Of a stretch of DNA of 64,000 nt, positions 1 through 64,000 are shown piece after piece. The notes below the pieces were generated by a model that made no database searches, was not told the origin of the DNA, and was given only the letters and a program-made list of their open reading frames with translations. Source of the DNA: Candidatus Saccharimonadales bacterium. Lineage in GTDB: Bacteria; Patescibacteriota; Saccharimonadia; Saccharimonadales; SZUA-47. The stretch spans positions 17,648 to 81,647 of the forward strand of contig JBBQVE010000001.1 in the NCBI GenBank assembly GCA_038211855.1, written 5' to 3'. The translations under genes and the position numbers were made by a program. Numbering within the stretch: the stretch's first letter is position 1; every line of letters begins with the position of its first letter.

Positions 1-279
1 TCCTACGGCGCCCTCATCCTTAGTCTCGTGCCCATCTATATCATCTATATCGAATCAACAGAGAATCTGAAGTGGGATTACCGCTGGCTGATGACCCCGG
101 TCTTTTGTGTGCTTGTAGCAGGTTTTGCAATCTGTTACCTTGTCATTCGTGACAGCAATACTCATCATTTCGTGAAGCGTTATATCTTCTTCACCACCGT
201 GTTCCTTTCGCCGTTTGTAAAAATGACGCTTGCCCTAGATGGACAACGACGTTTGCAACCAGTAAAAATACACAGGTAA
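1..279 (+). CDS. 3' end of a membrane protein whose start lies upstream of the window (partial CDS)
   Basis: Frame +1 is open from nt 1 to the stop at 277-279; the sequence is hydrophobic (VFCVLVAGFAICYLVI). No start codon is required because the gene is truncated by the window edge. Confidence 0.3.
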   Translation, partial: SYGALILSLVPIYIIYIESTENLKWDYRWLMTPVFCVLVAGFAICYLVIRDSNTHHFVKRYIFFTTVFLSPFVKMTLALDGQRRLQPVKIHR

Positions 280-387
280 ACAAGTCGGTCACAAATGAAT
301 GTGAGAAGAGGATGCGCTGGTGTACGAAAAAGTTCTTACGTGGCCCTGCCTCGTTCCTTTTCTCTTCCTTAACGCTTCCTCTTGTCA

Positions 388-446
388 TCTTCATTTTGTA
401 AATACAATAGTTGCACTGATGAGTCCTCTCAGGACGAAAATGAAGA
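388..446 (+). ncRNA. Hammerhead ribozyme motif, type III topology (stem III open)
   Basis: The complete catalytic core is seen directly. The first conserved block is C416-U-G-A-U-G-A422 and the second is G436-A-A438. Stem II is GUCC 423-426 paired with GGAC 432-435, with loop UCUCA. Stem III is AAUGAAGA 439-446 paired with UCUUCAUU 388-395 (8 bp, A15.1-U16.1). H17 is U396. Stem I is UGUAA 397-401 paired with UUGCA 411-415, with a 9-nt loop. Predicted self-cleavage is 3' of U396. Confidence 0.6.
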
Positions 447-449
447 GAC

Positions 450-974
450 CTAGTTGGCGACTATATACTTAGTGGCTTCGAGCAGGCTTCCTGCGGTGTA
501 GTCGGCCTCCGGAACATCTTCTTTTTTGTTGCTGGTATGGACGAAGATGGTTTTGGTGCCAGCACGGATACCTGCCGTGACGTCAGATTGACGGTCGCCA
601 ATAAAGTATGTCGTTTCGAGATCAAAGTTGTGCTCATCGGCTGCGCGCAGAATCATACCTGGGTTTGGCTTGCGGTATTTGCTCATCGAGCCTTCGAAAT
701 CAGGCGAGTAGTAGGTTGCCACAACTTTTATACCGCTCGGTTTGAGCATTTCTTTGACCTTTTCGTGCAGAAATTCAAATTCGTCCTGTGTGATGCGGCC
801 TTCGCCGATGCCGGCTTGATTCGTGATAAAGATTACGCCGTAGCCGTTATCGGAGAGAAGCCGAAGAGCTTCAATGGTGTCTGGGAACAGTTTAATCTTG
901 TCGACGCTGTCGACGCGCATGTCGGGCGGATCAACCAATACAGTGCCATCACGGTCAAGGAGGACTATTTTCAT
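450..974 (-). CDS. HAD-IIIA family phosphatase (GmhB / histidinol-phosphatase-like)
   Basis: 174 aa, ATG start. HAD motif I is LLDRDGTV; the motif FITNQ..G and a C-terminal GDRQSD (motif IV-like) are present. It lies 40 nt downstream of the heliorhodopsin gene on the same strand. Confidence 0.65.
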   Translation of the reverse strand: MKIVLLDRDGTVLVDPPDMRVDSVDKIKLFPDTIEALRLLSDNGYGVIFITNQAGIGEGRITQDEFEFLHEKVKEMLKPSGIKVVATYYSPDFEGSMSKYRKPNPGMILRAADEHNFDLETTYFIGDRQSDVTAGIRAGTKTIFVHTSNKKEDVPEADYTAGSLLEATKYIVAN

Positions 975-1014
975 ACCCCTAGCTTAACAGAGGCTTCAAG
1001 AACTCTTCTAATTT

Positions 1015-1776
1015 TTATGGTCGCAGCGTGCCCGCAAAAACTTGCCACGCCAACAAGGATTTCGCGACAAGACTTAAGACGATGTAAACACGCTCGCCAT
1101 ACAGGTAATTTTTCCAGGGGCCGACCTTCTTATACTGCAGAACCATATTGAGCGCAAAGCAACTAAAGAATACGAAGATTGATACAAAAATCCAATAAAC
1201 AAAAGTTGGCGCGGCACTACCGTTATGGGCACTAAACCAGAAGTAAAAAGCGATAACCGCCCAAGGGATGATGCCAGCAAAAGTGCCGATGTTAAAGCTC
1301 AACCAGCTGGTTTGAGAAGTTGTCTGATTATGTACTTCCATCACGAGTCCCATAAGATTCATGAGAGCGGTCAGGCAGAAGATCATCGCGAGACTCACAA
1401 CATCATAAACACCTACTAATAGCGCGATAGCGACCATCATCGTGCTAGCCGAAAGTGCATATTCAAACCAACGGGTTTTATTGATGCCGAGCAGTAGATT
1501 TTTGTTATAGGTTTTATTGTAGATGGTTGCAATAAATAGGTGAGCGGCCGCGGACAGAAAAAAGAATGCGACGATAAGTGCGGGCAATGAGAGAGTAAAA
1601 AGTGTTTTGCTGGCCGGTAGTAACTTTTGTGTAGCGCTGTCGAAACGAAGATAGCTGCCGCTTATTGGAAGACGAAAGCTGCGACTCAGGGCCATAACTG
1701 CGAGTCCTTGTGCTGTGTGTAGTCCCGCCATAACGAAATTGAATTTTCTTAGGCCGCTCGTCGTAATTTTTTTCAT
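1015..1776 (-). CDS. Heliorhodopsin (7TM retinal protein, inverted topology family)
   Basis: 253 aa from the ATG at 1776; the ORF track begins at an in-frame TTG at 1782. From memory it aligns along its whole length to heliorhodopsin 48C12. NFVMAGLHTAQGLAVMALS..LPISGSYL corresponds to NFNRIAGVFHLLQMLAVLALS..LPMTGTYL. TRWFEYALSASTMMV corresponds to FRWVEYSLSSSVMIV. GIIPWAVIAFY corresponds to GIVPWIGLLIY. The C-terminus YKKVGPWKNYLYGERVYIVLSLVAKSLLAWQVFAGTL corresponds to YKGKGKWSNYLRGERAYIVLSLVAKSALAWQIFSGTL, including the Schiff-base lysine in SLVAKS. Confidence 0.8.
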   Translation of the reverse strand: MKKITTSGLRKFNFVMAGLHTAQGLAVMALSRSFRLPISGSYLRFDSATQKLLPASKTLFTLSLPALIVAFFFLSAAAHLFIATIYNKTYNKNLLLGINKTRWFEYALSASTMMVAIALLVGVYDVVSLAMIFCLTALMNLMGLVMEVHNQTTSQTSWLSFNIGTFAGIIPWAVIAFYFWFSAHNGSAAPTFVYWIFVSIFVFFSCFALNMVLQYKKVGPWKNYLYGERVYIVLSLVAKSLLAWQVFAGTLRP

Positions 1777-1842
1777 ATTCAAATAGTATCACAATCGACT
1801 TACGAGGGTCATGGAGCTTCAAATAATAAAGTATGCACATAC

Positions 1843-1870
1843 AAAAGCCCCATCATTTGATGGGGCTTTT
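1843..1870. terminator. Rho-independent bidirectional terminator
   Basis: The sequence AAAA-GCCCCATCA-TT-TGATGGGGC-TTTT forms a perfect 9-bp GC-rich stem with a 2-nt loop, flanked by an A-tract and a T-tract. It sits 5 nt downstream of the minus-strand tRNA-Glu and separates that tRNA from the heliorhodopsin gene start. Confidence 0.7.
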
Positions 1871-1874
1871 GTAT

Positions 1875-1951
1875 TGGTGATCCCGGCGGGATTCGAACCC
1901 GCGATCTCCTGGATGAGAACCAGGTGTCCAAGACCACTAGACGACGGGACC
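1875..1951 (-). tRNA. tRNA-Glu (anticodon CTC), CCA encoded
   Basis: The reverse complement is GGTCCCG-TC-GTC-TAGTGGTCTTG-GAC-A-CCTGG-TTCTCAT-CCAGG-AGATC-GCGGG-TTCGAAT-CCCGC-CGGGATC-A-CCA. It folds as a cloverleaf with a 7-bp acceptor stem, a Glu-type D-arm (3-bp D-stem), anticodon loop TT-CTC-AT and a T-loop TTCGAAT. Confidence 0.8.
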
Positions 1952-2091
1952 GTTGTTTCGTGCCGTAAAATCATATCATAACAGAGGCGGATTTGCTATT
2001 TTACACTAGTAGCACAGTGTGGCTGTAAGGATTCTTATCGCGCTCCCAGCAGAAATAATCGACAATACGCAACAGATTAGGAGTACAAAAA

Positions 2092-2268
2092 ATGAGAAGA
2101 AGATACTCAACGGGCGGAATTATTTATATCATTATAGGTGTGGTCGTGGCGAGCAATCGGGGCTACCTTACAGACTTGGGTTCGATCGGTCACATACTCT
2201 CTGCCCTGCTGGCAATCCTGTTATGGCCGCTCCTCTTGGTCGGCGTCAGTCTGCACCTAGCAATTTAA
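2092..2268 (+). CDS. Small membrane protein (58 aa), hypothetical
   Basis: An ATG at 2092 is preceded by AGGAG (2079-2083) with 8-nt spacing. The product MRRRYSTGGIIYIIIGVVVASNRGYLTDLGSIGHILSALLAILLWPLLLVGVSLHLAI has two predicted TM helices. It is below the ORF-track size cutoff. Confidence 0.4.
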   Translation: MRRRYSTGGIIYIIIGVVVASNRGYLTDLGSIGHILSALLAILLWPLLLVGVSLHLAI

Positions 2269-2308
2269 GGGCGACGAGCTTCTTAATAATTTCAATGTCA
2301 TCCCCTGT

Positions 2309-2689
2309 TTATGACTCGAGCTGTTTGAGATATTCAACGAGTTCGCGTGGGGTGATTTCGGCCTTGATAAGGTAGCCATCGGCTTGTTTTTCGATGCGTT
2401 CGCGGGTGCCTTCTTCTTGGTCGAGGTTGGTCGTAACGATAATCTTGGCTTTGATTTGCTTCGGACGATCCGGGCTGCGCAAACGGCGCAACACCTCAAT
2501 GCCGTTAATGCCGGGAATCATCAGATCTAGTAAGATGATATCGTAGATGTCTTTTTCGGCTTCAACAACCGCTGTATCGCCGTCCGGTGCCGTAACAACT
2601 TCATAGCCGGCAGTTTGCAAAGCACGAGTATACAGCTCGCTAATGAAGAATTCGTCCTCGATACATAAGATTTTGAGTTTCTGATCCAT
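2309..2689 (-). CDS. Single-domain response regulator (CheY-like receiver)
   Basis: 126 aa with the receiver motifs IEDE (acid pocket), IILLDLMIPG (phospho-Asp), VTTN and YLIK. The RBS AGGAG is upstream of the ATG. It lies 3 nt downstream of the histidine kinase gene. Confidence 0.8.
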   Translation of the reverse strand: MDQKLKILCIEDEFFISELYTRALQTAGYEVVTAPDGDTAVVEAEKDIYDIILLDLMIPGINGIEVLRRLRSPDRPKQIKAKIIVTTNLDQEEGTRERIEKQADGYLIKAEITPRELVEYLKQLES

Positions 2690-2692
2690 GCT

Positions 2693-4237
2693 TTATCTCC
2701 TGTACATGCTATGGTTCTTAATCCAGCCGTGTGCTCCCCTCATGATACCATCTTGACCCTGTGCTTCAGCGCCATGTCGCGCTTCATCATACTGCTCGAG
2801 GGTAAACGTGAAGATGCTGCCTTCGCCTTCTTTGCTGTTGACCCAAATATTGCCACCATGGGCGTTGACGAGTGCTTTGCAGAGATACAAGCCAAGGCCG
2901 GTGCCCCCGATCTGAACACGACTACGGTGACTACGGTAGAATTTATCAAATAACTTTGGTACCACACTGGCGGGAATACCGAGGCCATTATCTTGAACGC
3001 TCGTTTCAACCATACCATCGCGGCCAATTTTACTGGTAATGGTAATCTGTTCGGACTTGCCGCCATACTTAATGGCATTATCAACGAGGTTATTGATGAT
3101 TTCATGGACGCTGATACGGTCGGCGGCGACCAGTGGAATCGATGGATCAATCTCAAGAACTATATGCTTGCCATGGACTTGGGCACGCAGCTCAAGGTCG
3201 GCTACGGCAGAGGTCAGGATCTCTTTGAGGTCTTCCTTGTGCAGCGTCAGCGTGAGCTGATTCTCACCGATGCGGGCCACATTCAGGATATTACTCACAA
3301 AGGCCGTCAGTTGCTGGGCGCTGGCGTGCATCTTATGCATAAAATCTTTCAATTCAGGCGCCAAACCTGGGCCAAGCTCGTCTTCAAAGACTTCTATATA
3401 ACCGCGCATAATGGTGAGCGGTGTGCGCAGTTCATGCACGGCCATCGCGACAAAACTAATTTCTTGATCATCAGCCGCATACGATTCGGTGTGATCGAAG
3501 AAAACGAGGACTGACTCAACCTCACCAGCGCCCTTGCTATAACTGGCCGCCATATCGAACTGCTTCGTCGGGTTGCCATCTGTATCTACCAAACGCACAC
3601 GGTTCCAGGTAGTGCCTGCCTTCACAACATTCTTCTGACAATCTGACAACCACGTCTCATAAGTGAGCTCGCTTGGAAAACTCATGTTTAGGATATCATT
3701 GATGTTTTTACCGATTGAGGCTTGTCGCTTTTCGGCATCGATACCCAGATACACCACCGCCGCATCATTCATATAGTGCAAATGTGAGGCACTATCGACG
3801 GTTAATACTGGCAACGGAGTGGCATTTAACATCTTTTCGCCGCCTATGACGGCCGCTTGCGGATGTGGCTCCTGTTCTTGACTATGACCCGCTTTGCTGG
3901 CCATTTCATATACTTGGAGGGCCAAAACAGATACCATCTCACGGCCAAGTTTTATATGTTCGATATCAGGAGCTGGTGTAGCAGAAGTCTCACGACTGAC
4001 GTGTAAGATGGCCTGACGCAGATTTTTGAGTGGTTCGAGGGCGTAGGATGTCGTGGCTGCGGACATAAAATATGCACAGACAAACCCAATCGTGATCGAG
4101 CCGACCGCTAACGGAATGTTTGGAACATGCAGATGTCTGCCTGCGAGCCACACGACGAGAGGAACGAGCGAGACAAGCATAAAAGCCATCCACAGTCGGC
4201 CAATGAGGGCTTTTTGGACGGCTTTTAAATGGTCCAT
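2693..4237 (-). CDS. Membrane sensor histidine kinase (HisKA + HATPase_c)
   Basis: 514 aa with an N-terminal TM segment. The H-box is AMAVHELRTPLTIMRGY. The N-box is NLVDNAIKYG, and a G-box DNGLGIP...GGTGLGL is present. Confidence 0.8.
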   Translation of the reverse strand: MDHLKAVQKALIGRLWMAFMLVSLVPLVVWLAGRHLHVPNIPLAVGSITIGFVCAYFMSAATTSYALEPLKNLRQAILHVSRETSATPAPDIEHIKLGREMVSVLALQVYEMASKAGHSQEQEPHPQAAVIGGEKMLNATPLPVLTVDSASHLHYMNDAAVVYLGIDAEKRQASIGKNINDILNMSFPSELTYETWLSDCQKNVVKAGTTWNRVRLVDTDGNPTKQFDMAASYSKGAGEVESVLVFFDHTESYAADDQEISFVAMAVHELRTPLTIMRGYIEVFEDELGPGLAPELKDFMHKMHASAQQLTAFVSNILNVARIGENQLTLTLHKEDLKEILTSAVADLELRAQVHGKHIVLEIDPSIPLVAADRISVHEIINNLVDNAIKYGGKSEQITITSKIGRDGMVETSVQDNGLGIPASVVPKLFDKFYRSHRSRVQIGGTGLGLYLCKALVNAHGGNIWVNSKEGEGSIFTFTLEQYDEARHGAEAQGQDGIMRGAHGWIKNHSMYRR

Positions 4238-4239
4238 TT

Positions 4240-5466
4240 TTACGGTGCAGCCGGCGCTGCAGGTGCCTTATAATTTACCATTGTGGCTTGGCCAAGTGCC
4301 GTGAACCAGGTTTGTCCAGGGTTAATCGGCAAAGTCACGCCGTTTGAGTCTTGGAGAACGAGCGGCGAGGTAGCCTGCGGTTTGCTCCACTTTGCAGTCG
4401 TCACGATACCGTCTTCGAAGACGACTGCATCGCCCGTTCCAATGCTAGCGTAGTCGCTGTGAATATCATCCGGATCGATGTTATAGCGAATGATGAGGGC
4501 GACAACGACCTTCGGCTCGAGCTGTTTACCGGACTTTTCATCAACGTGCGGCGCACCGGCTTCGCTGCGTTTGTAAGCATTGTTGGCGGCATCATAGTCG
4601 TAGTGCACGAAGAAATTGGTGCTAGAGATGGCAAAATCGAGGGTGGTAGCGTTTGGTGTCTTACTGGGTGCCTCGGCCTTTCGAGCTAAGCCAGTAAAAT
4701 CAGGATTGCCCCAGTTCCTGTCGCTCCGTACTTTATCAAGCACTGACATACTCGTATAGGCATTGTGTGGCGCATATCTCGAGCTGACGCGTTGAATCGG
4801 GTTATCGGCCCCATTCTCGCCCATATCCATCAATTTAAGTTGGCTAAGCATCTGCAAGGCCACGGCACTACCACCGATGTGCATATAGGTAGCATTGTAC
4901 GGCAATAGCCAGTTGATGTAATACGGCCGAGCACTCCGCACCGGTCCGATGTAGGTCGGTTGTTCGGTCTGGAAGAGGGCCAAAAAGCGTGTAATGCCAC
5001 CTTCGGCGATTGCTTCGTAGACGACGCCAGCGTCCAAAAGACCAGACTGTGGACGTGCGTCGATACTATTTTCGATCATGACACCAGTGACGCCGCGTTG
5101 GTTGAGTTCAGGCGTGACTTGTACGCCAGTTAATTTGCTTGCAACCGTTGTTGGCTTTGGTGGCTCAACCGCCTTCTGGATGACGGGCGCAGGCTTCAAG
5201 ACAGGTACGACTTTTTTAGGACGCGTCAGCAAAAAGGCCGCCACGACACTCCCAATTAGCAAGACACCAAGAGGAATAAAGATGAGCAGCTTTTTTTTGG
5301 TTGTCAGACGCGTAAACCAGTTTTGCTTTTTGCCAGCGCTAACTGTGAGGGTTGGTCCTGTATCGGTATCAACCATCGCGTCATCTGCCGCCATCTCTTC
5401 TGGAGGGACAAATTCTGGATCTTTTAAGGTATCATCTGGTTTTTTTATAGCTTTGGCGTTGTCCAT
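4240..5466 (-). CDS. DUF3048-family (YerB-like) membrane-anchored secreted protein
   Basis: 408 aa. An N-terminal acidic segment is followed by one TM helix (LLIFIPLGVLLIGSVVAAFLL). The C-terminal domain has DUF3048-like motifs (GVVYEAIAEGGITRFLALF, PVRSARPYY) recalled from memory. Its stop abuts the HK start, consistent with an operon. Confidence 0.45.
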   Translation of the reverse strand: MDNAKAIKKPDDTLKDPEFVPPEEMAADDAMVDTDTGPTLTVSAGKKQNWFTRLTTKKKLLIFIPLGVLLIGSVVAAFLLTRPKKVVPVLKPAPVIQKAVEPPKPTTVASKLTGVQVTPELNQRGVTGVMIENSIDARPQSGLLDAGVVYEAIAEGGITRFLALFQTEQPTYIGPVRSARPYYINWLLPYNATYMHIGGSAVALQMLSQLKLMDMGENGADNPIQRVSSRYAPHNAYTSMSVLDKVRSDRNWGNPDFTGLARKAEAPSKTPNATTLDFAISSTNFFVHYDYDAANNAYKRSEAGAPHVDEKSGKQLEPKVVVALIIRYNIDPDDIHSDYASIGTGDAVVFEDGIVTTAKWSKPQATSPLVLQDSNGVTLPINPGQTWFTALGQATMVNYKAPAAPAAP

Positions 5467-5561
5467 AGTTCACAAGTTCCCCACTAAACATTGTTATGCT
5501 TATTGTACGTGGCTTGGTCTCTGAATACAAACCGCCGTGAAAGATGTTAAACTAACAAGTA

Positions 5562-7217
5562 ATGACAGATACAACGACTGAACGAATTGCTGCCTTGCTC
5601 AGCGAAGGTCTGACGCTGAGGTCGCGTGCGCAGATTGAAGCTACCTTCCCTGCCCGCTCGTTGCCGCCAGGCGCCGAAGTGATGCGTGTGCCGCCCAGTC
5701 CGACGGGTTTTGTACATATTGGTACGATTTATGCAGGTCTCGTGAATGAGCGGATTGCCCACCAAAGTGCCGGCGTCTTCATTTTACGCATCGAGGATAC
5801 AGATAAGAAACGCGAAGTTGCTGGTTCGGTTGCGCGGATCGTTGAAGCGTTTGATTATTTTGACCTACAGTATGACGAAGGCCCGATCCGTGAGGGTGCT
5901 TATGGGCCCTATTTTCAAAGTCAACGCGGTGATATATATATGGCCTACGCTCTTGAACTGCTCCGTTCTGGCCGCGCCTACCCCGACTTCGCTACACCTG
6001 AAGAATTGCAGGCCACTACGGCTGCCCAGCAAGCTGCCAAAGTACGACCTGGTACCTATGGAAAGTGGGCACTGTGGCGTGAAAAAACTGATGAAGAGGT
6101 CACTGCTGCGCTTGATGCGGGCACACCGTTCGTCTTACGCTTCAAATCCACAGGAAGCCATGAGAAGCGCATTACTTATGAAGACGTCTTCAAGGGCCGT
6201 ATGGAAGTGCCCGAAAACGACCTCGATGTGCCGCTGATAAAAAGTGATGGCACGCGTCTGCCAACCTACCATCTGGCGCATGTCGTTGACGACACGTTGA
6301 TGCGTGTCACCAAAGTCTTCCGCAGCGACGAATGGCTACCAAGCACGGCGCTCCACATTGAACTCTGCCAAGCCCTCGAGCTTACTCCTTTTACCTATGG
6401 CCACTTTGCGCCAATCAGTATTTTGGACAAAAACGGTGGCGGCAAACGCAAACTTAGCAAACGCAAAGACGACGAAGCCAATGTGGAGTTTTGGATAGCG
6501 GCAGGTTACCCCGTCGAAGGCGTCAAAGCCTATCTATTGGGCCTCGCTAACTCAACGTTTGAAGACTGGTACCGTTCCAATCCAAGTGTTTCTCTGTCTG
6601 AGTTCCCTGTTTCTTTAGAAAAGTTAGCTGCCAGCCGTGCTCCGCTCCTCGACATGGCCAAGCTACAGGACTACTGTAAGGACTACATCGCATCACTACC
6701 TCAAGACGAGTTCAACAAACGATTGATTGCTGCTCAGACTAATAAAGATTTCAAGCATGCCCTTGAGGTTAATGCCGATTACACGAATAAAGTGCTAGAA
6801 ATCGAACGTACCGGTGAAAAACCGCGCAAAGACCTAGCCAAGTGGGAAGATGCCTTCGACAATTACGCCTATTTTTACGATCAATTATTCACGAAGGATT
6901 TTGCTCCTCAGATTTTGGCGCAACTCGAAGATATTGACACGAAAACTGTTGCACATGCCTGTGCTGCTTTTTTGGAGTCTTATGACCCGGCTGATGAGTC
7001 GCAGATCTGGTTCGAAAAGCTCAAAGCGGCCGCCGAAAAATGCGGTTTCGCAACAGACAATAAAGCTTTCAAAGCCAATCCAGAAAAGTTTGTGGGCAAC
7101 GTCGCCGATTTTGCGCGAATTGTCAGAGTCAAGTTAACTGGTAAAAACCGCACGCCCGACCTCACCGCCATCATGCGTGTAATGGGAATCGACCGTATCA
7201 AAAACCGCTTGCAATAA
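5562..7217 (+). CDS. gltX: Glutamyl-tRNA synthetase (class I)
   Basis: 551 aa. The HIGH-type motif is PSPTGFVHIGT, RIEDTD is present, and the KMSKS-type motif is KLSKRK. Confidence 0.8.
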   Translation: MTDTTTERIAALLSEGLTLRSRAQIEATFPARSLPPGAEVMRVPPSPTGFVHIGTIYAGLVNERIAHQSAGVFILRIEDTDKKREVAGSVARIVEAFDYFDLQYDEGPIREGAYGPYFQSQRGDIYMAYALELLRSGRAYPDFATPEELQATTAAQQAAKVRPGTYGKWALWREKTDEEVTAALDAGTPFVLRFKSTGSHEKRITYEDVFKGRMEVPENDLDVPLIKSDGTRLPTYHLAHVVDDTLMRVTKVFRSDEWLPSTALHIELCQALELTPFTYGHFAPISILDKNGGGKRKLSKRKDDEANVEFWIAAGYPVEGVKAYLLGLANSTFEDWYRSNPSVSLSEFPVSLEKLAASRAPLLDMAKLQDYCKDYIASLPQDEFNKRLIAAQTNKDFKHALEVNADYTNKVLEIERTGEKPRKDLAKWEDAFDNYAYFYDQLFTKDFAPQILAQLEDIDTKTVAHACAAFLESYDPADESQIWFEKLKAAAEKCGFATDNKAFKANPEKFVGNVADFARIVRVKLTGKNRTPDLTAIMRVMGIDRIKNRLQ

Positions 7218-7236
7218 TTGAGCTTTTCCCAGAGAG

Positions 7237-8301
7237 TTACAGGCTGGCGGCGATTCTGACAAGCTGATCGCTCGTCAGATCGGAGTTGCCCTCGATTTGA
7301 TACCACACTCCACCGTTGACCCAAGTAGCATTTGAGCCATCGTAGATATAAATAGTCCGTCCACGATCTTGATAGGTCTGATATGCTTTGCCACCGATGG
7401 CGACGAAGTTGCTCAGAAGCGTATCGCTGGTCCAGGTACTGGTCTGTTGGGAGAGTTTATAGTTGCGGCTCGCGTCACTGTTGGACTTGAAGCTGACAAC
7501 CACCTGCCCGGCGCTATATTGCACGGGACCTTGGAACGTAAAGCCAGATGGCGAGTATTCTGGCATTGTCGCTCCAAATCCGGCACGAGCAGAAGCAACT
7601 CGCATGGCCAGGTTCGGAACGTTCTGATAGGCATAAAAACCGCCAATCAATAGGCCGGCAAGCACTGTAGTAGAGATTGCTAAAGCCTTCGCGCTGATTC
7701 CTATCCTCTTCGCTATGCGCTTGTGCATTGGTTTCTTGGGATCATAAAACGGCTCATTGTGGCTTTGGGCAGCCTCAAGCGCACGATCCAGCAAATCAGC
7801 CGTCTTGGCTTTCTGGCTAGTAACTGCGCTGATAACTGGGACGATGGCCGGAGCTGGTCGGACTTCCAACGGTACGACTTTCTTAATAATTTGTGCAGGC
7901 ATTTGTGGTGCCCCAAACTTGTGGATCAGAGCACTCTTTTCTACCTGTTGGGCATGTTGTTCACGGCCGAGAGACGTGGCGGCGGTTCGCGGGGTGATAA
8001 TCGTTTTTGCTACTGGCTTACTGCTCGTAGCGGCAACGAGGATTGGTTTTGTAAGCGAAGCAGAAGACGGCTTTTTGACCACTGAGCGCATCAAAGTTTT
8101 GGTGCGTTGGACAGGCGTTGCTGGCAAGCCGCTGCCACCTCGAGCAACAGGGACAGAAGTCGAGTGCTTCGGTCGTTTCACAAAGCCGTCAACGACCATT
8201 TTTTGGGTATTTTTTGGTGTTGCATGTGTGCCAATCAAGGCGCCAGTGACAGCGTCGTAGCGCTGACCGTTGATTTCGATGAAGTTTTGCTGGTTGCCCA
8301 C
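7237..8301 (-). CDS. Hypothetical membrane-anchored protein (single TM, extracytoplasmic C-terminal domain)
   Basis: 354 aa. The TM helix is AISTTVLAGLLIGGFYAY. No family motifs were recognised. Confidence 0.35.
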   Translation of the reverse strand: MGNQQNFIEINGQRYDAVTGALIGTHATPKNTQKMVVDGFVKRPKHSTSVPVARGGSGLPATPVQRTKTLMRSVVKKPSSASLTKPILVAATSSKPVAKTIITPRTAATSLGREQHAQQVEKSALIHKFGAPQMPAQIIKKVVPLEVRPAPAIVPVISAVTSQKAKTADLLDRALEAAQSHNEPFYDPKKPMHKRIAKRIGISAKALAISTTVLAGLLIGGFYAYQNVPNLAMRVASARAGFGATMPEYSPSGFTFQGPVQYSAGQVVVSFKSNSDASRNYKLSQQTSTWTSDTLLSNFVAIGGKAYQTYQDRGRTIYIYDGSNATWVNGGVWYQIEGNSDLTSDQLVRIAASL

Positions 8302-8440
8302 GGTGTTCGTTTTTACCCTCTAAAATAAGCTTTTTTTGGCTCGAATGTCTGTGAGGTATCGTACACCACAGCCGGCTGTCCTGCAAGCTGTCCGATACCC
8401 GTAATAAGTGGTATACTGCAAAGACGAGAAGCAAAAACAA

Positions 8441-9925
8441 ATGGACTATCTAGACCCCATCAAGAAGCGCCGCCACCGCATACGACTGTACATCGGCTAC
8501 GGTCTTTTAACAGTTGCCGTCGCGATTGCTACGGTTATTCTCGTCTATATTGGTAACGGCTTCTATGTAGACCGAGTGACGGGTGATCTTATTCAAAATG
8601 GACAATTCTTTGTAAACAGCACACCCGACGGTGCATCTATCTTTCTGAATGGTCGCCAACAGCGACCCAAGACCGCTGGTCGATTAGTTGTTCCAAGCGG
8701 CGTGTATGATGTCTCCATCAAACGTGATGGCTACCGGGATTGGCGAGCCAATAATGTGCTACTCGAAGGTGGGACGGTCGAGCGGTTAGATTATGCGCGT
8801 CTTTTGCCGACCGTCCTTACACCAACGCCAGAACAGACTTTTGCAAACACATCCTATGCCGCGACAGAAAGCATCGACCGTCACTATATGACGCTTCAGT
8901 TTGCCGATCATCCGCTGAGTGTTTTTGTATTGGATCTTACGCAACCAGAAACTGCTCCAAAAGAAATAGCGTTGCCAAAAACGATCTTTAATGACCCAGC
9001 TCAAATTGGACAATTGAAAGTCACGGAGTGGGCCGACGATAGTAAACACTTCATTGTTAGCAACGTCGTGAACGGCGTCGTCCAAGACTATATATTAGTA
9101 AACAGTAATGCCCCCGACCAGTCACTCAATCTTACAAAAGAGCTGCATCTTGGTATAGCTGAGGTTACTTTCCATGATCGAGTCTATGATCAATATTATG
9201 TCTTTGACGCGACTGCCAAGACGCTCAGTACCGATAATTTAGCTGACAAAACACTTCGAGTAAAGGTCAAAGACGTCGTCACCTATAAAACGAATGGCAG
9301 CGACTACATACTCTACGTAACAGCGGCTGCTCCGGCCGATAAAGGCAAGATGCAAGTTCGACTCGAAACGGGCGACAAGTCGTATCTTATGCGAGAGGTA
9401 CCTGAATCGCCAACTTATCTGCTAGCAATTGCGAAGCTTGGCAATGCGCCTGTTATGGCTATTGGTGTCTCCAACGAAAATAAAGTAACCATTCTACGCG
9501 ACCCACTGACTTATTTGAGGGCGAATCCAAAGCAACTGTTGCCGCTACCGACGACCGTACTCCAGCTGAAAGCACCGACCGAAGTGTCGTTTTCAACAGA
9601 TGTGACAGCAGTGATGGCTCGTGGTGGTCTCAACTTTGCGACCCATAACTTTGATCTCGACAAGACGACAGCGTACAAACTGCCTGTACCAATCAGTGAC
9701 GTGCCGGTCCAGTGGGTAGATGGTAAGCACATGACGGCCATTAGTGGTGGTTCAGTCTATATGTTTGATTTTAGTGGTGAAAATCTTCAGAAAATGGTTG
9801 CGAGTCTCGATGGGCTTGGTATTTACTTCGACAATAGCTACCAGTCAGCTTATACTTTCACCGCCGATCAGAATGGCAAAGTCTTTAATATCAATCGCAC
9901 CCTTCTTATCGCCAAGAATCAGTAA
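8441..9925 (+). CDS. PEGA-domain membrane-anchored protein
   Basis: The ATG at 8441 is preferred because the track start at 8408 is GTG. An N-terminal TM helix is followed by a PEGA-like segment VNSTPDGASIFLNGRQ...SGVYDVSIKRDGY and then a long extracytoplasmic region. Confidence 0.5.
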   Translation: MDYLDPIKKRRHRIRLYIGYGLLTVAVAIATVILVYIGNGFYVDRVTGDLIQNGQFFVNSTPDGASIFLNGRQQRPKTAGRLVVPSGVYDVSIKRDGYRDWRANNVLLEGGTVERLDYARLLPTVLTPTPEQTFANTSYAATESIDRHYMTLQFADHPLSVFVLDLTQPETAPKEIALPKTIFNDPAQIGQLKVTEWADDSKHFIVSNVVNGVVQDYILVNSNAPDQSLNLTKELHLGIAEVTFHDRVYDQYYVFDATAKTLSTDNLADKTLRVKVKDVVTYKTNGSDYILYVTAAAPADKGKMQVRLETGDKSYLMREVPESPTYLLAIAKLGNAPVMAIGVSNENKVTILRDPLTYLRANPKQLLPLPTTVLQLKAPTEVSFSTDVTAVMARGGLNFATHNFDLDKTTAYKLPVPISDVPVQWVDGKHMTAISGGSVYMFDFSGENLQKMVASLDGLGIYFDNSYQSAYTFTADQNGKVFNINRTLLIAKNQ

Positions 9926-9994
9926 GCTTCATTTTAAGTCCGCACTCCAGGCGGTTTCAACCATTCCCCCACGAGAGGCCCTCGGCCACAAGCG

Positions 9995-11395
9995 TTAGAA
10001 CCAGTTTTTAATTTTTTGCCAAAGAGATGGTGAGTTGCCGGGTAGGATACCTTTGCTAGTCAGGGCTGGCGTCTTGTTTTCAACTTTCGCATTGGCGGCA
10101 GGATCTGGAGTTATCTGTTCACCGACCACAACCAGACGGTTCAGAGACGTGCCAGGAGGGTCACAAGTGATGAGCGTGGCGGAGTTGGCTTTTGAGGTTG
10201 GTCCAAGGACACTGACATCGGTCGGCTTTACGATTTTTTTATCAAATACTTGGTAGGTGTAGCGTACACCGCCCTTGTTTAGGCTAAAGGTATCACCAAT
10301 ATCGAGGCGCTTCAGCAGTACAAAAGCGAACTTATACTTCCCCTTGTTGAGGATATTGTTACTGGAGTGACCGACGATAACGACATTGCCGGTTTGACCA
10401 GGAACTGCCGAGGTTGAATAGTGTACAACACCGTCCTGCAAACTATCTTCAACAGCCTGTTCATTGTTGCTGTCGGTACCAAAGATGACAGGAATCTCGA
10501 GGTTAATCTTGGGAATAATGATTTCCTGATCTGGGCCGATATCGCCGGAGGTACCAATAATCGGCGTGGCACTCACCTGGTGACTTGGACTTATGAATGG
10601 TGCAATGAAGCGTTCATTGAAAAAGCTGAACAAGAGCAAAACAACGACCAATGATGCCATACCAAGCCCAAATAGCAGCGACTGGATGTGATGCTTTGCT
10701 GAAAGCTTTACGCCTTTTGGCATTGCTTTGCGCATCAGCTGGCGTTTGATTTCTGCAACTGTACGCGTGTCATTTGGCTTGTTTTTATCCCATGAACCGC
10801 CGACGACTTTTTCGGTTACTTCATCTGCTTCGTGGAGGGCTTTTTTGGGATGCTCGACGGGCTGTGCCTGAGCAGAATGGGCGCTATAAAACTCCTGCCA
10901 TACTTCATGTTTTTCGGCATCGGCCAATCCGGCGTAGTAAGCGTGCCATTCAATTTGAATCGCAGCCAGACTTTTGCCTGAATTCGTGAGATCGAGCATG
11001 TACTGCTGGTGTTTGGTACGTTCGGCGCCTGCCTGATAGGCTTCAATAGCTTCTTCGTCGGCATCAGGCTCATCTTTATAGATTTTGGCAAGTTTACTTC
11101 GCACGATGTTGAGAGCGGCCATATTGTGGTCTTTTTTAGCGTTCTGCTCTTCTTTTATGAGGAAGGCAGCATCTTGCTGTGGCGGTAAGACCAGAGAATG
11201 TTGACGTACTGATTCTTCTGACTCAGTTTCTCGATCGTCGTTAATATCGTTCACGCGATCCATGATCGCCTGCACATCTGCATCTGTTGTGACATCCGGC
11301 ATTGGATATTGCGAAGAAATCGGCTGCAGGTTCAGCTCCTTTTTCTTTAAAAGATGCCGCTTGGCATCCTCCTCCTCAGTCGGCGATGTAATCAT
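9995..11395 (-). CDS. Sortase-family transpeptidase with a ~235-aa acidic N-terminal extension
   Basis: 466 aa. The TM helix (LLFGLGMASLVVVLLLF) is near residue 240. The C-terminal sortase domain has GNVVIVGHSS and the catalytic-Cys motif TLITCDP. Confidence 0.7.
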   Translation of the reverse strand: MITSPTEEEDAKRHLLKKKELNLQPISSQYPMPDVTTDADVQAIMDRVNDINDDRETESEESVRQHSLVLPPQQDAAFLIKEEQNAKKDHNMAALNIVRSKLAKIYKDEPDADEEAIEAYQAGAERTKHQQYMLDLTNSGKSLAAIQIEWHAYYAGLADAEKHEVWQEFYSAHSAQAQPVEHPKKALHEADEVTEKVVGGSWDKNKPNDTRTVAEIKRQLMRKAMPKGVKLSAKHHIQSLLFGLGMASLVVVLLLFSFFNERFIAPFISPSHQVSATPIIGTSGDIGPDQEIIIPKINLEIPVIFGTDSNNEQAVEDSLQDGVVHYSTSAVPGQTGNVVIVGHSSNNILNKGKYKFAFVLLKRLDIGDTFSLNKGGVRYTYQVFDKKIVKPTDVSVLGPTSKANSATLITCDPPGTSLNRLVVVGEQITPDPAANAKVENKTPALTSKGILPGNSPSLWQKIKNWF

Positions 11396-11458
11396 AAGTA
11401 GTTAAGAATAGTATACCGCACTTAGACTCTAACAGGTATAATGTATCGGACTCCCTAT

Positions 11459-11545
11459 GCCGCAGTGGTGGAATGGTAGACACGCCGGACTCAAAATCCT
11501 GTGAGCTTTACGCTCGTGACGGTTCAAGTCCGTCCTGCGGCACCA
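11459..11545 (+). tRNA. tRNA-Leu (anticodon CAA), CCA encoded
   Basis: GCCGCAGTGGTGGAATGGTAGACACG...CTCAAAA... has a long variable arm (TGTGAGCTTTACGCTCGTGAC), a T-arm GGTTCAAGTCC and a 3' end CTGCGGC-A-CCA. The anticodon loop is CT-CAA-AA. Confidence 0.8.
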
Positions 11546-11583
11546 AACAAAAAAGAGATCGTTAGATCTCTTTTTTGTTTGGT
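11546..11583. terminator. A-tract/T-tract palindromic bidirectional terminator
   Basis: AAAAAAGAGATC-GTTA-GATCTCTTTTTT is a perfect inverted repeat. It lies directly after tRNA-Leu and contains the last codons and stop of the convergent minus-strand gene. Confidence 0.55.
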
Positions 11584-12371
11584 AGAAAAGAGGAGACGAG
11601 TGATTCGTAAGCTTTCGCCGGCTGCTGTAGCCAAAAAACAGTAGCTCTGGCAGCTGTCGAGACACGCCACATCTTTTCATCTGTATCCGTTCTTTGGGAG
11701 ACGACCCTGCCTTTGCTGCCGACAAATATCTGTCCATCATGGCAGAGGATCAAATGGGCTTGATGCAGTAAGCTAAATTCGTGCAACCAGGCGGCAACGA
11801 GGGTTGCCCCCATACTGAATAACAGCGGTTCATCATAGCCATCATGCATCGCTAGTTTCTGCAACTGCTCAATGCTGACGACAACTAAAGTATCCGGTCG
11901 ATTGAGGATGTCGGAAGGAGTTTTCAGGAAGTAATCGGCTGCATCTCGCGTAATAGTCAGGAGGCCTTGGTACTTTTTTACGAAGCTCTCGAGCGTCACG
12001 GCAGTCTCGCTGTTACGTCCTAGCTCGCCTGCGAGTAAAACGGCATCGGCCCAGTGCGAGTGCATAAGGAGTGCATCGAGGGCTTCGCGGCTAAAACTGC
12101 CACTGGGATTATTGGGCGCAAACTCGGCTTCTAACAGATGACTCCCAACGATTTTGCGCAGTGCCTCAGGCAACAAGACGCGGACGATGCCAATGCCAGC
12201 GTCAGTCGCTGATGCAAAAGCCTGCCCAGGCGCCGCAAAACCAAAACTGTTACCGCCTACTATCAGTAGTTTGCCGGCCCCCTGCTTGGTTTCGGGACGG
12301 CTCCAAAGAATATCTGGAAAAAGTGGCGTGTCATTACTCTGTTGCTGCCAGTAACTATCCATCGTAGCCAA
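11562..12371 (-). CDS. YjeF-C-like ADP-dependent NAD(P)H-hydrate dehydratase domain protein (standalone)
   Basis: 269 aa. The motif GAGKLLIVGGNSFGFAAPGQAFASATDAGIGIV resembles the YjeF_C signature (HKG..G..LIIGGS..Y.GA..LA..AA.R.GAGLV). DAVLLAGELG resembles DA.LIGPGLG. Confidence 0.45.
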   Translation of the reverse strand: MATMDSYWQQQSNDTPLFPDILWSRPETKQGAGKLLIVGGNSFGFAAPGQAFASATDAGIGIVRVLLPEALRKIVGSHLLEAEFAPNNPSGSFSREALDALLMHSHWADAVLLAGELGRNSETAVTLESFVKKYQGLLTITRDAADYFLKTPSDILNRPDTLVVVSIEQLQKLAMHDGYDEPLLFSMGATLVAAWLHEFSLLHQAHLILCHDGQIFVGSKGRVVSQRTDTDEKMWRVSTAARATVFWLQQPAKAYESLVSSFLPNKKEI

Positions 12372-12379
12372 TCTGTTAC

Positions 12380-13111
12380 CTATACGTTTACTGATTTTAG
12401 CACGTAACTGCCGTTCTCGGGCTGCAAGCCGTAGACGACGTCTTTACGTTCAAGTACGACCATCCAGTTTCTTTCGCGGGCGACCTTGAACAGTGCCTGA
12501 TTTGGGTTAAAGGCGATCGGTTGCGCCACCATATCGAACATGACAATGTCGCGACTAGTATCCCCAACGGCAATACTGCCACGGGTTAACAGATCATGTT
12601 TGGCAATAATCGACTTCAAAACCTCATCTTTTTTAGCGGCAAACGGCTCAACTTCACCTGTCAGCTTTTTGCCATCATCAGCATAGTAGACACCGGCAGC
12701 ACAACTGTTAAAACCGAGCGCCAGTGAGACAGCCTGCACGACACGTTGTTCTGAGCCGGAAATAGCAATCAAAAAGAAGTTATTCTTTTTGAGTGTGTCG
12801 ATTAACTGTCGGGTATAGACATAGGTTGTGGAGTTCAGCGAGAGGGCGACGGCATTCACCGCGGCTTCATAATCAGTCAGCTTCAGCTCACCGCCGGAAT
12901 GTTCAATGATCAGATCGACGGCCTGTTTCATATACGTGCCGAAGTCTTCGTCAGCAATCCGTTGTCGGCCATCATGCAGAATCCGCTCAATATCTCCTGC
13001 CACCGCACCGTCAAAGCTGCCGCGGTTCACCAACTCTTTGATAATCAGCTGCAGTAAACTGGTACGCACGATCGTACCGTCGATATCAAACACCGCAAAC
13101 TGTCGACTCAT
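12380..13111 (-). CDS. HAD-superfamily hydrolase (HAD-IB / SerB-like)
   Basis: 243 aa. HAD motif I is FDIDGTI. C-terminal GD.S.D-type residues (VGDTSRDI) are present. Confidence 0.55.
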   Translation of the reverse strand: MSRQFAVFDIDGTIVRTSLLQLIIKELVNRGSFDGAVAGDIERILHDGRQRIADEDFGTYMKQAVDLIIEHSGGELKLTDYEAAVNAVALSLNSTTYVYTRQLIDTLKKNNFFLIAISGSEQRVVQAVSLALGFNSCAAGVYYADDGKKLTGEVEPFAAKKDEVLKSIIAKHDLLTRGSIAVGDTSRDIVMFDMVAQPIAFNPNQALFKVARERNWMVVLERKDVVYGLQPENGSYVLKSVNV

Positions 13112-13146
13112 ATAAACATAAGTATATATGATTTAAGCGAAACCGT

Positions 13147-13944
13147 TTAGTCGGCGAGCTCAATACTGATCGGACAGTGGTCAGACCCCATTGCCTCTGG
13201 GTGAATCGTGGCTGCTTTGAGGGAGTCTTTCAGCGAGTCGCTGATCATAAAGTAGTCAATCCGCCAGCCGACGTTGCGTTGACGTGCCCCGCCCCAGGCA
13301 GTCCACCACGTGTAAGCATCTTTTTCATCTGGATGTAGGGTTCGAAAAGTGTCCAAAAAACCGGTAGCGATCATTTTATCGAAACCTTCACGTTCTTCTG
13401 TCGTAAAACCGTGTTTACCGACGTTTTCGGCCGGTCGAGCAAGGTCGATTTCTTGGTGGGCGACATTAAAGTCACCGCAAAAAATCACTGGTGCGTCCTT
13501 TTCTAGTTCTTTTACGTGTTCAAGAAAAGCCGGATCCCAGATTTTGTGGCGCATACTCAGGCGTTCCAGCTTTTCCTTGCTGTTTGGGGTATACACGGTC
13601 ACCACCCAGAAGTCCTTAAATCGAGCGCTCAATACCCTGCCCTCGTCTGTTGTGGTACCAAATATATCCTTAAAATCATATTTTTTTTGGATAGCGGCTG
13701 AAAAGCCATTCCGTACTTCTAATGGCTCTATTCTCGAGAAAATCGCGGTACCAGAATAACCTTTCTTCTGTGCTGAGTGCCAGTATTCGTGGTACCCCGG
13801 CAGAACAACAGGTGACTGCTCCGGCTGGGCCTTCGTCTCCTGCAAGCATAAGATATCTGGTAGTTCCCGCTCCACAAATTCCTGAAATAGCCCTTTGTTC
13901 CACACAGCGCGGATACCGTTGACGTTCCACGAATAAATCTTCAT
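13147..13944 (-). CDS. xth: Exodeoxyribonuclease III / AP endonuclease
   Basis: 265 aa with MKIYSWNVNGIRA...LCLQETK...GDFNV...DHCP, which are the EEP-family catalytic motifs. Confidence 0.85.
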   Translation of the reverse strand: MKIYSWNVNGIRAVWNKGLFQEFVERELPDILCLQETKAQPEQSPVVLPGYHEYWHSAQKKGYSGTAIFSRIEPLEVRNGFSAAIQKKYDFKDIFGTTTDEGRVLSARFKDFWVVTVYTPNSKEKLERLSMRHKIWDPAFLEHVKELEKDAPVIFCGDFNVAHQEIDLARPAENVGKHGFTTEEREGFDKMIATGFLDTFRTLHPDEKDAYTWWTAWGGARQRNVGWRIDYFMISDSLKDSLKAATIHPEAMGSDHCPISIELAD

Positions 13945-14267
13945 AAGATAATTGTATCATTTGACATTACCTTTCGCCGTTTACGGCTCGTCAGCACGAC
14001 TTTCACATTCGTGGAGGTAATAGGAGCAGAGATGAGGAATTGGATTTTTTGGTGCTGGGGTTAGCCGGCAAGTAAAAATGGTCCAGACTCATGTCTGCTC
14101 ACCTAGGACGATCCCAGGATTTAACGATTGCTCGCTCCACGAAAAGTTGGACCCTTCGCTTCTTTGCTAGCTTACAGTAAGACATCGTTCGTGCCTTATT
14201 CAATCTTGATATCCTCGAAAGGAAATCAGCCCGCCTGTGAATTCAGGTGTTGGGGGGGATTCGTGCG

Positions 14268-14924
14268 TTATCCGCCCGTGGTCGTCGATGTGACGTTTTG
14301 AGCAGCTGCAGCTTCTGCTTTGCGGTTGGCATCGCGCTCGGCAATTGTTTCACCAACAGATGAAGGCTTGTCAGTGGACGCATTGAACTGCGGCACATTG
14401 AAGATTGTCATCGGTGCATCTTGGTAGAGGGGCGACATCAGCTCAGGAACAAAGACGTAAACGTCTTCGGTAGTGAAGAAGAAGTAACCTTTCTCGTTTT
14501 CGCCGTAGCTGCCGTCGTCCGTTGGACTATGAACCACTACCGGCTGGCACCCATGATTGTGCTTACACGTCCAGTAAACCTGATCGGTAGGTGTCATCTG
14601 GGAGTTGGTGGAGCTGATCTTGCCCTTAATGGTGTAGTAGCCAATTGGCTCTTTCACCCCAGGGTTGAAGATGTAGGCATAGCCGAGCTTGTCAGGGTTA
14701 TTGAACCTGAGCAGCTTTTCACGCTGTTGCTCCAATTCCAGGAAGGTGTTCATCTGTGCCAGCGGGTACAAGTGCTGGGAGTTCACCTTATCCATGTAAC
14801 CGTTGACGACATCTTGACCAGCTGTCTGAGTCTTGCCGTCAGCTCCTGAGGCACCACTACTGCATGCTGCAGCAGTGAGGACGCAGGCCAAAACAAAACC
14901 GAGCATTCTGATAGGGTTCTTCAT
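14268..14924 (-). CDS. Predicted lipoprotein, hypothetical
   Basis: The start was chosen at the ATG at 14924 (MKNPIRMLGFVLACVLTAAACSSG) because AAGGAGAGAC lies immediately upstream. A signal peptide with a lipobox-like AAAC is present. The track's 61-aa N-terminal extension lacks an RBS. Confidence 0.45.
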   Translation of the reverse strand: MKNPIRMLGFVLACVLTAAACSSGASGADGKTQTAGQDVVNGYMDKVNSQHLYPLAQMNTFLELEQQREKLLRFNNPDKLGYAYIFNPGVKEPIGYYTIKGKISSTNSQMTPTDQVYWTCKHNHGCQPVVVHSPTDDGSYGENEKGYFFFTTEDVYVFVPELMSPLYQDAPMTIFNVPQFNASTDKPSSVGETIAERDANRKAEAAAAQNVTSTTTGG

Positions 14925-14973
14925 GTCTCTCCTTGTGTAGGAATTCTGGTTGTACTTCTGTACTTCTAGTTGG

Positions 14974-15447
14974 CTAGGCGTTGGGCTTGCAGTCGGTTTT
15001 TGGATCCTGCTGGTTGATCTGCTGTGGCAGGTCAGGCGTTCTCCAGTCTTGTGCAAGCACTTTGTGCCCATTGGCATCGTATTCGGTGACGGCCGATACG
15101 CACACATTCTCTACTCCTATCAGGTTCTGCTGGTCGATGGTCGTGTCTTTGCCGGCCTTAGTGTCTGTATCGATTGCCTGTTGGGCGATACCGATCTTTA
15201 GATCTAGTGCCTTGATGGCGGCGAAACGATCTTCGAAAGCCTGCTGCTGTTCAGTACGGTTCTGATTGCTGTTGTTCTGGATAATCTGATCGCCACGACC
15301 TTTCGGGCCGCTGAGCAGAACCTTGAGTCCCCAACCGCCAAGCGAAAGAACGATCGTTGCCAGAATGGCAATGATCACCCACTTCTTGGTAGTATTGACG
15401 ACATCGCGGTCGCTCATGTTGAAGTTGCCCTCATTGTCGTATTTCAC
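14974..15447 (-). CDS. Hypothetical membrane-anchored protein
   Basis: 157 aa. A GTG start at 15447 is preceded by AAGGAG with 7-nt spacing. It has one TM helix (WVIIAILATIVLSLGGWGL) and a Q/N-rich extracytoplasmic tail. Confidence 0.4.
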   Translation of the reverse strand: MKYDNEGNFNMSDRDVVNTTKKWVIIAILATIVLSLGGWGLKVLLSGPKGRGDQIIQNNSNQNRTEQQQAFEDRFAAIKALDLKIGIAQQAIDTDTKAGKDTTIDQQNLIGVENVCVSAVTEYDANGHKVLAQDWRTPDLPQQINQQDPKTDCKPNA

Positions 15448-15506
15448 TAGTGTCTCCTTGATAGGATGTCACCTGCAGATGCAGTACGTCGAGTAAAAGC
15501 TGATTT

Positions 15507-15559
15507 GCTTAGACCGATAAAAACAAACAAATAGTTTATTTACTTATGCCGGTCTAAGC
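15507..15559. repeat. Intergenic palindromic element (10-bp perfect inverted repeat GCTTAGACCG / CGGTCTAAGC around a 33-nt AT-rich spacer)
   Basis: The arms are at 15507-15516 and 15550-15559. The element sits in a 292-nt AT-rich intergenic region upstream of the gene starting at 15447. No adjacent U-tract is present, so it is more likely an operator than a terminator. Confidence 0.4.
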
Positions 15560-15739
15560 GTTTCTATAGCACGAATTGTCAATTTGCATCCTTCACGCGA
15601 TTTGCATCGGCCCAAAGAACGTATATAATTATACAACATAGTTTACAATTAAACAATAGTATGTCTTACTGATTTTATTGACAAAAAGGAGTATAATAGA
15701 AGATAGTAGCTAAAATAGCAAACATAGTAATAAACAGAC

Positions 15740-16408
15740 TTAATGACGATTCGACTGTTTCATTTTAACCGGCATAAAGCCAAATCTGCGCCGCGGGTCG
15801 ACTCCGACAAATCCTCTGACTATCGTATTATTAGAAAGATTAGTCGGGCTGGTATGAGTGGTATGTCTGCTCGGCATTTCAAGCGTAATAGCTTTATCTG
15901 GCAAAGTTATAAATTTCACTCCAGGAAGTAACTTGAGTACTGGCTCGTAGCCATGCTTGTTCATCAGCAATTCGAGTATGGACGAACTTTCAGACGTTTC
16001 GTGTTCCTTTAGCCCAAGTTCACTCACCGCGGCGTTGAGTTCAATTGGAGTGTAGGAGCCATGTACGACATCTGTATTTAAACCCCAGCTTGTTGCCAGC
16101 AGATACATGTCGTCATGGTGCCATCGATAGTGACCACGGTCACCGGGCTTTAAACGAGCACCCGTTGCATAGACTTGACGTGGCATAGTTACCTGCAAAC
16201 CGGCTTCCTGTGCGCATTCCAACATATACTTTCCAATGTCGTGATACGGTCGCCAATCAAGTAATCGCGGATGGTTATTGAAGTCGTTTTTTGGGGCGGC
16301 CTCAATAAGTTCATCTGGCACCTGACCAATAATGAACGGCTCCGGAAGTTTGATCGCCTCAGACAAGGCCTCGGTAGACATAAAGATATAGTATCGCATA
16401 AAAAGCAT
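15740..16408 (-). CDS. Hypothetical protein, possibly PhyH-like 2OG-Fe(II) oxygenase (WHxD motif)
   Basis: 222 aa. The motif RWHHDDMYL resembles the pWHqD iron-binding motif of the phytanoyl-CoA dioxygenase family. This is a weak call. Confidence 0.3.
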   Translation of the reverse strand: MLFMRYYIFMSTEALSEAIKLPEPFIIGQVPDELIEAAPKNDFNNHPRLLDWRPYHDIGKYMLECAQEAGLQVTMPRQVYATGARLKPGDRGHYRWHHDDMYLLATSWGLNTDVVHGSYTPIELNAAVSELGLKEHETSESSSILELLMNKHGYEPVLKLLPGVKFITLPDKAITLEMPSRHTTHTSPTNLSNNTIVRGFVGVDPRRRFGFMPVKMKQSNRH

Positions 16409-16444
16409 AAAAATGCAACATAAGCTTTATATTTCATAGAAGTT

Positions 16445-17191
16445 ATGGCAGAAACTTATCCTGCTCTGCTACACTATCGGTTAATGGCATACAAACGAGT
16501 CCTTTTGAAACTTTCAGGTGAGCAGTTAGCTGGTGACGCAGCGGGCGGCTTTGATCCAGAACGCGGCGCTTGGCTGGCAAGTGAAATCAAAAAAGTTGTG
16601 GAGAATGGCGTTCAGGTTGCCATCATCGTCGGTGGTGGCAACATTGTGCGCGGTGCAACGACGGCCGGGAACGGTATTCGCCGCGTCACGGCAGATCATA
16701 TGGGCATGTTGAGCACGATGATCAATGGCCTTGCTTTAACCGATATTTTTGAAGCCAATGGCATTCAGACGCGTTGTTTGAGCAATATTTTTGCAGAACA
16801 AGTTGCCGAAAATTACTCTTTTCGGCTCGCAGATAAACATCTTGAAAATGGCCGTGTAGTAATCGTAGCCGGTGGCGTGGGACGTCCCTACTTTACAACC
16901 GATACTGGTTCGGTCAACCTCGCACTCGAGCTCGGCTGTGACGTTGTGCTAAAGAGCACCAAAGTCGATGGCGTCTACGATAAAGACCCAACGAAATTCC
17001 CTGATGCAGTTAAATATGACACACTCGATTACCAACAGGCCGTTGAAAACCCTAATATCATGGTTATGGACAAGGCGGCAATGGGACTCGCAATGGAGCA
17101 TAAAATTCCTATCATCATCTTTGAAGTTGATAAGCCCGATAACATCGCCAAAGTTGTAACCGGCGAAAAAGTCGGCACACTTATCTCGTAG
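16445..17191 (+). CDS. pyrH: UMP kinase
   Basis: YKRVLLKLSGEQL, IIVGGGNIVRG and later motifs typical of PyrH are present. The true start may be the ATG at 16484 (MAYKRV...). Confidence 0.85.
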   Translation: MAETYPALLHYRLMAYKRVLLKLSGEQLAGDAAGGFDPERGAWLASEIKKVVENGVQVAIIVGGGNIVRGATTAGNGIRRVTADHMGMLSTMINGLALTDIFEANGIQTRCLSNIFAEQVAENYSFRLADKHLENGRVVIVAGGVGRPYFTTDTGSVNLALELGCDVVLKSTKVDGVYDKDPTKFPDAVKYDTLDYQQAVENPNIMVMDKAAMGLAMEHKIPIIIFEVDKPDNIAKVVTGEKVGTLIS

Positions 17192-17209
17192 CACATATCT
17201 TCAAAAATA

Positions 17210-17518
17210 TTGTATACTAATCTCTTCATGGATGATTTTGAAGAGTTCCACTACGTTGACGATGTACTAAGGGTACATGGCTATTCTGTTCTTCGAACAT
17301 CGTTCCAAGCCCGGACTTCGTTACGCGAATGGATTGGCCGCGGCGCTATGAGTTTTATTACTATGGGTCCGAATGATTCGAAGGCTACCACTAATAGACT
17401 GATGGGTACGGGTGTCATCGGTCTCGCTGCAATTGGATTAAATCAAATCATGGCCACTAAAACCGGCCTGAATCCGCTGGATATGGCAACGCACCTCATG
17501 CTACCGAGCGGTCAATAA
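17210..17518 (+). CDS. Hypothetical protein (102 aa)
   Basis: The ORF is present but no motif was recognised. Confidence 0.3.
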   Translation: MYTNLFMDDFEEFHYVDDVLRVHGYSVLRTSFQARTSLREWIGRGAMSFITMGPNDSKATTNRLMGTGVIGLAAIGLNQIMATKTGLNPLDMATHLMLPSGQ

Positions 17519-17973
17519 CGGCCTTTTAGCTCTCGTTGTACATTGCGGGCGTCATCTTTAATTTTGAGACTATGGCGCTTGTCGTACTGCTTTTTGCCTT
17601 TGCCGATAGCGATGCGAACTTTTATAAAGCGGGTACGTGTCAGGACTTCCGTTGGAACAATAGTTGAGCCTTCGTGTTTAGCGCTCATCAAGGCGTTGAT
17701 TTCACGACGTTTCGCCAGTAGTTTACGTGCCCGAGTCTGTTCATCAACATCAATCGGCAGGCCCACATTCCCCGTAATTGTCATGTTGTTGAGCCATAGT
17801 TCCCCATCGCGGACGTTCACAAATGCGCCCCGTAATTGGCCTTTGCCAAGGCGTAAAGCCTTCGTCTCGCGGCCGTTCAAAGCAATACCCACCAACAATT
17901 CATCGCCCAAATCATAGTCGAATCTGGCGCGGTTGTTTTGGATGCGTTTGACTTGAGGCTGCTTGTTTTTCAC
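17512..17973 (-). CDS. smpB: SsrA-binding protein
   Basis: 153 aa. NRARFDY..., GIALNG.E.K and the C-terminal basic tail are typical of SmpB. Confidence 0.8.
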   Translation of the reverse strand: MKNKQPQVKRIQNNRARFDYDLGDELLVGIALNGRETKALRLGKGQLRGAFVNVRDGELWLNNMTITGNVGLPIDVDEQTRARKLLAKRREINALMSAKHEGSTIVPTEVLTRTRFIKVRIAIGKGKKQYDKRHSLKIKDDARNVQRELKGRY

Positions 17974-18035
17974 TTCTATATAATAACAGAGGTTGAGTCA
18001 TAGACATAACCGTATATAAATGCTATAATAATTTT

Positions 18036-18677
18036 ATGTATAAAAGTGTAATAGTTGTGCCTGGTTTTAGTGAAAGTATTCGTTTCACCGAAGGATTAGC
18101 GAACGAGCTTACCTCTGGCCCATTTGCTCTTGCAGAGGATGCCGACATTGTTCGTGTTGCAGATCTTTTTGATGATCCGCTCAAATACGAAGCTGCGATG
18201 TCAGAACGACTCGTTGTGACGCATTCCGCTGGAATCATGGCTGTAAATAAAGCAGCCGAGATTATTGCACTGAATGCCCCGGAGCCGACGCGTCTACGCA
18301 CCACGGTCCGTGGTGCGACGGTAATTGCTTTTGATAAGGCAGTAGGCAAAGAAGCTGGTATTTCAAGCGGAGGACTGCTTGAGCCTGTCTTAGAAGTCGC
18401 GAGACACCCCTTAATTAACGCCAAGATTCCGCTCGCCATACGTAAGTTCTCATCATCCCAGAAACTTATAGATAACGCCGATGCGTTTCCTGGTGGCCGG
18501 TCCCTATTTGCGACCGAACAAGATCAGTTTGGTTTTGCCCGACCTGAAGCGATAGCGCGAGCGAACGATAATGGAGTTTTTGCACGCATGCTACAAGGCA
18601 AACATAATCATGCAATGTTTCAACCAAAAGACATGATGAGTCAAATCGCCACGGCTCTAGCCGAACGCGTGTATTAA
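18036..18677 (+). CDS. Hypothetical protein, possibly alpha/beta-hydrolase-like
   Basis: 213 aa. VTHSAG resembles a nucleophile elbow (G/T-H-S-x-G). This is a weak call. Confidence 0.3.
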   Translation: MYKSVIVVPGFSESIRFTEGLANELTSGPFALAEDADIVRVADLFDDPLKYEAAMSERLVVTHSAGIMAVNKAAEIIALNAPEPTRLRTTVRGATVIAFDKAVGKEAGISSGGLLEPVLEVARHPLINAKIPLAIRKFSSSQKLIDNADAFPGGRSLFATEQDQFGFARPEAIARANDNGVFARMLQGKHNHAMFQPKDMMSQIATALAERVY

Positions 18678-18682
18678 CAAGT

Positions 18683-19846
18683 TTACATAGATTTGTGAGC
18701 GGCGCGCTCTTTGGCGAGTTGTTCTTTGGCAGCGTTCCAAAGGGCTGGGTCATTTTGTTTGACTTTGGCATAATACCACCACTCCACACCCCATAAATTG
18801 ATCTCTTTCATGCCTGTTGCAACACCGTAGTCGATGCGTTTTTTGAGGCGGTCGGGACTGAGTGATTTGTAGCCTTCGCTCAACGGCGCATTGGCAATGC
18901 CCATGAAACTGTCTGGCACCCAGGCTTCGGTTTGTAGTTCGTGGATAATCATGTTCTTCCCCGTCATAATCTCGGCACCGCCCGCAAGGCTGGCATAGAA
19001 CCAAGCCGGCAGTGGATATTCAAAGTACCGGTGCGAGACGGTCTTGTCCCAAACTCGTTTGTAAACTGAGATGCCAAACTCGTCAGGTCGAGGATCACCA
19101 AGCGGTAGGCCAATCCAGTTGTTGCTTCGGCTAATGATGACTTTATGGTTCGGATCCTGCGTTTTTACATAGTTGAATTCGTCGACAAGGCGGGAGCGAG
19201 TGAAGTCGGTGCACATTCCAAAGACGGTCAAAAAGAATTCATTTTCTAGCTGATAACTTTGCAGCGCTGGATTATCTTTGTATCTGTTAATCACTGCCCC
19301 CATGAAGGTTTTGAGTTGCGGTGCCCAGACACTCATCGGTTCCGTCTTTACCCATTCAGGTGGGTGACATTCCGGCCAACGCGGTTGTCTGATACCGAGT
19401 GCCAACGAAATCGTGCTATGTGTTTCTTGGGCCATCTTAAACTCCCAGTCAAGCTCGCTGAAGTCGTACGTGCCGTGGGTCTTTTCGATCACATCCCAGT
19501 AACTTACCAAACGGAAGCTGTGTATCCCGAGGTCTGTGATGAGGGCGTGCATGGTGTCTTTTGGGTCGAGCCCAAAGTAGTTGGCGTATTCAGGAATGAA
19601 CGTCGCACCGATGTTGAGGGGATCGTTGCGGTGCCTGAAGATATACCACTCGCCCACCCCGTACATACCCGAAAGAAAAACGAGAAACGCAGCCAGGATA
19701 GTGGCGATTACTTTTGTGAAAATATTTTTCTTCCAAAAGCGTTTGACTGATCGAAGAGGCGCTAAAGCAGAGCGCTTCCAGCGCGATACTGGAGGAACAA
19801 GTTTATCCGTCTTCTTAGGCTTACTCTTTAAGGGAGTCTTGGGCAT
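18683..19846 (-). CDS. Membrane-anchored glycoside hydrolase (TIM-barrel, GH5/GH113-like)
   Basis: 387 aa. An N-terminal TM helix is followed by QLENEFF (a candidate catalytic acid motif) and aromatic-rich barrel motifs. Family assignment is uncertain. Confidence 0.4.
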   Translation of the reverse strand: MPKTPLKSKPKKTDKLVPPVSRWKRSALAPLRSVKRFWKKNIFTKVIATILAAFLVFLSGMYGVGEWYIFRHRNDPLNIGATFIPEYANYFGLDPKDTMHALITDLGIHSFRLVSYWDVIEKTHGTYDFSELDWEFKMAQETHSTISLALGIRQPRWPECHPPEWVKTEPMSVWAPQLKTFMGAVINRYKDNPALQSYQLENEFFLTVFGMCTDFTRSRLVDEFNYVKTQDPNHKVIISRSNNWIGLPLGDPRPDEFGISVYKRVWDKTVSHRYFEYPLPAWFYASLAGGAEIMTGKNMIIHELQTEAWVPDSFMGIANAPLSEGYKSLSPDRLKKRIDYGVATGMKEINLWGVEWWYYAKVKQNDPALWNAAKEQLAKERAAHKSM

Positions 19847-19866
19847 TTTCTGCTACTATCATAGTA

Positions 19867-20733
19867 ATGGCTAAAGATGCATTACGCTTAAGCTTAGTTA
19901 TACCAGTTTATAACGAAGAGCACCATATCAAAGGCTGCTTAGAAGCTGTTAAAACACAGACGGTTGCGCCGTTTGAAGTCATTATTGTCGATAATAATTG
20001 CACCGATAGCACCATCGGCATCGCCAAGCAGTATTCGTTCGTCAAAGTTGTTAAAGAGACACAACAAGGTCGTGGCTGGGCGCGCTCCTCAGGCTTTGAC
20101 GTGGCGCGTGGCGAGATTATCGGCCGAATAGACGCCGACAGCCGCATTGACCCAAATTGGGTGGAGCGCGCCCTTAGTCGGTTTGAACATACTGTTGATC
20201 TTATGGGTATAACGGGTCTCGGAAACGCCAGTATGTTACCGCGCACTGGACTGATTCTCGGCACATTTTGGTCACGAGCCTACTACTGGGTTGTGCACAG
20301 CACATTTCATACCATCACGATGTGGGGCGCAAATATGGCGATTCATCGTTCGGCGTGGCTCAAAGTGCGCGACAACGTCTGTAATGACGATGTAATTGTT
20401 CACGAAGATCAGGACATCTCTCTCTGTATGGCGGCAAAAGGGATGCGCATCGAGCAGGATAATCACCTCGTTATTACCACACGTGGCCAAACGTATCATT
20501 ACTTCCCAAAAATTATTCATTATTGGCAGCTTGAGCACAGCACCCTGCATCATCATCAAAAAAGAGGCACTTTTCAGGCAGAAAACTTCCCGAGACTCAG
20601 TTTTTGGAGCACCCTGCCTGGCCAACTGTATTCCTATGTGATTGGCGTCCCGTTTCTTGTTCTTAGCGTTATCTTACTACCGATTGATCTGTTGATGGTG
20701 TTGTTAGGCTATAAAAGAACCTGGCTCGACTAA
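19867..20733 (+). CDS. Family 2 glycosyltransferase
   Basis: LSLVIPVYNEE.., VIIVDNNCTD and the DAD motif (RIDADSR) are present. C-terminal TM helices follow. Confidence 0.7.
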   Translation: MAKDALRLSLVIPVYNEEHHIKGCLEAVKTQTVAPFEVIIVDNNCTDSTIGIAKQYSFVKVVKETQQGRGWARSSGFDVARGEIIGRIDADSRIDPNWVERALSRFEHTVDLMGITGLGNASMLPRTGLILGTFWSRAYYWVVHSTFHTITMWGANMAIHRSAWLKVRDNVCNDDVIVHEDQDISLCMAAKGMRIEQDNHLVITTRGQTYHYFPKIIHYWQLEHSTLHHHQKRGTFQAENFPRLSFWSTLPGQLYSYVIGVPFLVLSVILLPIDLLMVLLGYKRTWLD

Positions 20734-21251
20734 GCGCCTGGACAGCTGGCCCACATGCCAACTTTGCTAGTTTGCGCTTTAGACTGCATTGCTTTGAAGG
20801 TGGGCATTTTGGTAAATGGAAAGCCAGTGTAGGCATGGGCATAGCCGAGGCTAATCAAACGTTGATTGTACAACGTACCATCTGTTAAATAGACATATCG
20901 TAGTAGACGGCCGTAGCGGTCGCGGTTAGTGGAGAGTGGATCGAGGGTCAGCTTGACGCGGGTGCCGGCTTTGAGGTGGCTGTGGGTGTAAGCGCTGGCC
21001 TCGGGGCCGTAGCACTGCACGGGTTTGCGCGGGTCGACGGTTTCCGGCGTGTCAGCACCAATGAAGCGGATTTTTTCATCGACACCCTGCATATCAACGG
21101 CGATGGTGTCGCCATCGAATACCTTGCTCACGCGGTAAGTACCAACTTCGTTCCTGCCAAAGTATGCTCCGCCAATTACTGCCACAAGTAAACAAAACAT
21201 TAGTATTTTACGTGCTTTTTGACTTCTAAGCCATTCCGTCATGTAAAACAC
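20730..21251 (-). CDS. Secreted thermonuclease (staphylococcal-nuclease-like, SNase)
   Basis: A signal/TM segment is followed by the SNase motifs VFDGDTIAV, IRFIGADTPE and GRLLRYVY. Confidence 0.65.
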   Translation of the reverse strand: MFYMTEWLRSQKARKILMFCLLVAVIGGAYFGRNEVGTYRVSKVFDGDTIAVDMQGVDEKIRFIGADTPETVDPRKPVQCYGPEASAYTHSHLKAGTRVKLTLDPLSTNRDRYGRLLRYVYLTDGTLYNQRLISLGYAHAYTGFPFTKMPTFKAMQSKAQTSKVGMWASCPGA

Positions 21252-21284
21252 AATGTACCACCGTTACTCGGCCTCCTGCAATGT

Positions 21285-21803
21285 CTAATTTACAAGACCG
21301 AGCGCACGGGTCACATATGTTGTAGTAATCTTGGTGCCATCGAGGGCAATATAGGCTTCGTTTTTGTGTGGTGGCTCAAAAATATCGGCAATGCGGTCGA
21401 ACATAGTATCCGGTGTTTCACCGGCGGGTACCAAAACTTCTGTCTGTGTCGCGAGTCGACGTTGTTTAGCGGTACCTTTTGGTACCATTAGCCATAGTAG
21501 CTTCGACTCAGCTTGCACGTGCCGAGCAAGCTGATACTTCTCACTGCGATGTTCAAAGCGGTTTAGGTTTGCATCATACACAACACTCGTGCCATCATTT
21601 AGTAGCCGCGCACATTCTTCGTCGAGTTTTTTATACAGTTCATCATGCTCAGTCTGAGTAAAAATAGGCTTTTTGAACAGACTAAGACGATACGTATCAG
21701 AAGAAAGATGTATAGCGCCTGTTAATTTGCTAATCTCACGGGCGGCTGTCGTCTTGCCTGATCCTGGTAATCCCAATAACAAGTAAAGCGTTGCTTTAGC
21801 CAC
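21285..21803 (-). CDS. P-loop kinase-like ATP-binding protein (AAA_33 / zeta-toxin-like fold)
   Basis: The Walker A motif GLPGSGKTT is present. At 172 aa it fits the small nucleotide/polynucleotide-kinase-like size. Confidence 0.5.
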   Translation of the reverse strand: MAKATLYLLLGLPGSGKTTAAREISKLTGAIHLSSDTYRLSLFKKPIFTQTEHDELYKKLDEECARLLNDGTSVVYDANLNRFEHRSEKYQLARHVQAESKLLWLMVPKGTAKQRRLATQTEVLVPAGETPDTMFDRIADIFEPPHKNEAYIALDGTKITTTYVTRALGLVN

Positions 21804-22443
21804 GATGTTCAGGGTGCTTGTGTGATGAAAAATCGCGTGATACGAGGATGAACGCGCACGGTACTAAGATAATGCCACAGACTGCCCAGAAAATCCTGAA
21901 CCACCCAATCTGCAAATTATTGCCGATCTTGAGAGAATGAATAAAAATCAGAAACATCGCAACCGCTTGACTCACGCTCACCCATGGCCAATAGCGCGCT
22001 ACCCATGGGCGGCTTTTCATTCGTTTAAAGAACTCATAAGAGATAAAGACGAAGAAAGAAAAGCTACCCAAAGCAACTGCCCAGTTCACGCTCGGTGGTA
22101 AATAGCGATAGTAGCTGAGTGGTGGAAAGCCTTTGCCGGCCTTGTACTGTGCATAAGCGAAGATGGCAGGGTGTAACAAGATGCAGACCAGGACGATATA
22201 GCCTGTAACGCGACTGTAAAGTTTGGTTCGCCATTGCATTGCTCCCCAAAAGTAATGCGTCCACATTGTGAGCCACGCTAACATACCAAGGAGTGGAAAC
22301 AGTCCAAAGGCGCTGATATTGTTTGTCTTCCAGCCTAAGCTTTTTGCCCAAACATAAAAGGCTACGCTGCTAAGAACGAACAGAACTGCCCACATAATGG
22401 GAGCGCGGCGAGTATTTATTTGATCAGATGGTTCGTGCTGCAT
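21796..22443 (-). CDS. Hypothetical polytopic membrane protein
   Basis: 215 aa, Trp-rich, with about 6 TM segments. Confidence 0.4.
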   Translation of the reverse strand: MQHEPSDQINTRRAPIMWAVLFVLSSVAFYVWAKSLGWKTNNISAFGLFPLLGMLAWLTMWTHYFWGAMQWRTKLYSRVTGYIVLVCILLHPAIFAYAQYKAGKGFPPLSYYRYLPPSVNWAVALGSFSFFVFISYEFFKRMKSRPWVARYWPWVSVSQAVAMFLIFIHSLKIGNNLQIGWFRIFWAVCGIILVPCAFILVSRDFSSHKHPEHRG

Positions 22444-22489
22444 ATCTGATGCTTATGCTATCACTTCAGACTTGAAAGCGCGAGCCGAA

Positions 22490-23068
22490 CTACATATCTA
22501 TGAGATTAAGCGTTTCGCGGTAAGCGTCAGGGCTTGGATTGGTGGCCGAATGAAGACTAGTTGCCATAAAATGGAGCACATCACCCGGATTAATTTCTAT
22601 TGTGTGTAGTATCTCATTTGGACGGCGAGGATTATGCAGATTGAAGTGACCGGGTAGCTGCAAACCAACAACGCGCGATGATCCGCTTCTGTCATGGTGT
22701 GGTACAAGCATTGCCTCCGGTGCATAAGACTGTAGAAATCTCACCTCGGACGGTGTGCCGGTGATTTCGTCAATAATATCTGCCAACTGTGAAAGTATGA
22801 GTGCAGCGGCCGTCTCCCAAGTTTCTGGTTCGTTCTCCTCGGGTTGATAGATATCGGCGATCGCCGGCGTTCTTTTCGCGCCTTCGGGATAGGAGAGCCA
22901 AGCTTTCAGGACGCCCGTTACGTCGACAGCCTGGTTTATTGGAGCATTGAAGAAGAGCGGACGGCGCTGCTCGCGGAACCGGCTTATCAGTGCACCATAA
23001 CTGGCAGCTTCATCAGCATCAAGGACACCTCGATAGAGAGTGGCTTCATCAAAGCTATCGACGAACAT
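22490..23068 (-). CDS. Hypothetical protein (possible cupin / 2OG-oxygenase-like)
   Basis: 192 aa. PHHD...H spacing suggests a metal site. This is a weak call. Confidence 0.3.
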   Translation of the reverse strand: MFVDSFDEATLYRGVLDADEAASYGALISRFREQRRPLFFNAPINQAVDVTGVLKAWLSYPEGAKRTPAIADIYQPEENEPETWETAAALILSQLADIIDEITGTPSEVRFLQSYAPEAMLVPHHDRSGSSRVVGLQLPGHFNLHNPRRPNEILHTIEINPGDVLHFMATSLHSATNPSPDAYRETLNLIDM

Positions 23069-23070
23069 AG

Positions 23071-23646
23071 CTAAAAGTCGATGCCTTTGTTGGCGAGGAA
23101 TTTATCGTCAAAATGGTGCTTCAGCTTGGTCATGTTGGTGGCAATATCTACGAGAGGCAAAAACTTGTCTGGGAAGTTACGTCCAGTGACACAGATACTG
23201 GTTTTTGGGTCGCGGTTCTTCAGGAGGTTTTCGAGGTCTTTGGCTGGCAGGAGTCCATCATGTATAGAGTTATTAATTTCATCACAAATCACGAGGTCAT
23301 AGTTGCCACTCTTGGCATAGCCAAGAGCCTTTTTGTAGGTGTCGAGGGCGGCTTTTTTATGTTCGTCAGCAGTAACGTTCTTGGCGCTCATGTCGCCAGC
23401 GTTATAAAAGCCTTTGCCTCCTTTGTAGTATGTAAGCTGCTTTCCAAACACATTCGTTTCAATAAGTTTGGCAATCGCTAACGATTCACCCGTTTCCCAG
23501 GTTTTCACAAATTGCACATAAGCCACTTTCCAGCCGCGCCCAAGCGCACGAAGTAATAATCCCAAAGAAGCACTCGTCTTGCCCTTGCCATCTCCGGTAT
23601 ACACCACTGCAACGGATTGCTTTGTCTCAAAATCTTCAAATGCCAT
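23071..23646 (-). CDS. Cob(I)yrinic acid a,c-diamide / corrinoid adenosyltransferase (CobA/BtuR family)
   Basis: The P-loop VYTGDGKGKTSA matches the GNGKGKTTAA signature, and the C-terminal motif DLVICDEI is present. Confidence 0.55.
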   Translation of the reverse strand: MAFEDFETKQSVAVVYTGDGKGKTSASLGLLLRALGRGWKVAYVQFVKTWETGESLAIAKLIETNVFGKQLTYYKGGKGFYNAGDMSAKNVTADEHKKAALDTYKKALGYAKSGNYDLVICDEINNSIHDGLLPAKDLENLLKNRDPKTSICVTGRNFPDKFLPLVDIATNMTKLKHHFDDKFLANKGIDF

Positions 23647-23804
23647 ACCCTTAGTGTACGTGCTAGTACTCGTTCTAAAAAGACAAAAAATACAATTATG
23701 TGGTATTTGTTACTATAATTTGTAAAAAGTGTTCTGGTATGTAAGACTAGGATATCAATACAACTGAAATTACTTCTCTTTCTCCTGCCGACCAACAGTT
23801 ACAG

Positions 23805-24533
23805 TTGATGCCTCTGAGTGGTATAACGGGTCGTTTTGGGACTGAAGGTCTCGGGAGGCGTTTCAGCCTAGAGATTGCTGATTTCCCCTTAGATGACCAA
23901 CAATTCTGCAATAGCGCATTGTATATGGCGACTTATCTGCACCGTGAAGATATGTATAAAGGAATTAGCTATTCCTCGCATCTACTTCGTACTGCACTTC
24001 GACTCATTCGAGATTACGATGTGACTGAACCTGACATGATTGCGGCGATGCTACTGCATGATTCGGTCGAAGATCACGCTGATGAAATTATAGAATTGTC
24101 GCCGTTTGAGGTACCCGATGGTACCTTGCATGCCATGGCAGGTTTTGTCATTGCGCGTGCGTTTACGGAACGGACGAGCGACCTTGTGATTTCGGTGACA
24201 AACCCGCCGGCAACCGAAGTATTATCGATAGAGCAATTCAGGGAACTTTATGCCGAAAACGTGAAGAACAAAATCGCGACTAGTTCCACGACTTTTTTAT
24301 TAAAATTATCTGACTTTACCGATAACGGCCTCGGTTTTCTGTGGACTGAAAATCCTGCCACCTTGCGGAAGTTTGCGCTCAAGTATTACCCGGTTTGTGA
24401 CATTTTTATTACCCAGCTAGATGTGTATCGGCAGTCTGGAGCGCTGACAGAGCAGCAATCCGATATGGCGCTCAAACAGCTTACGCACGGAAAAGCAAAG
24501 ATGGAAAAAGTTCTTGGGTTGCCGACAGTTTAG
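23805..24533 (+). CDS. HD-domain phosphohydrolase (RelA/SpoT-type, possible (p)ppGpp hydrolase)
   Basis: LLHDSVEDH resembles the LLHDVVEDT HD motif of SpoT-like hydrolases. Confidence 0.45.
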   Translation: MMPLSGITGRFGTEGLGRRFSLEIADFPLDDQQFCNSALYMATYLHREDMYKGISYSSHLLRTALRLIRDYDVTEPDMIAAMLLHDSVEDHADEIIELSPFEVPDGTLHAMAGFVIARAFTERTSDLVISVTNPPATEVLSIEQFRELYAENVKNKIATSSTTFLLKLSDFTDNGLGFLWTENPATLRKFALKYYPVCDIFITQLDVYRQSGALTEQQSDMALKQLTHGKAKMEKVLGLPTV

Positions 24534-24877
24534 TCGGTTGCAGCATCGCGCATATGTTCGTAATGTACCAACCACTCGCTGAGCTGTAGTTCTACCTGGG
24601 CTCGCTCTTTTTGGTCAGGTTCTCGGGCTTTAAACAGATGAGCATCGGCAATTTGAATGCGCGGATCGTCATGTTCCTCATCGGCAATATCCGGGTCTAG
24701 CCACCCAGCTCGCATCTGAGAAAGCAGCTGCTCATCGTCTACTTCTAAAGATCCTGCTTCGCCACTAAGGACAACCATAATAACGCCAATTCGGCGCTCC
24801 AGATCTTTGCGACTAAAGTGGGCATACTGAGCTTCGATGCCCACCTGTAGCTTGTCGCCACCGTCAGGAATGCTCAT
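24530..24877 (-). CDS. Acidic hypothetical protein (115 aa)
   Basis: A strong RBS AAGGAGG lies upstream. The gene immediately follows the glutaredoxin-like gene, consistent with an operon. Confidence 0.4.
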   Translation of the reverse strand: MSIPDGGDKLQVGIEAQYAHFSRKDLERRIGVIMVVLSGEAGSLEVDDEQLLSQMRAGWLDPDIADEEHDDPRIQIADAHLFKAREPDQKERAQVELQLSEWLVHYEHMRDAATD

Positions 24878-24896
24878 GGTATGCCTCCTTATTTAA

Positions 24897-25139
24897 TTAC
24901 AGTTTGGCGAGCGCAGCGTCGATACGCGGTCGGTCAAATCCCACAATTACTTCCTTACCAACACGGATGACAGGTACGCCCATCTGACCGGTCTCTTCAA
25001 CTATTTTCTGGCCGGCGGCAGTATCGACCTCTATATCTACCTCGTTATATTTGACGTTTTTGCTATCAAAATACTGTTTTGCTGCCTTGCAAAAAGCACA
25101 CCAGGTGGTGCTGTAAACGGTGACTTGGGCTTCTGCCAT
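24897..25139 (-). CDS. Glutaredoxin-like protein (NrdH/YruB-like)
   Basis: 80 aa with a thioredoxin fold and the CxxC active site WCAFC, followed by GQMGVPVI. Confidence 0.65.
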   Translation of the reverse strand: MAEAQVTVYSTTWCAFCKAAKQYFDSKNVKYNEVDIEVDTAAGQKIVEETGQMGVPVIRVGKEVIVGFDRPRIDAALAKL

Positions 25140-25236
25140 ATGGGTGCTCCTTATCTTTTATCAAGATGTTTGTAGTTACTATACATAGTATAGCATCTCT
25201 TGCAATACCCTTAAAGGTGTCTGTTACACTAAAAAC

Positions 25237-25848
25237 ATGAGCAAAAAAATTTTGGCTGGACTGATAGGAGCATTGTTTCTTGGTTTCGTTATGTTTGCAG
25301 GACTACGGATGGTGCTTGCAAAAAATAAGGCGGTTCATTACCATGCAAATTTTGCCTTGTTTGTGAATGGCAAACGTGAAACTTTCGATAACTTTACGTT
25401 TTACGAAGAGGAGGCTGCCTGTGACCTTGCACAGGCTGATAACCCCAAGCACAATGCCCACATGCATGATAAGGTGAATGACCTCATCCACGTCCATGCC
25501 AGCGCTGTCACATGGGGTGCCTTCTTTGCCAACATTGGCTTCACTCTCGGTAACAAAGTAGTAACCACCGAAAACGGGGTATTTGTAGATGGTCAGGATG
25601 GTAATAGATTGCAATTTATTCTAAATGGCACCTCAATCACATCTGCCGAAAACAGAGTTATAAAATCTGAAGATGCCCTTCTGATCTCTTACGGACCAGA
25701 TGATGCGACCGGGCTTACGGACCAGTATAAGCAGATCAAGCATTCGGCCGCTGCGGCAAATGCCAGTAAAGACCCTGCTGGGTGCGGAGGGAGCGCGACA
25801 CTTACTTTAAGTGAGCGCTTCAAAAGAGCGTTCGACTTCACGAAGTAA
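25237..25848 (+). CDS. Hypothetical membrane-anchored secreted protein
   Basis: 203 aa with an N-terminal TM helix. It is His-rich (HYHANF, HNAHMHDKV...HVH). Confidence 0.35.
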   Translation: MSKKILAGLIGALFLGFVMFAGLRMVLAKNKAVHYHANFALFVNGKRETFDNFTFYEEEAACDLAQADNPKHNAHMHDKVNDLIHVHASAVTWGAFFANIGFTLGNKVVTTENGVFVDGQDGNRLQFILNGTSITSAENRVIKSEDALLISYGPDDATGLTDQYKQIKHSAAAANASKDPAGCGGSATLTLSERFKRAFDFTK

Positions 25849-25905
25849 AATCCATTAAATGTGATATTGCGCACACATCAATCTGTTGCTATAATGTAGC
25901 TACTA

Positions 25906-26247
25906 ATGGGAAAAGCCGCCGCGAAACGCACGACGACTATTGACCCTGTCGATGAGAAGATCGTACAGGCTACTAAGGCACTCGCAGCGCAACAGTTCAT
26001 GGGTGCATCTCTGAATATGGGATGGAGACTGGCTATTACCGTAGTTGTGCCAATTGTGGCCGGCGTCAAAATTGACGATCACTTCCACACATCGCCTTCT
26101 TACACGCTTGTGGGTGTCATGCTCGCAGCTGTAGCTGGAAGTGCTGCTGTGTGGTCAACCATCAAACAAGTCAATAAAGATCAGTCCGATGAAGAAGCAT
26201 ACGAAAAGAAAGTAGCCGAGAAACTTAAGCGAAAGGAAAAAGCATGA
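25906..26247 (+). CDS. atpI: ATP synthase protein I-like small membrane protein
   Basis: 113 aa with 2 TM helices. Its stop overlaps the atpB start (ATGA). Confidence 0.4.
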   Translation: MGKAAAKRTTTIDPVDEKIVQATKALAAQQFMGASLNMGWRLAITVVVPIVAGVKIDDHFHTSPSYTLVGVMLAAVAGSAAVWSTIKQVNKDQSDEEAYEKKVAEKLKRKEKA

Positions 26248-27086
26248 TAGGAAGTTTGTTACAGCGATTTGCGATTGATCCAATCATTCACATAACGCCA
26301 CTAACCATCTTTACAATAAAAGGCTTTGCAGTGACGAACTCAATGTTTTATGGCTTGCTTTGTTCTGTTCTTATACTCGTTTTGCTTATAGTTGCTGCCA
26401 AGAAGATGACCTTGAAGCCTAAAGGCGGTATTATCCAGATATTCGAAATTGGGACTGATTTCATCACTGATCTGCTGAAGAGCTCGCTGAACAGCGAGGA
26501 AAAAGCCGTCAAATACGCTCCGTATTTCGTCTCAATCTTTTTCTTCATATTGCTATCTAACTGGCTTGGGCTTTTGCCTTTTGTCGGAGAGGCTTTCACA
26601 TCGCACGGCGAACCGTTGACGCGTCCTTTTACGGCTGACCTCAACGGAACCTTAGCTGCTGCCACTGTTACGTGGCTTTTGATTCAGTATTTCTCAATTA
26701 GAGAGTCTGGCTTTTTCAAGCACATCCGCCACTACTTTAATGGCAGCTTGAAAAATCCTATTACCTTGCTTCTTGGCATTTTTGAAATGTTCTCTGACCT
26801 CACGCGCATCTTCTCACTAGCGCTTCGTTTGTTCTTAAATGTTGCCATCGGCGAAATTATCATTGCAGTATTTTCTGCACTTGGTGGTTCTGCCGGCTGG
26901 GTGACTGCCCTGCCCTTCACTATCCTTGAACTTCTTGTCGGTGGGTTGCAGGCTTATATCTTCGTCATGCTGTCCATCATGTATTTGGCGGTCGCCGTCA
27001 ACCATGGAGGCCATGAGGGGAGTACCGAAGACCACTTGACCGTTGATGAAGTCGTCAAAGCTGAAGTCGGTAAAGCCGCTAATTAA
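26244..27086 (+). CDS. atpB: F0 ATP synthase subunit a
   Basis: It is polytopic and carries the conserved LALRLFLNVAIGE (essential Arg) region. Confidence 0.8.
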   Translation: MIGSLLQRFAIDPIIHITPLTIFTIKGFAVTNSMFYGLLCSVLILVLLIVAAKKMTLKPKGGIIQIFEIGTDFITDLLKSSLNSEEKAVKYAPYFVSIFFFILLSNWLGLLPFVGEAFTSHGEPLTRPFTADLNGTLAAATVTWLLIQYFSIRESGFFKHIRHYFNGSLKNPITLLLGIFEMFSDLTRIFSLALRLFLNVAIGEIIIAVFSALGGSAGWVTALPFTILELLVGGLQAYIFVMLSIMYLAVAVNHGGHEGSTEDHLTVDEVVKAEVGKAAN

Positions 27087-27117
27087 TCGTAATTAAAGTA
27101 ATTAAAGGAGCTAGTAA

Positions 27118-27348
27118 ATGTTTAACGCTGCAGATGCAATCAATACCACCGTCCTCGCTAAAGGTATCATGATGGGTTTTGGTATGTTCGGACCAGCAAT
27201 TGGTATTGGACTTATCGGTAACGCTTTCATGAATGCTGTTGGTCGCAACCCAGAAGCCAGTAAGTACCTTGGTCAAGTGTTGGTCATCATCGCTATTATC
27301 GAGCTTATGGCACTTCTCGTCTTTGCCTCAGTCTTTATTATTAAATAA
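27118..27348 (+). CDS. atpE: F0 ATP synthase subunit c
   Basis: 76 aa forming a hairpin of 2 TM helices, with the GxGxGxG region (GIGLIGNA) and the ion-binding Glu in AIIELMAL. Confidence 0.85.
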   Translation: MFNAADAINTTVLAKGIMMGFGMFGPAIGIGLIGNAFMNAVGRNPEASKYLGQVLVIIAIIELMALLVFASVFIIK

Positions 27349-27371
27349 ACTCCAAGTGAAAGGAACATTGC

Positions 27372-27908
27372 ATGATACACATGTTATTTGCAGCTGATTC
27401 AGCCGCCAGTGATTCACCGCTGGCAGCACTTGGGGTGAATGGAAAGAGCTTCTTGTTCTCTCTGGTCACGTTTACCCTTGCCTTCTTGCTGCTCCGGCGC
27501 TTTGCACTGAAGCCGATTACCAAGATGCTGGCTGAGCGTCGCAGGGTCATTTCTGACGGCATTTTGCTCGGTGAGCAAATGGAAAAAGAAAAGGCTCGTC
27601 TTGACGGAACTGCTGCCGAAATCGTTCGTGAAGCCCGTCATGAAGCTGACAAAATTATCTCAATCGCGCACAAAGAATCTCGTGAATTGATTCATTTGGC
27701 GGAAAAAGATGCCAAAGTCAAAGTTGAAGCCATTATGAAAGATGCCGACGAGCGCATCGGCGAAGATGCTGATCGTGCCCGGCGTGGTGTCGAAAAAGAC
27801 ATTGTGAACTTGGTATCTGAAGCCACCGAAGCAGTCGTCGGTGAAACGATTGACGGTAGCAAAGACGCTGCCATTGTCGACCGAATCGTGAAAGGCCGCA
27901 AAAGATAA
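27372..27908 (+). CDS. atpF: F0 ATP synthase subunit b
   Basis: An N-terminal TM helix is followed by a long charged helix. Confidence 0.7.
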   Translation: MIHMLFAADSAASDSPLAALGVNGKSFLFSLVTFTLAFLLLRRFALKPITKMLAERRRVISDGILLGEQMEKEKARLDGTAAEIVREARHEADKIISIAHKESRELIHLAEKDAKVKVEAIMKDADERIGEDADRARRGVEKDIVNLVSEATEAVVGETIDGSKDAAIVDRIVKGRKR

Positions 27909-28306
27909 TGGTCACCCGCCTCGAACTAGCCGAAATTATTGGTGAACGCACGTTGCGAGAGCCGATAGATTCTCTTAAGAATGCCATCGCAGCATACCTC
28001 TTAGAAGAAGGCGATGTCAGTGAACTTGATTCACTGATGCGCGACGTTTTGGCATATCGGGCGGACCATGGCTACATAGAGGCAACATTATTGAGCGCCC
28101 ATCCTTTGACTGATGCAGTGCGGAAGGATGTGGCCGACCTACTGAAGCAAGAATATCCCGCCGCCAAAGCAATCTCGATGAATGAAACGATTGACCCGAG
28201 TGTTGTTGGTGGCCTACGAATCGAACTGGCGGGTAAAGAATTAGACCTGACCGTCAGAGCAAAACTGAATACCCTGAAACGATTAACCGCTGCAAGGAAG
28301 GATTAA
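27908..28306 (+). CDS. atpH: F1 ATP synthase subunit delta (short, 132 aa)
   Basis: The C-terminal OSCP signature IDPSVVGGLRIELAGKELDLTVRAKLNTL is present. The start overlaps the atpF stop. Confidence 0.6.
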   Translation: MVTRLELAEIIGERTLREPIDSLKNAIAAYLLEEGDVSELDSLMRDVLAYRADHGYIEATLLSAHPLTDAVRKDVADLLKQEYPAAKAISMNETIDPSVVGGLRIELAGKELDLTVRAKLNTLKRLTAARKD

Positions 28307-28309
28307 CGC

Positions 28310-29869
28310 ATGAGTGCCATTATGAAAGATATATCAATCGCTGACCTGTCGGTCGACATCCGTTCGGCGATTGCTGAACTAAAGAAGCGCCCGGAAATTG
28401 AGCAGACCGGAATCGTCACCCGAGTTGGTGATGGTGTGGTTTGGATTTACGGCCTGACTACCTGTGGCTATAACGAAATGATCGAAATCGATGCAACCGA
28501 CGGAAGTGCGATTACGGCCTTTGCGTTTAACCTAGCAGAGGATGAAATCGGTGCTGTATTACTCGGTGATGACACGCTTATTAAAGCCGGTGCCAAGGCA
28601 AAATTGACCGGTAAAGTGCTCGAGGTCCCGGTTGGCCCAGAACTTGTCGGCCGCGTGGTAGACCCGCTCGGTAACCCGATCGATGGCAAAGGCGCCATCA
28701 AAACGACTCGCACCAGCCCTGTTGAGAAGATTGCCCCTGGCGTTTTGAGCCGCAAAAGTGTCCATGAACCACTTATGACTGGTATTATTGCCATCGATGC
28801 CATGGTGCCAATCGGCCGTGGTCAGCGTGAGCTTTTGATCGGTGACCGCCAAACTGGTAAAACCGCTATTGCCATCGACACCATGATCAACCAGCACCAG
28901 CAAAAAACAGGCGTGATTAATATTTATGTTGCGATTGGGCAGAAGATGAGCAAAGTTGCCCGTCTTGTTGAGCGCTTGAAGCGTGAAGGCGTCATGGACC
29001 AGACTATTGTGGTGGCGACGAGCGCAGCCAGCCCTGCATCTCTGCAGTATTTGGCACCTTACGCTGCAACCAGTATGGGTGAATACTTCCGCGATAACTC
29101 GCAACACGCTTTGATCATCTATGATGATCTTTCTAAGCACGCTGCCGCTTACCGCCAGATGTCACTGCTGCTCCGCAGTCCACCAGGTCGCGAAGCCTAC
29201 CCAGGTGACGTTTTCTATCTACACTCACGTTTACTCGAGCGCTCAGCTAAATTATCGGACGATCTCGGTGCCGGTTCTCTGACCGCCCTGCCAATCATCG
29301 AAACGCAGGCTGGCGATATCTCGGCCTACATTCCTACTAACGTGATTTCTATCACCGATGGTCAGATTTTCATGGAAACCAACTTGTTTTATCAGGGTAT
29401 TCGCCCCGCTGTCTCTGTTGGACTGTCTGTTTCACGTGTCGGTGGCTCTGCGCAGACCAAGGCCGTGAAGTCAGTTGCCAAATCGTTGCGTGTGGAGCTC
29501 GCTCAGTTCCGCGAACTCGCAGCCTTCAGCCAGTTCTCAACCGACCTCGACGCTGACACCAAGCAGAGTATCGAACGCGGTCAGCGCCTCACAGAACTTC
29601 TCAAACAGCCACAATATACCCCGTATGCCATCTGGCAAATGTACGTCATGTTGTTGTCTGCTAGTAACGGTGCCTTCGATAAAGTTCCGGTTGAGAAGAT
29701 CAAGACCGCCGAAGCTGCCCTGCTCCGCGATCTGAAGCACGATCACGCCAAATTGGTCGAGCATATCAACACCGGTGCCGAAGCCGACGAGGCGGGCCGT
29801 GAAGAAATTCTAAAACTCGCCCGTAGCATCGCCAAAGCCTATGAACACGTAGAAGCGAAGAAGGCTTAA
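28310..29869 (+). CDS. atpA: F1 ATP synthase subunit alpha
   Basis: GDRQTGKT Walker A and typical alpha motifs are present. Confidence 0.9.
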
Positions 29870-29873
29870 CTCA

Positions 29874-30749
29874 ATGGCAAGCACCCAAATTCTCCAAAGG
29901 CGCATCAAAAGCGTACGTAGTACTCGCCAGATTACCAAGGCGATGGAATTGGTTGCTGCCTCAAAAATGCGTCATGCAACAGAGGTCGCGGAAAGCGGTC
30001 GCAGTTACCGCGAAGCCGCTCACGAGTTACTTTCACGCCTTGCGACTGTCAGTGATGTAAAAGAGCATCCTTTATTTATCCAGCGTCCAGTGAAGATTCG
30101 TCTTTACATCGCCATCACATCTGATCGCGGCCTCGCTGGTGCCTACAATTCAAATATCATCCGTCTGCTCACCAAAGCCGCCCTGGCTGACGAAGCCGCC
30201 GGTATTAAAGTCCAAGCCATGGTAATTGGGACGCGCGGTGTGCAGTTTGTGCGTCGTTTAGAAGGTATTGATCTGTTGGCAGCTTACCCAAGTTTCGGCG
30301 ATCAGCCGTCAGCTAATGACATTCGCCCGCTCCTTTCCAGCGCGGCTGATTTGTATGCCACCGGCAAAGTCGATGATGTGCAGTTGCTCTACACGCAACA
30401 CGTTTCGAGCATTGTTCAAACCGCTACTGCACTTTCACTATTGCCTGCCCGCCTCGAAGCTGGCACCAGCAATGAACCCGTACAGAAACTCGACAGTTTT
30501 ACTTTCGAACCGTCCGTGACGGCTGTACTTGATAATGTTACTGAGCGTCTTTTGGAAGTCCAAATCTGGCAAGCGATGCTCGAAAGTATTGCGAGCGAAC
30601 ACTCGATGCGTATGCTTAGTATGAAGAACGCCACTGACAACGCCAACGATCTGATTGATGATCTGACGCTGGCCTTCAACACGGCTCGCCAGGCGAACAT
30701 CACCCAGGAAATCGCCGAGGTGACAGGTGGTGCGGAGGCCATGAAATGA
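29874..30749 (+). CDS. atpG: F1 ATP synthase subunit gamma
   Basis: MKNATDNA...ITQEI..E C-terminal helix motifs are present. Confidence 0.85.
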   Translation: MASTQILQRRIKSVRSTRQITKAMELVAASKMRHATEVAESGRSYREAAHELLSRLATVSDVKEHPLFIQRPVKIRLYIAITSDRGLAGAYNSNIIRLLTKAALADEAAGIKVQAMVIGTRGVQFVRRLEGIDLLAAYPSFGDQPSANDIRPLLSSAADLYATGKVDDVQLLYTQHVSSIVQTATALSLLPARLEAGTSNEPVQKLDSFTFEPSVTAVLDNVTERLLEVQIWQAMLESIASEHSMRMLSMKNATDNANDLIDDLTLAFNTARQANITQEIAEVTGGAEAMK

Positions 30750-30804
30750 TCGATTCCACCGTGGGCCACGGCGTTGACCGTGAAGCGCTGCATAGACTAA
30801 CTGA

Positions 30805-32250
<1,446 letters not shown>

Positions 32251-32251
32251 T

Positions 32252-32482
32252 ATGATTGGCGAAGGCTTCGCCGGCATTGATCCAGCATCTCTGGCGGATG
32301 TTGAACGCATGAGCGCTGAGGTGATCACGCCCTCTATTGACCGTAACTTCGGTGATCAAAGTGCTGAACAGTTCAACGCAGGCATTGATGTAGTTAAGCC
32401 GGTAACTTTAAATCGTTTGCCAGGCGAAACAGCAGTGCAAGCTCATGTGAGGCTGCAGGCCGAAAAAGGAACGAACGAATGA
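32252..32482 (+). CDS. Small acidic ORF (76 aa) between atpD and atpC, hypothetical
   Basis: The ATG at 32252 is 2 nt after the atpD stop, and AAGGA lies about 15 nt upstream. Its stop overlaps the atpC start (ATGA at 32479-32482). Confidence 0.3.
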   Translation: MIGEGFAGIDPASLADVERMSAEVITPSIDRNFGDQSAEQFNAGIDVVKPVTLNRLPGETAVQAHVRLQAEKGTNE

Positions 32483-32910
32483 TTCACTTTACCCTTTATA
32501 CATTGAATGGTGTGAAGTACGACGATGATGCCTATGAGATCACCTTGCCTACCCTAGACGGCGAAATCGGTGTTTTGCCAGATCACATGCCGCTTATTAG
32601 CGTCGCCAGCCATGGTGCCATTTTGGTGCGCAAAACAGCGAATGAACGTGATGACCAGCGAGATGTTTTTGCAATCAGCGGTGGTACCATTCTGGTTGAA
32701 AAAAATACCCTTAAGGTGCTTGTTGATGAAGCCGATCATGCTGACGAATTGAATGAAGCAGAAGTCAAAGACGCTTATGCCCGTGCCGAAAAGATGAAGG
32801 CTGAAGCCCACGACCAAGTGTCGCTCGATCATGCGCAGTCTCTTATGGACCGCCAATCAGTCCGCCTTAAAGTCGTTGGCCTTAAACGCAAACCCCGCAA
32901 TAGAGGGTAG
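32479..32910 (+). CDS. atpC: F1 ATP synthase subunit epsilon
   Basis: 143 aa. The RBS AAAGGAA is 8 nt upstream. An N-terminal beta-sandwich (LPTLDGEIGVLPDH) is followed by a C-terminal helical hairpin. Confidence 0.8.
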   Translation: MIHFTLYTLNGVKYDDDAYEITLPTLDGEIGVLPDHMPLISVASHGAILVRKTANERDDQRDVFAISGGTILVEKNTLKVLVDEADHADELNEAEVKDAYARAEKMKAEAHDQVSLDHAQSLMDRQSVRLKVVGLKRKPRNRG

Positions 32911-32941
32911 CTAAAAATAAAAAAGAGCCCTTTCGGTTTTT
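32911..32941. terminator. Candidate bidirectional terminator (A-tract / short GC hairpin / T-tract)
   Basis: CTAAAAATAAAAAAGAGCCCTTTCGGTTTTTTT lies between the convergent atpC and ATP-grasp genes. The stem is short, so the structure is weak. Confidence 0.3.
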
Positions 32942-34228
32942 TTATTTTGTAATAATGTTGAGAAATTGTTCGATACGGCGGATGTCAGCTAGGACATTTG
33001 AACGACTTGCATCAAACAGGGTGAGTTCAAGTACGGGATCACCGCCGTGCTTGGCAAAGGTGCACTTCTCCCCGATCTCTTTACGAATACGCATGGTCTG
33101 AAGGGACTTCAGAGCCTGGACTTTGTATACACCCTGTATTTTTTCTAATTTGCCCTCTTTTTTGGCATAAAACTGTAGGACAGCAGTGTATCCAAGGACT
33201 TTCTTAGGGATTTTCGGCACTTCAGGTATGCGCACGAGCATGTCGTTGAAAGAGTGGTCAATGCCAAAGGACAGCTCATACATCTCATGACGGAAGCCAC
33301 CCATTCGTGGACCCAGTTCAATCACCTTCCAATTATCTTCAGTTCGAATAAGCTCAATGTGGCAGGTTGTGCTTCGCATTCCGAGTGCCTTTACCGCCCT
33401 CACCGCCGCCGCTTGGGCATCCTCGGTATGGCTGGAATTTAGCTGCGTTGGCGTCATACGCATGTAGCCAAAGAAGTCGTCAAAACCAACCTCTCGGCCG
33501 GTTTTTACATATACCATCGGCGTGAAGTACATTTGACCGACATTATCAACGTAGACATCTATCGAATACATGTCACCTTCCATGAATTCTTCAACAAGTA
33601 CTTTCGCTTCACCACGGCCGCGCTTCTTCTTATAAATCTGGTCTATCTTTTTGATGGTGGTTTTTACTACTGCCTCGAGTTCTTCACGGTGATAACAGAT
33701 ACTCACGAGCAGTGAGGCAGCGAGACCCGAAGGTTTGACGACCATCGGATAGCCAACCTCTTTTTCGATTTCGTCGATCGTTTCTTTCGTGTCATCATGG
33801 ATTACTAGAAAACGAGGTGCAATCGACTTGTCATAGCGACGTAATATACGGCGCATTTTAGTTTTTTCCGTCGTCCATTCCAGCGATGTTTCAGTCGGTG
33901 TCGTGCAAGCTGGTATAAATGGAATCACTTTTCGCAAATAAGGAACATTCCCATCGCTTGAACATGTCGCAGCCAGTATTTCATCAGTATATGGACGAAG
34001 ACTTGCCTGCAAGGTGTCCGTATTTTGAAAATCCGTACGTACAATTGTGACATGCTCAGCTAACTCTTGCCACTCAGCAACAGGGTATTCATCATCTACG
34101 AGTAAAAGCGCTTCATAAATGCGACCTTTTTGCTCAGAGTACTTTTCAAGTGCTCTTTGTTGGTACTTCGAAAAGCCGTTCACAAAAAGGTATCTAAAAC
34201 GTTGGTTTGTTAGCGGTCTTGAAGGCAT
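32942..34228 (-). CDS. ATP-grasp enzyme, L-amino-acid-ligase-like
   Basis: 428 aa. ATP-grasp motifs are present: PMVVKPSGLAAS, EEFMEG, IELGPRMGG. Size and motif pattern resemble BacD/RizA-type ligases; that assignment is inference. Confidence 0.5.
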   Translation of the reverse strand: MPSRPLTNQRFRYLFVNGFSKYQQRALEKYSEQKGRIYEALLLVDDEYPVAEWQELAEHVTIVRTDFQNTDTLQASLRPYTDEILAATCSSDGNVPYLRKVIPFIPACTTPTETSLEWTTEKTKMRRILRRYDKSIAPRFLVIHDDTKETIDEIEKEVGYPMVVKPSGLAASLLVSICYHREELEAVVKTTIKKIDQIYKKKRGRGEAKVLVEEFMEGDMYSIDVYVDNVGQMYFTPMVYVKTGREVGFDDFFGYMRMTPTQLNSSHTEDAQAAAVRAVKALGMRSTTCHIELIRTEDNWKVIELGPRMGGFRHEMYELSFGIDHSFNDMLVRIPEVPKIPKKVLGYTAVLQFYAKKEGKLEKIQGVYKVQALKSLQTMRIRKEIGEKCTFAKHGGDPVLELTLFDASRSNVLADIRRIEQFLNIITK

Positions 34229-34364
34229 AAGAATAACAAATTAATGAGTATATTATACAATAAAAGATTACAGATAGCAACAGTTTAGCTGAAGCTCTTA
34301 CTGCGTACTATATACGGTTGTCCCTATCTTTAGCAAGCATACTTTGTGATGTAGAACACACCTT

Positions 34365-35276
34365 CTATAGAGAGATCAAATATTCAGCTACTTTTTCGGT
34401 AATGTAATCGGCAGCTCCACCCATACTTGTAGCTGTTAAACCAGGTTTACTATTAAGCTCGACCAACTTAATGCCGCGCTTGGTATTCGCAAAATCGGCC
34501 GAAATATACCGGGCATCAGCTTTGAAGTAACTATCAATCTCGAGGGCAAGCGCTTTAATATTGGTCGGAATTTCCTCTGGGTATAAGAGGCGCTGACTGG
34601 CACCCTGGGACATATTGGCTTTCAGCTCACCTTTTGCCGGTATACGGAGCTGGCCACCAATAACTGAACCCCCGGCAATCAGAACTCGTATATCATGAGG
34701 TCCCTCTACGAGACCTTCAACATCTGCAAAATCATCAATAAATTCCTGTACCATTAACGGAAACCGGTCAGGCACTTGGTCATATATTTCGCTTTTTTTG
34801 CCGATATAAATCTGGTGACCACCATTGCCTTCAGGCTCTTTCACTACAACCATTTCACCCACTAGCTTGGTGAATGCTTCTTTTACCTCGTCGAAATCAC
34901 GGCAGATAAACGACAGTGGCTGGTATCTTGCGAATAGCTCATAGGTTTTATTTTTGTCGTTGGTTATTTCGTGGATATATTTTGGATTAATAACAAGTAC
35001 GTCTTCATCTGTAAAACCGCCTTTTTCAAGTATGACATCAGCTCTCACATCATTTACTTTTTTGAAATCAGCAACCTCGCTCATTTCATCGACGGTATAG
35101 GCAGTCGAAAATAGACCGTCGCCTTTGTAGGTAGTCTTATCAGTTGCAAAATAGGCTCCAGCACCGAGTCTCTTCAGTGATAAAATTAGTTGTTGATACG
35201 ACTCTTTATAGTACTGGTGATTAAATGGATAGCCCTCTTTGTCGATTGTCCTACAGAATATAACGATGTTTTTCAT
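34365..35276 (-). CDS. ATP-grasp ligase, RimK/GshB-like (paralog 1)
   Basis: 303 aa with GEMVVVKEPEGNGGHQIYI, QEFID, HDIRVLIAGGSV and VELNSKPGL. It is alignable end-to-end with the adjacent gene. Confidence 0.5.
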   Translation of the reverse strand: MKNIVIFCRTIDKEGYPFNHQYYKESYQQLILSLKRLGAGAYFATDKTTYKGDGLFSTAYTVDEMSEVADFKKVNDVRADVILEKGGFTDEDVLVINPKYIHEITNDKNKTYELFARYQPLSFICRDFDEVKEAFTKLVGEMVVVKEPEGNGGHQIYIGKKSEIYDQVPDRFPLMVQEFIDDFADVEGLVEGPHDIRVLIAGGSVIGGQLRIPAKGELKANMSQGASQRLLYPEEIPTNIKALALEIDSYFKADARYISADFANTKRGIKLVELNSKPGLTATSMGGAADYITEKVAEYLISL

Positions 35277-36196
35277 GCGAGGCTTACCAAGTAATCTGCG
35301 AGGCCGCTCATGAAACTGCGGGCCAATTCACCCGTTGATTCTCTGAATAAGCCAGGCTTATTATTAAGTTCCACCATTAACCACCCTTGCTTTCCTTTGG
35401 CAAAATCAATCGCATAGTAGCGCGGTAAAGATTCGAGTTGGCTGTCAACGTCCTGGACTATGTCAAGAACTTCCTGTGGAATAGCAGTTTTGTGAATAAG
35501 CTTTTCACTCCCGCCCAGAGAGACGTTTGCGTGTAATTTTCCTTTTGCGGGTTCACGAATCGTAGCACCGAGTACAGTTCCACCTGCAACTAACACGCGT
35601 AAATCGTGTATACCGGCCGCTAATCCTTCTATGCCGCCGCTCATATCGATAAATTCCTGCACAATAAGTGGAAACGTTTCATTCACAGGGATTTGTATCT
35701 TTTCTTTAAGGTCGATGTAAACCTGGCTTCCGCCGCTCCCATATGGGTTTTTGACTACAACCATTTCGCCTGTCATTGCGTTTATTGCTTGTGATACTTC
35801 CTCGATCGAGTGACACGTTACAGATTTTGGTTGGTAGCGTTCAAACTTTTGATAGGTAAGAACCTTATCGTTCAGAATTGGATGTAGCCGATGGTCAGTA
35901 ACGACTTTGATATCTGTACCCTCAAATCCACCTTTATCAAAAACAACATCGGCATGGATTGGGCCGGTTAGAATAAAGTCATTCACTTGGCTGACCTGAT
36001 CGATTGTCCATGCCTTAGAGAAATTTCCGTTGCCCACATAGGAATCATTGCCAGTTACAAAAAAAGCTTGAGCGCCGGCCCGCTTCATCGCAAGGAGGTA
36101 CTCCTGGTAGGAGTAAAAATAGAGATCGCGCACTGAAAAAGGGTATTTATCGGTTGCCACATTGCGCACAAAAAAAGCAATAGTTTTAGTCTTCAC
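35273..36196 (-). CDS. ATP-grasp ligase, RimK/GshB-like (paralog 2)
   Basis: 307 aa with GEMVVVKNPYGSGGSQVYI, QEFID, HDLRVLVAGGTV and VELNNKPGL. It overlaps paralog 1 by 4 nt. Confidence 0.5.
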   Translation of the reverse strand: MKTKTIAFFVRNVATDKYPFSVRDLYFYSYQEYLLAMKRAGAQAFFVTGNDSYVGNGNFSKAWTIDQVSQVNDFILTGPIHADVVFDKGGFEGTDIKVVTDHRLHPILNDKVLTYQKFERYQPKSVTCHSIEEVSQAINAMTGEMVVVKNPYGSGGSQVYIDLKEKIQIPVNETFPLIVQEFIDMSGGIEGLAAGIHDLRVLVAGGTVLGATIREPAKGKLHANVSLGGSEKLIHKTAIPQEVLDIVQDVDSQLESLPRYYAIDFAKGKQGWLMVELNNKPGLFRESTGELARSFMSGLADYLVSLA

Positions 36197-36245
36197 AATT
36201 AGATTATAATACGGGAAAGCCGTCTAAACTCCTAAAAGGATATAC

Positions 36246-37535
36246 ATGCATCAGAATCATCTAAATTGTTTGTTTGAGTTATGGCAGAAGACGTCTGCAC
36301 CGATGTTTCATACTAGCGAATTTTGGCCAACGTTCACAAACGATGCAGTTCAAGATTTTTTGCGAGCGAAGACCGACGAGCCCCTCTCTAGTTCGCCTAC
36401 AAATAGGGTTGTTTTACTTGAAAACAGACAGAAAATCGAAGCATTTTTGGCAGAAATTAAAACGTTGTCAGAAGAAAAGTACGCCTGTTGGCAGATATAT
36501 ATCGATTTTGAGTCTGCTCGGCTAGCCGAGCTGGATCTGATTTTTGAAGCTACCGATGAAGCCAAAAGCCAGCAGCTGAATGACCAGTTGTTTGGCGTGC
36601 CAGCTGAGTTGCATGAAGCCGATGCCCTCTCTTACCTACTATATAATGTGCAAGCTTTAGAGCCAGTTTCCACGTTGGCAGCAGACGCGCGCCAGCGCTT
36701 AATTGAGGCCTGGTCAGCGGTGGAGCCAAACGTAAACATAAAAGAACTATTTACTGCCTACGATGACTACCGTGTCCAGCTCAAGCCCTACATAGCAGAA
36801 AACTTTGCCTTTCTTGATGAGCTGTTAGCTAGCCATAGTGACATGCTGACGACAGAAGAAACAGTTGAAGCACTTGATGCAGCACTCGAACACATGGAAT
36901 GCAATTCGAGCGGCTGGACGGCAGCAATTCGCGATGGTGCGCCAAACGCTTTTATTGATTACGACAAAAAGAATATCGTTTTGCCGCACGGCCGACCATA
37001 TTCCAAGACACATTTGCGGGGGTTGATCATTCATGAGATTGGTGTGCACGTGACCCGTTCAGTGAATGGCGAGCAGAGCTTAGAAAAACTGGCGGCTGTC
37101 GGTTTGCCGGGCTATGGTCCAGCCGAGGAAGCGATGGGCACGTTATTCGAAAACGCACCGCGCGAGCATTTTGAACTTATGCACAGCCTCGTGGCGTTTG
37201 CAATCATAAATTTTGCATCGCACAGTCACTCCTTCCGTAAGGTCCATGAGCTCACCAAAGCACTGCTCATTTGCCTCGACAAAAAAACCGAGGAACAGCT
37301 TGTACATTACACGCCAGATTACGGCAGAATGGCTTTCTCGCGCTGTATACGCATGATGCGACTCGGTACTGGCGTAATCGTTGACCGTTCGACGACCAAG
37401 TATTGGCGTGGTCTTGGCATGCTGAGAGATTATTTCGAAATCCACGGAACCTCAAACCAAGTGATTGAAGAATTTTTACTTGGCAAATATGACTGCCTGA
37501 AGCCCGCCCAACTCAAACTTATTAAAAAACACTAA
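36246..37535 (+). CDS. Putative zinc metallopeptidase with HExxxH motif (DUF1704 / QEGLA / MATCAP-like)
   Basis: 429 aa. HEIGVH is encoded at 37032-37049 and an EEAMG element lies about 28 aa downstream. It is divergent from the RimK-like pair across a 49-nt spacer. Confidence 0.4.
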   Translation: MHQNHLNCLFELWQKTSAPMFHTSEFWPTFTNDAVQDFLRAKTDEPLSSSPTNRVVLLENRQKIEAFLAEIKTLSEEKYACWQIYIDFESARLAELDLIFEATDEAKSQQLNDQLFGVPAELHEADALSYLLYNVQALEPVSTLAADARQRLIEAWSAVEPNVNIKELFTAYDDYRVQLKPYIAENFAFLDELLASHSDMLTTEETVEALDAALEHMECNSSGWTAAIRDGAPNAFIDYDKKNIVLPHGRPYSKTHLRGLIIHEIGVHVTRSVNGEQSLEKLAAVGLPGYGPAEEAMGTLFENAPREHFELMHSLVAFAIINFASHSHSFRKVHELTKALLICLDKKTEEQLVHYTPDYGRMAFSRCIRMMRLGTGVIVDRSTTKYWRGLGMLRDYFEIHGTSNQVIEEFLLGKYDCLKPAQLKLIKKH

Positions 37536-39454
37536 TCGATTCGGACAGGAACTAATTCGACGCTGACACGGCCGTCTTTGCCGAGGCCGTAATACTCATA
37601 GCTTGGGCTAGAATTGCGCATCATAAAGGCATATAAACGAGCGCGGATTCTACGGAAGACGTGAATACCATGAGTCTTTGGAATAATGATTCGCTCGCGG
37701 CCGACGTACACAATCCAGTCGTCCATAGTATCATCTGGTGTCAAATCGTGGCGCGTGGCAATCTGTGCGATAACCCTCTCGACATTCGGCTCTTCCAAAA
37801 AACCAAAGCGAGCCTTGATGGACAGTAGCGAGGTCTCTTTCTGATGGTTATTCTCAAACGAAGTGATTTCGAGGCGCTTTGGTCCGCGTTCGTATGGACG
37901 TTTCGTCTGCACCACCGTCAAAATAATGAGATGTTGCGGCATATGTTTGAACTTTTTAAAAAATAGTTCCACAAGCGGTGGGACCGGGGAATCCAGGTCG
38001 ACCGGATTATGGACGGTGAGCACCAACAAATTGCTGGAAACTCCGGCAGGTTGGGCTTCTTTGATCTTCAACAAAGACCGCATCGTCATGCTGGAATGGC
38101 CAAGAAAGGTTCGACGAACATGGCCTTTGCCCCACTGCCACGTCCCCATCACAATAAACAGCAGCAAGCCAATTGTTAGTGGCACATAGCCCCCTACGAA
38201 TACTTTGAGCGAGTTGGCCGCTAAAAAACATAAGTCAATGAGCGCAAAACTGCCAAAGAGTAAGAAGGCAGGAAACTTCTTCCACCCCCACTCAAGTCGC
38301 GCGACTTGCAATACAGAAACTGCCGTAATCAGCATAACCGCCGAAACCGCCAATCCATATGCGGCCGCTAAGTTACTACTCGTTTTGAAGGACACAACCA
38401 GAGCCACGCAGCCAATATATAGTGACCAATTAATAAACGGCAGATAAATCTGACCTTCGTGCTCTTGGTGTGTATGATGGATTTTGAGACGAGGCAACAA
38501 TCCCAGTGCGATGCCCTGACTGGCGAGGCTAAAGGCACCCGAAATTAACGCCTGGCTGGCAATGACAGTAGCGAAAGCGGCCAATATGACCATCGGATAC
38601 AAGAGCGTGTGCGGCACCATACTAAAGAAGATATTACTATCGGCAACTGGTTTGTGAGAAAGCAGATAAGCCCCCTGCCCAAGATAACTCAACATCAGAC
38701 AAGGCATCACCACCGTGAACCAACTCAAACGAATCGGCGAGCGTCCAAAGTGTCCCATGTCTGCATAGAGTGCTTCGCCACCCGTTACGACCAGCATAAC
38801 GGAGCCGAGAATTATCAAGAGTTCATAGGGTTTGGTTCGAATAATAAATTGAATGGCTTCGAGTGGATTGAAGGAGCGCAAGATTGACGGCTCAATAATC
38901 AGCTGACGGATACCAAGCGCGGCAATTGTAATAAACCACAGCAAAATAATCGGTCCAAAAACTTTACCTATCACAGCCGTGCCTTTGCGTTGGACCAGGA
39001 AAAGCCCTGTCAAAATAGCGATAGTAATCGGAATAACAAAGCTCGCCAGCGCCGGTGTGGCTATCTTCAAACCTTCAACGGCTGAAAGCACGCTGATGGC
39101 GGGCGTAATAATGCCGTCACCAAAGAGCAATCCGGCACCAAAAGTGAGGACGAGCGCCAAAACTGCTGCAGTCTTCACTTTGTGTCGTCGCAGCAGTGCA
39201 ACGAGAGCAAAAACGCCGCCTTCGCCGTCGTTATCAGCCCGTAAAACAAAGATCACATATTTAATAGCAACAATCAAGATGAGCGCCCACAAAACAACAG
39301 AAATCAGGCCAACGACATTGCTTGGGCTGTACTTGCCACCGCGTCCAAAGAAAATCTCGTTAATGGCATACAGCGGACTGGTACCAATGTCGCCATAGAC
39401 GACACCGAGAGCGCCAAAGGCCAGAACGAGGAGTGGAGTTTTTTTGTTTGACAT
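37532..39454 (-). CDS. kup: KUP/HAK/KT potassium uptake transporter
   Basis: The ATG at 39454 (MSNKKTPLLVLAFGALGVVYGDIGTSPLY...) gives about 641 aa. The upstream 107 codons of the track ORF are Cys-rich and unconserved. Confidence 0.8.
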   Translation of the reverse strand: MSNKKTPLLVLAFGALGVVYGDIGTSPLYAINEIFFGRGGKYSPSNVVGLISVVLWALILIVAIKYVIFVLRADNDGEGGVFALVALLRRHKVKTAAVLALVLTFGAGLLFGDGIITPAISVLSAVEGLKIATPALASFVIPITIAILTGLFLVQRKGTAVIGKVFGPIILLWFITIAALGIRQLIIEPSILRSFNPLEAIQFIIRTKPYELLIILGSVMLVVTGGEALYADMGHFGRSPIRLSWFTVVMPCLMLSYLGQGAYLLSHKPVADSNIFFSMVPHTLLYPMVILAAFATVIASQALISGAFSLASQGIALGLLPRLKIHHTHQEHEGQIYLPFINWSLYIGCVALVVSFKTSSNLAAAYGLAVSAVMLITAVSVLQVARLEWGWKKFPAFLLFGSFALIDLCFLAANSLKVFVGGYVPLTIGLLLFIVMGTWQWGKGHVRRTFLGHSSMTMRSLLKIKEAQPAGVSSNLLVLTVHNPVDLDSPVPPLVELFFKKFKHMPQHLIILTVVQTKRPYERGPKRLEITSFENNHQKETSLLSIKARFGFLEEPNVERVIAQIATRHDLTPDDTMDDWIVYVGRERIIIPKTHGIHVFRRIRARLYAFMMRNSSPSYEYYGLGKDGRVSVELVPVRID

Positions 39455-39586
39455 GTGTTCGTTTCGAGGGTTTCTTAAACACTCATTATAATGTGCTTCA
39501 AGCGTTTTGCCAATCAGTTTAAGGTGATATAGTTGCGAGTTAGCAAAAAACGTTTTATGCTGAAGGTACTTAAAGAGGGTTACACA

Positions 39587-40309
39587 ATGAGTCAGCGTTC
39601 CAAGCTCGGTGTTCTGGTGGCAGAATTTTTCGGTACGGCCTTGCTCGCCAGTGCGGTTTTGGCAGAGGCAAATGCAGCCGGTCTCGTCGTAAACAAAAGT
39701 TGGTTTGTAGCGGCAACAGCAGGACTCACCATCTCGCTCCTGACGCTTACTATCGGTAAGCTGTCTGGTGCACATGTAAATCCAGCAATCACGATCGGTC
39801 TCTGGACTTTGCGCAAAGTTGAAACAGCGACCGCAGTTGCCTATGTGGCTGCCCAGCTGTTGGGTGGCGCAGTGGCGCTAAGCTTGTTTCAATACCTGCA
39901 AAACGATCTTATACAGGGCAAAAATGTTGCCTTTGATTGGCGGATATTCGTTGCCGAAATGCTTGGTACGATGATCTTTGGTTTTGGCGTCGCTGCTGTT
40001 GTTGTTCAGAAACTTAACGGTTACAAAGCTGCGTTCGCAGTCGGTACTTCGTTTATGCTTGGTGCGATCGTCGCGCAGACGGCGAGTAGTGGTTTTTTGA
40101 ACCCAGCTGTGGCACTCGCTAACAATAGTTGGAGCTGGGTGTATGCAGCTGCGCCAGTGCTCGGATCGGTCGTCGGTATGAATGTCTATGACTTTTTCAT
40201 CGCCCCAGAAAGCAGTTTTAAATCTTCTATTAGGCTCACACCCATCAAGCCTGTGTCGCCCGTTGTATCCAAGAAAACCACCAAGAAAACCAGCAAAAAG
40301 AAGCGCTAG
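39587..40309 (+). CDS. MIP-family channel (aquaporin / glycerol facilitator)
   Basis: Two NPA boxes (HVNPAITIG and LNPAVAL) are present, and AGAGGG lies 9 nt upstream of the ATG. There is a Lys-rich C-terminal tail. Confidence 0.8.
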   Translation: MSQRSKLGVLVAEFFGTALLASAVLAEANAAGLVVNKSWFVAATAGLTISLLTLTIGKLSGAHVNPAITIGLWTLRKVETATAVAYVAAQLLGGAVALSLFQYLQNDLIQGKNVAFDWRIFVAEMLGTMIFGFGVAAVVVQKLNGYKAAFAVGTSFMLGAIVAQTASSGFLNPAVALANNSWSWVYAAAPVLGSVVGMNVYDFFIAPESSFKSSIRLTPIKPVSPVVSKKTTKKTSKKKR

Positions 40310-43300
40310 TTATATCTTATCGTCGAGTAAGTCTTGCTCAAATTTTTCGATGCCGTGTATATCTTGTGAGTAGGCCGTAGTGTCAGGAAAATCTGTAGCT
40401 ATGATTTTCTTCCAGGCTTTTTGAATCAAAGTAGACATACGTGCAATTTCTTCGGAAGTAGGAGTATAGCTTTGGATAAGGTGTTTGATATCGGGTGATT
40501 CAACATAGACCATTTGACATTCGATAGCTGACCTGCCGGCCAATCGCGGTGTTTGGCTTGCTAGTAGTGCATAAAAAATAAGCTGGCTACGGTGACGCCA
40601 TGCTTTGACCGCTTTACTTTGATCATTCGTAAACAGACTAGTCAGTGGTTTGCCCGTTTTGTAGTCAGCAATGATGATTTTATTCGGATCTTGGCCATCA
40701 ATGCGATCTAGTTTACCGAGTAGTCGCACACCGCCTTCGAGCGTGCAGATGAGTTTTTGCTCACTATTACTTTTTGGTTGGAGCGTATAGCCATATGTCT
40801 CAAACAACGTACCAAGTGTTCTTTGACCGAGTGGCAAATAACGCTCGAATTCGTCAGAGAGGACCTGTTGCTCAACTAAGGCATCTTCGTAGGCTTGGAA
40901 GACCTCATCCAAATCAAATGCATCTTTGTTGACAAGCTTTTGAGCATATTCCAACGCAGCGTGTATGGCCGTACCGTAGGATTGACTCATGGTTTTTGCT
41001 TCTGGTAATCGCAGCAGATCGCGTTCTTTAAAATAGCCTGGACCGCCGACCGTCACATCCAAAAAATTTAAAAGTGCCGTCGGGCTGAGTGTGAATTCTT
41101 CGAGTACTGGTTGCAATAAAAAACTTTCTTTAGCATGACCAAGTTGTGGCCATGATAACGCTGATTCTAAGACTTTTTTGGGGTCGCCTGCATTTTGTAG
41201 CTCAATGCGTTTGGGTGGCAGAACTGCTCGAACAAATGGTGCGCTCAGCAATTCTTCGCCGAGTACGTTACTGTAGAAACTACTCACAAATAAAGAATGT
41301 TTGGCGCGCGTTGCGGCAACATAAAATAGTCGCGCGTAGTCATCGGCATCTTCGCCATAGGCTTGCAAAGGCAGGTTAACCGGCGACTTGCGGCCGCCGC
41401 GGTTTGGCTTCCAGTATTCTTCATTTGCATCAACTACGAAAACGGTGTCAAATTCAAGACCCTTGGCTTTATGCACGGTCAAAAGTTGCACGGCATCATT
41501 GCCACTTACGTACACGGAAGAGTCAGTGATGAGCCGCTTGTTTTCACGGTTCACATGTACGAACTTCATAAAGTCCGTTAAAGTCACTTCATTTTTAATA
41601 GAAAATTCGCGCGCCAAATCGGTCAGTAATCGGAGGGCCGAAAGCGCTTCTAAATAAGCTGAAGTTGTCGCCTTGTTTTCAAAGAAATGATTGCGTATTG
41701 GACTTGTAAACTTCTCATACGGTCGCAAGCCGACAATGTATTCGATCATCAAACTGAGCGGATTCGTAGCAGCGGCGCGCGCAAGCTCCATGAAGTCTTT
41801 CATAAGTTCTACAATTTGTGTATCCTCTGAGGCTAACAGGCTTTTAACCCAGTGCGGACGGTATCGATTGTCGATTGCCAGTTGCCACAATGCTTCTGTC
41901 GATACGCCCCACAAAGGCTCGCGTAGTAGCTCACTCAAAATGACGTTAGATGCAGCCTCGTTACCATTGTTAAGTTCAATGAGCAGATCACAGACCAGCA
42001 GTACTTGCACGACGACAGGATGGTTTAGCGCGTTATTTTGACGTTCATAACGAATCGCTACATCCAACGCTTGCAGTTGTTCAGCGAGGCGCAAGAGACT
42101 TTCGTGACCGCGCGCCAACACAGCAATCGTTCCGCTTTTTTTATGTGCAACAGCAATGGTGTTGGCAATAGCACTCAGTTGATGCTCGCGCGTGGGGTAC
42201 GAAAGATGCTGTATTGTTCCTTGCTCTGTTGGTTCTTTTTTGGCGATGAGGTTCTTGATGATGTCGGCTTCACGTTTGGTGAGCCGGTCATTTATTTGCT
42301 CGGCCAACAGATGTGCGGTGTTCAAAATCGCCTGACTAGATCGATAGTTTTCGACGAGTACAATCGCCTTTTTTATCTTGTAAAACGAGCGGAAATTGAG
42401 CATGTTGCTAAGTTCGGCGCCATTAAACTTAAAGATCGATTGATCGTCATCACCGACCGCCATCAGGTTCGGTTGACCATTGCTGGTGTGATGGTCTGCC
42501 ACAAGGTGGGCGAGGCGCAGCTGTGCCGGATTCGTGTCTTGAAATTCATCGATCAACACGTGCGTAAACTGTTCCTGCACATCACTGCGCAACTCAGTAT
42601 TTTGTTCCAACTGACTAATGACTTCAACAATCATATCCGAATAATCGTAGTAGCCACGAGTGTGCAATGTGTCGCGGTAGAGTTTGTAGACGTGTGACAG
42701 CTCGAGCCACCACTGGTTTATCGATCGTTCAGCATGCATGCCCTTGACGCCATCAACAGATTTTACAAAGCGTTGCTTCCATTTGCTCGTGTTCGTGGCT
42801 TTGCCTGTATCAGCATCTAATGCAATTGCTTGTTTCAAACTTTCTACTAAAACACTGCGTAAAGACAAAAGTGGTGTAATAGCTGTATCAATTGACTGCT
42901 CCGGCAATGCTTCAATATTTGTTAATAATCCATATAATTTTTTGTAACTCAGTGTTTCGCTCAAAATGTCGACGACATCAGCTTCAATAAGATCAATATA
43001 GTCCAAATTTACAGAAATGATTGTCTCGAGTTTTTCGGGCGTTAATCCTGCCTCTTTAGTGAGTTTGAGAGCGTTTTGAACCGCTGTGGTGCCGGTCAGC
43101 TCACCTGCAAACCGTTTGGCTAAGGGATTATCGAGTGGAAGCGACATCAGGATTTCTTGAATCACTTCCAGCTGTACCGTATCAGGCACTGTTCCAAGTC
43201 GAGCCCCATTCCAAAAATAATCTGGATAGTCATTCATGATGTCAGCCGCAAAACTATGAAAAGTCCGCACGGCGACTTTATAGGCGGCCGGGCCAATAAA

Positions 43301-43537
43301 ATCAAATAGGCGGTCGCGCATATTGGTGGCCGCCTTGTTGGTAAACGTCAAACAGAGGATATTTTGGGGGCTCGTATCGGTGTTTTGCAGAATATATGCG
43401 ACGCGAACGCTTAAAAGCTGTGTTTTACCTGTTCCTGGCCCGGCGATAACCAATAAAGGGCCCTCGATATGTTCGACGGCTGCGCGTTGTTCGTTATTGA
43501 GTTCTTTTAGTGCTTTTTCATAAGGAGTCATTCTCAT
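40310..43537 (-). CDS. UvrD/PcrA-type SF1 helicase fused to a C-terminal PD-(D/E)xK (RecB-family) nuclease (AddA-like)
   Basis: 1075 aa. The Walker A motif is AGPGTGKTQ and helicase motifs run throughout. The C-terminal motif RIDGQDPNKIIIADYKTGK matches the RecB/Cas4 nuclease signature. Confidence 0.7.
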   Translation of the reverse strand: MRMTPYEKALKELNNEQRAAVEHIEGPLLVIAGPGTGKTQLLSVRVAYILQNTDTSPQNILCLTFTNKAATNMRDRLFDFIGPAAYKVAVRTFHSFAADIMNDYPDYFWNGARLGTVPDTVQLEVIQEILMSLPLDNPLAKRFAGELTGTTAVQNALKLTKEAGLTPEKLETIISVNLDYIDLIEADVVDILSETLSYKKLYGLLTNIEALPEQSIDTAITPLLSLRSVLVESLKQAIALDADTGKATNTSKWKQRFVKSVDGVKGMHAERSINQWWLELSHVYKLYRDTLHTRGYYDYSDMIVEVISQLEQNTELRSDVQEQFTHVLIDEFQDTNPAQLRLAHLVADHHTSNGQPNLMAVGDDDQSIFKFNGAELSNMLNFRSFYKIKKAIVLVENYRSSQAILNTAHLLAEQINDRLTKREADIIKNLIAKKEPTEQGTIQHLSYPTREHQLSAIANTIAVAHKKSGTIAVLARGHESLLRLAEQLQALDVAIRYERQNNALNHPVVVQVLLVCDLLIELNNGNEAASNVILSELLREPLWGVSTEALWQLAIDNRYRPHWVKSLLASEDTQIVELMKDFMELARAAATNPLSLMIEYIVGLRPYEKFTSPIRNHFFENKATTSAYLEALSALRLLTDLAREFSIKNEVTLTDFMKFVHVNRENKRLITDSSVYVSGNDAVQLLTVHKAKGLEFDTVFVVDANEEYWKPNRGGRKSPVNLPLQAYGEDADDYARLFYVAATRAKHSLFVSSFYSNVLGEELLSAPFVRAVLPPKRIELQNAGDPKKVLESALSWPQLGHAKESFLLQPVLEEFTLSPTALLNFLDVTVGGPGYFKERDLLRLPEAKTMSQSYGTAIHAALEYAQKLVNKDAFDLDEVFQAYEDALVEQQVLSDEFERYLPLGQRTLGTLFETYGYTLQPKSNSEQKLICTLEGGVRLLGKLDRIDGQDPNKIIIADYKTGKPLTSLFTNDQSKAVKAWRHRSQLIFYALLASQTPRLAGRSAIECQMVYVESPDIKHLIQSYTPTSEEIARMSTLIQKAWKKIIATDFPDTTAYSQDIHGIEKFEQDLLDDKI

Positions 43538-43566
43538 CTATTGTAGCGCGCTGACACTATTAGAAG

Positions 43567-46047
43567 CTACCCCGTCGATGGCTCAGTGTAGAGTCTTTCG
43601 ATAGTAACATTCCACGGATCATCGTCAACGATTGCATCGACCAACTCATTGAATAAGTCGTAGTTTCTCAGTTTTGAGGCGCAAAAAAGCTGGATGACAT
43701 CGAGTCGGTTACCGGTAGGTAACTTTGCCTGAAGCGTCCTAGCAGCCTCAAGGGCGGTTTCAAAATCACCCGCCAAGAGCTTATGCATTATTGGCTGCAA
43801 TTTTTTACGAGGCACCTGCATTTTGTCAGCAAGTTTCTCGGTGATATGGCGACGAACTTTCGGATGTGTCGCACCATCCTCGTAAAGGTTATACAGACCA
43901 TCAAAATCACCATTCAACAAGTAGATATCAGCAAGGAACGCACGTGATTTTCTCTGATTTTTATAGTCATCAAACTTGCCTAATTCGTAAGCATTAATAA
44001 GTTGCTCCATTACAGTAGAGTCGTTCGAATTATATATGTCATATTGCTTCATGAACCTGCTAGCTATACCCCATTCGCCGGCACTAACAGCCCACTGCAT
44101 ACCGATTTCGCACATTATTTCACATACGTAGGGGACATCGCTCATCCAAGTGCCCCTGGAACGTCGCCACATGCCGGCGAATGGGACCAAAGGGTCATCT
44201 TCTGCAACGGCTGCCAGCATCATCATGACCGGTTCGTATGATTTTAAGATCTCCATAAATTCATCTGCGTATGGGCCTTCAAATTTTTCGAGCTCCGTTA
44301 AATCCGGATGTTTAATTTTGAGCTCAACTAAGCGATCATCACCTTCAAAAAAACTTCTAATCATGCGGTTTTTTATGACGTTTTCAGTATCAAAATCCGG
44401 ATGACGATGGGCGACCTTAAGGGCATCTGCAAAATCAATGTAACGCATATCGTCGATGAGCATTTCGGTCAAAAGTTCATGGCCAATTTTGCTATTCGGA
44501 TAGTGGTCTATGAACTGACGGACGACTCGTTCACTTAAACCGCCAATTCTCGCGGCAGGTAGCTGGGCGATGAACTTAAGGGTATGCGTCTCTAATGAAG
44601 CACCATTCGTTAACTGTTCGAGTGCTGCCATCATCATAGAATGTTTGAGCGGACTCCCACTGCGACCCACCATATCAAAAAACGCACACCACAGATCGTT
44701 CTTATCTTCCCCGGCATCATGTAGCAAATTCAGCTCATTGTATGCGGTTTCTATGTCAGCATCACTCGGTTCTTCATTGCAGTTTATGCGGTAGCTCAGT
44801 TCTTCTAAAGCACTGTGTACTAATGTTTCCGGCTCTAAAGTGTCGGCAAGCAGATCGGTCGGAATCAAACTTGTAATATGGCGGAGGATATTCGATGTCA
44901 CGGTCATTTTATCCTCAAATGTTGGCTCATACTGCACGACGTTTTCCAGTCCACCGAAGTTGCCGTAATTGATTTCATAAGCCACAACTTCGCCTTTCAT
45001 CGTGATCGATAGGTCGCTGCCATAGAGAGCCTGATGGCCCAGTCCACGGTGAAATTCTGTAACTACTCTTTCTGCATCTTCTCTGTCGACGCCGATTTGT
45101 TCGAGCTTTTTCATAATCCAATCAAAGGAATGTTCGGTAGCACCGAGTGCAAAGTTTATCGGACCACCTTCAGCTGCGACGCGGGCGTATGAACCAAAGT
45201 AGTTGCCACCGCCACCGATACCACGGAGGTTCCAGTGCTTCATTCGGAGATTGTCGTCGATAATTGGAATCGGCTCTTTCAGCGCTTCGACAATGACGCC
45301 GTTGCCATCATCAATTAAAGTATTGGCATGGGCTACTGCCGCATTTAGCTCGTCACCAGCGAAGAACTTCACTCCCATTCCGCGGGCACCCCGCTTCGGT
45401 TTAACGACGATACCTCCAGGGCTATTTTGCTTCGTGAATAGTGCCAATTTAATTGCTGTTGGTCTTCTATCCGATTCAAATCCTATACTCGGAATAAAGG
45501 GGACTTGCCCCGCTAGTAGCTTTTTTGCCTTCGCTTTGTCACCCATTTCGGTGTATGTCTCGGCATCCATGGCGACCGGGATGTTATGCGATTCAAGTAT
45601 CGCTTTGCTCTCCTCATTAAAAGGATCCGACAACACGAAGTCGATCCGTACTGGCGCATCAAAGTGACCGATGCAAATTTTGCCAGCGGCATTCAACGTG
45701 GCGCCATGATTCGCCCACAATTTTGCATGGCGTGCTTCAAGGTCGTGGGCCGCCCAAGGAAACAGAATGACCACATTCGGCGCGTCTTCGCCTGCTTCAC
45801 GTAAGCGGGCAGCGGTAATTCCGAGAAATTCCTGTCCCGAAAAGCTACTATGGGCTATACCGATTGTCGGTTGCGATGGATCGATGTCGGTTGAATTCGT
45901 ATGATCGGTGGTTGTGAGAGGTATGAGTGGAGCAAAATCTTCGACAACCCCATACGCTGTACGCAGTTCCCGGATGGCTGGACGGAGGTAGTCCATATCC
46001 AACTTGTTAATTACTTCCGCATGAAAGGAGTCTGCTTGCAAGGACAT
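43567..46047 (-). CDS. Large ATP-grasp-domain fusion protein (N-terminal ATP-grasp, ~370-aa alpha-helical C-terminal domain)
   Basis: 826 aa. The ATP-grasp P-loop GGIVVKPKRGARGMGVKFF is followed by GVIVEALKEP and then a helical domain with no recognised motif. Confidence 0.4.
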   Translation of the reverse strand: MSLQADSFHAEVINKLDMDYLRPAIRELRTAYGVVEDFAPLIPLTTTDHTNSTDIDPSQPTIGIAHSSFSGQEFLGITAARLREAGEDAPNVVILFPWAAHDLEARHAKLWANHGATLNAAGKICIGHFDAPVRIDFVLSDPFNEESKAILESHNIPVAMDAETYTEMGDKAKAKKLLAGQVPFIPSIGFESDRRPTAIKLALFTKQNSPGGIVVKPKRGARGMGVKFFAGDELNAAVAHANTLIDDGNGVIVEALKEPIPIIDDNLRMKHWNLRGIGGGGNYFGSYARVAAEGGPINFALGATEHSFDWIMKKLEQIGVDREDAERVVTEFHRGLGHQALYGSDLSITMKGEVVAYEINYGNFGGLENVVQYEPTFEDKMTVTSNILRHITSLIPTDLLADTLEPETLVHSALEELSYRINCNEEPSDADIETAYNELNLLHDAGEDKNDLWCAFFDMVGRSGSPLKHSMMMAALEQLTNGASLETHTLKFIAQLPAARIGGLSERVVRQFIDHYPNSKIGHELLTEMLIDDMRYIDFADALKVAHRHPDFDTENVIKNRMIRSFFEGDDRLVELKIKHPDLTELEKFEGPYADEFMEILKSYEPVMMMLAAVAEDDPLVPFAGMWRRSRGTWMSDVPYVCEIMCEIGMQWAVSAGEWGIASRFMKQYDIYNSNDSTVMEQLINAYELGKFDDYKNQRKSRAFLADIYLLNGDFDGLYNLYEDGATHPKVRRHITEKLADKMQVPRKKLQPIMHKLLAGDFETALEAARTLQAKLPTGNRLDVIQLFCASKLRNYDLFNELVDAIVDDDPWNVTIERLYTEPSTG

Positions 46048-46105
46048 ATTCGAATTACTATAACACTTACGGCAAGAATATCCAATAAAGGTATACTAGT
46101 GAAAG

Positions 46106-47086
46106 ATGATATCGTTTGAACTTCCCCCAGAACTGATTGCTCAGACTCCTGCAGTGCCCCGCGACAGCGCCCGTTTGCTGGTGTATGACCGCATAACAGG
46201 CTCCATAACAGATAGTGTTTTTAGCGAAATGAACGAGTTTTTGCCAGCCGCTACGACGCTGGTCGTTAATAATAGTAAGGTTGAAGACTGCCGCTGGTTG
46301 TTTGATGACGGCAAAACCGAGTTATTCGTCCTCGAAAAGCTTGATACGCACACCATACGTGCCCTCGTTCGCCCAGGTAAAAAGTTCAAAATTGGCACTT
46401 CCACAGCTATTACAGACTGGCTCAGCGTTGAAAACGTGGCAACTGATGACGCTGGCATCCGCACCTTGCGCCTCAATGTGCCGCATGATGACCAACGCCT
46501 AAGGGCCTACGAACACGTCCCCTTGCCGCCATATATCGCTCAAAACGATACTTTAAAGGCCGAGTACCAGACGGTGTATGCCAAACCGCTCGGCAGCAAG
46601 GCTGCACCGACCGCTGGATTGCACTTTACAGATGAACTAATGGCCAAAATCGCTGAAACCCACGATATTGCTGAAGTTACACTTCACGTCGGGCTGGGAA
46701 CCTTTGCAAAATTGACAGACCAGCAGCTCAAAAGCGGTCATCTGCACAAGGAAGCCTATGAAATCGACCAAAATACAGCCAAGTTACTAAACAAAGCATC
46801 GCACCGTACTGCGGTCGGTACAACATCGGTCAGAACCCTCGAATCTGCCTGGAAACCAACCGGCTACACGGCCGAAAAGTCTCAAACGTCGATTCTAATC
46901 CAGCCCGGCTATGAATTTAAGGCGGTCAACGCTCTGATTACGAATTTTCACTTGCCAACCACCAGCCTATTACTTCTCGTCGAAGCCTTTATTGGTTGCG
47001 AATCAGAACTCCAAAGAATCTACGACCACGCCATCCAAGAAAAATACCGTTTTTACTCATTTGGCGACGCTATGCTGATTGTTTGA
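46106..47086 (+). CDS. queA: S-adenosylmethionine:tRNA ribosyltransferase-isomerase
   Basis: 326 aa with FELPPELIAQTP, LLVYDR and typical QueA architecture. Confidence 0.8.
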   Translation: MISFELPPELIAQTPAVPRDSARLLVYDRITGSITDSVFSEMNEFLPAATTLVVNNSKVEDCRWLFDDGKTELFVLEKLDTHTIRALVRPGKKFKIGTSTAITDWLSVENVATDDAGIRTLRLNVPHDDQRLRAYEHVPLPPYIAQNDTLKAEYQTVYAKPLGSKAAPTAGLHFTDELMAKIAETHDIAEVTLHVGLGTFAKLTDQQLKSGHLHKEAYEIDQNTAKLLNKASHRTAVGTTSVRTLESAWKPTGYTAEKSQTSILIQPGYEFKAVNALITNFHLPTTSLLLLVEAFIGCESELQRIYDHAIQEKYRFYSFGDAMLIV

Positions 47087-48014
47087 TAATGACAAGTTTC
47101 ATTGGGCGATTTTTTGGACGACGGGCTCGCGGTGAAAATTCTCTTTCTTTGGCAGTAAAGTATTCGGCCAAATCGATGATGTCGGCTTCGTCGTAAGGTG
47201 GTTCGCCAGTTGCTTGCATATGATTCACGAAGTCTGCCGCTCGGCGCAATCCAGCGCTGAATTTACTTATTTTGCGCCCATGGAACCTGGCATGACCGAG
47301 GGCTACGGCACCGTAGCTGGCCTTACTTGTTTCTATCTTGCCGCTCGCTAGTTCATATGATTCGCCGACGTAATTACGCTTTAACAGTGGTCGTTCGTCT
47401 GTATTGATGGTTCTTCTAATAAGCACATTGGCTGCCAACATGTAGGCTTCAATTACATCCTCGGCGCATTTCACGCGCGGTACTTCTTCGCCCAGCAAGT
47501 GATGCCGAAGGAGCGTGGCAACGCTGTACATGTCGACGAGGTTAGAATCACTATCTGCAAGGCGATCATTGAACTTTTTATAAGTGATGCCATGAGCTTG
47601 GACCCGCGATGGCTCATAAGAAATCGCCCCTATGCCATTCGCATTAATACCAAACGTAAGTGTCATCGCAGCAATACCTATAGGAGTAAATCGATCAAGA
47701 CTCAGCATTTCGGTCGCCTGGTCAGGAAAAAGCGGATTGCAGACCCGTCGTTTACCTTGCGTGGAATATTCGCTACGCACTTTCTCAATGGCGGGATCAA
47801 CATAAATAGTTCCGCGCAAAAGGCCGACGTTTGCTAAATGGACGCGCGCTAAAAATTCACCGTCACCCAAATCATGCGCGGCAATTTGATCGTCAACTTC
47901 AAACAGTGGTCGGTCATCAACGGCAATACCGTCGTGGTAAAAAGGGCGTTTAATAAGTTCTTGGTGTGAGGGGTACCAGAGGGGCGATGCTAAGTCAGCG
48001 CCGGAGAGTGACAT
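47070..48014 (-). CDS. Minimal RNB-domain protein (RNase II/R catalytic domain only)
   Basis: 314 aa. The motif-I-like segment IAVDDRPLFEVDDQIAAHDLGDGEFLARVHLANV resembles FTID..D.DDA....DG..L.VHIADV. The motif-IV-like segment HARFHGRKISKFSAGLRRAADFVNH resembles HFGL...Y.HFTSPIRRY.DL.VHR. Cold-shock and S1 domains are absent. Confidence 0.45.
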   Translation of the reverse strand: MSLSGADLASPLWYPSHQELIKRPFYHDGIAVDDRPLFEVDDQIAAHDLGDGEFLARVHLANVGLLRGTIYVDPAIEKVRSEYSTQGKRRVCNPLFPDQATEMLSLDRFTPIGIAAMTLTFGINANGIGAISYEPSRVQAHGITYKKFNDRLADSDSNLVDMYSVATLLRHHLLGEEVPRVKCAEDVIEAYMLAANVLIRRTINTDERPLLKRNYVGESYELASGKIETSKASYGAVALGHARFHGRKISKFSAGLRRAADFVNHMQATGEPPYDEADIIDLAEYFTAKEREFSPRARRPKNRPMKLVIIKQSA

Positions 48015-48081
48015 GCAACATCTCTTTCATACTCGTATCAAAACACAAGCAGGATTCGGGGGGAAGAAAGTGTGACTTTTA

Positions 48082-48906
48082 TCACAATTTCTGGAGTAGT
48101 AGTTCGATTTGGTCGAGCTTGCAGGCGACGCCAGCGTCTTTGTTGGCAAGGGTACGTACTGCAGTGGGATCGGTCATGAAGTAGGCGAACATCTCGGCTT
48201 TATCTTCTTCGATAGCCGATGTAGCATAGCCATCAACAAAGCCGTATGAGGGGTGTTGTTTGTGTGCAAAATCAGGGTTCGAATACATTGCTGAACCACC
48301 GTTGCCGTACTTGACGCTCGGATGGTTACAGCTGGACCAGATGTCATCTTTTGGAGCAAAACTGCCAAGTAAATCATATTCGATAAGATGGTTGAACTCG
48401 TGGTGAAAGGTGCGGCGCATATAGTCGCCGTTTTCGCTTTGTAGATTTGCGTCAGAGACATCAAAATATAGTGCATGTTCAAAGCGTGGTTCTGGCATTC
48501 CAGATCGATATTGGCCATCAACTGAGAGGTTCGCGACCAAATAGATCGATTTCAGTCCACTTGTTTTGATTGCATGCGTCGAATATCTTGAGAATTCGTT
48601 TTGTAATTCACTGGCGGCTTGGAGAACATTGGCGTCGGCTGCTTTGTATTCGCCCCATGAAACTGCTGGAACAGCGCTTTTTGGTGACGCGGACAAAGTA
48701 ATACTGCGCTCCTTAAAAAAAGCCTGAGCTGTGGTAAAACTGGCTGCATTAACGGACACGGAGTGATCAACGGGTTGAGCTGCAGCTACTGGTGAAGCAG
48801 GCGCATTCAAAGCGACAGCGTGCAACTGTGCAATTGAGTAAAAACCAACAAAAACGACACCCATAAGGGTACCGAGAGCCAGTAAAAGCGATAACCACCG
48901 TTTCAT
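48082..48906 (-). CDS. Secreted zinc metallopeptidase (HExxH)
   Basis: A signal peptide (MKRWLSLLLALGTLMGVVFVGF) and HHEFNH are present. Confidence 0.45.
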   Translation of the reverse strand: MKRWLSLLLALGTLMGVVFVGFYSIAQLHAVALNAPASPVAAAQPVDHSVSVNAASFTTAQAFFKERSITLSASPKSAVPAVSWGEYKAADANVLQAASELQNEFSRYSTHAIKTSGLKSIYLVANLSVDGQYRSGMPEPRFEHALYFDVSDANLQSENGDYMRRTFHHEFNHLIEYDLLGSFAPKDDIWSSCNHPSVKYGNGGSAMYSNPDFAHKQHPSYGFVDGYATSAIEEDKAEMFAYFMTDPTAVRTLANKDAGVACKLDQIELLLQKL

Positions 48907-48954
48907 AAGAGTTATTATAGCATAAACGTTATAAAATTACAAGAGTGTATGCTG

Positions 48955-51204
48955 CTATTTCTTGGGGAGTGAGAGGGCCTTCTGGAGTGAGGCAGTAATC
49001 ACTGGCAGATCAAGCATATCGCCGTCCCAAGCCAGATAGTTCTGCTCCCACATTGGCTCAAACTTATTCTTGAACTGCTCTAGGCCTTGCATGGAAAACA
49101 CTGGTTTAAGGGCCTTTTTGCTGAGGTTAAGGAGCAGTTTTGTCGTTTGTTCTTTGCCAACGTGGGCCAGTGGCACAAAGCCGAGGTCAAAATGGGTAAA
49201 CTTCCCTTCCTGCTTCAATTGCAGAATCGTTTCACTCAGCAGCAGTGCCATGGCGCCTTCAGCATCGGGGAGGAAACGCATCAGGTCGATGGTAGTCTGG
49301 GTGATTGGTCCAAACGACGGTAGTTGGTTGGCAAATGCTACAATCTCGCCAGCTTGATTTTTGAGGGCATGAATTATGCAGTCCTTCAAAAAATCAGCGT
49401 CAAAGTACCCAAGTGCAAAGGTCCGCTCGCTATGGCCGTCACGTTGCAACCAGTCATCAGAAATCGTTTTTAGACGAGTGAGGATTTCATCGTTTTGCGG
49501 CGCGGGCAACGTCACGTACTCTAGCCCCTGTTTTTTGGCTTTGTTGCGAGCCCAGCGCCACCATTTGTCTTTCACCGTCTGCGAGGTGAAGGTGGCCATA
49601 TCAACAACTGCACTGGAACCGATCGCCATCGTCTTATAGCCGGCTTTTTGGTAGTTACCCAGGTTCTTTTCTTGAATCATGAGCCAACAGGCGTGACTTC
49701 CCTTTTGACGACAAAAATCACGGAAGGCGACGATATCTTCGCGTCGACGCGACGGATGGGAGATTGGTTCAGCCAATGCAAATGTCATGGCGTTGGCCTG
49801 TTTAAAGGCGATTGCCGAACGTTCACCTGGACCGACCCAAAAGGCTTTATCCTTTGGCCAGAGCTTGAGGCTGTCTTCAGATGACGTACCATATCGCTCC
49901 AGCAGATGCTTGACGAGTACACGACTCCCTTCATCATCATCACTGTGGTGTGGCAGTAAGCCGGGCAGGAACAGCCCCAAAAAGAGCCACGAATACAAAA
50001 AGATACCCGCGGCGTTGAGCGCCTGTTCAAACAAACGAGCTTTGAGCGAATCGTCAGCATCGGGACTGATTTCGAGGAGAAGCGTTCGTTTGACGATGCG
50101 CGATGTTGAGAGCGTGCTGCGCTTCCAAGCGTTCAAGTTAAAAGCATGGAATCCAACAGAGAGAATCACAACGGCGCCGGCCGTAATTGCCAATACGAGT
50201 ACGGTTGATTTGAGACGGTTCACAAACCGTTCTGGACTATTGTGGCGCGTAAACAGATTCTCAGAAAATATGAGCACAAGCGCCAGCAGGCCGTAGCCAA
50301 TCACATCAGCAGGTCGAGGAGTAATGGCGGCGAATTTGATGATTTCCATTGCCGCTAATGCCAAAACGATACGGCGTGCCAGCGCCGATCCGCGCGCCAT
50401 CGAGCGGCTCAGCAACAGCAAGACGAGCCCAACCACGACGCTATGCTGCACCAGCCAGGCAGTATCATTGACGAACAGGAGTCCGCCAGCCCGGCGGCCA
50501 ACGTGGTACAGGTGCGCCGCCGTTAGTAGCGATACGAGGCCGTTCGCAGCTACAAAATAGGCCAAGACTTTTCGGATACGGCTGGCATTTTTTTCGGCAA
50601 CTTCTAGCCTCCACGAGGGGCGATAGAACAGATAGTAGACCCAATAGAGCTGCGTAAGCGTATAGAGCATCTCTACGGTGAGCAGGATGGTTGGCGCATT
50701 GCTGTGACCGACGTACAGACCAACGATGCACAAGAACTGAACGAGCGGCATCCATAATAATTTCCGCTGTCTATAGGCGAGGTATGTAGAACCGCCCAAA
50801 AATAGTCCGCCAAGCAGGGCGAGCGCGCTGGCATGAATCGACGATGAGAAGGTGTTAACGGGCGAGCAGACACCCATCGCCACTTGGCACCGAATCGGCA
50901 GCAGGACTGGTACTGCCATCAAAAGCAGACCGCCATAAAAGATATCTACAGCGTGACGGCCAAACTTTTCACGCACATCATGACGCGCTATATATATACT
51001 GACACCTAAGGTAACAATTCCTAGCAGCGCAAATAGTCGAAACAGACCGGCGTCTCTCATATTCGAGGCTTGATAAGCTTCGCTCAGGTTTGGACCGCGT
51101 AGCAACAGATGATTCGCGTAAGCCGAAAGCAACCACACCGAGCTGCTGAGAAAGTAGATAACAGAGAGAATCCTTAAGCTGGTTTTTTTGTTTATGCTTT
51201 CCAC
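48955..51204 (-). CDS. MprF-like aminoacyl-phosphatidylglycerol synthase (polytopic N-terminus + DUF2156 / LPG_synthase_C domain)
   Basis: 749 aa. More than 10 TM helices are followed by a cytoplasmic C-terminal domain with GL.QFK.KFEP.W...YLA-type motifs. Confidence 0.5.
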   Translation of the reverse strand: MESINKKTSLRILSVIYFLSSSVWLLSAYANHLLLRGPNLSEAYQASNMRDAGLFRLFALLGIVTLGVSIYIARHDVREKFGRHAVDIFYGGLLLMAVPVLLPIRCQVAMGVCSPVNTFSSSIHASALALLGGLFLGGSTYLAYRQRKLLWMPLVQFLCIVGLYVGHSNAPTILLTVEMLYTLTQLYWVYYLFYRPSWRLEVAEKNASRIRKVLAYFVAANGLVSLLTAAHLYHVGRRAGGLLFVNDTAWLVQHSVVVGLVLLLLSRSMARGSALARRIVLALAAMEIIKFAAITPRPADVIGYGLLALVLIFSENLFTRHNSPERFVNRLKSTVLVLAITAGAVVILSVGFHAFNLNAWKRSTLSTSRIVKRTLLLEISPDADDSLKARLFEQALNAAGIFLYSWLFLGLFLPGLLPHHSDDDEGSRVLVKHLLERYGTSSEDSLKLWPKDKAFWVGPGERSAIAFKQANAMTFALAEPISHPSRRREDIVAFRDFCRQKGSHACWLMIQEKNLGNYQKAGYKTMAIGSSAVVDMATFTSQTVKDKWWRWARNKAKKQGLEYVTLPAPQNDEILTRLKTISDDWLQRDGHSERTFALGYFDADFLKDCIIHALKNQAGEIVAFANQLPSFGPITQTTIDLMRFLPDAEGAMALLLSETILQLKQEGKFTHFDLGFVPLAHVGKEQTTKLLLNLSKKALKPVFSMQGLEQFKNKFEPMWEQNYLAWDGDMLDLPVITASLQKALSLPKK

Positions 51205-51254
51205 TGGTTACAGTATAAACGAAATGGTGCATAATACATCCTAGAGGAACTCCC

Positions 51255-52016
51255 ATGGACGAACCAACATCTACGCCAGAACGACAGTCTATCCGCACCA
51301 AAGCGTCACTGAGCCGTTTCAAGAAGTCAATTATCTGGATCGGTATCATCATCGTCATCTTAGCTGTTGGGTACGAAGCTTTTCGTGTCCTGACCAAAAA
51401 GCAGACCGCGCCTGTAAAACAGGTCGCAGTACAAACCGCACAGACAGCACCGAGCCTTCCAAAGGACGTTCCCGACGCTGGCGCCACCAAGCCATATAGT
51501 AATACTGCTTTAGGGGTAAAATTGAGTTATCCAGATACGTGGAAAATTACCGAAATGCCAGATCAAGGTGTACGAATCGAGTCACCGGAATTCAGCTTCA
51601 TATCGAACGAACAAGGCACACAAAACGGCCTCTTTCGCCTCTATATCCGCAAAGGCGCCCGTATGTCTGATAGTAAATTCATCGGCCGCGGCTATGCCCT
51701 CGCCCCATCAGAAAAGCTCATCTACACAAAACCTGCAAATGATCAGCGCAAGGATACGCTCATTACGCAGTTCGGGCTCGATAAGCCGGATAACTTTGCC
51801 TATTTCTTTATTGCCGGCAACTTCCAGCTCAGCAAAGGTGACACACTCGGCCCGCACTATGGCAACGAGCCGGAAACCTTCATTATCGCGGGTGGCTACA
51901 GCGGTCCAAAGCTCACTGAAGACATGGCAACCTACACCGTGGCACCTGATGTGACGACTACCAGCAACGCCTACAAACAAGCAGTTATGATTATCAGCTC
52001 ACTACAGCTTAATTAA
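51255..52016 (+). CDS. Hypothetical membrane-anchored secreted protein
   Basis: 253 aa with an N-terminal TM helix (IIWIGIIIVILAVG). Confidence 0.4.
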   Translation: MDEPTSTPERQSIRTKASLSRFKKSIIWIGIIIVILAVGYEAFRVLTKKQTAPVKQVAVQTAQTAPSLPKDVPDAGATKPYSNTALGVKLSYPDTWKITEMPDQGVRIESPEFSFISNEQGTQNGLFRLYIRKGARMSDSKFIGRGYALAPSEKLIYTKPANDQRKDTLITQFGLDKPDNFAYFFIAGNFQLSKGDTLGPHYGNEPETFIIAGGYSGPKLTEDMATYTVAPDVTTTSNAYKQAVMIISSLQLN

Positions 52017-52609
52017 TCAGTCATCGGCACATAAGTCAGGCGTTCTTTAGGTGTCTGGCCGGTGTGAATAAGAATTTTTTGAACTGCTTCATAAAGATTG
52101 TCGCCGTGTTGTTGTAGTGCGTCTCGGTAAAATTGATACAGCACATAAGCATCATCATAAGCACGGTGGCGATTGGCAATTTCATAGCCACCCCGGTCGA
52201 TAAGCGCATCGAGGGTATGGCGGCGATGTTCAGGGTGCAGCAGGCGCGATAATTTAGCGGTACAAAAATGATCCATATCCAGCGAATGGCCAAGTCGTTT
52301 AAACTCACTGGCAAAAAAACTGTAATCAAAGCCAACATTATGGGTCACAAAAATTGAGTCCTCAAACAGCCGTTCGACTTCATCGGCCACCTGCCTGAAC
52401 TGGGGTTGGCCGGATACGTCACTCGTTCGAATACCGGTCAGATTCGTGATGAACCATGGCACATCGACTCCCGGGTCTAGTAGCTGCTTATATTCAGCCA
52501 CGATCTTCCCGTTTTCGACTCGTACCGCGCCGATTTCCAAGATGTGACCATCGCGCGCGCTGAGCCCGGTCGTCTCGACATCAACAAAAACAAGAGGACG
52601 CCCATTCAT
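52013..52609 (-). CDS. DEDDh 3'-5' exonuclease (DnaQ / Pol III epsilon-like)
   Basis: Exo I FVDVETTGL, Exo II VTHNVGFDYSF and Exo III H....YDDAY are present. Confidence 0.7.
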   Translation of the reverse strand: MNGRPLVFVDVETTGLSARDGHILEIGAVRVENGKIVAEYKQLLDPGVDVPWFITNLTGIRTSDVSGQPQFRQVADEVERLFEDSIFVTHNVGFDYSFFASEFKRLGHSLDMDHFCTAKLSRLLHPEHRRHTLDALIDRGGYEIANRHRAYDDAYVLYQFYRDALQQHGDNLYEAVQKILIHTGQTPKERLTYVPMTD

Positions 52610-52654
52610 ACTTCCTATACTATCATTTGACCTCAGACAAAACCTGCATTACAG

Positions 52655-53392
52655 TTGTGCTTATTCATGCATAAAAAAGGAACGCTGCTGTACTGTTTCT
52701 CACCGCCGGTCATGCTGGTAACGTTTGTCATTGAAATCACTTTAGCCCTATACACTTTATGGCGCTATAAGATGAACACGATTGCCCGTTTAGCAGCGTT
52801 GATGCTGCTCTTTTTGGCAATCTTCCAAGTGTCCGAATACATGCTCTGCGGCGGACTCGGTTTTACTGGAGTAGATTGGATCCGATTTGGCTATGTTTCG
52901 ATTACTGTGTTGCCACCGCTGGGTCTGCATATGGCGGTCATTTTGGCCGGCAAAAAGCGTTTTAACTGGCTGGTACTGACGAGCTACATATCGGCTGCGG
53001 TATTCATTTACTTTTTCGTGTTTGTCACCAAAAGCCTCAATGGCAAAGACTGTATGCCGAATTATGCGGTCTTTCATGTGGACCACAAGCTGACAGACTT
53101 TTACGGGCTGTATTACTACGGCTGGCTGATTGTGAGTTCGGCTTTGGGGCTGTATTGGGCGCAAAACTCCAAATATCGCCGCAACTTATTGGGTCTTGTT
53201 GCCGGCTACGGCGTGTTCATCATTCCCTCTGCGCTAGTGGTTATTCTTAACCCATACACGACACAAGCCATTCCATCGGTCATGTGCGGCTTTGCGGTAC
53301 TCATGGCGATTAGCTTAGTCGTCTTTGTGTTGCCGGGCGCGGGAGTACACCGTAAGGTTGGCGTTATTCACAAGGAATCATCCAAGAAGTAG
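52655..53392 (+). CDS. Hypothetical polytopic membrane protein
   Basis: About 7 TM segments. The start is uncertain (alternative Mets at codons 5 and 40). Confidence 0.35.
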   Translation: MCLFMHKKGTLLYCFSPPVMLVTFVIEITLALYTLWRYKMNTIARLAALMLLFLAIFQVSEYMLCGGLGFTGVDWIRFGYVSITVLPPLGLHMAVILAGKKRFNWLVLTSYISAAVFIYFFVFVTKSLNGKDCMPNYAVFHVDHKLTDFYGLYYYGWLIVSSALGLYWAQNSKYRRNLLGLVAGYGVFIIPSALVVILNPYTTQAIPSVMCGFAVLMAISLVVFVLPGAGVHRKVGVIHKESSKK

Positions 53393-53397
53393 TATTT

Positions 53398-54666
53398 TTA
53401 TAAAAGTGTCGCTTGGGCGTTGGCGTCTTCTTCGCCCGATTCGAGCATTTCGAGGCCTTTGATGCGCGGCATGGCCCCTGCCCCGAGCTGGCCTTGGATG
53501 CTACCAATGATGTTGGCGGTGTTGCTCAGCAGTTTGCGGGCTTGGCTTTCGCGCTTTGCCCACAGGCGTTCGTATGCGAGCCGTTCTTTGTGAACATCAC
53601 TGATCATTTCCATGTAGACCTCAACCATTGATTCGATTGGTTGGACGAACTCGTGGCTGGTTACATAGGCGTGAATCGCTTCGGCGCTGGTGCCGCGGTT
53701 CTTGGTAAAGGCCTTCTCGCGGGCAACATCGAGCAGGCTTTTGCGCAGCAAGGTGCCGAGGATAATCGCAGAGGCTGGTTTAGCCACCCAGACGCCGTTG
53801 TGCAGATGGATTTCTGACTTTACATCCTTGGGCATGACTTCAGTGATAATAACAGGGATATTGGCCTTGGTGTCACGCAGGTCATCTTTGAGCTTTTGGA
53901 TCCAGCCTTCGGTCCAGACTTTGGTACGTTTGATCTCCCACAATATCACACCGCAGTCATTGCCGAGCGGGCTGCGTACGGTGTGTTTGATGTCGGCACC
54001 ACGCACACCTTTATCGACGGGAACGATCTGGTCGTCACGGAATTCCGTTGTGAGGGCGTGTTCAAGGTCGAGTTCTAAAACTTCGCCTTGCATCTGTTGG
54101 CTGCCCTGCTGGAGCTTGCGCTGGAGTTCTTCATTGACCTTGAGGGCATCATTACGCTGTTTTTCTAATGCTGCAATATTAAGGCGTTGTTTTTCATCAG
54201 CCTGCTTGGTGGCGTCTTCACGGATTTTGGCTTCTTCTTCGGCCATTTTCTTGCGAGCTTCCAGTTCGGCGTTGTCTTTGGCGCGGTTAGTTTCGCGCAG
54301 TTGGTCAACCAGTTTGCCGAGTTCTTCGCGCATCTTTTTGTTGTCTTCCTTGGCATGCTCAGCGTCGTCTTTGAGGGACTTTACGAGTGATTCATGTTCG
54401 GCAGCGGCGCGTTTCTGGGCCTGCAGAATCTCGGATTCTTGCTGCTTTTTGGCGATTTCTAGCTCTGTTGCGGCCTCGCTCATCATTACTTTCATTGCGG
54501 CTTCAGATGACCTGCGCGCTGCAGCCGCAGCTTCGGCCTTGGCCTTTTCGAGTTCATCAGCATGTTTGTGGCGTTCGGCAGCCAAAACCCGAGCCTCAAT
54601 CTGGCCTTCAAGGGCTTTATCAATCTCTATTTCAGTGCCACAACTCGTACAAACAATCGTATTCAT
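53398..54666 (-). CDS. DUF2130-like protein (N-terminal zinc ribbon, long K/E-rich coiled coil, conserved C-terminal domain)
   Basis: 422 aa with CTSCGTE at the N-terminus. The family assignment is from memory. Confidence 0.45.
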   Translation of the reverse strand: MNTIVCTSCGTEIEIDKALEGQIEARVLAAERHKHADELEKAKAEAAAAARRSSEAAMKVMMSEAATELEIAKKQQESEILQAQKRAAAEHESLVKSLKDDAEHAKEDNKKMREELGKLVDQLRETNRAKDNAELEARKKMAEEEAKIREDATKQADEKQRLNIAALEKQRNDALKVNEELQRKLQQGSQQMQGEVLELDLEHALTTEFRDDQIVPVDKGVRGADIKHTVRSPLGNDCGVILWEIKRTKVWTEGWIQKLKDDLRDTKANIPVIITEVMPKDVKSEIHLHNGVWVAKPASAIILGTLLRKSLLDVAREKAFTKNRGTSAEAIHAYVTSHEFVQPIESMVEVYMEMISDVHKERLAYERLWAKRESQARKLLSNTANIIGSIQGQLGAGAMPRIKGLEMLESGEEDANAQATLL

Positions 54667-54801
54667 GTCTTCTCTTCATTCTGCCCGCTCATTTAGCGAA
54701 CCCTTCAATATACAGTGTAGTCGTCCAACCAGTAAAGTACGATTGTAAATTTTACTGATTGTGTGCCTGTAGGTCATCCGTTATAGTGTCGGTATTAACA
54801 G

Positions 54802-55338
54802 ATGAGTGCAAGTAACTATCGTCGATGCGTAAGTATGGGTGTGACGGGCAGAAATGTCGGCAACTGCTTTGTGGCGGGCATTGACAGACTGTTGCCTGGT
54901 CAAAAAGTTGATCCGGATTTCTACACTCATTACTTGACTGAAGTTGAAAGAATTAGTGCAGTCAGAAAAGGTCGACGAAACCCACACTTTTTGCGTCTTT
55001 ATGATGAGCTCCAAGACCAAGTTGGCGGTGAGCCGTTTTTGTATGCGAGACTTACGTCGGCCGAACAGCTTCACGCTGCAGCACTTGATGCGGACTTAAA
55101 CGGCTATGAGTTAGTGCTCGATATGGATTTTGCAAAGGACGTCGTACATTCACTTGGTCTGCACGTCATCGATAAACGTCGTGCTCACTACCGGCTTTCT
55201 AGTACGCATACGCCTCCCGCTTTGCGTGGAGTAGTCACGCTCGACTATGTGTATCCATTCCTCGCGCAGCCTCCAGATCCACCGAGCGATGTCTTCCCTT
55301 TTAATGATGCGAATGTGGCTTATGTACCGCAGGTTTAG
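54802..55338 (+). CDS. Hypothetical protein (178 aa)
   Basis: ORF only. Confidence 0.3.
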   Translation: MSASNYRRCVSMGVTGRNVGNCFVAGIDRLLPGQKVDPDFYTHYLTEVERISAVRKGRRNPHFLRLYDELQDQVGGEPFLYARLTSAEQLHAAALDADLNGYELVLDMDFAKDVVHSLGLHVIDKRRAHYRLSSTHTPPALRGVVTLDYVYPFLAQPPDPPSDVFPFNDANVAYVPQV

Positions 55339-55714
55339 TTACAGAGTAAAATAATCTTATTTGACTATAAGTTAGATGCTGATAATGACAACTACGGCTG
55401 CGAAAGCTATAGATTAATTAATTCGATCAGATACTGCGAAAGATTCCTGTCCACTGCGTGAATATGGGTTCCTTTTATGCCACGCGTAAGTAGAGTTTTG
55501 TATATATTTAAAATGTATTTTTCTAATTCATCCTCTGATTCTATTGATCGTCTGCCATTAAGCTAACTCAGTGTATTTACTATGATTATCTTTGGATTTT
55601 TCCAGAGGATACTTAAGCGCGTTTTTATTAATTTTAGATGTAAGCATCAGTCTCATCGCTAGTTTTGCATTGAAAATGTTCAAGCACCTCAGAAGCTTCA
55701 TTGGTTTTTGCACG

Positions 55715-56113
55715 CTACCCATTCAACCGAGTAATACTAAACTGCAAAACGGTAGCAATACACACCCACACAAGATAAGGGACAAAAGCCAGCGTAGCGA
55801 GCTTGTTGTGCGGCCAGATGGCGATCATTGACCAGATGATGGTGAAGAGTATCAAGATGATATCGACGCAGGCCAACTTGTTGTTGCGGAGGCCAAACTG
55901 GATTGGCGTAAAAATGATGTTAAAAAACAGGTTAAGCCAAAACGACAGTCCTACCTTCCAGCTGATTTTGTGGTGAATGACGGCGAGTAGCACATACGCG
56001 TTGACGGCAATAATAAACAGATACAGCACACTCCACACTTGCCCAAACAGGCTGGGTTGCGGCGCCCACGACGGCTTTTTGAGGGCCATATACCACTCTT
56101 GTGAGTTATTCAT
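55715..56113 (-). CDS. tspO: TspO/MBR family tryptophan-rich sensory protein
   Basis: 132 aa. LKKPSWAPQPSLFGQVWSVLY resembles the TspO N-terminal signature. 5 TM helices are predicted. Confidence 0.55.
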   Translation of the reverse strand: MNNSQEWYMALKKPSWAPQPSLFGQVWSVLYLFIIAVNAYVLLAVIHHKISWKVGLSFWLNLFFNIIFTPIQFGLRNNKLACVDIILILFTIIWSMIAIWPHNKLATLAFVPYLVWVCIATVLQFSITRLNG

Positions 56114-56163
56114 ACCTCTATAGCTTACCTTATGCGTCTGTATTACTGGGAAAAATTTCGACC

Positions 56164-56646
56164 TTACTGCAAGCGAGCGATTGCAGCGGCGTTGGCCTGC
56201 ATGCAGGATGTATCGAAGAGATCTATGACGTAGCCTGCCCCACAGCGTACGGCAGCGCTTATGGACACATCGTCTTCAAGCGAGCGGAAGTGGGCATCGA
56301 GGATATATATAGTTTCGCTAAACTCACTGTGACTCACCGTTGCATCAAGTGCGGTCCTGTCGAAGTAGTCTTGTATACTTTCACGAGGCGCAAGCTTCGG
56401 CTTAAAAGCCATACCGTTTTCGCGAAATTTATTAAAGCCAGTGGCTTTGATGGTGTGCGGAACATCTGAGGCATTACAAGCCAGCCACGCCACGCCACCA
56501 CTCCCATAAAATGCCTGATGCAGCCGCAGCTCCATAGTTGTGTGAGTTTGGGGCGTGTATATATTGGCGGCTCTCATGATCACGTCACCTGCAGAAACTT
56601 TTCTGGCTATGCGCCCGCATTCGTCGACTGTAGCTTTTTGCATCAA
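56164..56646 (-). CDS. Hypothetical protein (160 aa)
   Basis: ORF only; no confident motif. Confidence 0.3.
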   Translation of the reverse strand: MMQKATVDECGRIARKVSAGDVIMRAANIYTPQTHTTMELRLHQAFYGSGGVAWLACNASDVPHTIKATGFNKFRENGMAFKPKLAPRESIQDYFDRTALDATVSHSEFSETIYILDAHFRSLEDDVSISAAVRCGAGYVIDLFDTSCMQANAAAIARLQ

Positions 56647-56681
56647 GTCGAAAGGGTACGTTCACGCGCTGTAACATAAAC

Positions 56682-57029
56682 TTAAGCTGCAGGCCTCATG
56701 ATAAAAAGTTCGAGTAATCCGTTAATCGCCAACTTGTGCATCGCCTGGGGATTCGGGCTTATGTAAGTTTGTCCGCCGGCTTTCTGTGTTTCGCGCCAGA
56801 TGACAAGCAGTGATCTTATGCCTGTTTCGCCTACGAACTTCTTGTCAAGGTCAACCACAATATCTTTCTCTTGTCCTTCCGCAAGTATGATTCTTGCCAG
56901 AGCTTCGAGCCGTGCTTCAGCGCCGTTGTTTCCGTCGAGGTCGGTATTCACATACAGCACGTTTTTTTCGCCGCGCCTTACAAGTTCGAACGAATCAGTC
57001 GCGTCTATATCCGGCATATAACATTTCAC
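56682..57029 (-). CDS. STAS-domain protein (anti-sigma-factor antagonist-like)
   Basis: 115 aa. DLDKKFVGETGIRSLLVIWRETQKAGGQTYISPNPQAMHKLAINGL follows the SpoIIAA-like pattern. Confidence 0.4.
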   Translation of the reverse strand: MKCYMPDIDATDSFELVRRGEKNVLYVNTDLDGNNGAEARLEALARIILAEGQEKDIVVDLDKKFVGETGIRSLLVIWRETQKAGGQTYISPNPQAMHKLAINGLLELFIMRPAA

Positions 57030-57129
57030 CTGTTTATGAAACTATTATACGCCTTATGTCAAATATATCTTATGAGCATCGTAAGAAAACTCACAGTTGT
57101 TACTCATTAAGTAGGGGTACGATGAGCGC

Positions 57130-57372
57130 GTGACCAAACAAGAAGAATTCAAAATTGACGGCAAAGATTTGCTTGCTATGGTGAAGCAGATTATTCATGA
57201 AGGCAACGTTCGGCGTATAGGAATTAAAAATAAGGATGGTAAGACGCTTCTAGAGGTTCCATTGACCGTAGGTGTGGCGGGTTTATTGCTCGCCCCTACC
57301 CTCGCGGCACTCGGCGCTTTGGCTGCTCTGCTTACCGAATGTACGTTAGTCGTTGAACGCCAAGTAAAATAA
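57130..57372 (+). CDS. DUF4342-like small protein (80 aa)
   Basis: GTG start. LLAMVKQIIHEGNVRRIGIKNKDGKTLLEVPLTVGVAG resembles DUF4342 as recalled. Confidence 0.35.
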   Translation: MTKQEEFKIDGKDLLAMVKQIIHEGNVRRIGIKNKDGKTLLEVPLTVGVAGLLLAPTLAALGALAALLTECTLVVERQVK

Positions 57373-57573
57373 TAGCCCTGTAGCGAGTTTTACTTGTAAT
57401 TACGAAGCAGATGTTTCACATCGAGCTTGGCCTGTTCAAAGGCGATGCTCTTCTTTTTGTTGGTTTTTTTCATATTTGGCCTTTCTGTTTGTGGAATGTA
57501 CTAAGATTATGCCTATGTCACTCGCTTTGGCTGTCAGAAATCTCACAATCCAAAAAACTGTTACACTGCATAT

Positions 57574-58929
57574 ATGACCCGCAAACAACTTTTCACGCTT
57601 ATTACGACGATTGTTGCCAGCGGCGTCGTGATTTTAGACGGCTCTGTCGTCAACTTGGCTTTGCCTCATATTGCCGGTAGTCTTCACACCTCATTTTCGG
57701 GATTGCAGTGGATTGTTGATGGCTATTTGTTGACGCTTTCTTCATTGATTCTGCTGGGCGGCTCGCTTGGTGATATTCTGGGACGCAAGAAGGTTTACTT
57801 GTTTGGACTGGCTGGTTTTGCAGTTGCATCGCTGCTCTGCGGACTGTCGGTCTCGACGGGTATGCTGATTGCCTTGCGCATGCTGCAAGGTGTATTCGGA
57901 GCGCTGTTGGTACCGGGCGGTTTGGCGATTATTAATACCAATTTCACGGCCGAAAATCGTAGTGCTGCCATCGGTCGCTGGACGGCGTGGTCGGCTATGG
58001 CAGCGGCAATTGGACCACTGCTCGGTGGCTATATTATCAGCGTGGCTTCGTGGCGCTGGATCTTCATTATTAATGTGCCCCTAATTGCCGTTTGTCTATA
58101 TTTGGGCTTAGTTGGCATCAAAGAGACGAAGAACGCTACGCCACGTAAAATTGATTATCAAGGGGCGATGCTGGCTGCTTTGGCCCTCGGCGGCATTACC
58201 TATGGGCTCATAGAAGGTCCGGCGCGTCATTGGGGTGCCTCGAGCCTGCTGCCACTGATAATCGGCTTTGCGAGTTTTGCGGCCTTCATTTTTACAGAGA
58301 TGCGCAGCAAAGATCCGATGGTCAAATTGGGCTTGTTCCGTTCGCGCAATTTTACAGCTGCCAACATCGCTACCTTTGCCATGTACGGTGCGCTCGGTGG
58401 CTTTTTCTTCATCTTGATTATCCATCTGCAGACAGTTGTTGGCTTCTCGAGTCTCAAAGCCGGTCTTTCTACCGTGCCAGTCTCTATTTTGCTATTACTG
58501 CTTTCGAGCCGGGCTGGTGAGTTAGTTGGCAAATATGGTCCAAGGTTGTTTATGACTTTTGGGCCGATTATCGCCGCCAGTGGCATGGCACTCCTTTTGA
58601 CGCTGCACAGGGGTTCTGGGCTCATAACTGGTGTGTTCCCGGGAATGATTCTATTTGGGGTTGGGTTGGCACTCAATGTGGCGCCACTGACGAATACGGT
58701 AATGAGCTCGGTCTCAGAAACCGACTCCGGTATCGCCTCTGGTGTTAACAATGCCGTGTCCAGAGTGTCGGGCTTGATAGTGATTGCCCTGCTCGGCTTG
58801 TTTGGTGCCACCAACAGTTACCGCTATACAGTGATTTTGTGTGCGATTATGGCCGCTTCAGCCGGCGTTCTGGCATTTCTACTCGTTGATAACGGTTTGG
58901 TACAGCAGACAGCAAAAAAGCGCGCTTAA
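57574..58929 (+). CDS. MFS transporter, DHA2 (EmrB/QacA) family
   Basis: 451 aa with 14 predicted TM helices. Motif A-like GDILGRKK is present. Confidence 0.75.
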   Translation: MTRKQLFTLITTIVASGVVILDGSVVNLALPHIAGSLHTSFSGLQWIVDGYLLTLSSLILLGGSLGDILGRKKVYLFGLAGFAVASLLCGLSVSTGMLIALRMLQGVFGALLVPGGLAIINTNFTAENRSAAIGRWTAWSAMAAAIGPLLGGYIISVASWRWIFIINVPLIAVCLYLGLVGIKETKNATPRKIDYQGAMLAALALGGITYGLIEGPARHWGASSLLPLIIGFASFAAFIFTEMRSKDPMVKLGLFRSRNFTAANIATFAMYGALGGFFFILIIHLQTVVGFSSLKAGLSTVPVSILLLLLSSRAGELVGKYGPRLFMTFGPIIAASGMALLLTLHRGSGLITGVFPGMILFGVGLALNVAPLTNTVMSSVSETDSGIASGVNNAVSRVSGLIVIALLGLFGATNSYRYTVILCAIMAASAGVLAFLLVDNGLVQQTAKKRA

Positions 58930-59456
58930 GCGTCTGGAGCCGGCATCATGGTTACTGAATTTAACGGAAAGTAAGTGTAGCACAAGGCCTCATCCAGATT
59001 TAACAGATCGAGTTCGGTCACGCTTTTTATGAATATATCGGTTTTTCTTGCCCCGATACAGATACCGGGGGTGTCTATGGTATGGTCGCGCATAACGACA
59101 TCCAGATAGAAAGCGTCAATATCGCTCGCAAATGGCCGATGGGCCGAAGCAGGCAGAGGTTCGCCGTTCTTCGCTACAGTTTTCATGCTGTATTCGGCGC
59201 TAAAGCGGCGACGGTTGAGTATAAGATCTTCCGGAGTCACTTCCCTGTCTGGGTGTATCGGGACAAGATTATGTTCCTCGAACAAGTATTCCTGCATGGG
59301 CGTCAGCAAGACGGGCATGCGCCTAGTGATAGCCGTACGGCATTGATTTGACCGCTGATTTTCCCAGTGGCCTAATACCGCGCGGGCTTTTTCGAGAGAT
59401 GGACCGCCTTCAAGGGGGCTTAAACGAACAGGCATAATCATTATACTATAATACAA
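58926..59456 (-). CDS. Hypothetical protein
   Basis: ORF only. Confidence 0.3.
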   Translation of the reverse strand: MYYSIMIMPVRLSPLEGGPSLEKARAVLGHWENQRSNQCRTAITRRMPVLLTPMQEYLFEEHNLVPIHPDREVTPEDLILNRRRFSAEYSMKTVAKNGEPLPASAHRPFASDIDAFYLDVVMRDHTIDTPGICIGARKTDIFIKSVTELDLLNLDEALCYTYFPLNSVTMMPAPDA

Positions 59457-59494
59457 ATACGAAAAATTACAACTAAACTGTGAAGAACTGACTT

Positions 59495-60667
59495 TTATGC
59501 GTCAAGACTAACCGAGAAGATTGAGCCTTTGCCGACAGTCGAAAAAGCTTCCAGACTGCCACCGTGGAGGTCAATAATACGTTTCGCCCAATAGAGTCCT
59601 AGACCAGTACCGCCAAAGGTTTCGCTCAGTGGGTTAATGATACGACGGAACTTCTGGAACAGCTTTTGCAGGTCGCTTTTGCTGATGCCGACGCCTTCGT
59701 CTTTGACATCAATAATCGCCCGACCCGGCTTGTAGCCGATCGTGATGTTGATGGTTTTGCCAGCCGGCGTGTATCTGTGAGCATTGTCGAGCAGGTTTTC
59801 GATGACTATACGGAACTGAGCGACATCGATGTTGGCCATTATTTCTGGACGCACAGTTTTGAACTGTAAACGTTGCTGTTTAAGTTCTATTTGTTGGGTG
59901 TGCTCGCTGATGACTTCTTTAACGACGCTGACGAGGTCAGTTTGAGATTTTTTGAGTTCAAAGTAGCCGGAGTCGACGCGGGCGACTTTGAGCAGGTCGT
60001 CGACGATACGCAACTGCCGGTCACTGCTTTCGTAAGCGACGTCGAGCATCTGCTTTTGAGCATCCGTCAGGTCGCCAAAATACCCCTCTCGTAGCATACT
60101 AATGTATTGGCGGACGCCACTGACTGGTGTGCGCAACTGATGACTCGCAAGCGCAATAAAGTCGTCTTTGGCTTCACCTAAAGCCTGTAGATGTGCGGCT
60201 TTTTCTTTGAGCATCTGTGAGTGAAGTCGCAAGGCACGGCTGTTACTGCGGGCCGTCTGGACCTCATGCTGATATTTTTTGCGCTCCATAGCGTAGCGGA
60301 TTGAACGGACAAGCGTCGATTGATCAAACTGGCCCTTTAGCAGATAATCTTCGGCACCTTTTTGGAGTGCACTGATAGCAAGGTCTTCTTCGTCCTTACC
60401 GGCCAGGAATACAACCGGTAAATTGGCGGCGACGCGTTTGAGACGCTGGAAGGTTTTGAGGGCTTTGGCATCAGGCAGCGTGACGTCACAAAGGATGATA
60501 TCGATCAATTTATCGGCACGGACCATGCGGGCAGCTTGTTCAAGGGTGGTGGCTTCAAGGATAAGATAGGCGCCTCCACTCGATTGTAGGGTGCTCTTTA
60601 TAAAGTCGCTGTCAGCTGCGTGGGCAGCAACGATTACGAGCCTGATAGTTTTTGTAGCCTCTAACAC
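59495..60667 (-). CDS. Hybrid sensor: N-terminal receiver domain fused to histidine kinase (HisKA + HATPase_c), cytoplasmic
   Basis: 390 aa. The receiver has ...IILCDVTLPD... and YLLKGQ. The H-box is LASHQLRTPVSGV, the N-box is NLLDNAHRYT, and GGTGLGL is present. Confidence 0.7.
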   Translation of the reverse strand: MLEATKTIRLVIVAAHAADSDFIKSTLQSSGGAYLILEATTLEQAARMVRADKLIDIILCDVTLPDAKALKTFQRLKRVAANLPVVFLAGKDEEDLAISALQKGAEDYLLKGQFDQSTLVRSIRYAMERKKYQHEVQTARSNSRALRLHSQMLKEKAAHLQALGEAKDDFIALASHQLRTPVSGVRQYISMLREGYFGDLTDAQKQMLDVAYESSDRQLRIVDDLLKVARVDSGYFELKKSQTDLVSVVKEVISEHTQQIELKQQRLQFKTVRPEIMANIDVAQFRIVIENLLDNAHRYTPAGKTINITIGYKPGRAIIDVKDEGVGISKSDLQKLFQKFRRIINPLSETFGGTGLGLYWAKRIIDLHGGSLEAFSTVGKGSIFSVSLDA

Positions 60668-60787
60668 AGATGCTCCCCCGTTAGTTGAACGGTTTAAATC
60701 ACAATATCATATAGTTGCAGGGATAGAAATCATAAGCAAAAATAATCTTCCCACCCCTTATGCTTACGCATCTTGCGGGACTTTATT

Positions 60788-61027
60788 TCAGCCGAGGAAC
60801 CAATCCATTTCGTTGTCATTGAACTTTAATTCAAAAGTGCCGTTTTTGTCGGCTGCTGTAAAGACATGCACATCCAGGCCGTTCTCGAGTTCGGTGTGGT
60901 AGTTGGCGATGTTGGTCACCTCATATGACTTCCCTTGCCAGCTAATTCGGAAAGGTCGCATAGCGGGCGCGCTACCTTTACCGTTCCGATTATTTCTCTC
61001 TGGAGCGATAGCGATATTCTTTGACAT
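60788..61027 (-). CDS. Hypothetical protein (79 aa)
   Basis: ORF only. It is tightly packed with two more small genes. Confidence 0.3.
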   Translation of the reverse strand: MSKNIAIAPERNNRNGKGSAPAMRPFRISWQGKSYEVTNIANYHTELENGLDVHVFTAADKNGTFELKFNDNEMDWFLG

Positions 61028-61028
61028 A

Positions 61029-61265
61029 TTACCTCCAATTGCATACGGATACCTTTAATTCTGGCAAGAGCAGCCGGGCTTCGGCGATGGCCATACCGGC
61101 ACGAATACCAAGGATTTTGGCCTCACGGCTGGCGGCGGTGATAACGCAGTGATTGATGTCGCGCAGCGCCTTACGCTTGCGGCCCGAGGTGTCGATGGCA
61201 AACGCCCAACTGCGGGCAATTTGCTCTTTGGTGGTCATGTTGAGGGTGAGTTGGATTTCTTTCAT
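61029..61265 (-). pseudogene. Y-family polymerase (ImuB/DinB-like) N-terminal fragment, 78 aa
   Basis: ALRDINHCVITAASREAKILGIRAGMAIAEARLLLPEL resembles the conserved LR..PV.V..S..RGVV.AASYEAR.FGVRSGMP...A..LCPEL block of Y-family polymerases. Catalytic DMD residues are replaced (RSWAFAIDTS), and the ORF stops after 78 codons. Confidence 0.3.
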
Positions 61266-61279
61266 AAGAGGGTTCCCTT

Positions 61280-61546
61280 CTATAAACTTCTGCTGCTGAG
61301 CAGCTTCCAGCGGTTATTACCTGGTTCAAAGCTGAGGCGGTACAAGTTTTGGCCGTCAGTCATGTTGAAGATTTCGATCAGTTCTTGGCCCTTTCTGACC
61401 ATGCAGCGCAGGCCATTCTCTAAGAAATTGAGCTGATGACCTTGCTCGTCTTCGATACGGCGTGGAAAGCTTTTTTGGGTGGAGCCGTGTGGAAAATAGT
61501 AGGAAGTGACATTGATTTCGCGGGCTTCTTTTACTCCTTGGTTCAT
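61280..61546 (-). CDS. Hypothetical protein (88 aa from the second ATG)
   Basis: AAGGAG abuts the first ATG (spacing 0), so the second ATG at 61546 (spacing 6) is preferred. Confidence 0.3.
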   Translation of the reverse strand: MNQGVKEAREINVTSYYFPHGSTQKSFPRRIEDEQGHQLNFLENGLRCMVRKGQELIEIFNMTDGQNLYRLSFEPGNNRWKLLSSRSL

Positions 61547-61814
61547 GTACATCTCCTTGATTTATGGGTACTTTTAAAAGACGACTGATAACATTTCAGC
61601 CGGAACGGATAGGAGCGGACGAGTTGCCCTGGTCTGCGCACACCGTCCGAGTGCGGGACACTTAAGGGGTAACTTAGATGTATATGTGGCTGCAGCAGTG
61701 ACCGAAGTATGCTTGCCAAGGAGTGCTTTTTGAACCATTGAGGTTCAAGTTATAAAGCCTGGAAACGATGAGTCGGAAAACCTGACCATGCTCCCATAGC
61801 TACTTCTAGTATAC

Positions 61815-61845
61815 GCCTTGCGCAGGTAGTCCGCGCAAAGTTTTT
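61815..61845 (+). terminator. Plus-strand Rho-independent terminator with no upstream plus-strand ORF
   Basis: CTTGCGC-AGGTAGTCC-GCGCAAG forms a 7-bp stem and is followed by TTTTTAT. No A-tract precedes it, so it does not act on the minus strand. Confidence 0.45.
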
Positions 61846-61859
61846 ATGACTACAATTTG

Positions 61860-62459
61860 TTAGTTTTGATCGGGCTCGCGACCAGTGAGGCCGAGTAATT
61901 TATTCTGCAAACTGGCATCCTCCGGTACTTCGATGGCTGCGCCAAAGACGCCCAATTTGCGCCACTCTTCGGCGTGATCCTTGAGCATGTCCCAGATGCT
62001 CTGCACAAGTTCGGCGGGCATGGTGGTATCGGCACCGATTTCAGCCGCAATATCATGGCTGCGCATGCCGCGGAACAAACTAATGTGCTGCAGGTAGTCG
62101 CGGGCTGGCCATTCGCCATAACTGAGGTGAACTTTCCGGTCTAACTCGGTAAAAGCTTCAACTGCAGCTTGGGCCTTTTCAACAATGGCCGCATAACTAG
62201 CCTGAGGATCTTCACCAAGCAAATCACCAGCGTAGGTATCACCAACTTCTTCGGACGTCTTACCAGCCAATGTGTCTGGCACCCAAGCCTCATCAAAAGC
62301 ATGGTAGTTAATAAGCTCGCGCAGACTGAGGTCTTTATCTGGAGCGCTCCAAGAGCGGAAGGACTTTGGCAAAATCATTGTCCACTGAGCGTCTTTGATC
62401 TGAGCCACAACGGCGCTCAACGCCCGGTCGGCGGTCAAAAATAGTGTTTTTTCGTCCAT
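61860..62459 (-). CDS. DinB_2 / MDMPI_N-like four-helix-bundle protein (TIGR03086-like)
   Basis: 199 aa. The N-terminal pattern (DRALSAVVAQIKDAQW...) resembles the maleylpyruvate-isomerase N-terminal-domain family. This is a weak call. Confidence 0.3.
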   Translation of the reverse strand: MDEKTLFLTADRALSAVVAQIKDAQWTMILPKSFRSWSAPDKDLSLRELINYHAFDEAWVPDTLAGKTSEEVGDTYAGDLLGEDPQASYAAIVEKAQAAVEAFTELDRKVHLSYGEWPARDYLQHISLFRGMRSHDIAAEIGADTTMPAELVQSIWDMLKDHAEEWRKLGVFGAAIEVPEDASLQNKLLGLTGREPDQN

Positions 62460-62577
62460 AAAAATACCTCGTTATTACCCCTATTTTACACCCCTGAGGT
62501 AGCTACCTACTAGTAGCGTGTATAAATTAAGGACACATTTATTGTCTTCTCGTCCACTATCTGTTTTAATTATCTGA

Positions 62578-63999
62578 ATGAGTATGGAAGATAAGGTGCG
62601 CCAGTCACGACAGGAGATTCTAGTAAATCATGGCTATGTTGAGCCACTCGCTCCTGGTAGTAACCCTTTTGATATTGATCTTGATACATTAAACGGCATT
62701 GCGAATCGGATGGCCTCCACGGGGTATACGTCAACAAACAGTTCGCTTAGTTTTACAGACATCGGTACAACAACGGAAGAATGGGCCAAAGCTTCCCTCT
62801 TTAGAGGGGGCGACCAACGCTCAGAAGCTGCTTACAAGCGAGCTATCGTTGCTGGCGATCAGGTGATTGGTCCTTACCGCGTCAAAGAAGGACGCGGCTT
62901 AGCGCTCTGGCAGGATTTGCGAGCCGGTTTACGACGTAAACATGGTGATATCTCTTGGGGCATTCTTGGCGGCCGTGGTCAAATCGGTAGCCGTATTATT
63001 GAGCAACTGAAGGATCCAATGATTGCTGCCCGCTCTGGCTTATCAGTCGTACCAGACTTTATTGTCGGCAAGAACGGTCTGTCTCTCGAAGGCGAAGAAA
63101 AAGCTCTGCCTTTTGGCATGAAAACCCTATTGCCAGAAGTGGACCTCCTTTTTGTGGCGATGCCAGGGTATGGTGGCGCAGACAGTCTGACAGACGTACA
63201 TATTGTCCGCCAATTTGCTCGTCGCGGCATTGTCGTTTCGGCAGAAAAAGCCAGCTTTTCGGAGCATTTTGTTGAATACAAGGAGCTTTCCGATGATTTT
63301 AGGCTCTTTGGCTATAATGCGACGGTAGGAGGTGGCACGAGGTTGATGGATAAATTAGCCAGCGACTGTGTGGATGTCAAGAACATCCATGAGCTGCATC
63401 TGGCTCTCAATGGCACGCTCTCATTCTTTATGGGACAAGTCGCCAATGGTGTGGCACCGGGTGTGGCGATTGATCAAGCAATTGATCTGCATTACGCCGA
63501 GCCAGGCGCCGAAGGTGTGGAAGATGTGTTGCGTGCCGAAGCAACATCAGATGTTCCGCGCAAGCTTGCAATTGTTATGAATAAACTGTTATTTACCGAT
63601 CAGACAGCAGTCCATCCTTTAGATTTTGATTTTGACGTCAACGATAAGGATATTCGAACTGCTATACGAGAAGCAGCCGATCGAAGGTTTGTCGTCTCTT
63701 TATATAATCTGGATAAAATGCAGGGTTCTGTTGAAGAGAAGTCCGAGTCGGTTATTGGTGGGTTTACTCAAATGTATGATGGCTGGCTGGTGGTTAGTGG
63801 TTTCCAGCGTTTGAGCCACAACTCCCTTCTGAAGCCATTCGACCGGGCTGGTGCGATCGCAGGTTACTCCGCAGGACTTGGTCCTCATAGTCAAGATGGT
63901 ACACCGTATATGATTGGTGATGGGGCCGGCCGCAAACAAACTGCAAACACTATGCTTGATGATGCTCAACGCCTCATTGCTGCTCAACGGGCAAAATAA
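62578..63999 (+). CDS. hom: Homoserine dehydrogenase family protein with ~110-aa N-terminal extension
   Basis: The Rossmann motif is GILGGRGQIGS. FGYNATVGGGTRLM resembles FEA.VGGGIPII. AEPGAEGVEDVLRAEATSDVPRKLAIV resembles AEADP..DV.G.DAA.KL.IL. Confidence 0.55.
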   Translation: MSMEDKVRQSRQEILVNHGYVEPLAPGSNPFDIDLDTLNGIANRMASTGYTSTNSSLSFTDIGTTTEEWAKASLFRGGDQRSEAAYKRAIVAGDQVIGPYRVKEGRGLALWQDLRAGLRRKHGDISWGILGGRGQIGSRIIEQLKDPMIAARSGLSVVPDFIVGKNGLSLEGEEKALPFGMKTLLPEVDLLFVAMPGYGGADSLTDVHIVRQFARRGIVVSAEKASFSEHFVEYKELSDDFRLFGYNATVGGGTRLMDKLASDCVDVKNIHELHLALNGTLSFFMGQVANGVAPGVAIDQAIDLHYAEPGAEGVEDVLRAEATSDVPRKLAIVMNKLLFTDQTAVHPLDFDFDVNDKDIRTAIREAADRRFVVSLYNLDKMQGSVEEKSESVIGGFTQMYDGWLVVSGFQRLSHNSLLKPFDRAGAIAGYSAGLGPHSQDGTPYMIGDGAGRKQTANTMLDDAQRLIAAQRAK

Positions 64000-64000
64000 T

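Follow-up and report, generated by a model that had tools for sequence, protein, structure and literature searches.

In model bacteria, SOS-type mutagenesis operons are under the control of LexA. For instance, LexA and the SOS box control umuDC in E. coli and operons of the yolD/uvrX type in Bacillus. Moreover, riboswitches are known that sense damaged or unusual purines, namely the 8-oxoguanine variants of the guanine class and the NMT1/xanthine class. These purine sensors are small three-way-junction aptamers or NMT1 folds and are included in Rfam. To our knowledge, regulation in the Patescibacteria (Candidate Phyla Radiation) is almost unexplored and only few structured RNAs specific to these bacteria are known. 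The published literature that was searched contained no riboswitch from Saccharibacteria or Patescibacteria and no RNA motif near umuC, and it held nothing relevant on the control of translesion synthesis by riboswitches or on LexA of Saccharibacteria.

The window analysed here, i.e. the whole stretch of 64,000 nucleotides from a Candidatus Saccharimonadales bacterium, contains a gap between two genes (61553-61859), for which a preliminary description had proposed a free-standing structured RNA on the plus strand. It seems likely that the gap instead encodes a cis-acting 5' leader on the minus strand, which belongs to the operon of the small protein p88 and would serve as a riboswitch-like transcription attenuator responding to a putative effector. 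The leader as such is well supported by 36 copies, by significant covariation and by a pseudoknot.

Orientation and conservation of the leader

As had been claimed, the genes on both sides of the gap are located on the minus strand, a TIGR03086-like gene for a protein of 199 aa (61860-62459, minus strand) on one side and the small p88 gene on the other. It was also right that the gap lacks a conserved ORF; only short unconserved ORFs are present. The covariance model R1 matches the minus strand from just past the -10 box to the start codon of p88 (61544-61807) with 169.1 bits and an E-value of about 2e-40, which is the sole significant match in the 64-kb window. Judged from the sequence, the leader is about 225-260 nt long and has a promoter in front of it. 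Using nhmmer and blastn, the leader was found in the same orientation upstream of a p88 homologue in 21/21 genome_contigs loci. The covariance model detected it in 36/36 Saccharimonadia sources that were searched, with scores of 41-225 bits, and the p88 proteins encoded behind these leaders are only 34-77% identical to the copy in the window. All loci were gathered via p88 homology, and the link between the RNA and p88 is thus seen from the p88 side. Each locus carries one copy, always in the orientation of the gene.

Among the paired cells of the alignment, G.U combinations outnumber A.C combinations (93 vs 34), and folding of the whole gap gave a z-score of -2.75 for the minus strand versus -1.32 for the plus strand. 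Thus, the orientation, the conserved -10 box and terminator, the excess of G.U and the better fold of the minus strand indicate that the RNA lies on this strand. The proposal of a structured non-coding RNA in the gap therefore holds, but its placement on the plus strand does not, because the matches in all 21 genome loci are oriented like the downstream gene. Nor is the RNA free-standing: the element is a 5' leader, whose own terminator ends 31-52 nt ahead of the start codon of the next gene.

The leader RNA matches no described RNA family. When the whole window was scanned with the 4227 covariance models of Rfam 15 at gathering score, only two tRNAs were found, both elsewhere. A 501-nt query covering 61450-61950 gave no match at E <= 10, and nothing was detected on the leader in ten diverse homologous loci at E <= 1. 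The all-Rfam scan is in line with the preliminary description, which had seen no match to RNase P, SRP, tmRNA or 6S RNA, and places the gap RNA outside the classical RNAs. The specificity of the covariance model was checked on unrelated viral DNA, where it gave 0 matches in 677 kb, and blastn searches of phage and plasmid collections with the leader found nothing. The full covariance model found no second copy in the 64-kb window. Two sets of candidates were discarded as chance matches. A loose pattern scan of viral contigs returned more than 120 stretches, and none of the 80 loci that were fetched matched the covariance model; these loci make up the 677 kb of the control. A model of P1 only gave one weak match at 40391-40423 (18.5 bits, E 0.049), which is located inside an ORF of 1075 aa.

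Secondary structure and covariation

The leader is composed of four helices and a pseudoknot, followed by an intrinsic terminator. In a sequence-only MAFFT alignment, onto which a structure drawn by hand from those same sequences was placed, 86.2% of the cells are paired compared with 29-45% when the partners are slid, 28 of 41 pairs are changed on both sides compared with 10-17, and the covariation score is 0.341 compared with at most 0.174 in the slid controls. None of 500 shuffles attained any of the five measures. A model-based alignment gave the same outcome, and across the alignments 28-29 of the 41 pairs are changed on both sides. Covariation among the relatives, which had been suggested as a check, thus supports a structured RNA, but one on the minus strand and with other helices.

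P1 is a long hairpin with a variable tip (AGCU-UGGGAGC ... GUUUCCA-GGCU; 61756-61801, minus strand, as are all of the following elements). In its ten pairs, 94% of the cells are paired, and seven pairs are changed on both sides. Model R2, which covers the P1 module only, matches it with 52 bits. P2 (UUGAACC/GGUUCAA; 61726-61749) is an optional hairpin that occurs only in the window and in L002, L023, L024, L025 and L026; its paired sequences vary and include AAGAAUC/GAUUCUU and AAGAGCA/UGCUCUU. The P3 stem (GGCAAGC/GCUGCAGCC; 61688-61717) ends in a conserved loop, AYAC-NNNN-GUCMCU (61697-61710), with a 2-bp AC/GU mini-stem and a tetraloop. The core motif of P3 is present upstream of the gene in 36/38 loci. 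The stem covaries to GGAUGGC/GCUUAUCC and GGGUGGC/GCUCACCC, and the mini-stem is changed from AC/GU to CC/GG in L035. P3 is followed by a single-stranded linker with the consensus CAUAUACAACU (61670-61687), whose columns are conserved in the alignments A4 and A6 and for which no conserved pairing partner was found in the alignments.

The long irregular hairpin P4-P5 (61627-61669) is formed by the outer CCCU ... AGGG and the inner CGCAC/GUGCG pairing, and its loop carries one strand of the pseudoknot. With the loop held unpaired, P4-P5 is a single hairpin of 6-17 bp in 28/28 sequences. In P4, 85% of the cells are paired and three pairs are changed on both sides, and in P5 this applies to all five pairs (5/5). 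As the loop sizes vary between the sequences, only 61-65% of the alignment cells are paired in P5 and in the outer portion of P3.

The 5' strand of the pseudoknot (GGACGG; 61643-61648), located in the P5 loop, pairs with the 3' strand (CCGUUC; 61603-61608), located immediately 5' of the terminator stem. In 26/26 sequences, the six positions pair without exception, and 97% of the cells are paired in the alignments. The covariance model did not include the pseudoknot. Seven combinations of the strands were observed, namely GAACGG/CCGUUC, GGACGG/CCGUCC, GAGCGG/CCGCUC, GAAUGG/CCAUUC, UAACGG/CCGUUA and two further ones that involve a G.U pair. Four of the six positions show compensatory changes. 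The spacing between the strands is variable (38-57 nt).

The GC-rich complementary segments that had been pointed out before do exist, with GCGGACG at 61615-61621, 2 nt away from its original placement, CGTCCG at 61644-61649, GTCC at 61645-61648 and GGAC at 61656-61659. The helices that had been drawn from them, however, differ from those that covary. GCGGACG/CGTCCG was rejected as a conserved helix: the loop of the pseudoknot is CGGACG, for which the partner CGUCCG is found in this genome only, where the pairing is real as an alternative for the loop.

Predicted promoter, terminator and candidate antiterminator

The putative promoter on the minus strand consists of a -35-like hexamer TTGCGC (61833-61838) and, after a spacer of 19 nt, a -10 box TATACT (61808-61813). 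Both the hexamer and the spacing are identical in L023 and L024. The A-tract AUAAAAA (61841-61847, minus strand) upstream of the -35 box, which had previously been read as a T-tract on the plus strand, could act as an UP-like promoter element, and the motif AAAAAC-YTTGCGC is kept in the window, L023 and L024. The TATAMT columns are invariant in an alignment of 19 sequences, and a TAnAnT-type box is located directly upstream of the model match in 28/28 aligned loci. Transcription would thus start near 61800-61802. In one clade, a CRP/FNR-like palindrome (TGTGG-N6-TCACA) is present upstream of the -35 box.

The intrinsic terminator (61572-61602, minus strand) is formed by the stem-loop CGGCUGA-AAUGUUA-UCAGUCG (61582-61602) and the tail UCUUUUAAAA (61572-61581). 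It was called on the minus strand by the terminator scan and has a folding energy of -8.3 kcal/mol (z -3.0). In the alignments, 89-90% of the cells of its six pairs are paired and five pairs are changed on both sides, and at least five T residues are present in the 9 nt past the stem in 28/28 sequences. The terminator lies 31-52 nt before the start codon in the 28 aligned loci and 35 nt before it in the window, which leaves no room for a second promoter. Since this interval contains no promoter-like sequence, p88 would be transcribed only through the terminator. The Shine-Dalgarno sequence AAGGAG (61553-61558, minus strand), of which AGGAG is conserved in all aligned loci, is found 31-52 nt past the terminator stem.

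A stretch that spans the 3' strand of the pseudoknot and the 5' arm of the terminator (ACCCGU...GGCUG) could pair with the 5' strand of P1 (UAGCUAUGGG), to which it is complementary. This pairing is present in 89% of the cells compared with 17-48% in slid controls, and shuffles reach the pairing in 47/500 and the covariation score in 84/500 cases. The complementarity of this candidate antiterminator is thus conserved, but its covariation is insignificant. For this pairing to form, the already formed local hairpin P1 would have to open. Three other partners of the terminator, the GCAGCU block for the 5' arm and the linker sequence CAACU and the P3 loop GUCMCUG for the 3' arm, were discarded by eye because the pairing is lost in lineages with other terminator sequences.

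Genes downstream of the leader

The first gene past the leader encodes p88, an all-beta protein of 88 aa (61280-61546, minus strand). Its start codon is probably the ATG at 61544-61546 rather than that at 61550-61552, because the sequence in other loci is AGGAGnnnGTATATG and the gene is annotated publicly with 88 aa. The 57 homologues of p88 are all unnamed and belong to Saccharimonadia or Patescibacteria. An AlphaFold2 model of p88 (pLDDT 88) has seven strands, and no fold match in the PDB was found with Foldseek at E <= 0.001. Likewise, nothing significant was obtained for p88 in Pfam and NCBIfam, in a Pfam scan of 20 family members or in a profile search of PDB sequences. The second gene encodes p78, a 78-aa protein (61029-61265, minus strand) that matches positions 31-65 of the Pfam IMS profile (E 1.7e-5) and resembles a portion of this N-terminal domain of Y-family polymerases; p78 homologues come after p88 in many loci. 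The third gene encodes p79 (60788-61027, minus strand), a paralogue of p88 with 79 aa; two regions, L016:3320-3592 and L036:1019-1291, have blastp matches to p88 as well as to p79.

In the window, the operon consists of p88, p78 (the IMS fragment) and p79 alone, which are followed by a histidine-kinase gene, and umuD and umuC are absent from it. At least 12 loci have, downstream of p88, a Peptidase_S24 (UmuD-like) gene and a gene for a UmuC-like polymerase with IMS, IMS_C and DUF4113 domains; this order of umuD and umuC was found in L003-L005, L007-L012, L016, L021 and L022. In L019 and L020, umuDC forms a separate transcription unit on the opposite strand, and a shortened copy of the leader with P1 is located ahead of umuD. 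Neither P4-P5 nor the pseudoknot nor the terminator is present in this copy, so that P1 may act there by itself and by another mechanism. TerC or ABC-exporter genes are present downstream in some loci.

Proposed mechanism and significance

According to the reading that we favour, a sigma-70-type promoter (-35 TTGCGC, 19-nt spacer, -10 TATACT) would start transcription near 61801, and the first 200 nt or so would fold into P1, the lineage-specific P2, P3, the single-stranded linker and P4-P5 with the pseudoknot. Expression of p88, p78 and p79, and in relatives also of umuD and umuC, would hinge on read-through of the terminator at 61572-61602. The fold of the upstream domain, set by the putative effector, would choose between termination and read-through. 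Because the 5' strand of P1 is complementary to the terminator region, the operon would be shut off when P1 and the pseudoknot are stabilised and the terminator is thereby released. If the effector is a small molecule, the leader would be a riboswitch; alternatively, a protein could take this role, perhaps p88.

Several features would be expected of a riboswitch. The leader has a structured domain supported by covariation, it forms a 5' UTR on the strand of the gene past a promoter that is predicted from motifs, and an intrinsic terminator between the putative aptamer and the start codon could serve as the expression platform. No ligand is suggested by the gene context, which comprises unnamed small proteins and umuDC and, at some of the loci, also TerC or an ABC exporter. 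It is a tentative and rather doubtful idea that the leader represents a new class of metabolite- or ion-sensing riboswitches, which is specific to Saccharimonadia and gates a umuDC-type translesion polymerase operon together with small partner proteins. An RNA would then do the job of LexA, and what it senses might be a nucleobase derived from damage, a nucleotide signal or a genotoxic xenobiotic. The last of these would be in keeping with the TerC and ABC-exporter genes that occasionally lie downstream.

The leader precedes genes for mutagenic DNA-damage tolerance, for which no RNA-based control was found in the published literature that was searched. If it is indeed a riboswitch, its ligand would reveal the signal for error-prone replication in reduced, host-dependent bacteria and would offer a starting point for understanding p88, p78 and p79, which form a conserved group of small proteins with a link to Pol V. 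Should p88 bind the leader, a new RNA-binding fold would be defined. In either case, the minus strand of 61572-61801 is a concrete construct that can be tested.

Alternative explanations

The element could also be a stand-alone sRNA gene of about 225 nt on the minus strand, whose product acts in trans or in a ribonucleoprotein, for instance with p88, p78 and p79, while the downstream gene is transcribed by leakage only and is not regulated by the RNA. The promoter and the good intrinsic terminator, both complete as motifs, would suit such a gene, as would the many conserved unpaired nucleotides and the pseudoknot, which are reminiscent of RNAs with tertiary structure. Moreover, the element is always found beside the three small proteins, and the antiterminator lacks significant covariation. 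However, an sRNA gene should be placed independently of a given downstream CDS, whereas in 28/28 aligned loci, which were gathered via p88, the element is tied to one. The terminator is always 31-52 nt away from the start of p88 with no promoter-like sequence between them, and the element occurs as a single copy per locus that is always oriented like the gene, as seen in loci collected via p88. In addition, the shortened version without terminator in L019 and L020 is a plain 5' UTR of umuD. We therefore regard the sRNA gene as unlikely.

It is very improbable that control is exerted at the level of the DNA, with the repeats and conserved blocks being operators, for instance of a LexA-like repressor of an SOS-type operon, and with no RNA structure involved. 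The operon is indeed an SOS-type mutagenesis operon, and GAAC and GTTC, which form the half-sites of the SOS box in Gram-positive bacteria, occur in the strands of the pseudoknot. Furthermore, P1 starts at the predicted transcription start, the 19-nt promoter spacer contains dyads, and the CRP/FNR-like palindrome of one clade could be an operator. However, covariation extends over five separate helices whose sequences differ considerably between lineages, which a single DNA-binding specificity would not permit, and the asymmetry between G.U and A.C is sensible in RNA only. The GAAC- and GTTC-like strands are a variable 38-57 nt apart and become GAGCGG/CCGCUC or GAAUGG/CCAUUC in other sequences. 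With up to one mismatch, GAAC-N4-GTTC does not occur in 61500-61900; in the window, it was found 20 times compared with 25 +/- 5 expected, with none at the promoter.

The model of the preliminary description, a non-coding transcript of the plus strand that runs through the gap and ends at a hairpin and T-tract (61815-61847), is hardly credible. It relied on an inverted repeat that is followed by GTTTTTAT on the plus strand only. The repeat does exist, but it does not pair as had been written: the plus strand reads CTTGCGC ... GCGCAAA-G, which gives six contiguous pairs flanked by C.A mismatches and a 9-nt loop (or a bulged extension), and then G-UUUUUAU. On the minus strand, the same repeat (CUUUGCGCGG-ACUAC-CUGCGCAAGG; 61816-61840) forms a 10-bp stem including two G.U pairs, which begins 20 nt past the stop codon of the 199-aa gene and overlaps the -35 box and the spacer. 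The folding energies are -11.9 kcal/mol for the plus strand (z -1.72, 16/200 shuffles as good) and -15.3 kcal/mol for the minus strand (z -3.07, 1/200 shuffles as good), and the terminator scan called the hairpin on neither strand. Given the z-score of -1.72 and no call by the scan, the hairpin seems no better than chance as a plus-strand terminator. The conservation of the hairpin, whose absence had been named in advance as one half of a refutation of the plus-strand RNA, fails in the relatives. The hairpin is specific to this genome: its 3' arm is missing in L023 and L024, where different small dyads occupy the same spacer, and these closest relatives keep only AAAAAC-YTTGCGC, i.e. the A-tract and the -35 box of the opposite strand. 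Moreover, neither a plus-strand gene nor a promoter-like site was found upstream in the gap, folding of the gap's plus strand does not surpass that of shuffles (z -1.32), and the orientation, the G.U excess, the promoter and the terminator all indicate the minus strand.

Least probable of all is a small protein or leader peptide encoded by the gap. Short ORFs are present on both strands, the candidates are a 54-aa ORF on the minus strand (61574-61738) or a short ORF at the 5' end (AUGGGAGCAUG...), and AUGGGAGCAUGA (Met-Gly-Ala-stop) recurs in many relatives. However, the 54-aa ORF begins inside P2, a hairpin that is missing from most loci, the AUG near the 5' end has no Shine-Dalgarno sequence and is replaced in about one third of the sequences by AUGUGGGUAC..., which reads differently, the alignment gaps are not multiples of three, and the substitutions preserve base pairs and not codons.

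Relationship to described regulatory systems

A cis-acting leader can be compared with riboswitches in which a pseudoknot is coupled to a terminator, such as those of the ZTP/pfl, fluoride and cobalamin classes. Like these, it precedes the gene as a 5' leader encoded on the same strand, it has a covarying domain of several helices with many invariant unpaired nucleotides, and a strand of its pseudoknot adjoins an intrinsic terminator ahead of the Shine-Dalgarno sequence. In contrast to these classes, it has no match to any Rfam class at E <= 10 and its ligand binding is putative. Moreover, its closing helix is the local hairpin P1 instead of a P1 formed by the 5' and 3' ends, and its downstream genes are neither metabolic nor transport genes that would point to a ligand. 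The riboswitches for damaged purines would be the nearest functional precedent, because they are RNA sensors for genes dealing with DNA or nucleotide damage. However, the leader is about 200 nt long, has another architecture, matches none of their models and precedes a translesion polymerase operon.

The control of umuDC by LexA and the SOS box resembles the present case with respect to the genes, as the relatives have a UmuD-like S24 peptidase and a UmuC-like Y-family polymerase with a DUF4113 domain. In contrast, the conserved element is an RNA structure of the 5' UTR and not a palindromic operator, and there is no SOS box of the Gram-positive type at the promoter of the leader. Leaders that are controlled by proteins, such as those of ribosomal proteins, PyrR, TRAP and the BglG/LicT RAT, share with it the structured RNA with a terminator, and the small protein encoded directly downstream could bind its own leader. 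P1 is also common to two operons of one genome in L019 and L020, as would be expected for a shared trans-acting factor. However, the leader has no homology to any of these leaders and p88 has neither a recognisable RNA-binding domain nor a fold match. It also differs from T-box leaders, given that no T-box match was found with Rfam at E <= 10 or in the homologues and that the downstream genes are neither aminoacyl-tRNA nor amino-acid genes. Finally, the leader lies outside the 4227 families of Rfam 15 and the literature that was searched, and it has so far been found in Saccharimonadia (Patescibacteria) only. Its intergenic conservation, its covariation and its fixed association with genes are nevertheless what it has in common with the orphan RNA motifs of the Breaker/Weinberg type in Rfam.

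Locus and flanking genes

The preliminary description placed the intergenic gap at 61553-61859 between two minus-strand genes and described it as ORF-free. The bordering genes do lie on the minus strand, and the gap contains only short ORFs, none of which is conserved. The gene upstream of the gap on that strand (61860-62459) encodes a 199-aa TIGR03086-family metal-binding protein, which scores 75.6 bits, slightly below the family cut-off of 83; a TIGR03086-family neighbour gene likewise adjoins the leader at a homologous locus (L024:52-582). On the other side, the p88 gene is listed as 90 aa (61280-61552, minus). Its product almost certainly has 88 aa and starts at 61546: at this position relatives have AGGAGnnnGTATATG, and 88 aa is also the length in the public gene call. 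Homologues of the neighbouring proteins in this Saccharimonadia (Patescibacteria/TM7) genome were found only in MAGs labelled Saccharibacteria, Saccharimonadales or Patescibacteria. The only Pfam match of a plus-strand 473-aa ORF (62578-63999) is a weak one to the C-terminal part of homoserine dehydrogenase (E 4.8e-6); the long N-terminal region ahead of it has none. Moreover, a hybrid sensor kinase (receiver, HisKA and HATPase_c) is encoded on the minus strand at 59495-60667, downstream of the leader-p88 operon, and such a kinase is found upstream of the leader in loci L003, L005-L008, L010, L012, L016, L017 and L021. The kinase may be part of the same response as the operon.

A conserved leader RNA on the minus strand

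Read on the minus strand, the gap aligns to the DNA upstream of every p88 homologue, in the orientation of the gene. This leader was matched, in the same orientation as the gene, in 21 of the 21 loci of species-representative genomes, and in 15 further metagenome loci; all leader loci were gathered through p88. A covariance model, which was built from 26 sequences and from which the pseudoknot was left out, detected the leader in 36/36 sources (41-225 bits). In the window it identified one copy (61544-61807, minus, 169 bits, E about 2e-40), and nothing was found in 677 kb of unrelated viral DNA. The leader sequences are diverse (mean column identity 52%), and the accompanying p88 proteins share 34-77% identity with the one in the window. 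Among paired cells, 93 are G.U and 34 are A.C. Taken with promoter, terminator and orientation of the gene, this G.U excess fixes the minus strand, contrary to the plus-strand RNA that had been proposed before.

On the minus strand, the predicted -35 box TTGCGC (61833-61838) is followed by a 19-nt spacer and the -10 box TATACT (61808-61813), the motif TATAMT being invariant in a 19-sequence alignment. The leader then comprises the long hairpin P1 (61756-61801), the optional P2 (61726-61749), which is present in six loci with differing paired sequences, P3 (61688-61717) with the invariant loop AYAC-NNNN-GUCMCU, a linker with the consensus CAUAUACAACU (61670-61687) and the irregular long hairpin P4-P5 (61627-61669). 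In a pseudoknot, GGACGG of the P5 loop (61643-61648) pairs with CCGUUC (61603-61608). The terminator consists of a stem-loop (61582-61602) and the tail UCUUUUAAAA (61572-61581), and it precedes the Shine-Dalgarno sequence AAGGAG (61553-61558) and the p88 start codon ATG (61544-61546).

The structure including the pseudoknot was drawn by hand from the same sequences and then scored on a structure-blind MAFFT alignment. Standard pairs occupy 86.2% of cells, both-side changes occur in 28 of 41 pairs, and the covariation score amounts to 0.341; sliding the 3' partners by 1-3 columns gives 29-45%, 10-17 pairs and at most 0.174, respectively. The observed value was reached in none of 500 shuffles of the columns for any of the five measures, and a model-based alignment gave the same picture of pairing and covariation. 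All six pseudoknot positions are paired in 26/26 sequences by seven strand combinations, including GAACGG/CCGUUC, GGACGG/CCGUCC, GAGCGG/CCGCUC, GAAUGG/CCAUUC and UAACGG/CCGUUA, and the spacing of the strands varies from 38 to 57 nt. When each of 28 sequences was folded, P4-P5 always formed a single hairpin capped by the pseudoknot loop. The terminator covaries as well (both-side changes in 5/6 pairs); its stem is followed by at least five T within the next 9 nt in 28/28 sequences, and its end lies 31-52 nt ahead of the p88 ATG.

The RNA may instead act as a stand-alone sRNA, but this reading is disfavoured by the fixed, close position ahead of the start codon and by a terminator-less variant that precedes umuD. 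A purely DNA-level operator region is also disfavoured: multi-helix covariation among unrelated sequences, the G.U excess and the variable spacing of the pseudoknot strands argue against it, and a Gram-positive-type SOS box is absent at the promoter. A coding reading was rejected on the conservation test and the indel pattern, and a plus-strand ncRNA failed the conservation test. The gap does harbour a structured RNA, as the preliminary description had suggested, but the strand, terminator and helices given there were wrong, and the RNA is a covarying minus-strand leader instead.

Several loci show peculiarities. In L005:2700-2850 and L027:500-610 an insert of about 100-150 nt lengthens the linker that separates P3 from P4, and in L021, L022, L037 and L038 the stretch from the pseudoknot/terminator region to the p88 start is longer by 150-250 nt. 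Two loci with leader and p88, L004 and L018, come from MAGs labelled Limnocylindrales and Burkholderiaceae, in which these contigs are probably binning contaminants. In L022:2458-2513 (+), about 40 nt upstream of the leader, a Hammerhead_3 match (33.6 bits, E 0.002) falls below the gathering score of 48.5 and is probably due to chance.

The predicted promoter region

The putative plus-strand terminator of the preliminary description, a hairpin with a T-tract at 61815-61845, rests on an inverted repeat that is present but imperfect on the plus strand (CTTGCGC ... GCGCAAA-G, six contiguous pairs). On the minus strand the same repeat gives a stem of 10 bp, two of them G.U pairs. The hairpin has a folding energy of -11.9 kcal/mol on the plus strand (z -1.72; 16/200 shuffles as stable) and of -15.3 kcal/mol on the minus strand (z -3.07; 1/200). 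A terminator scan, which did call the minus-strand stem-loop at 61602-61582 as a terminator, passed it over on both strands. L023 and L024, the closest two relatives whose sequence differs, keep AAAAAC-YTTGCGC alone, always 19 nt ahead of a TA(T/A)ACT box, and other small dyads replace the 3' arm. This pattern makes the A-tract and -35 hexamer of a promoter on the minus strand the best reading of the "T-tract" and the 5' arm. The hairpin itself is found in the window's genome alone; it may contribute to ending the transcript of the upstream gene, but lacks a U-tract on that strand.

The other complementary segments that had been described exist within 2 nt of their reported places, but the conserved pairings are others. 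The spacer sequence CGUCCG (61613-61621, minus) offers, in this genome alone, a perfect alternative partner to the pseudoknot loop CGGACG, and could compete with the pseudoknot beside the conserved CCGUUC. A CRP/FNR-like palindrome, TGTGG-N6-TCACA, lies about 20 nt upstream of the leader -35 box in L006, L008, L009, L010, L012 and L016 (alignment A3 of leader loci). It is conserved in one clade, with a degenerate copy in L007, and is absent in the window.

Proposed mechanism

The order of promoter, conserved pseudoknotted domain, intrinsic terminator, Shine-Dalgarno sequence and gene is, as predicted from sequence, that of a transcription-attenuating leader. Since the space ahead of p88 is too short for a separate promoter, the gene must be transcribed through the terminator. 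When each sequence was folded without the terminator 3' arm, the commonest partner of the terminator 5' arm and of the pseudoknot 3' strand was the P1 5' strand. This alternative helix, UAGCU-AUGGG with ACCCGU...GGCUG, is paired in 89% of cells versus 17-48% when slid; 47/500 and 84/500 shuffles did as well, the columns being too conserved to discriminate. An effector would stabilise P1 and the pseudoknot, leaving the terminator free to form and switching the operon off. In its absence, the P1 5' strand would capture the terminator arm and the operon would be on. The effector might be a small molecule, as in a riboswitch, or a protein, for example p88 acting on P1 in both leaders.

Downstream genes and the link to umuDC

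The p88 protein is all-beta (AlphaFold2 model, pLDDT 88); its fold matches none in the PDB, and it falls in no Pfam or NCBIfam family. The next gene product, p78 (61029-61265, minus), is similar to the IMS domain of Y-family polymerases over domain positions 31-65 alone (Pfam E 1.7e-5). Homologues of p78 persist as a separate small ORF even beside full-length UmuC in L003, L004, L010, L012 and L022, so that it is more than a mere gene remnant. The third, p79 (60788-61027, minus), and p88 are distant paralogues. The protein encoded immediately ahead of the Y-family polymerase in L009, L011 (3231-3497) and L016 (3320-3592) is p79-like rather than S24 UmuD-like, and it may serve the polymerase as an alternative accessory factor.

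In at least 12 relatives the operon runs on into a Peptidase_S24 (UmuD-like) gene and a UmuC-like polymerase with IMS, IMS_C and usually DUF4113, and in these relatives it is a Pol V-type mutagenesis operon. In L019 and L020, umuD-umuC form a separate unit on the opposite strand, behind a shortened leader copy directly upstream of the umuD-like gene (L019:4398-4544 and L020:5608-5756, minus; in L019, umuD-like 4041-4400 and umuC 2719-4149). A -10 box of its own, the CUUUAUAAC junction and a pair of small hairpins closed by ACCA loops are present in this copy, which lacks P4-P5, the pseudoknot and the terminator. Its P1 covaries (GUGUGG/CCGCAC versus UGGGUA/UACCUA). The presence of P1 in the shortened copies makes it look like a module common to p88 and umuDC transcripts. 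In a few loci, a TerC-family membrane protein or an ABC exporter follows p88/p78 in place of umuDC (L014:3761-4750, L018:3434-4414, L013:3702-5477); no Mn2+ (yybP-ykoY) riboswitch was detected ahead of the L014 TerC gene at E <= 1.

Comparison with known systems

The gap matched no Rfam 15 family at E <= 10, none was matched at E <= 1 by the leaders of ten diverse relatives, and phage and plasmid collections contained no counterpart. In the literature searched, neither a riboswitch of this kind from Saccharibacteria or Patescibacteria nor an RNA regulator of translesion polymerase genes was found. The leader belongs to no described family. In Saccharimonadia it is best regarded as a new, well-supported candidate class of cis-regulatory leader RNA that is linked to p88 and umuDC-type genes, and we liken it, on its sequence features, to a terminator-type riboswitch or a protein-dependent attenuator.
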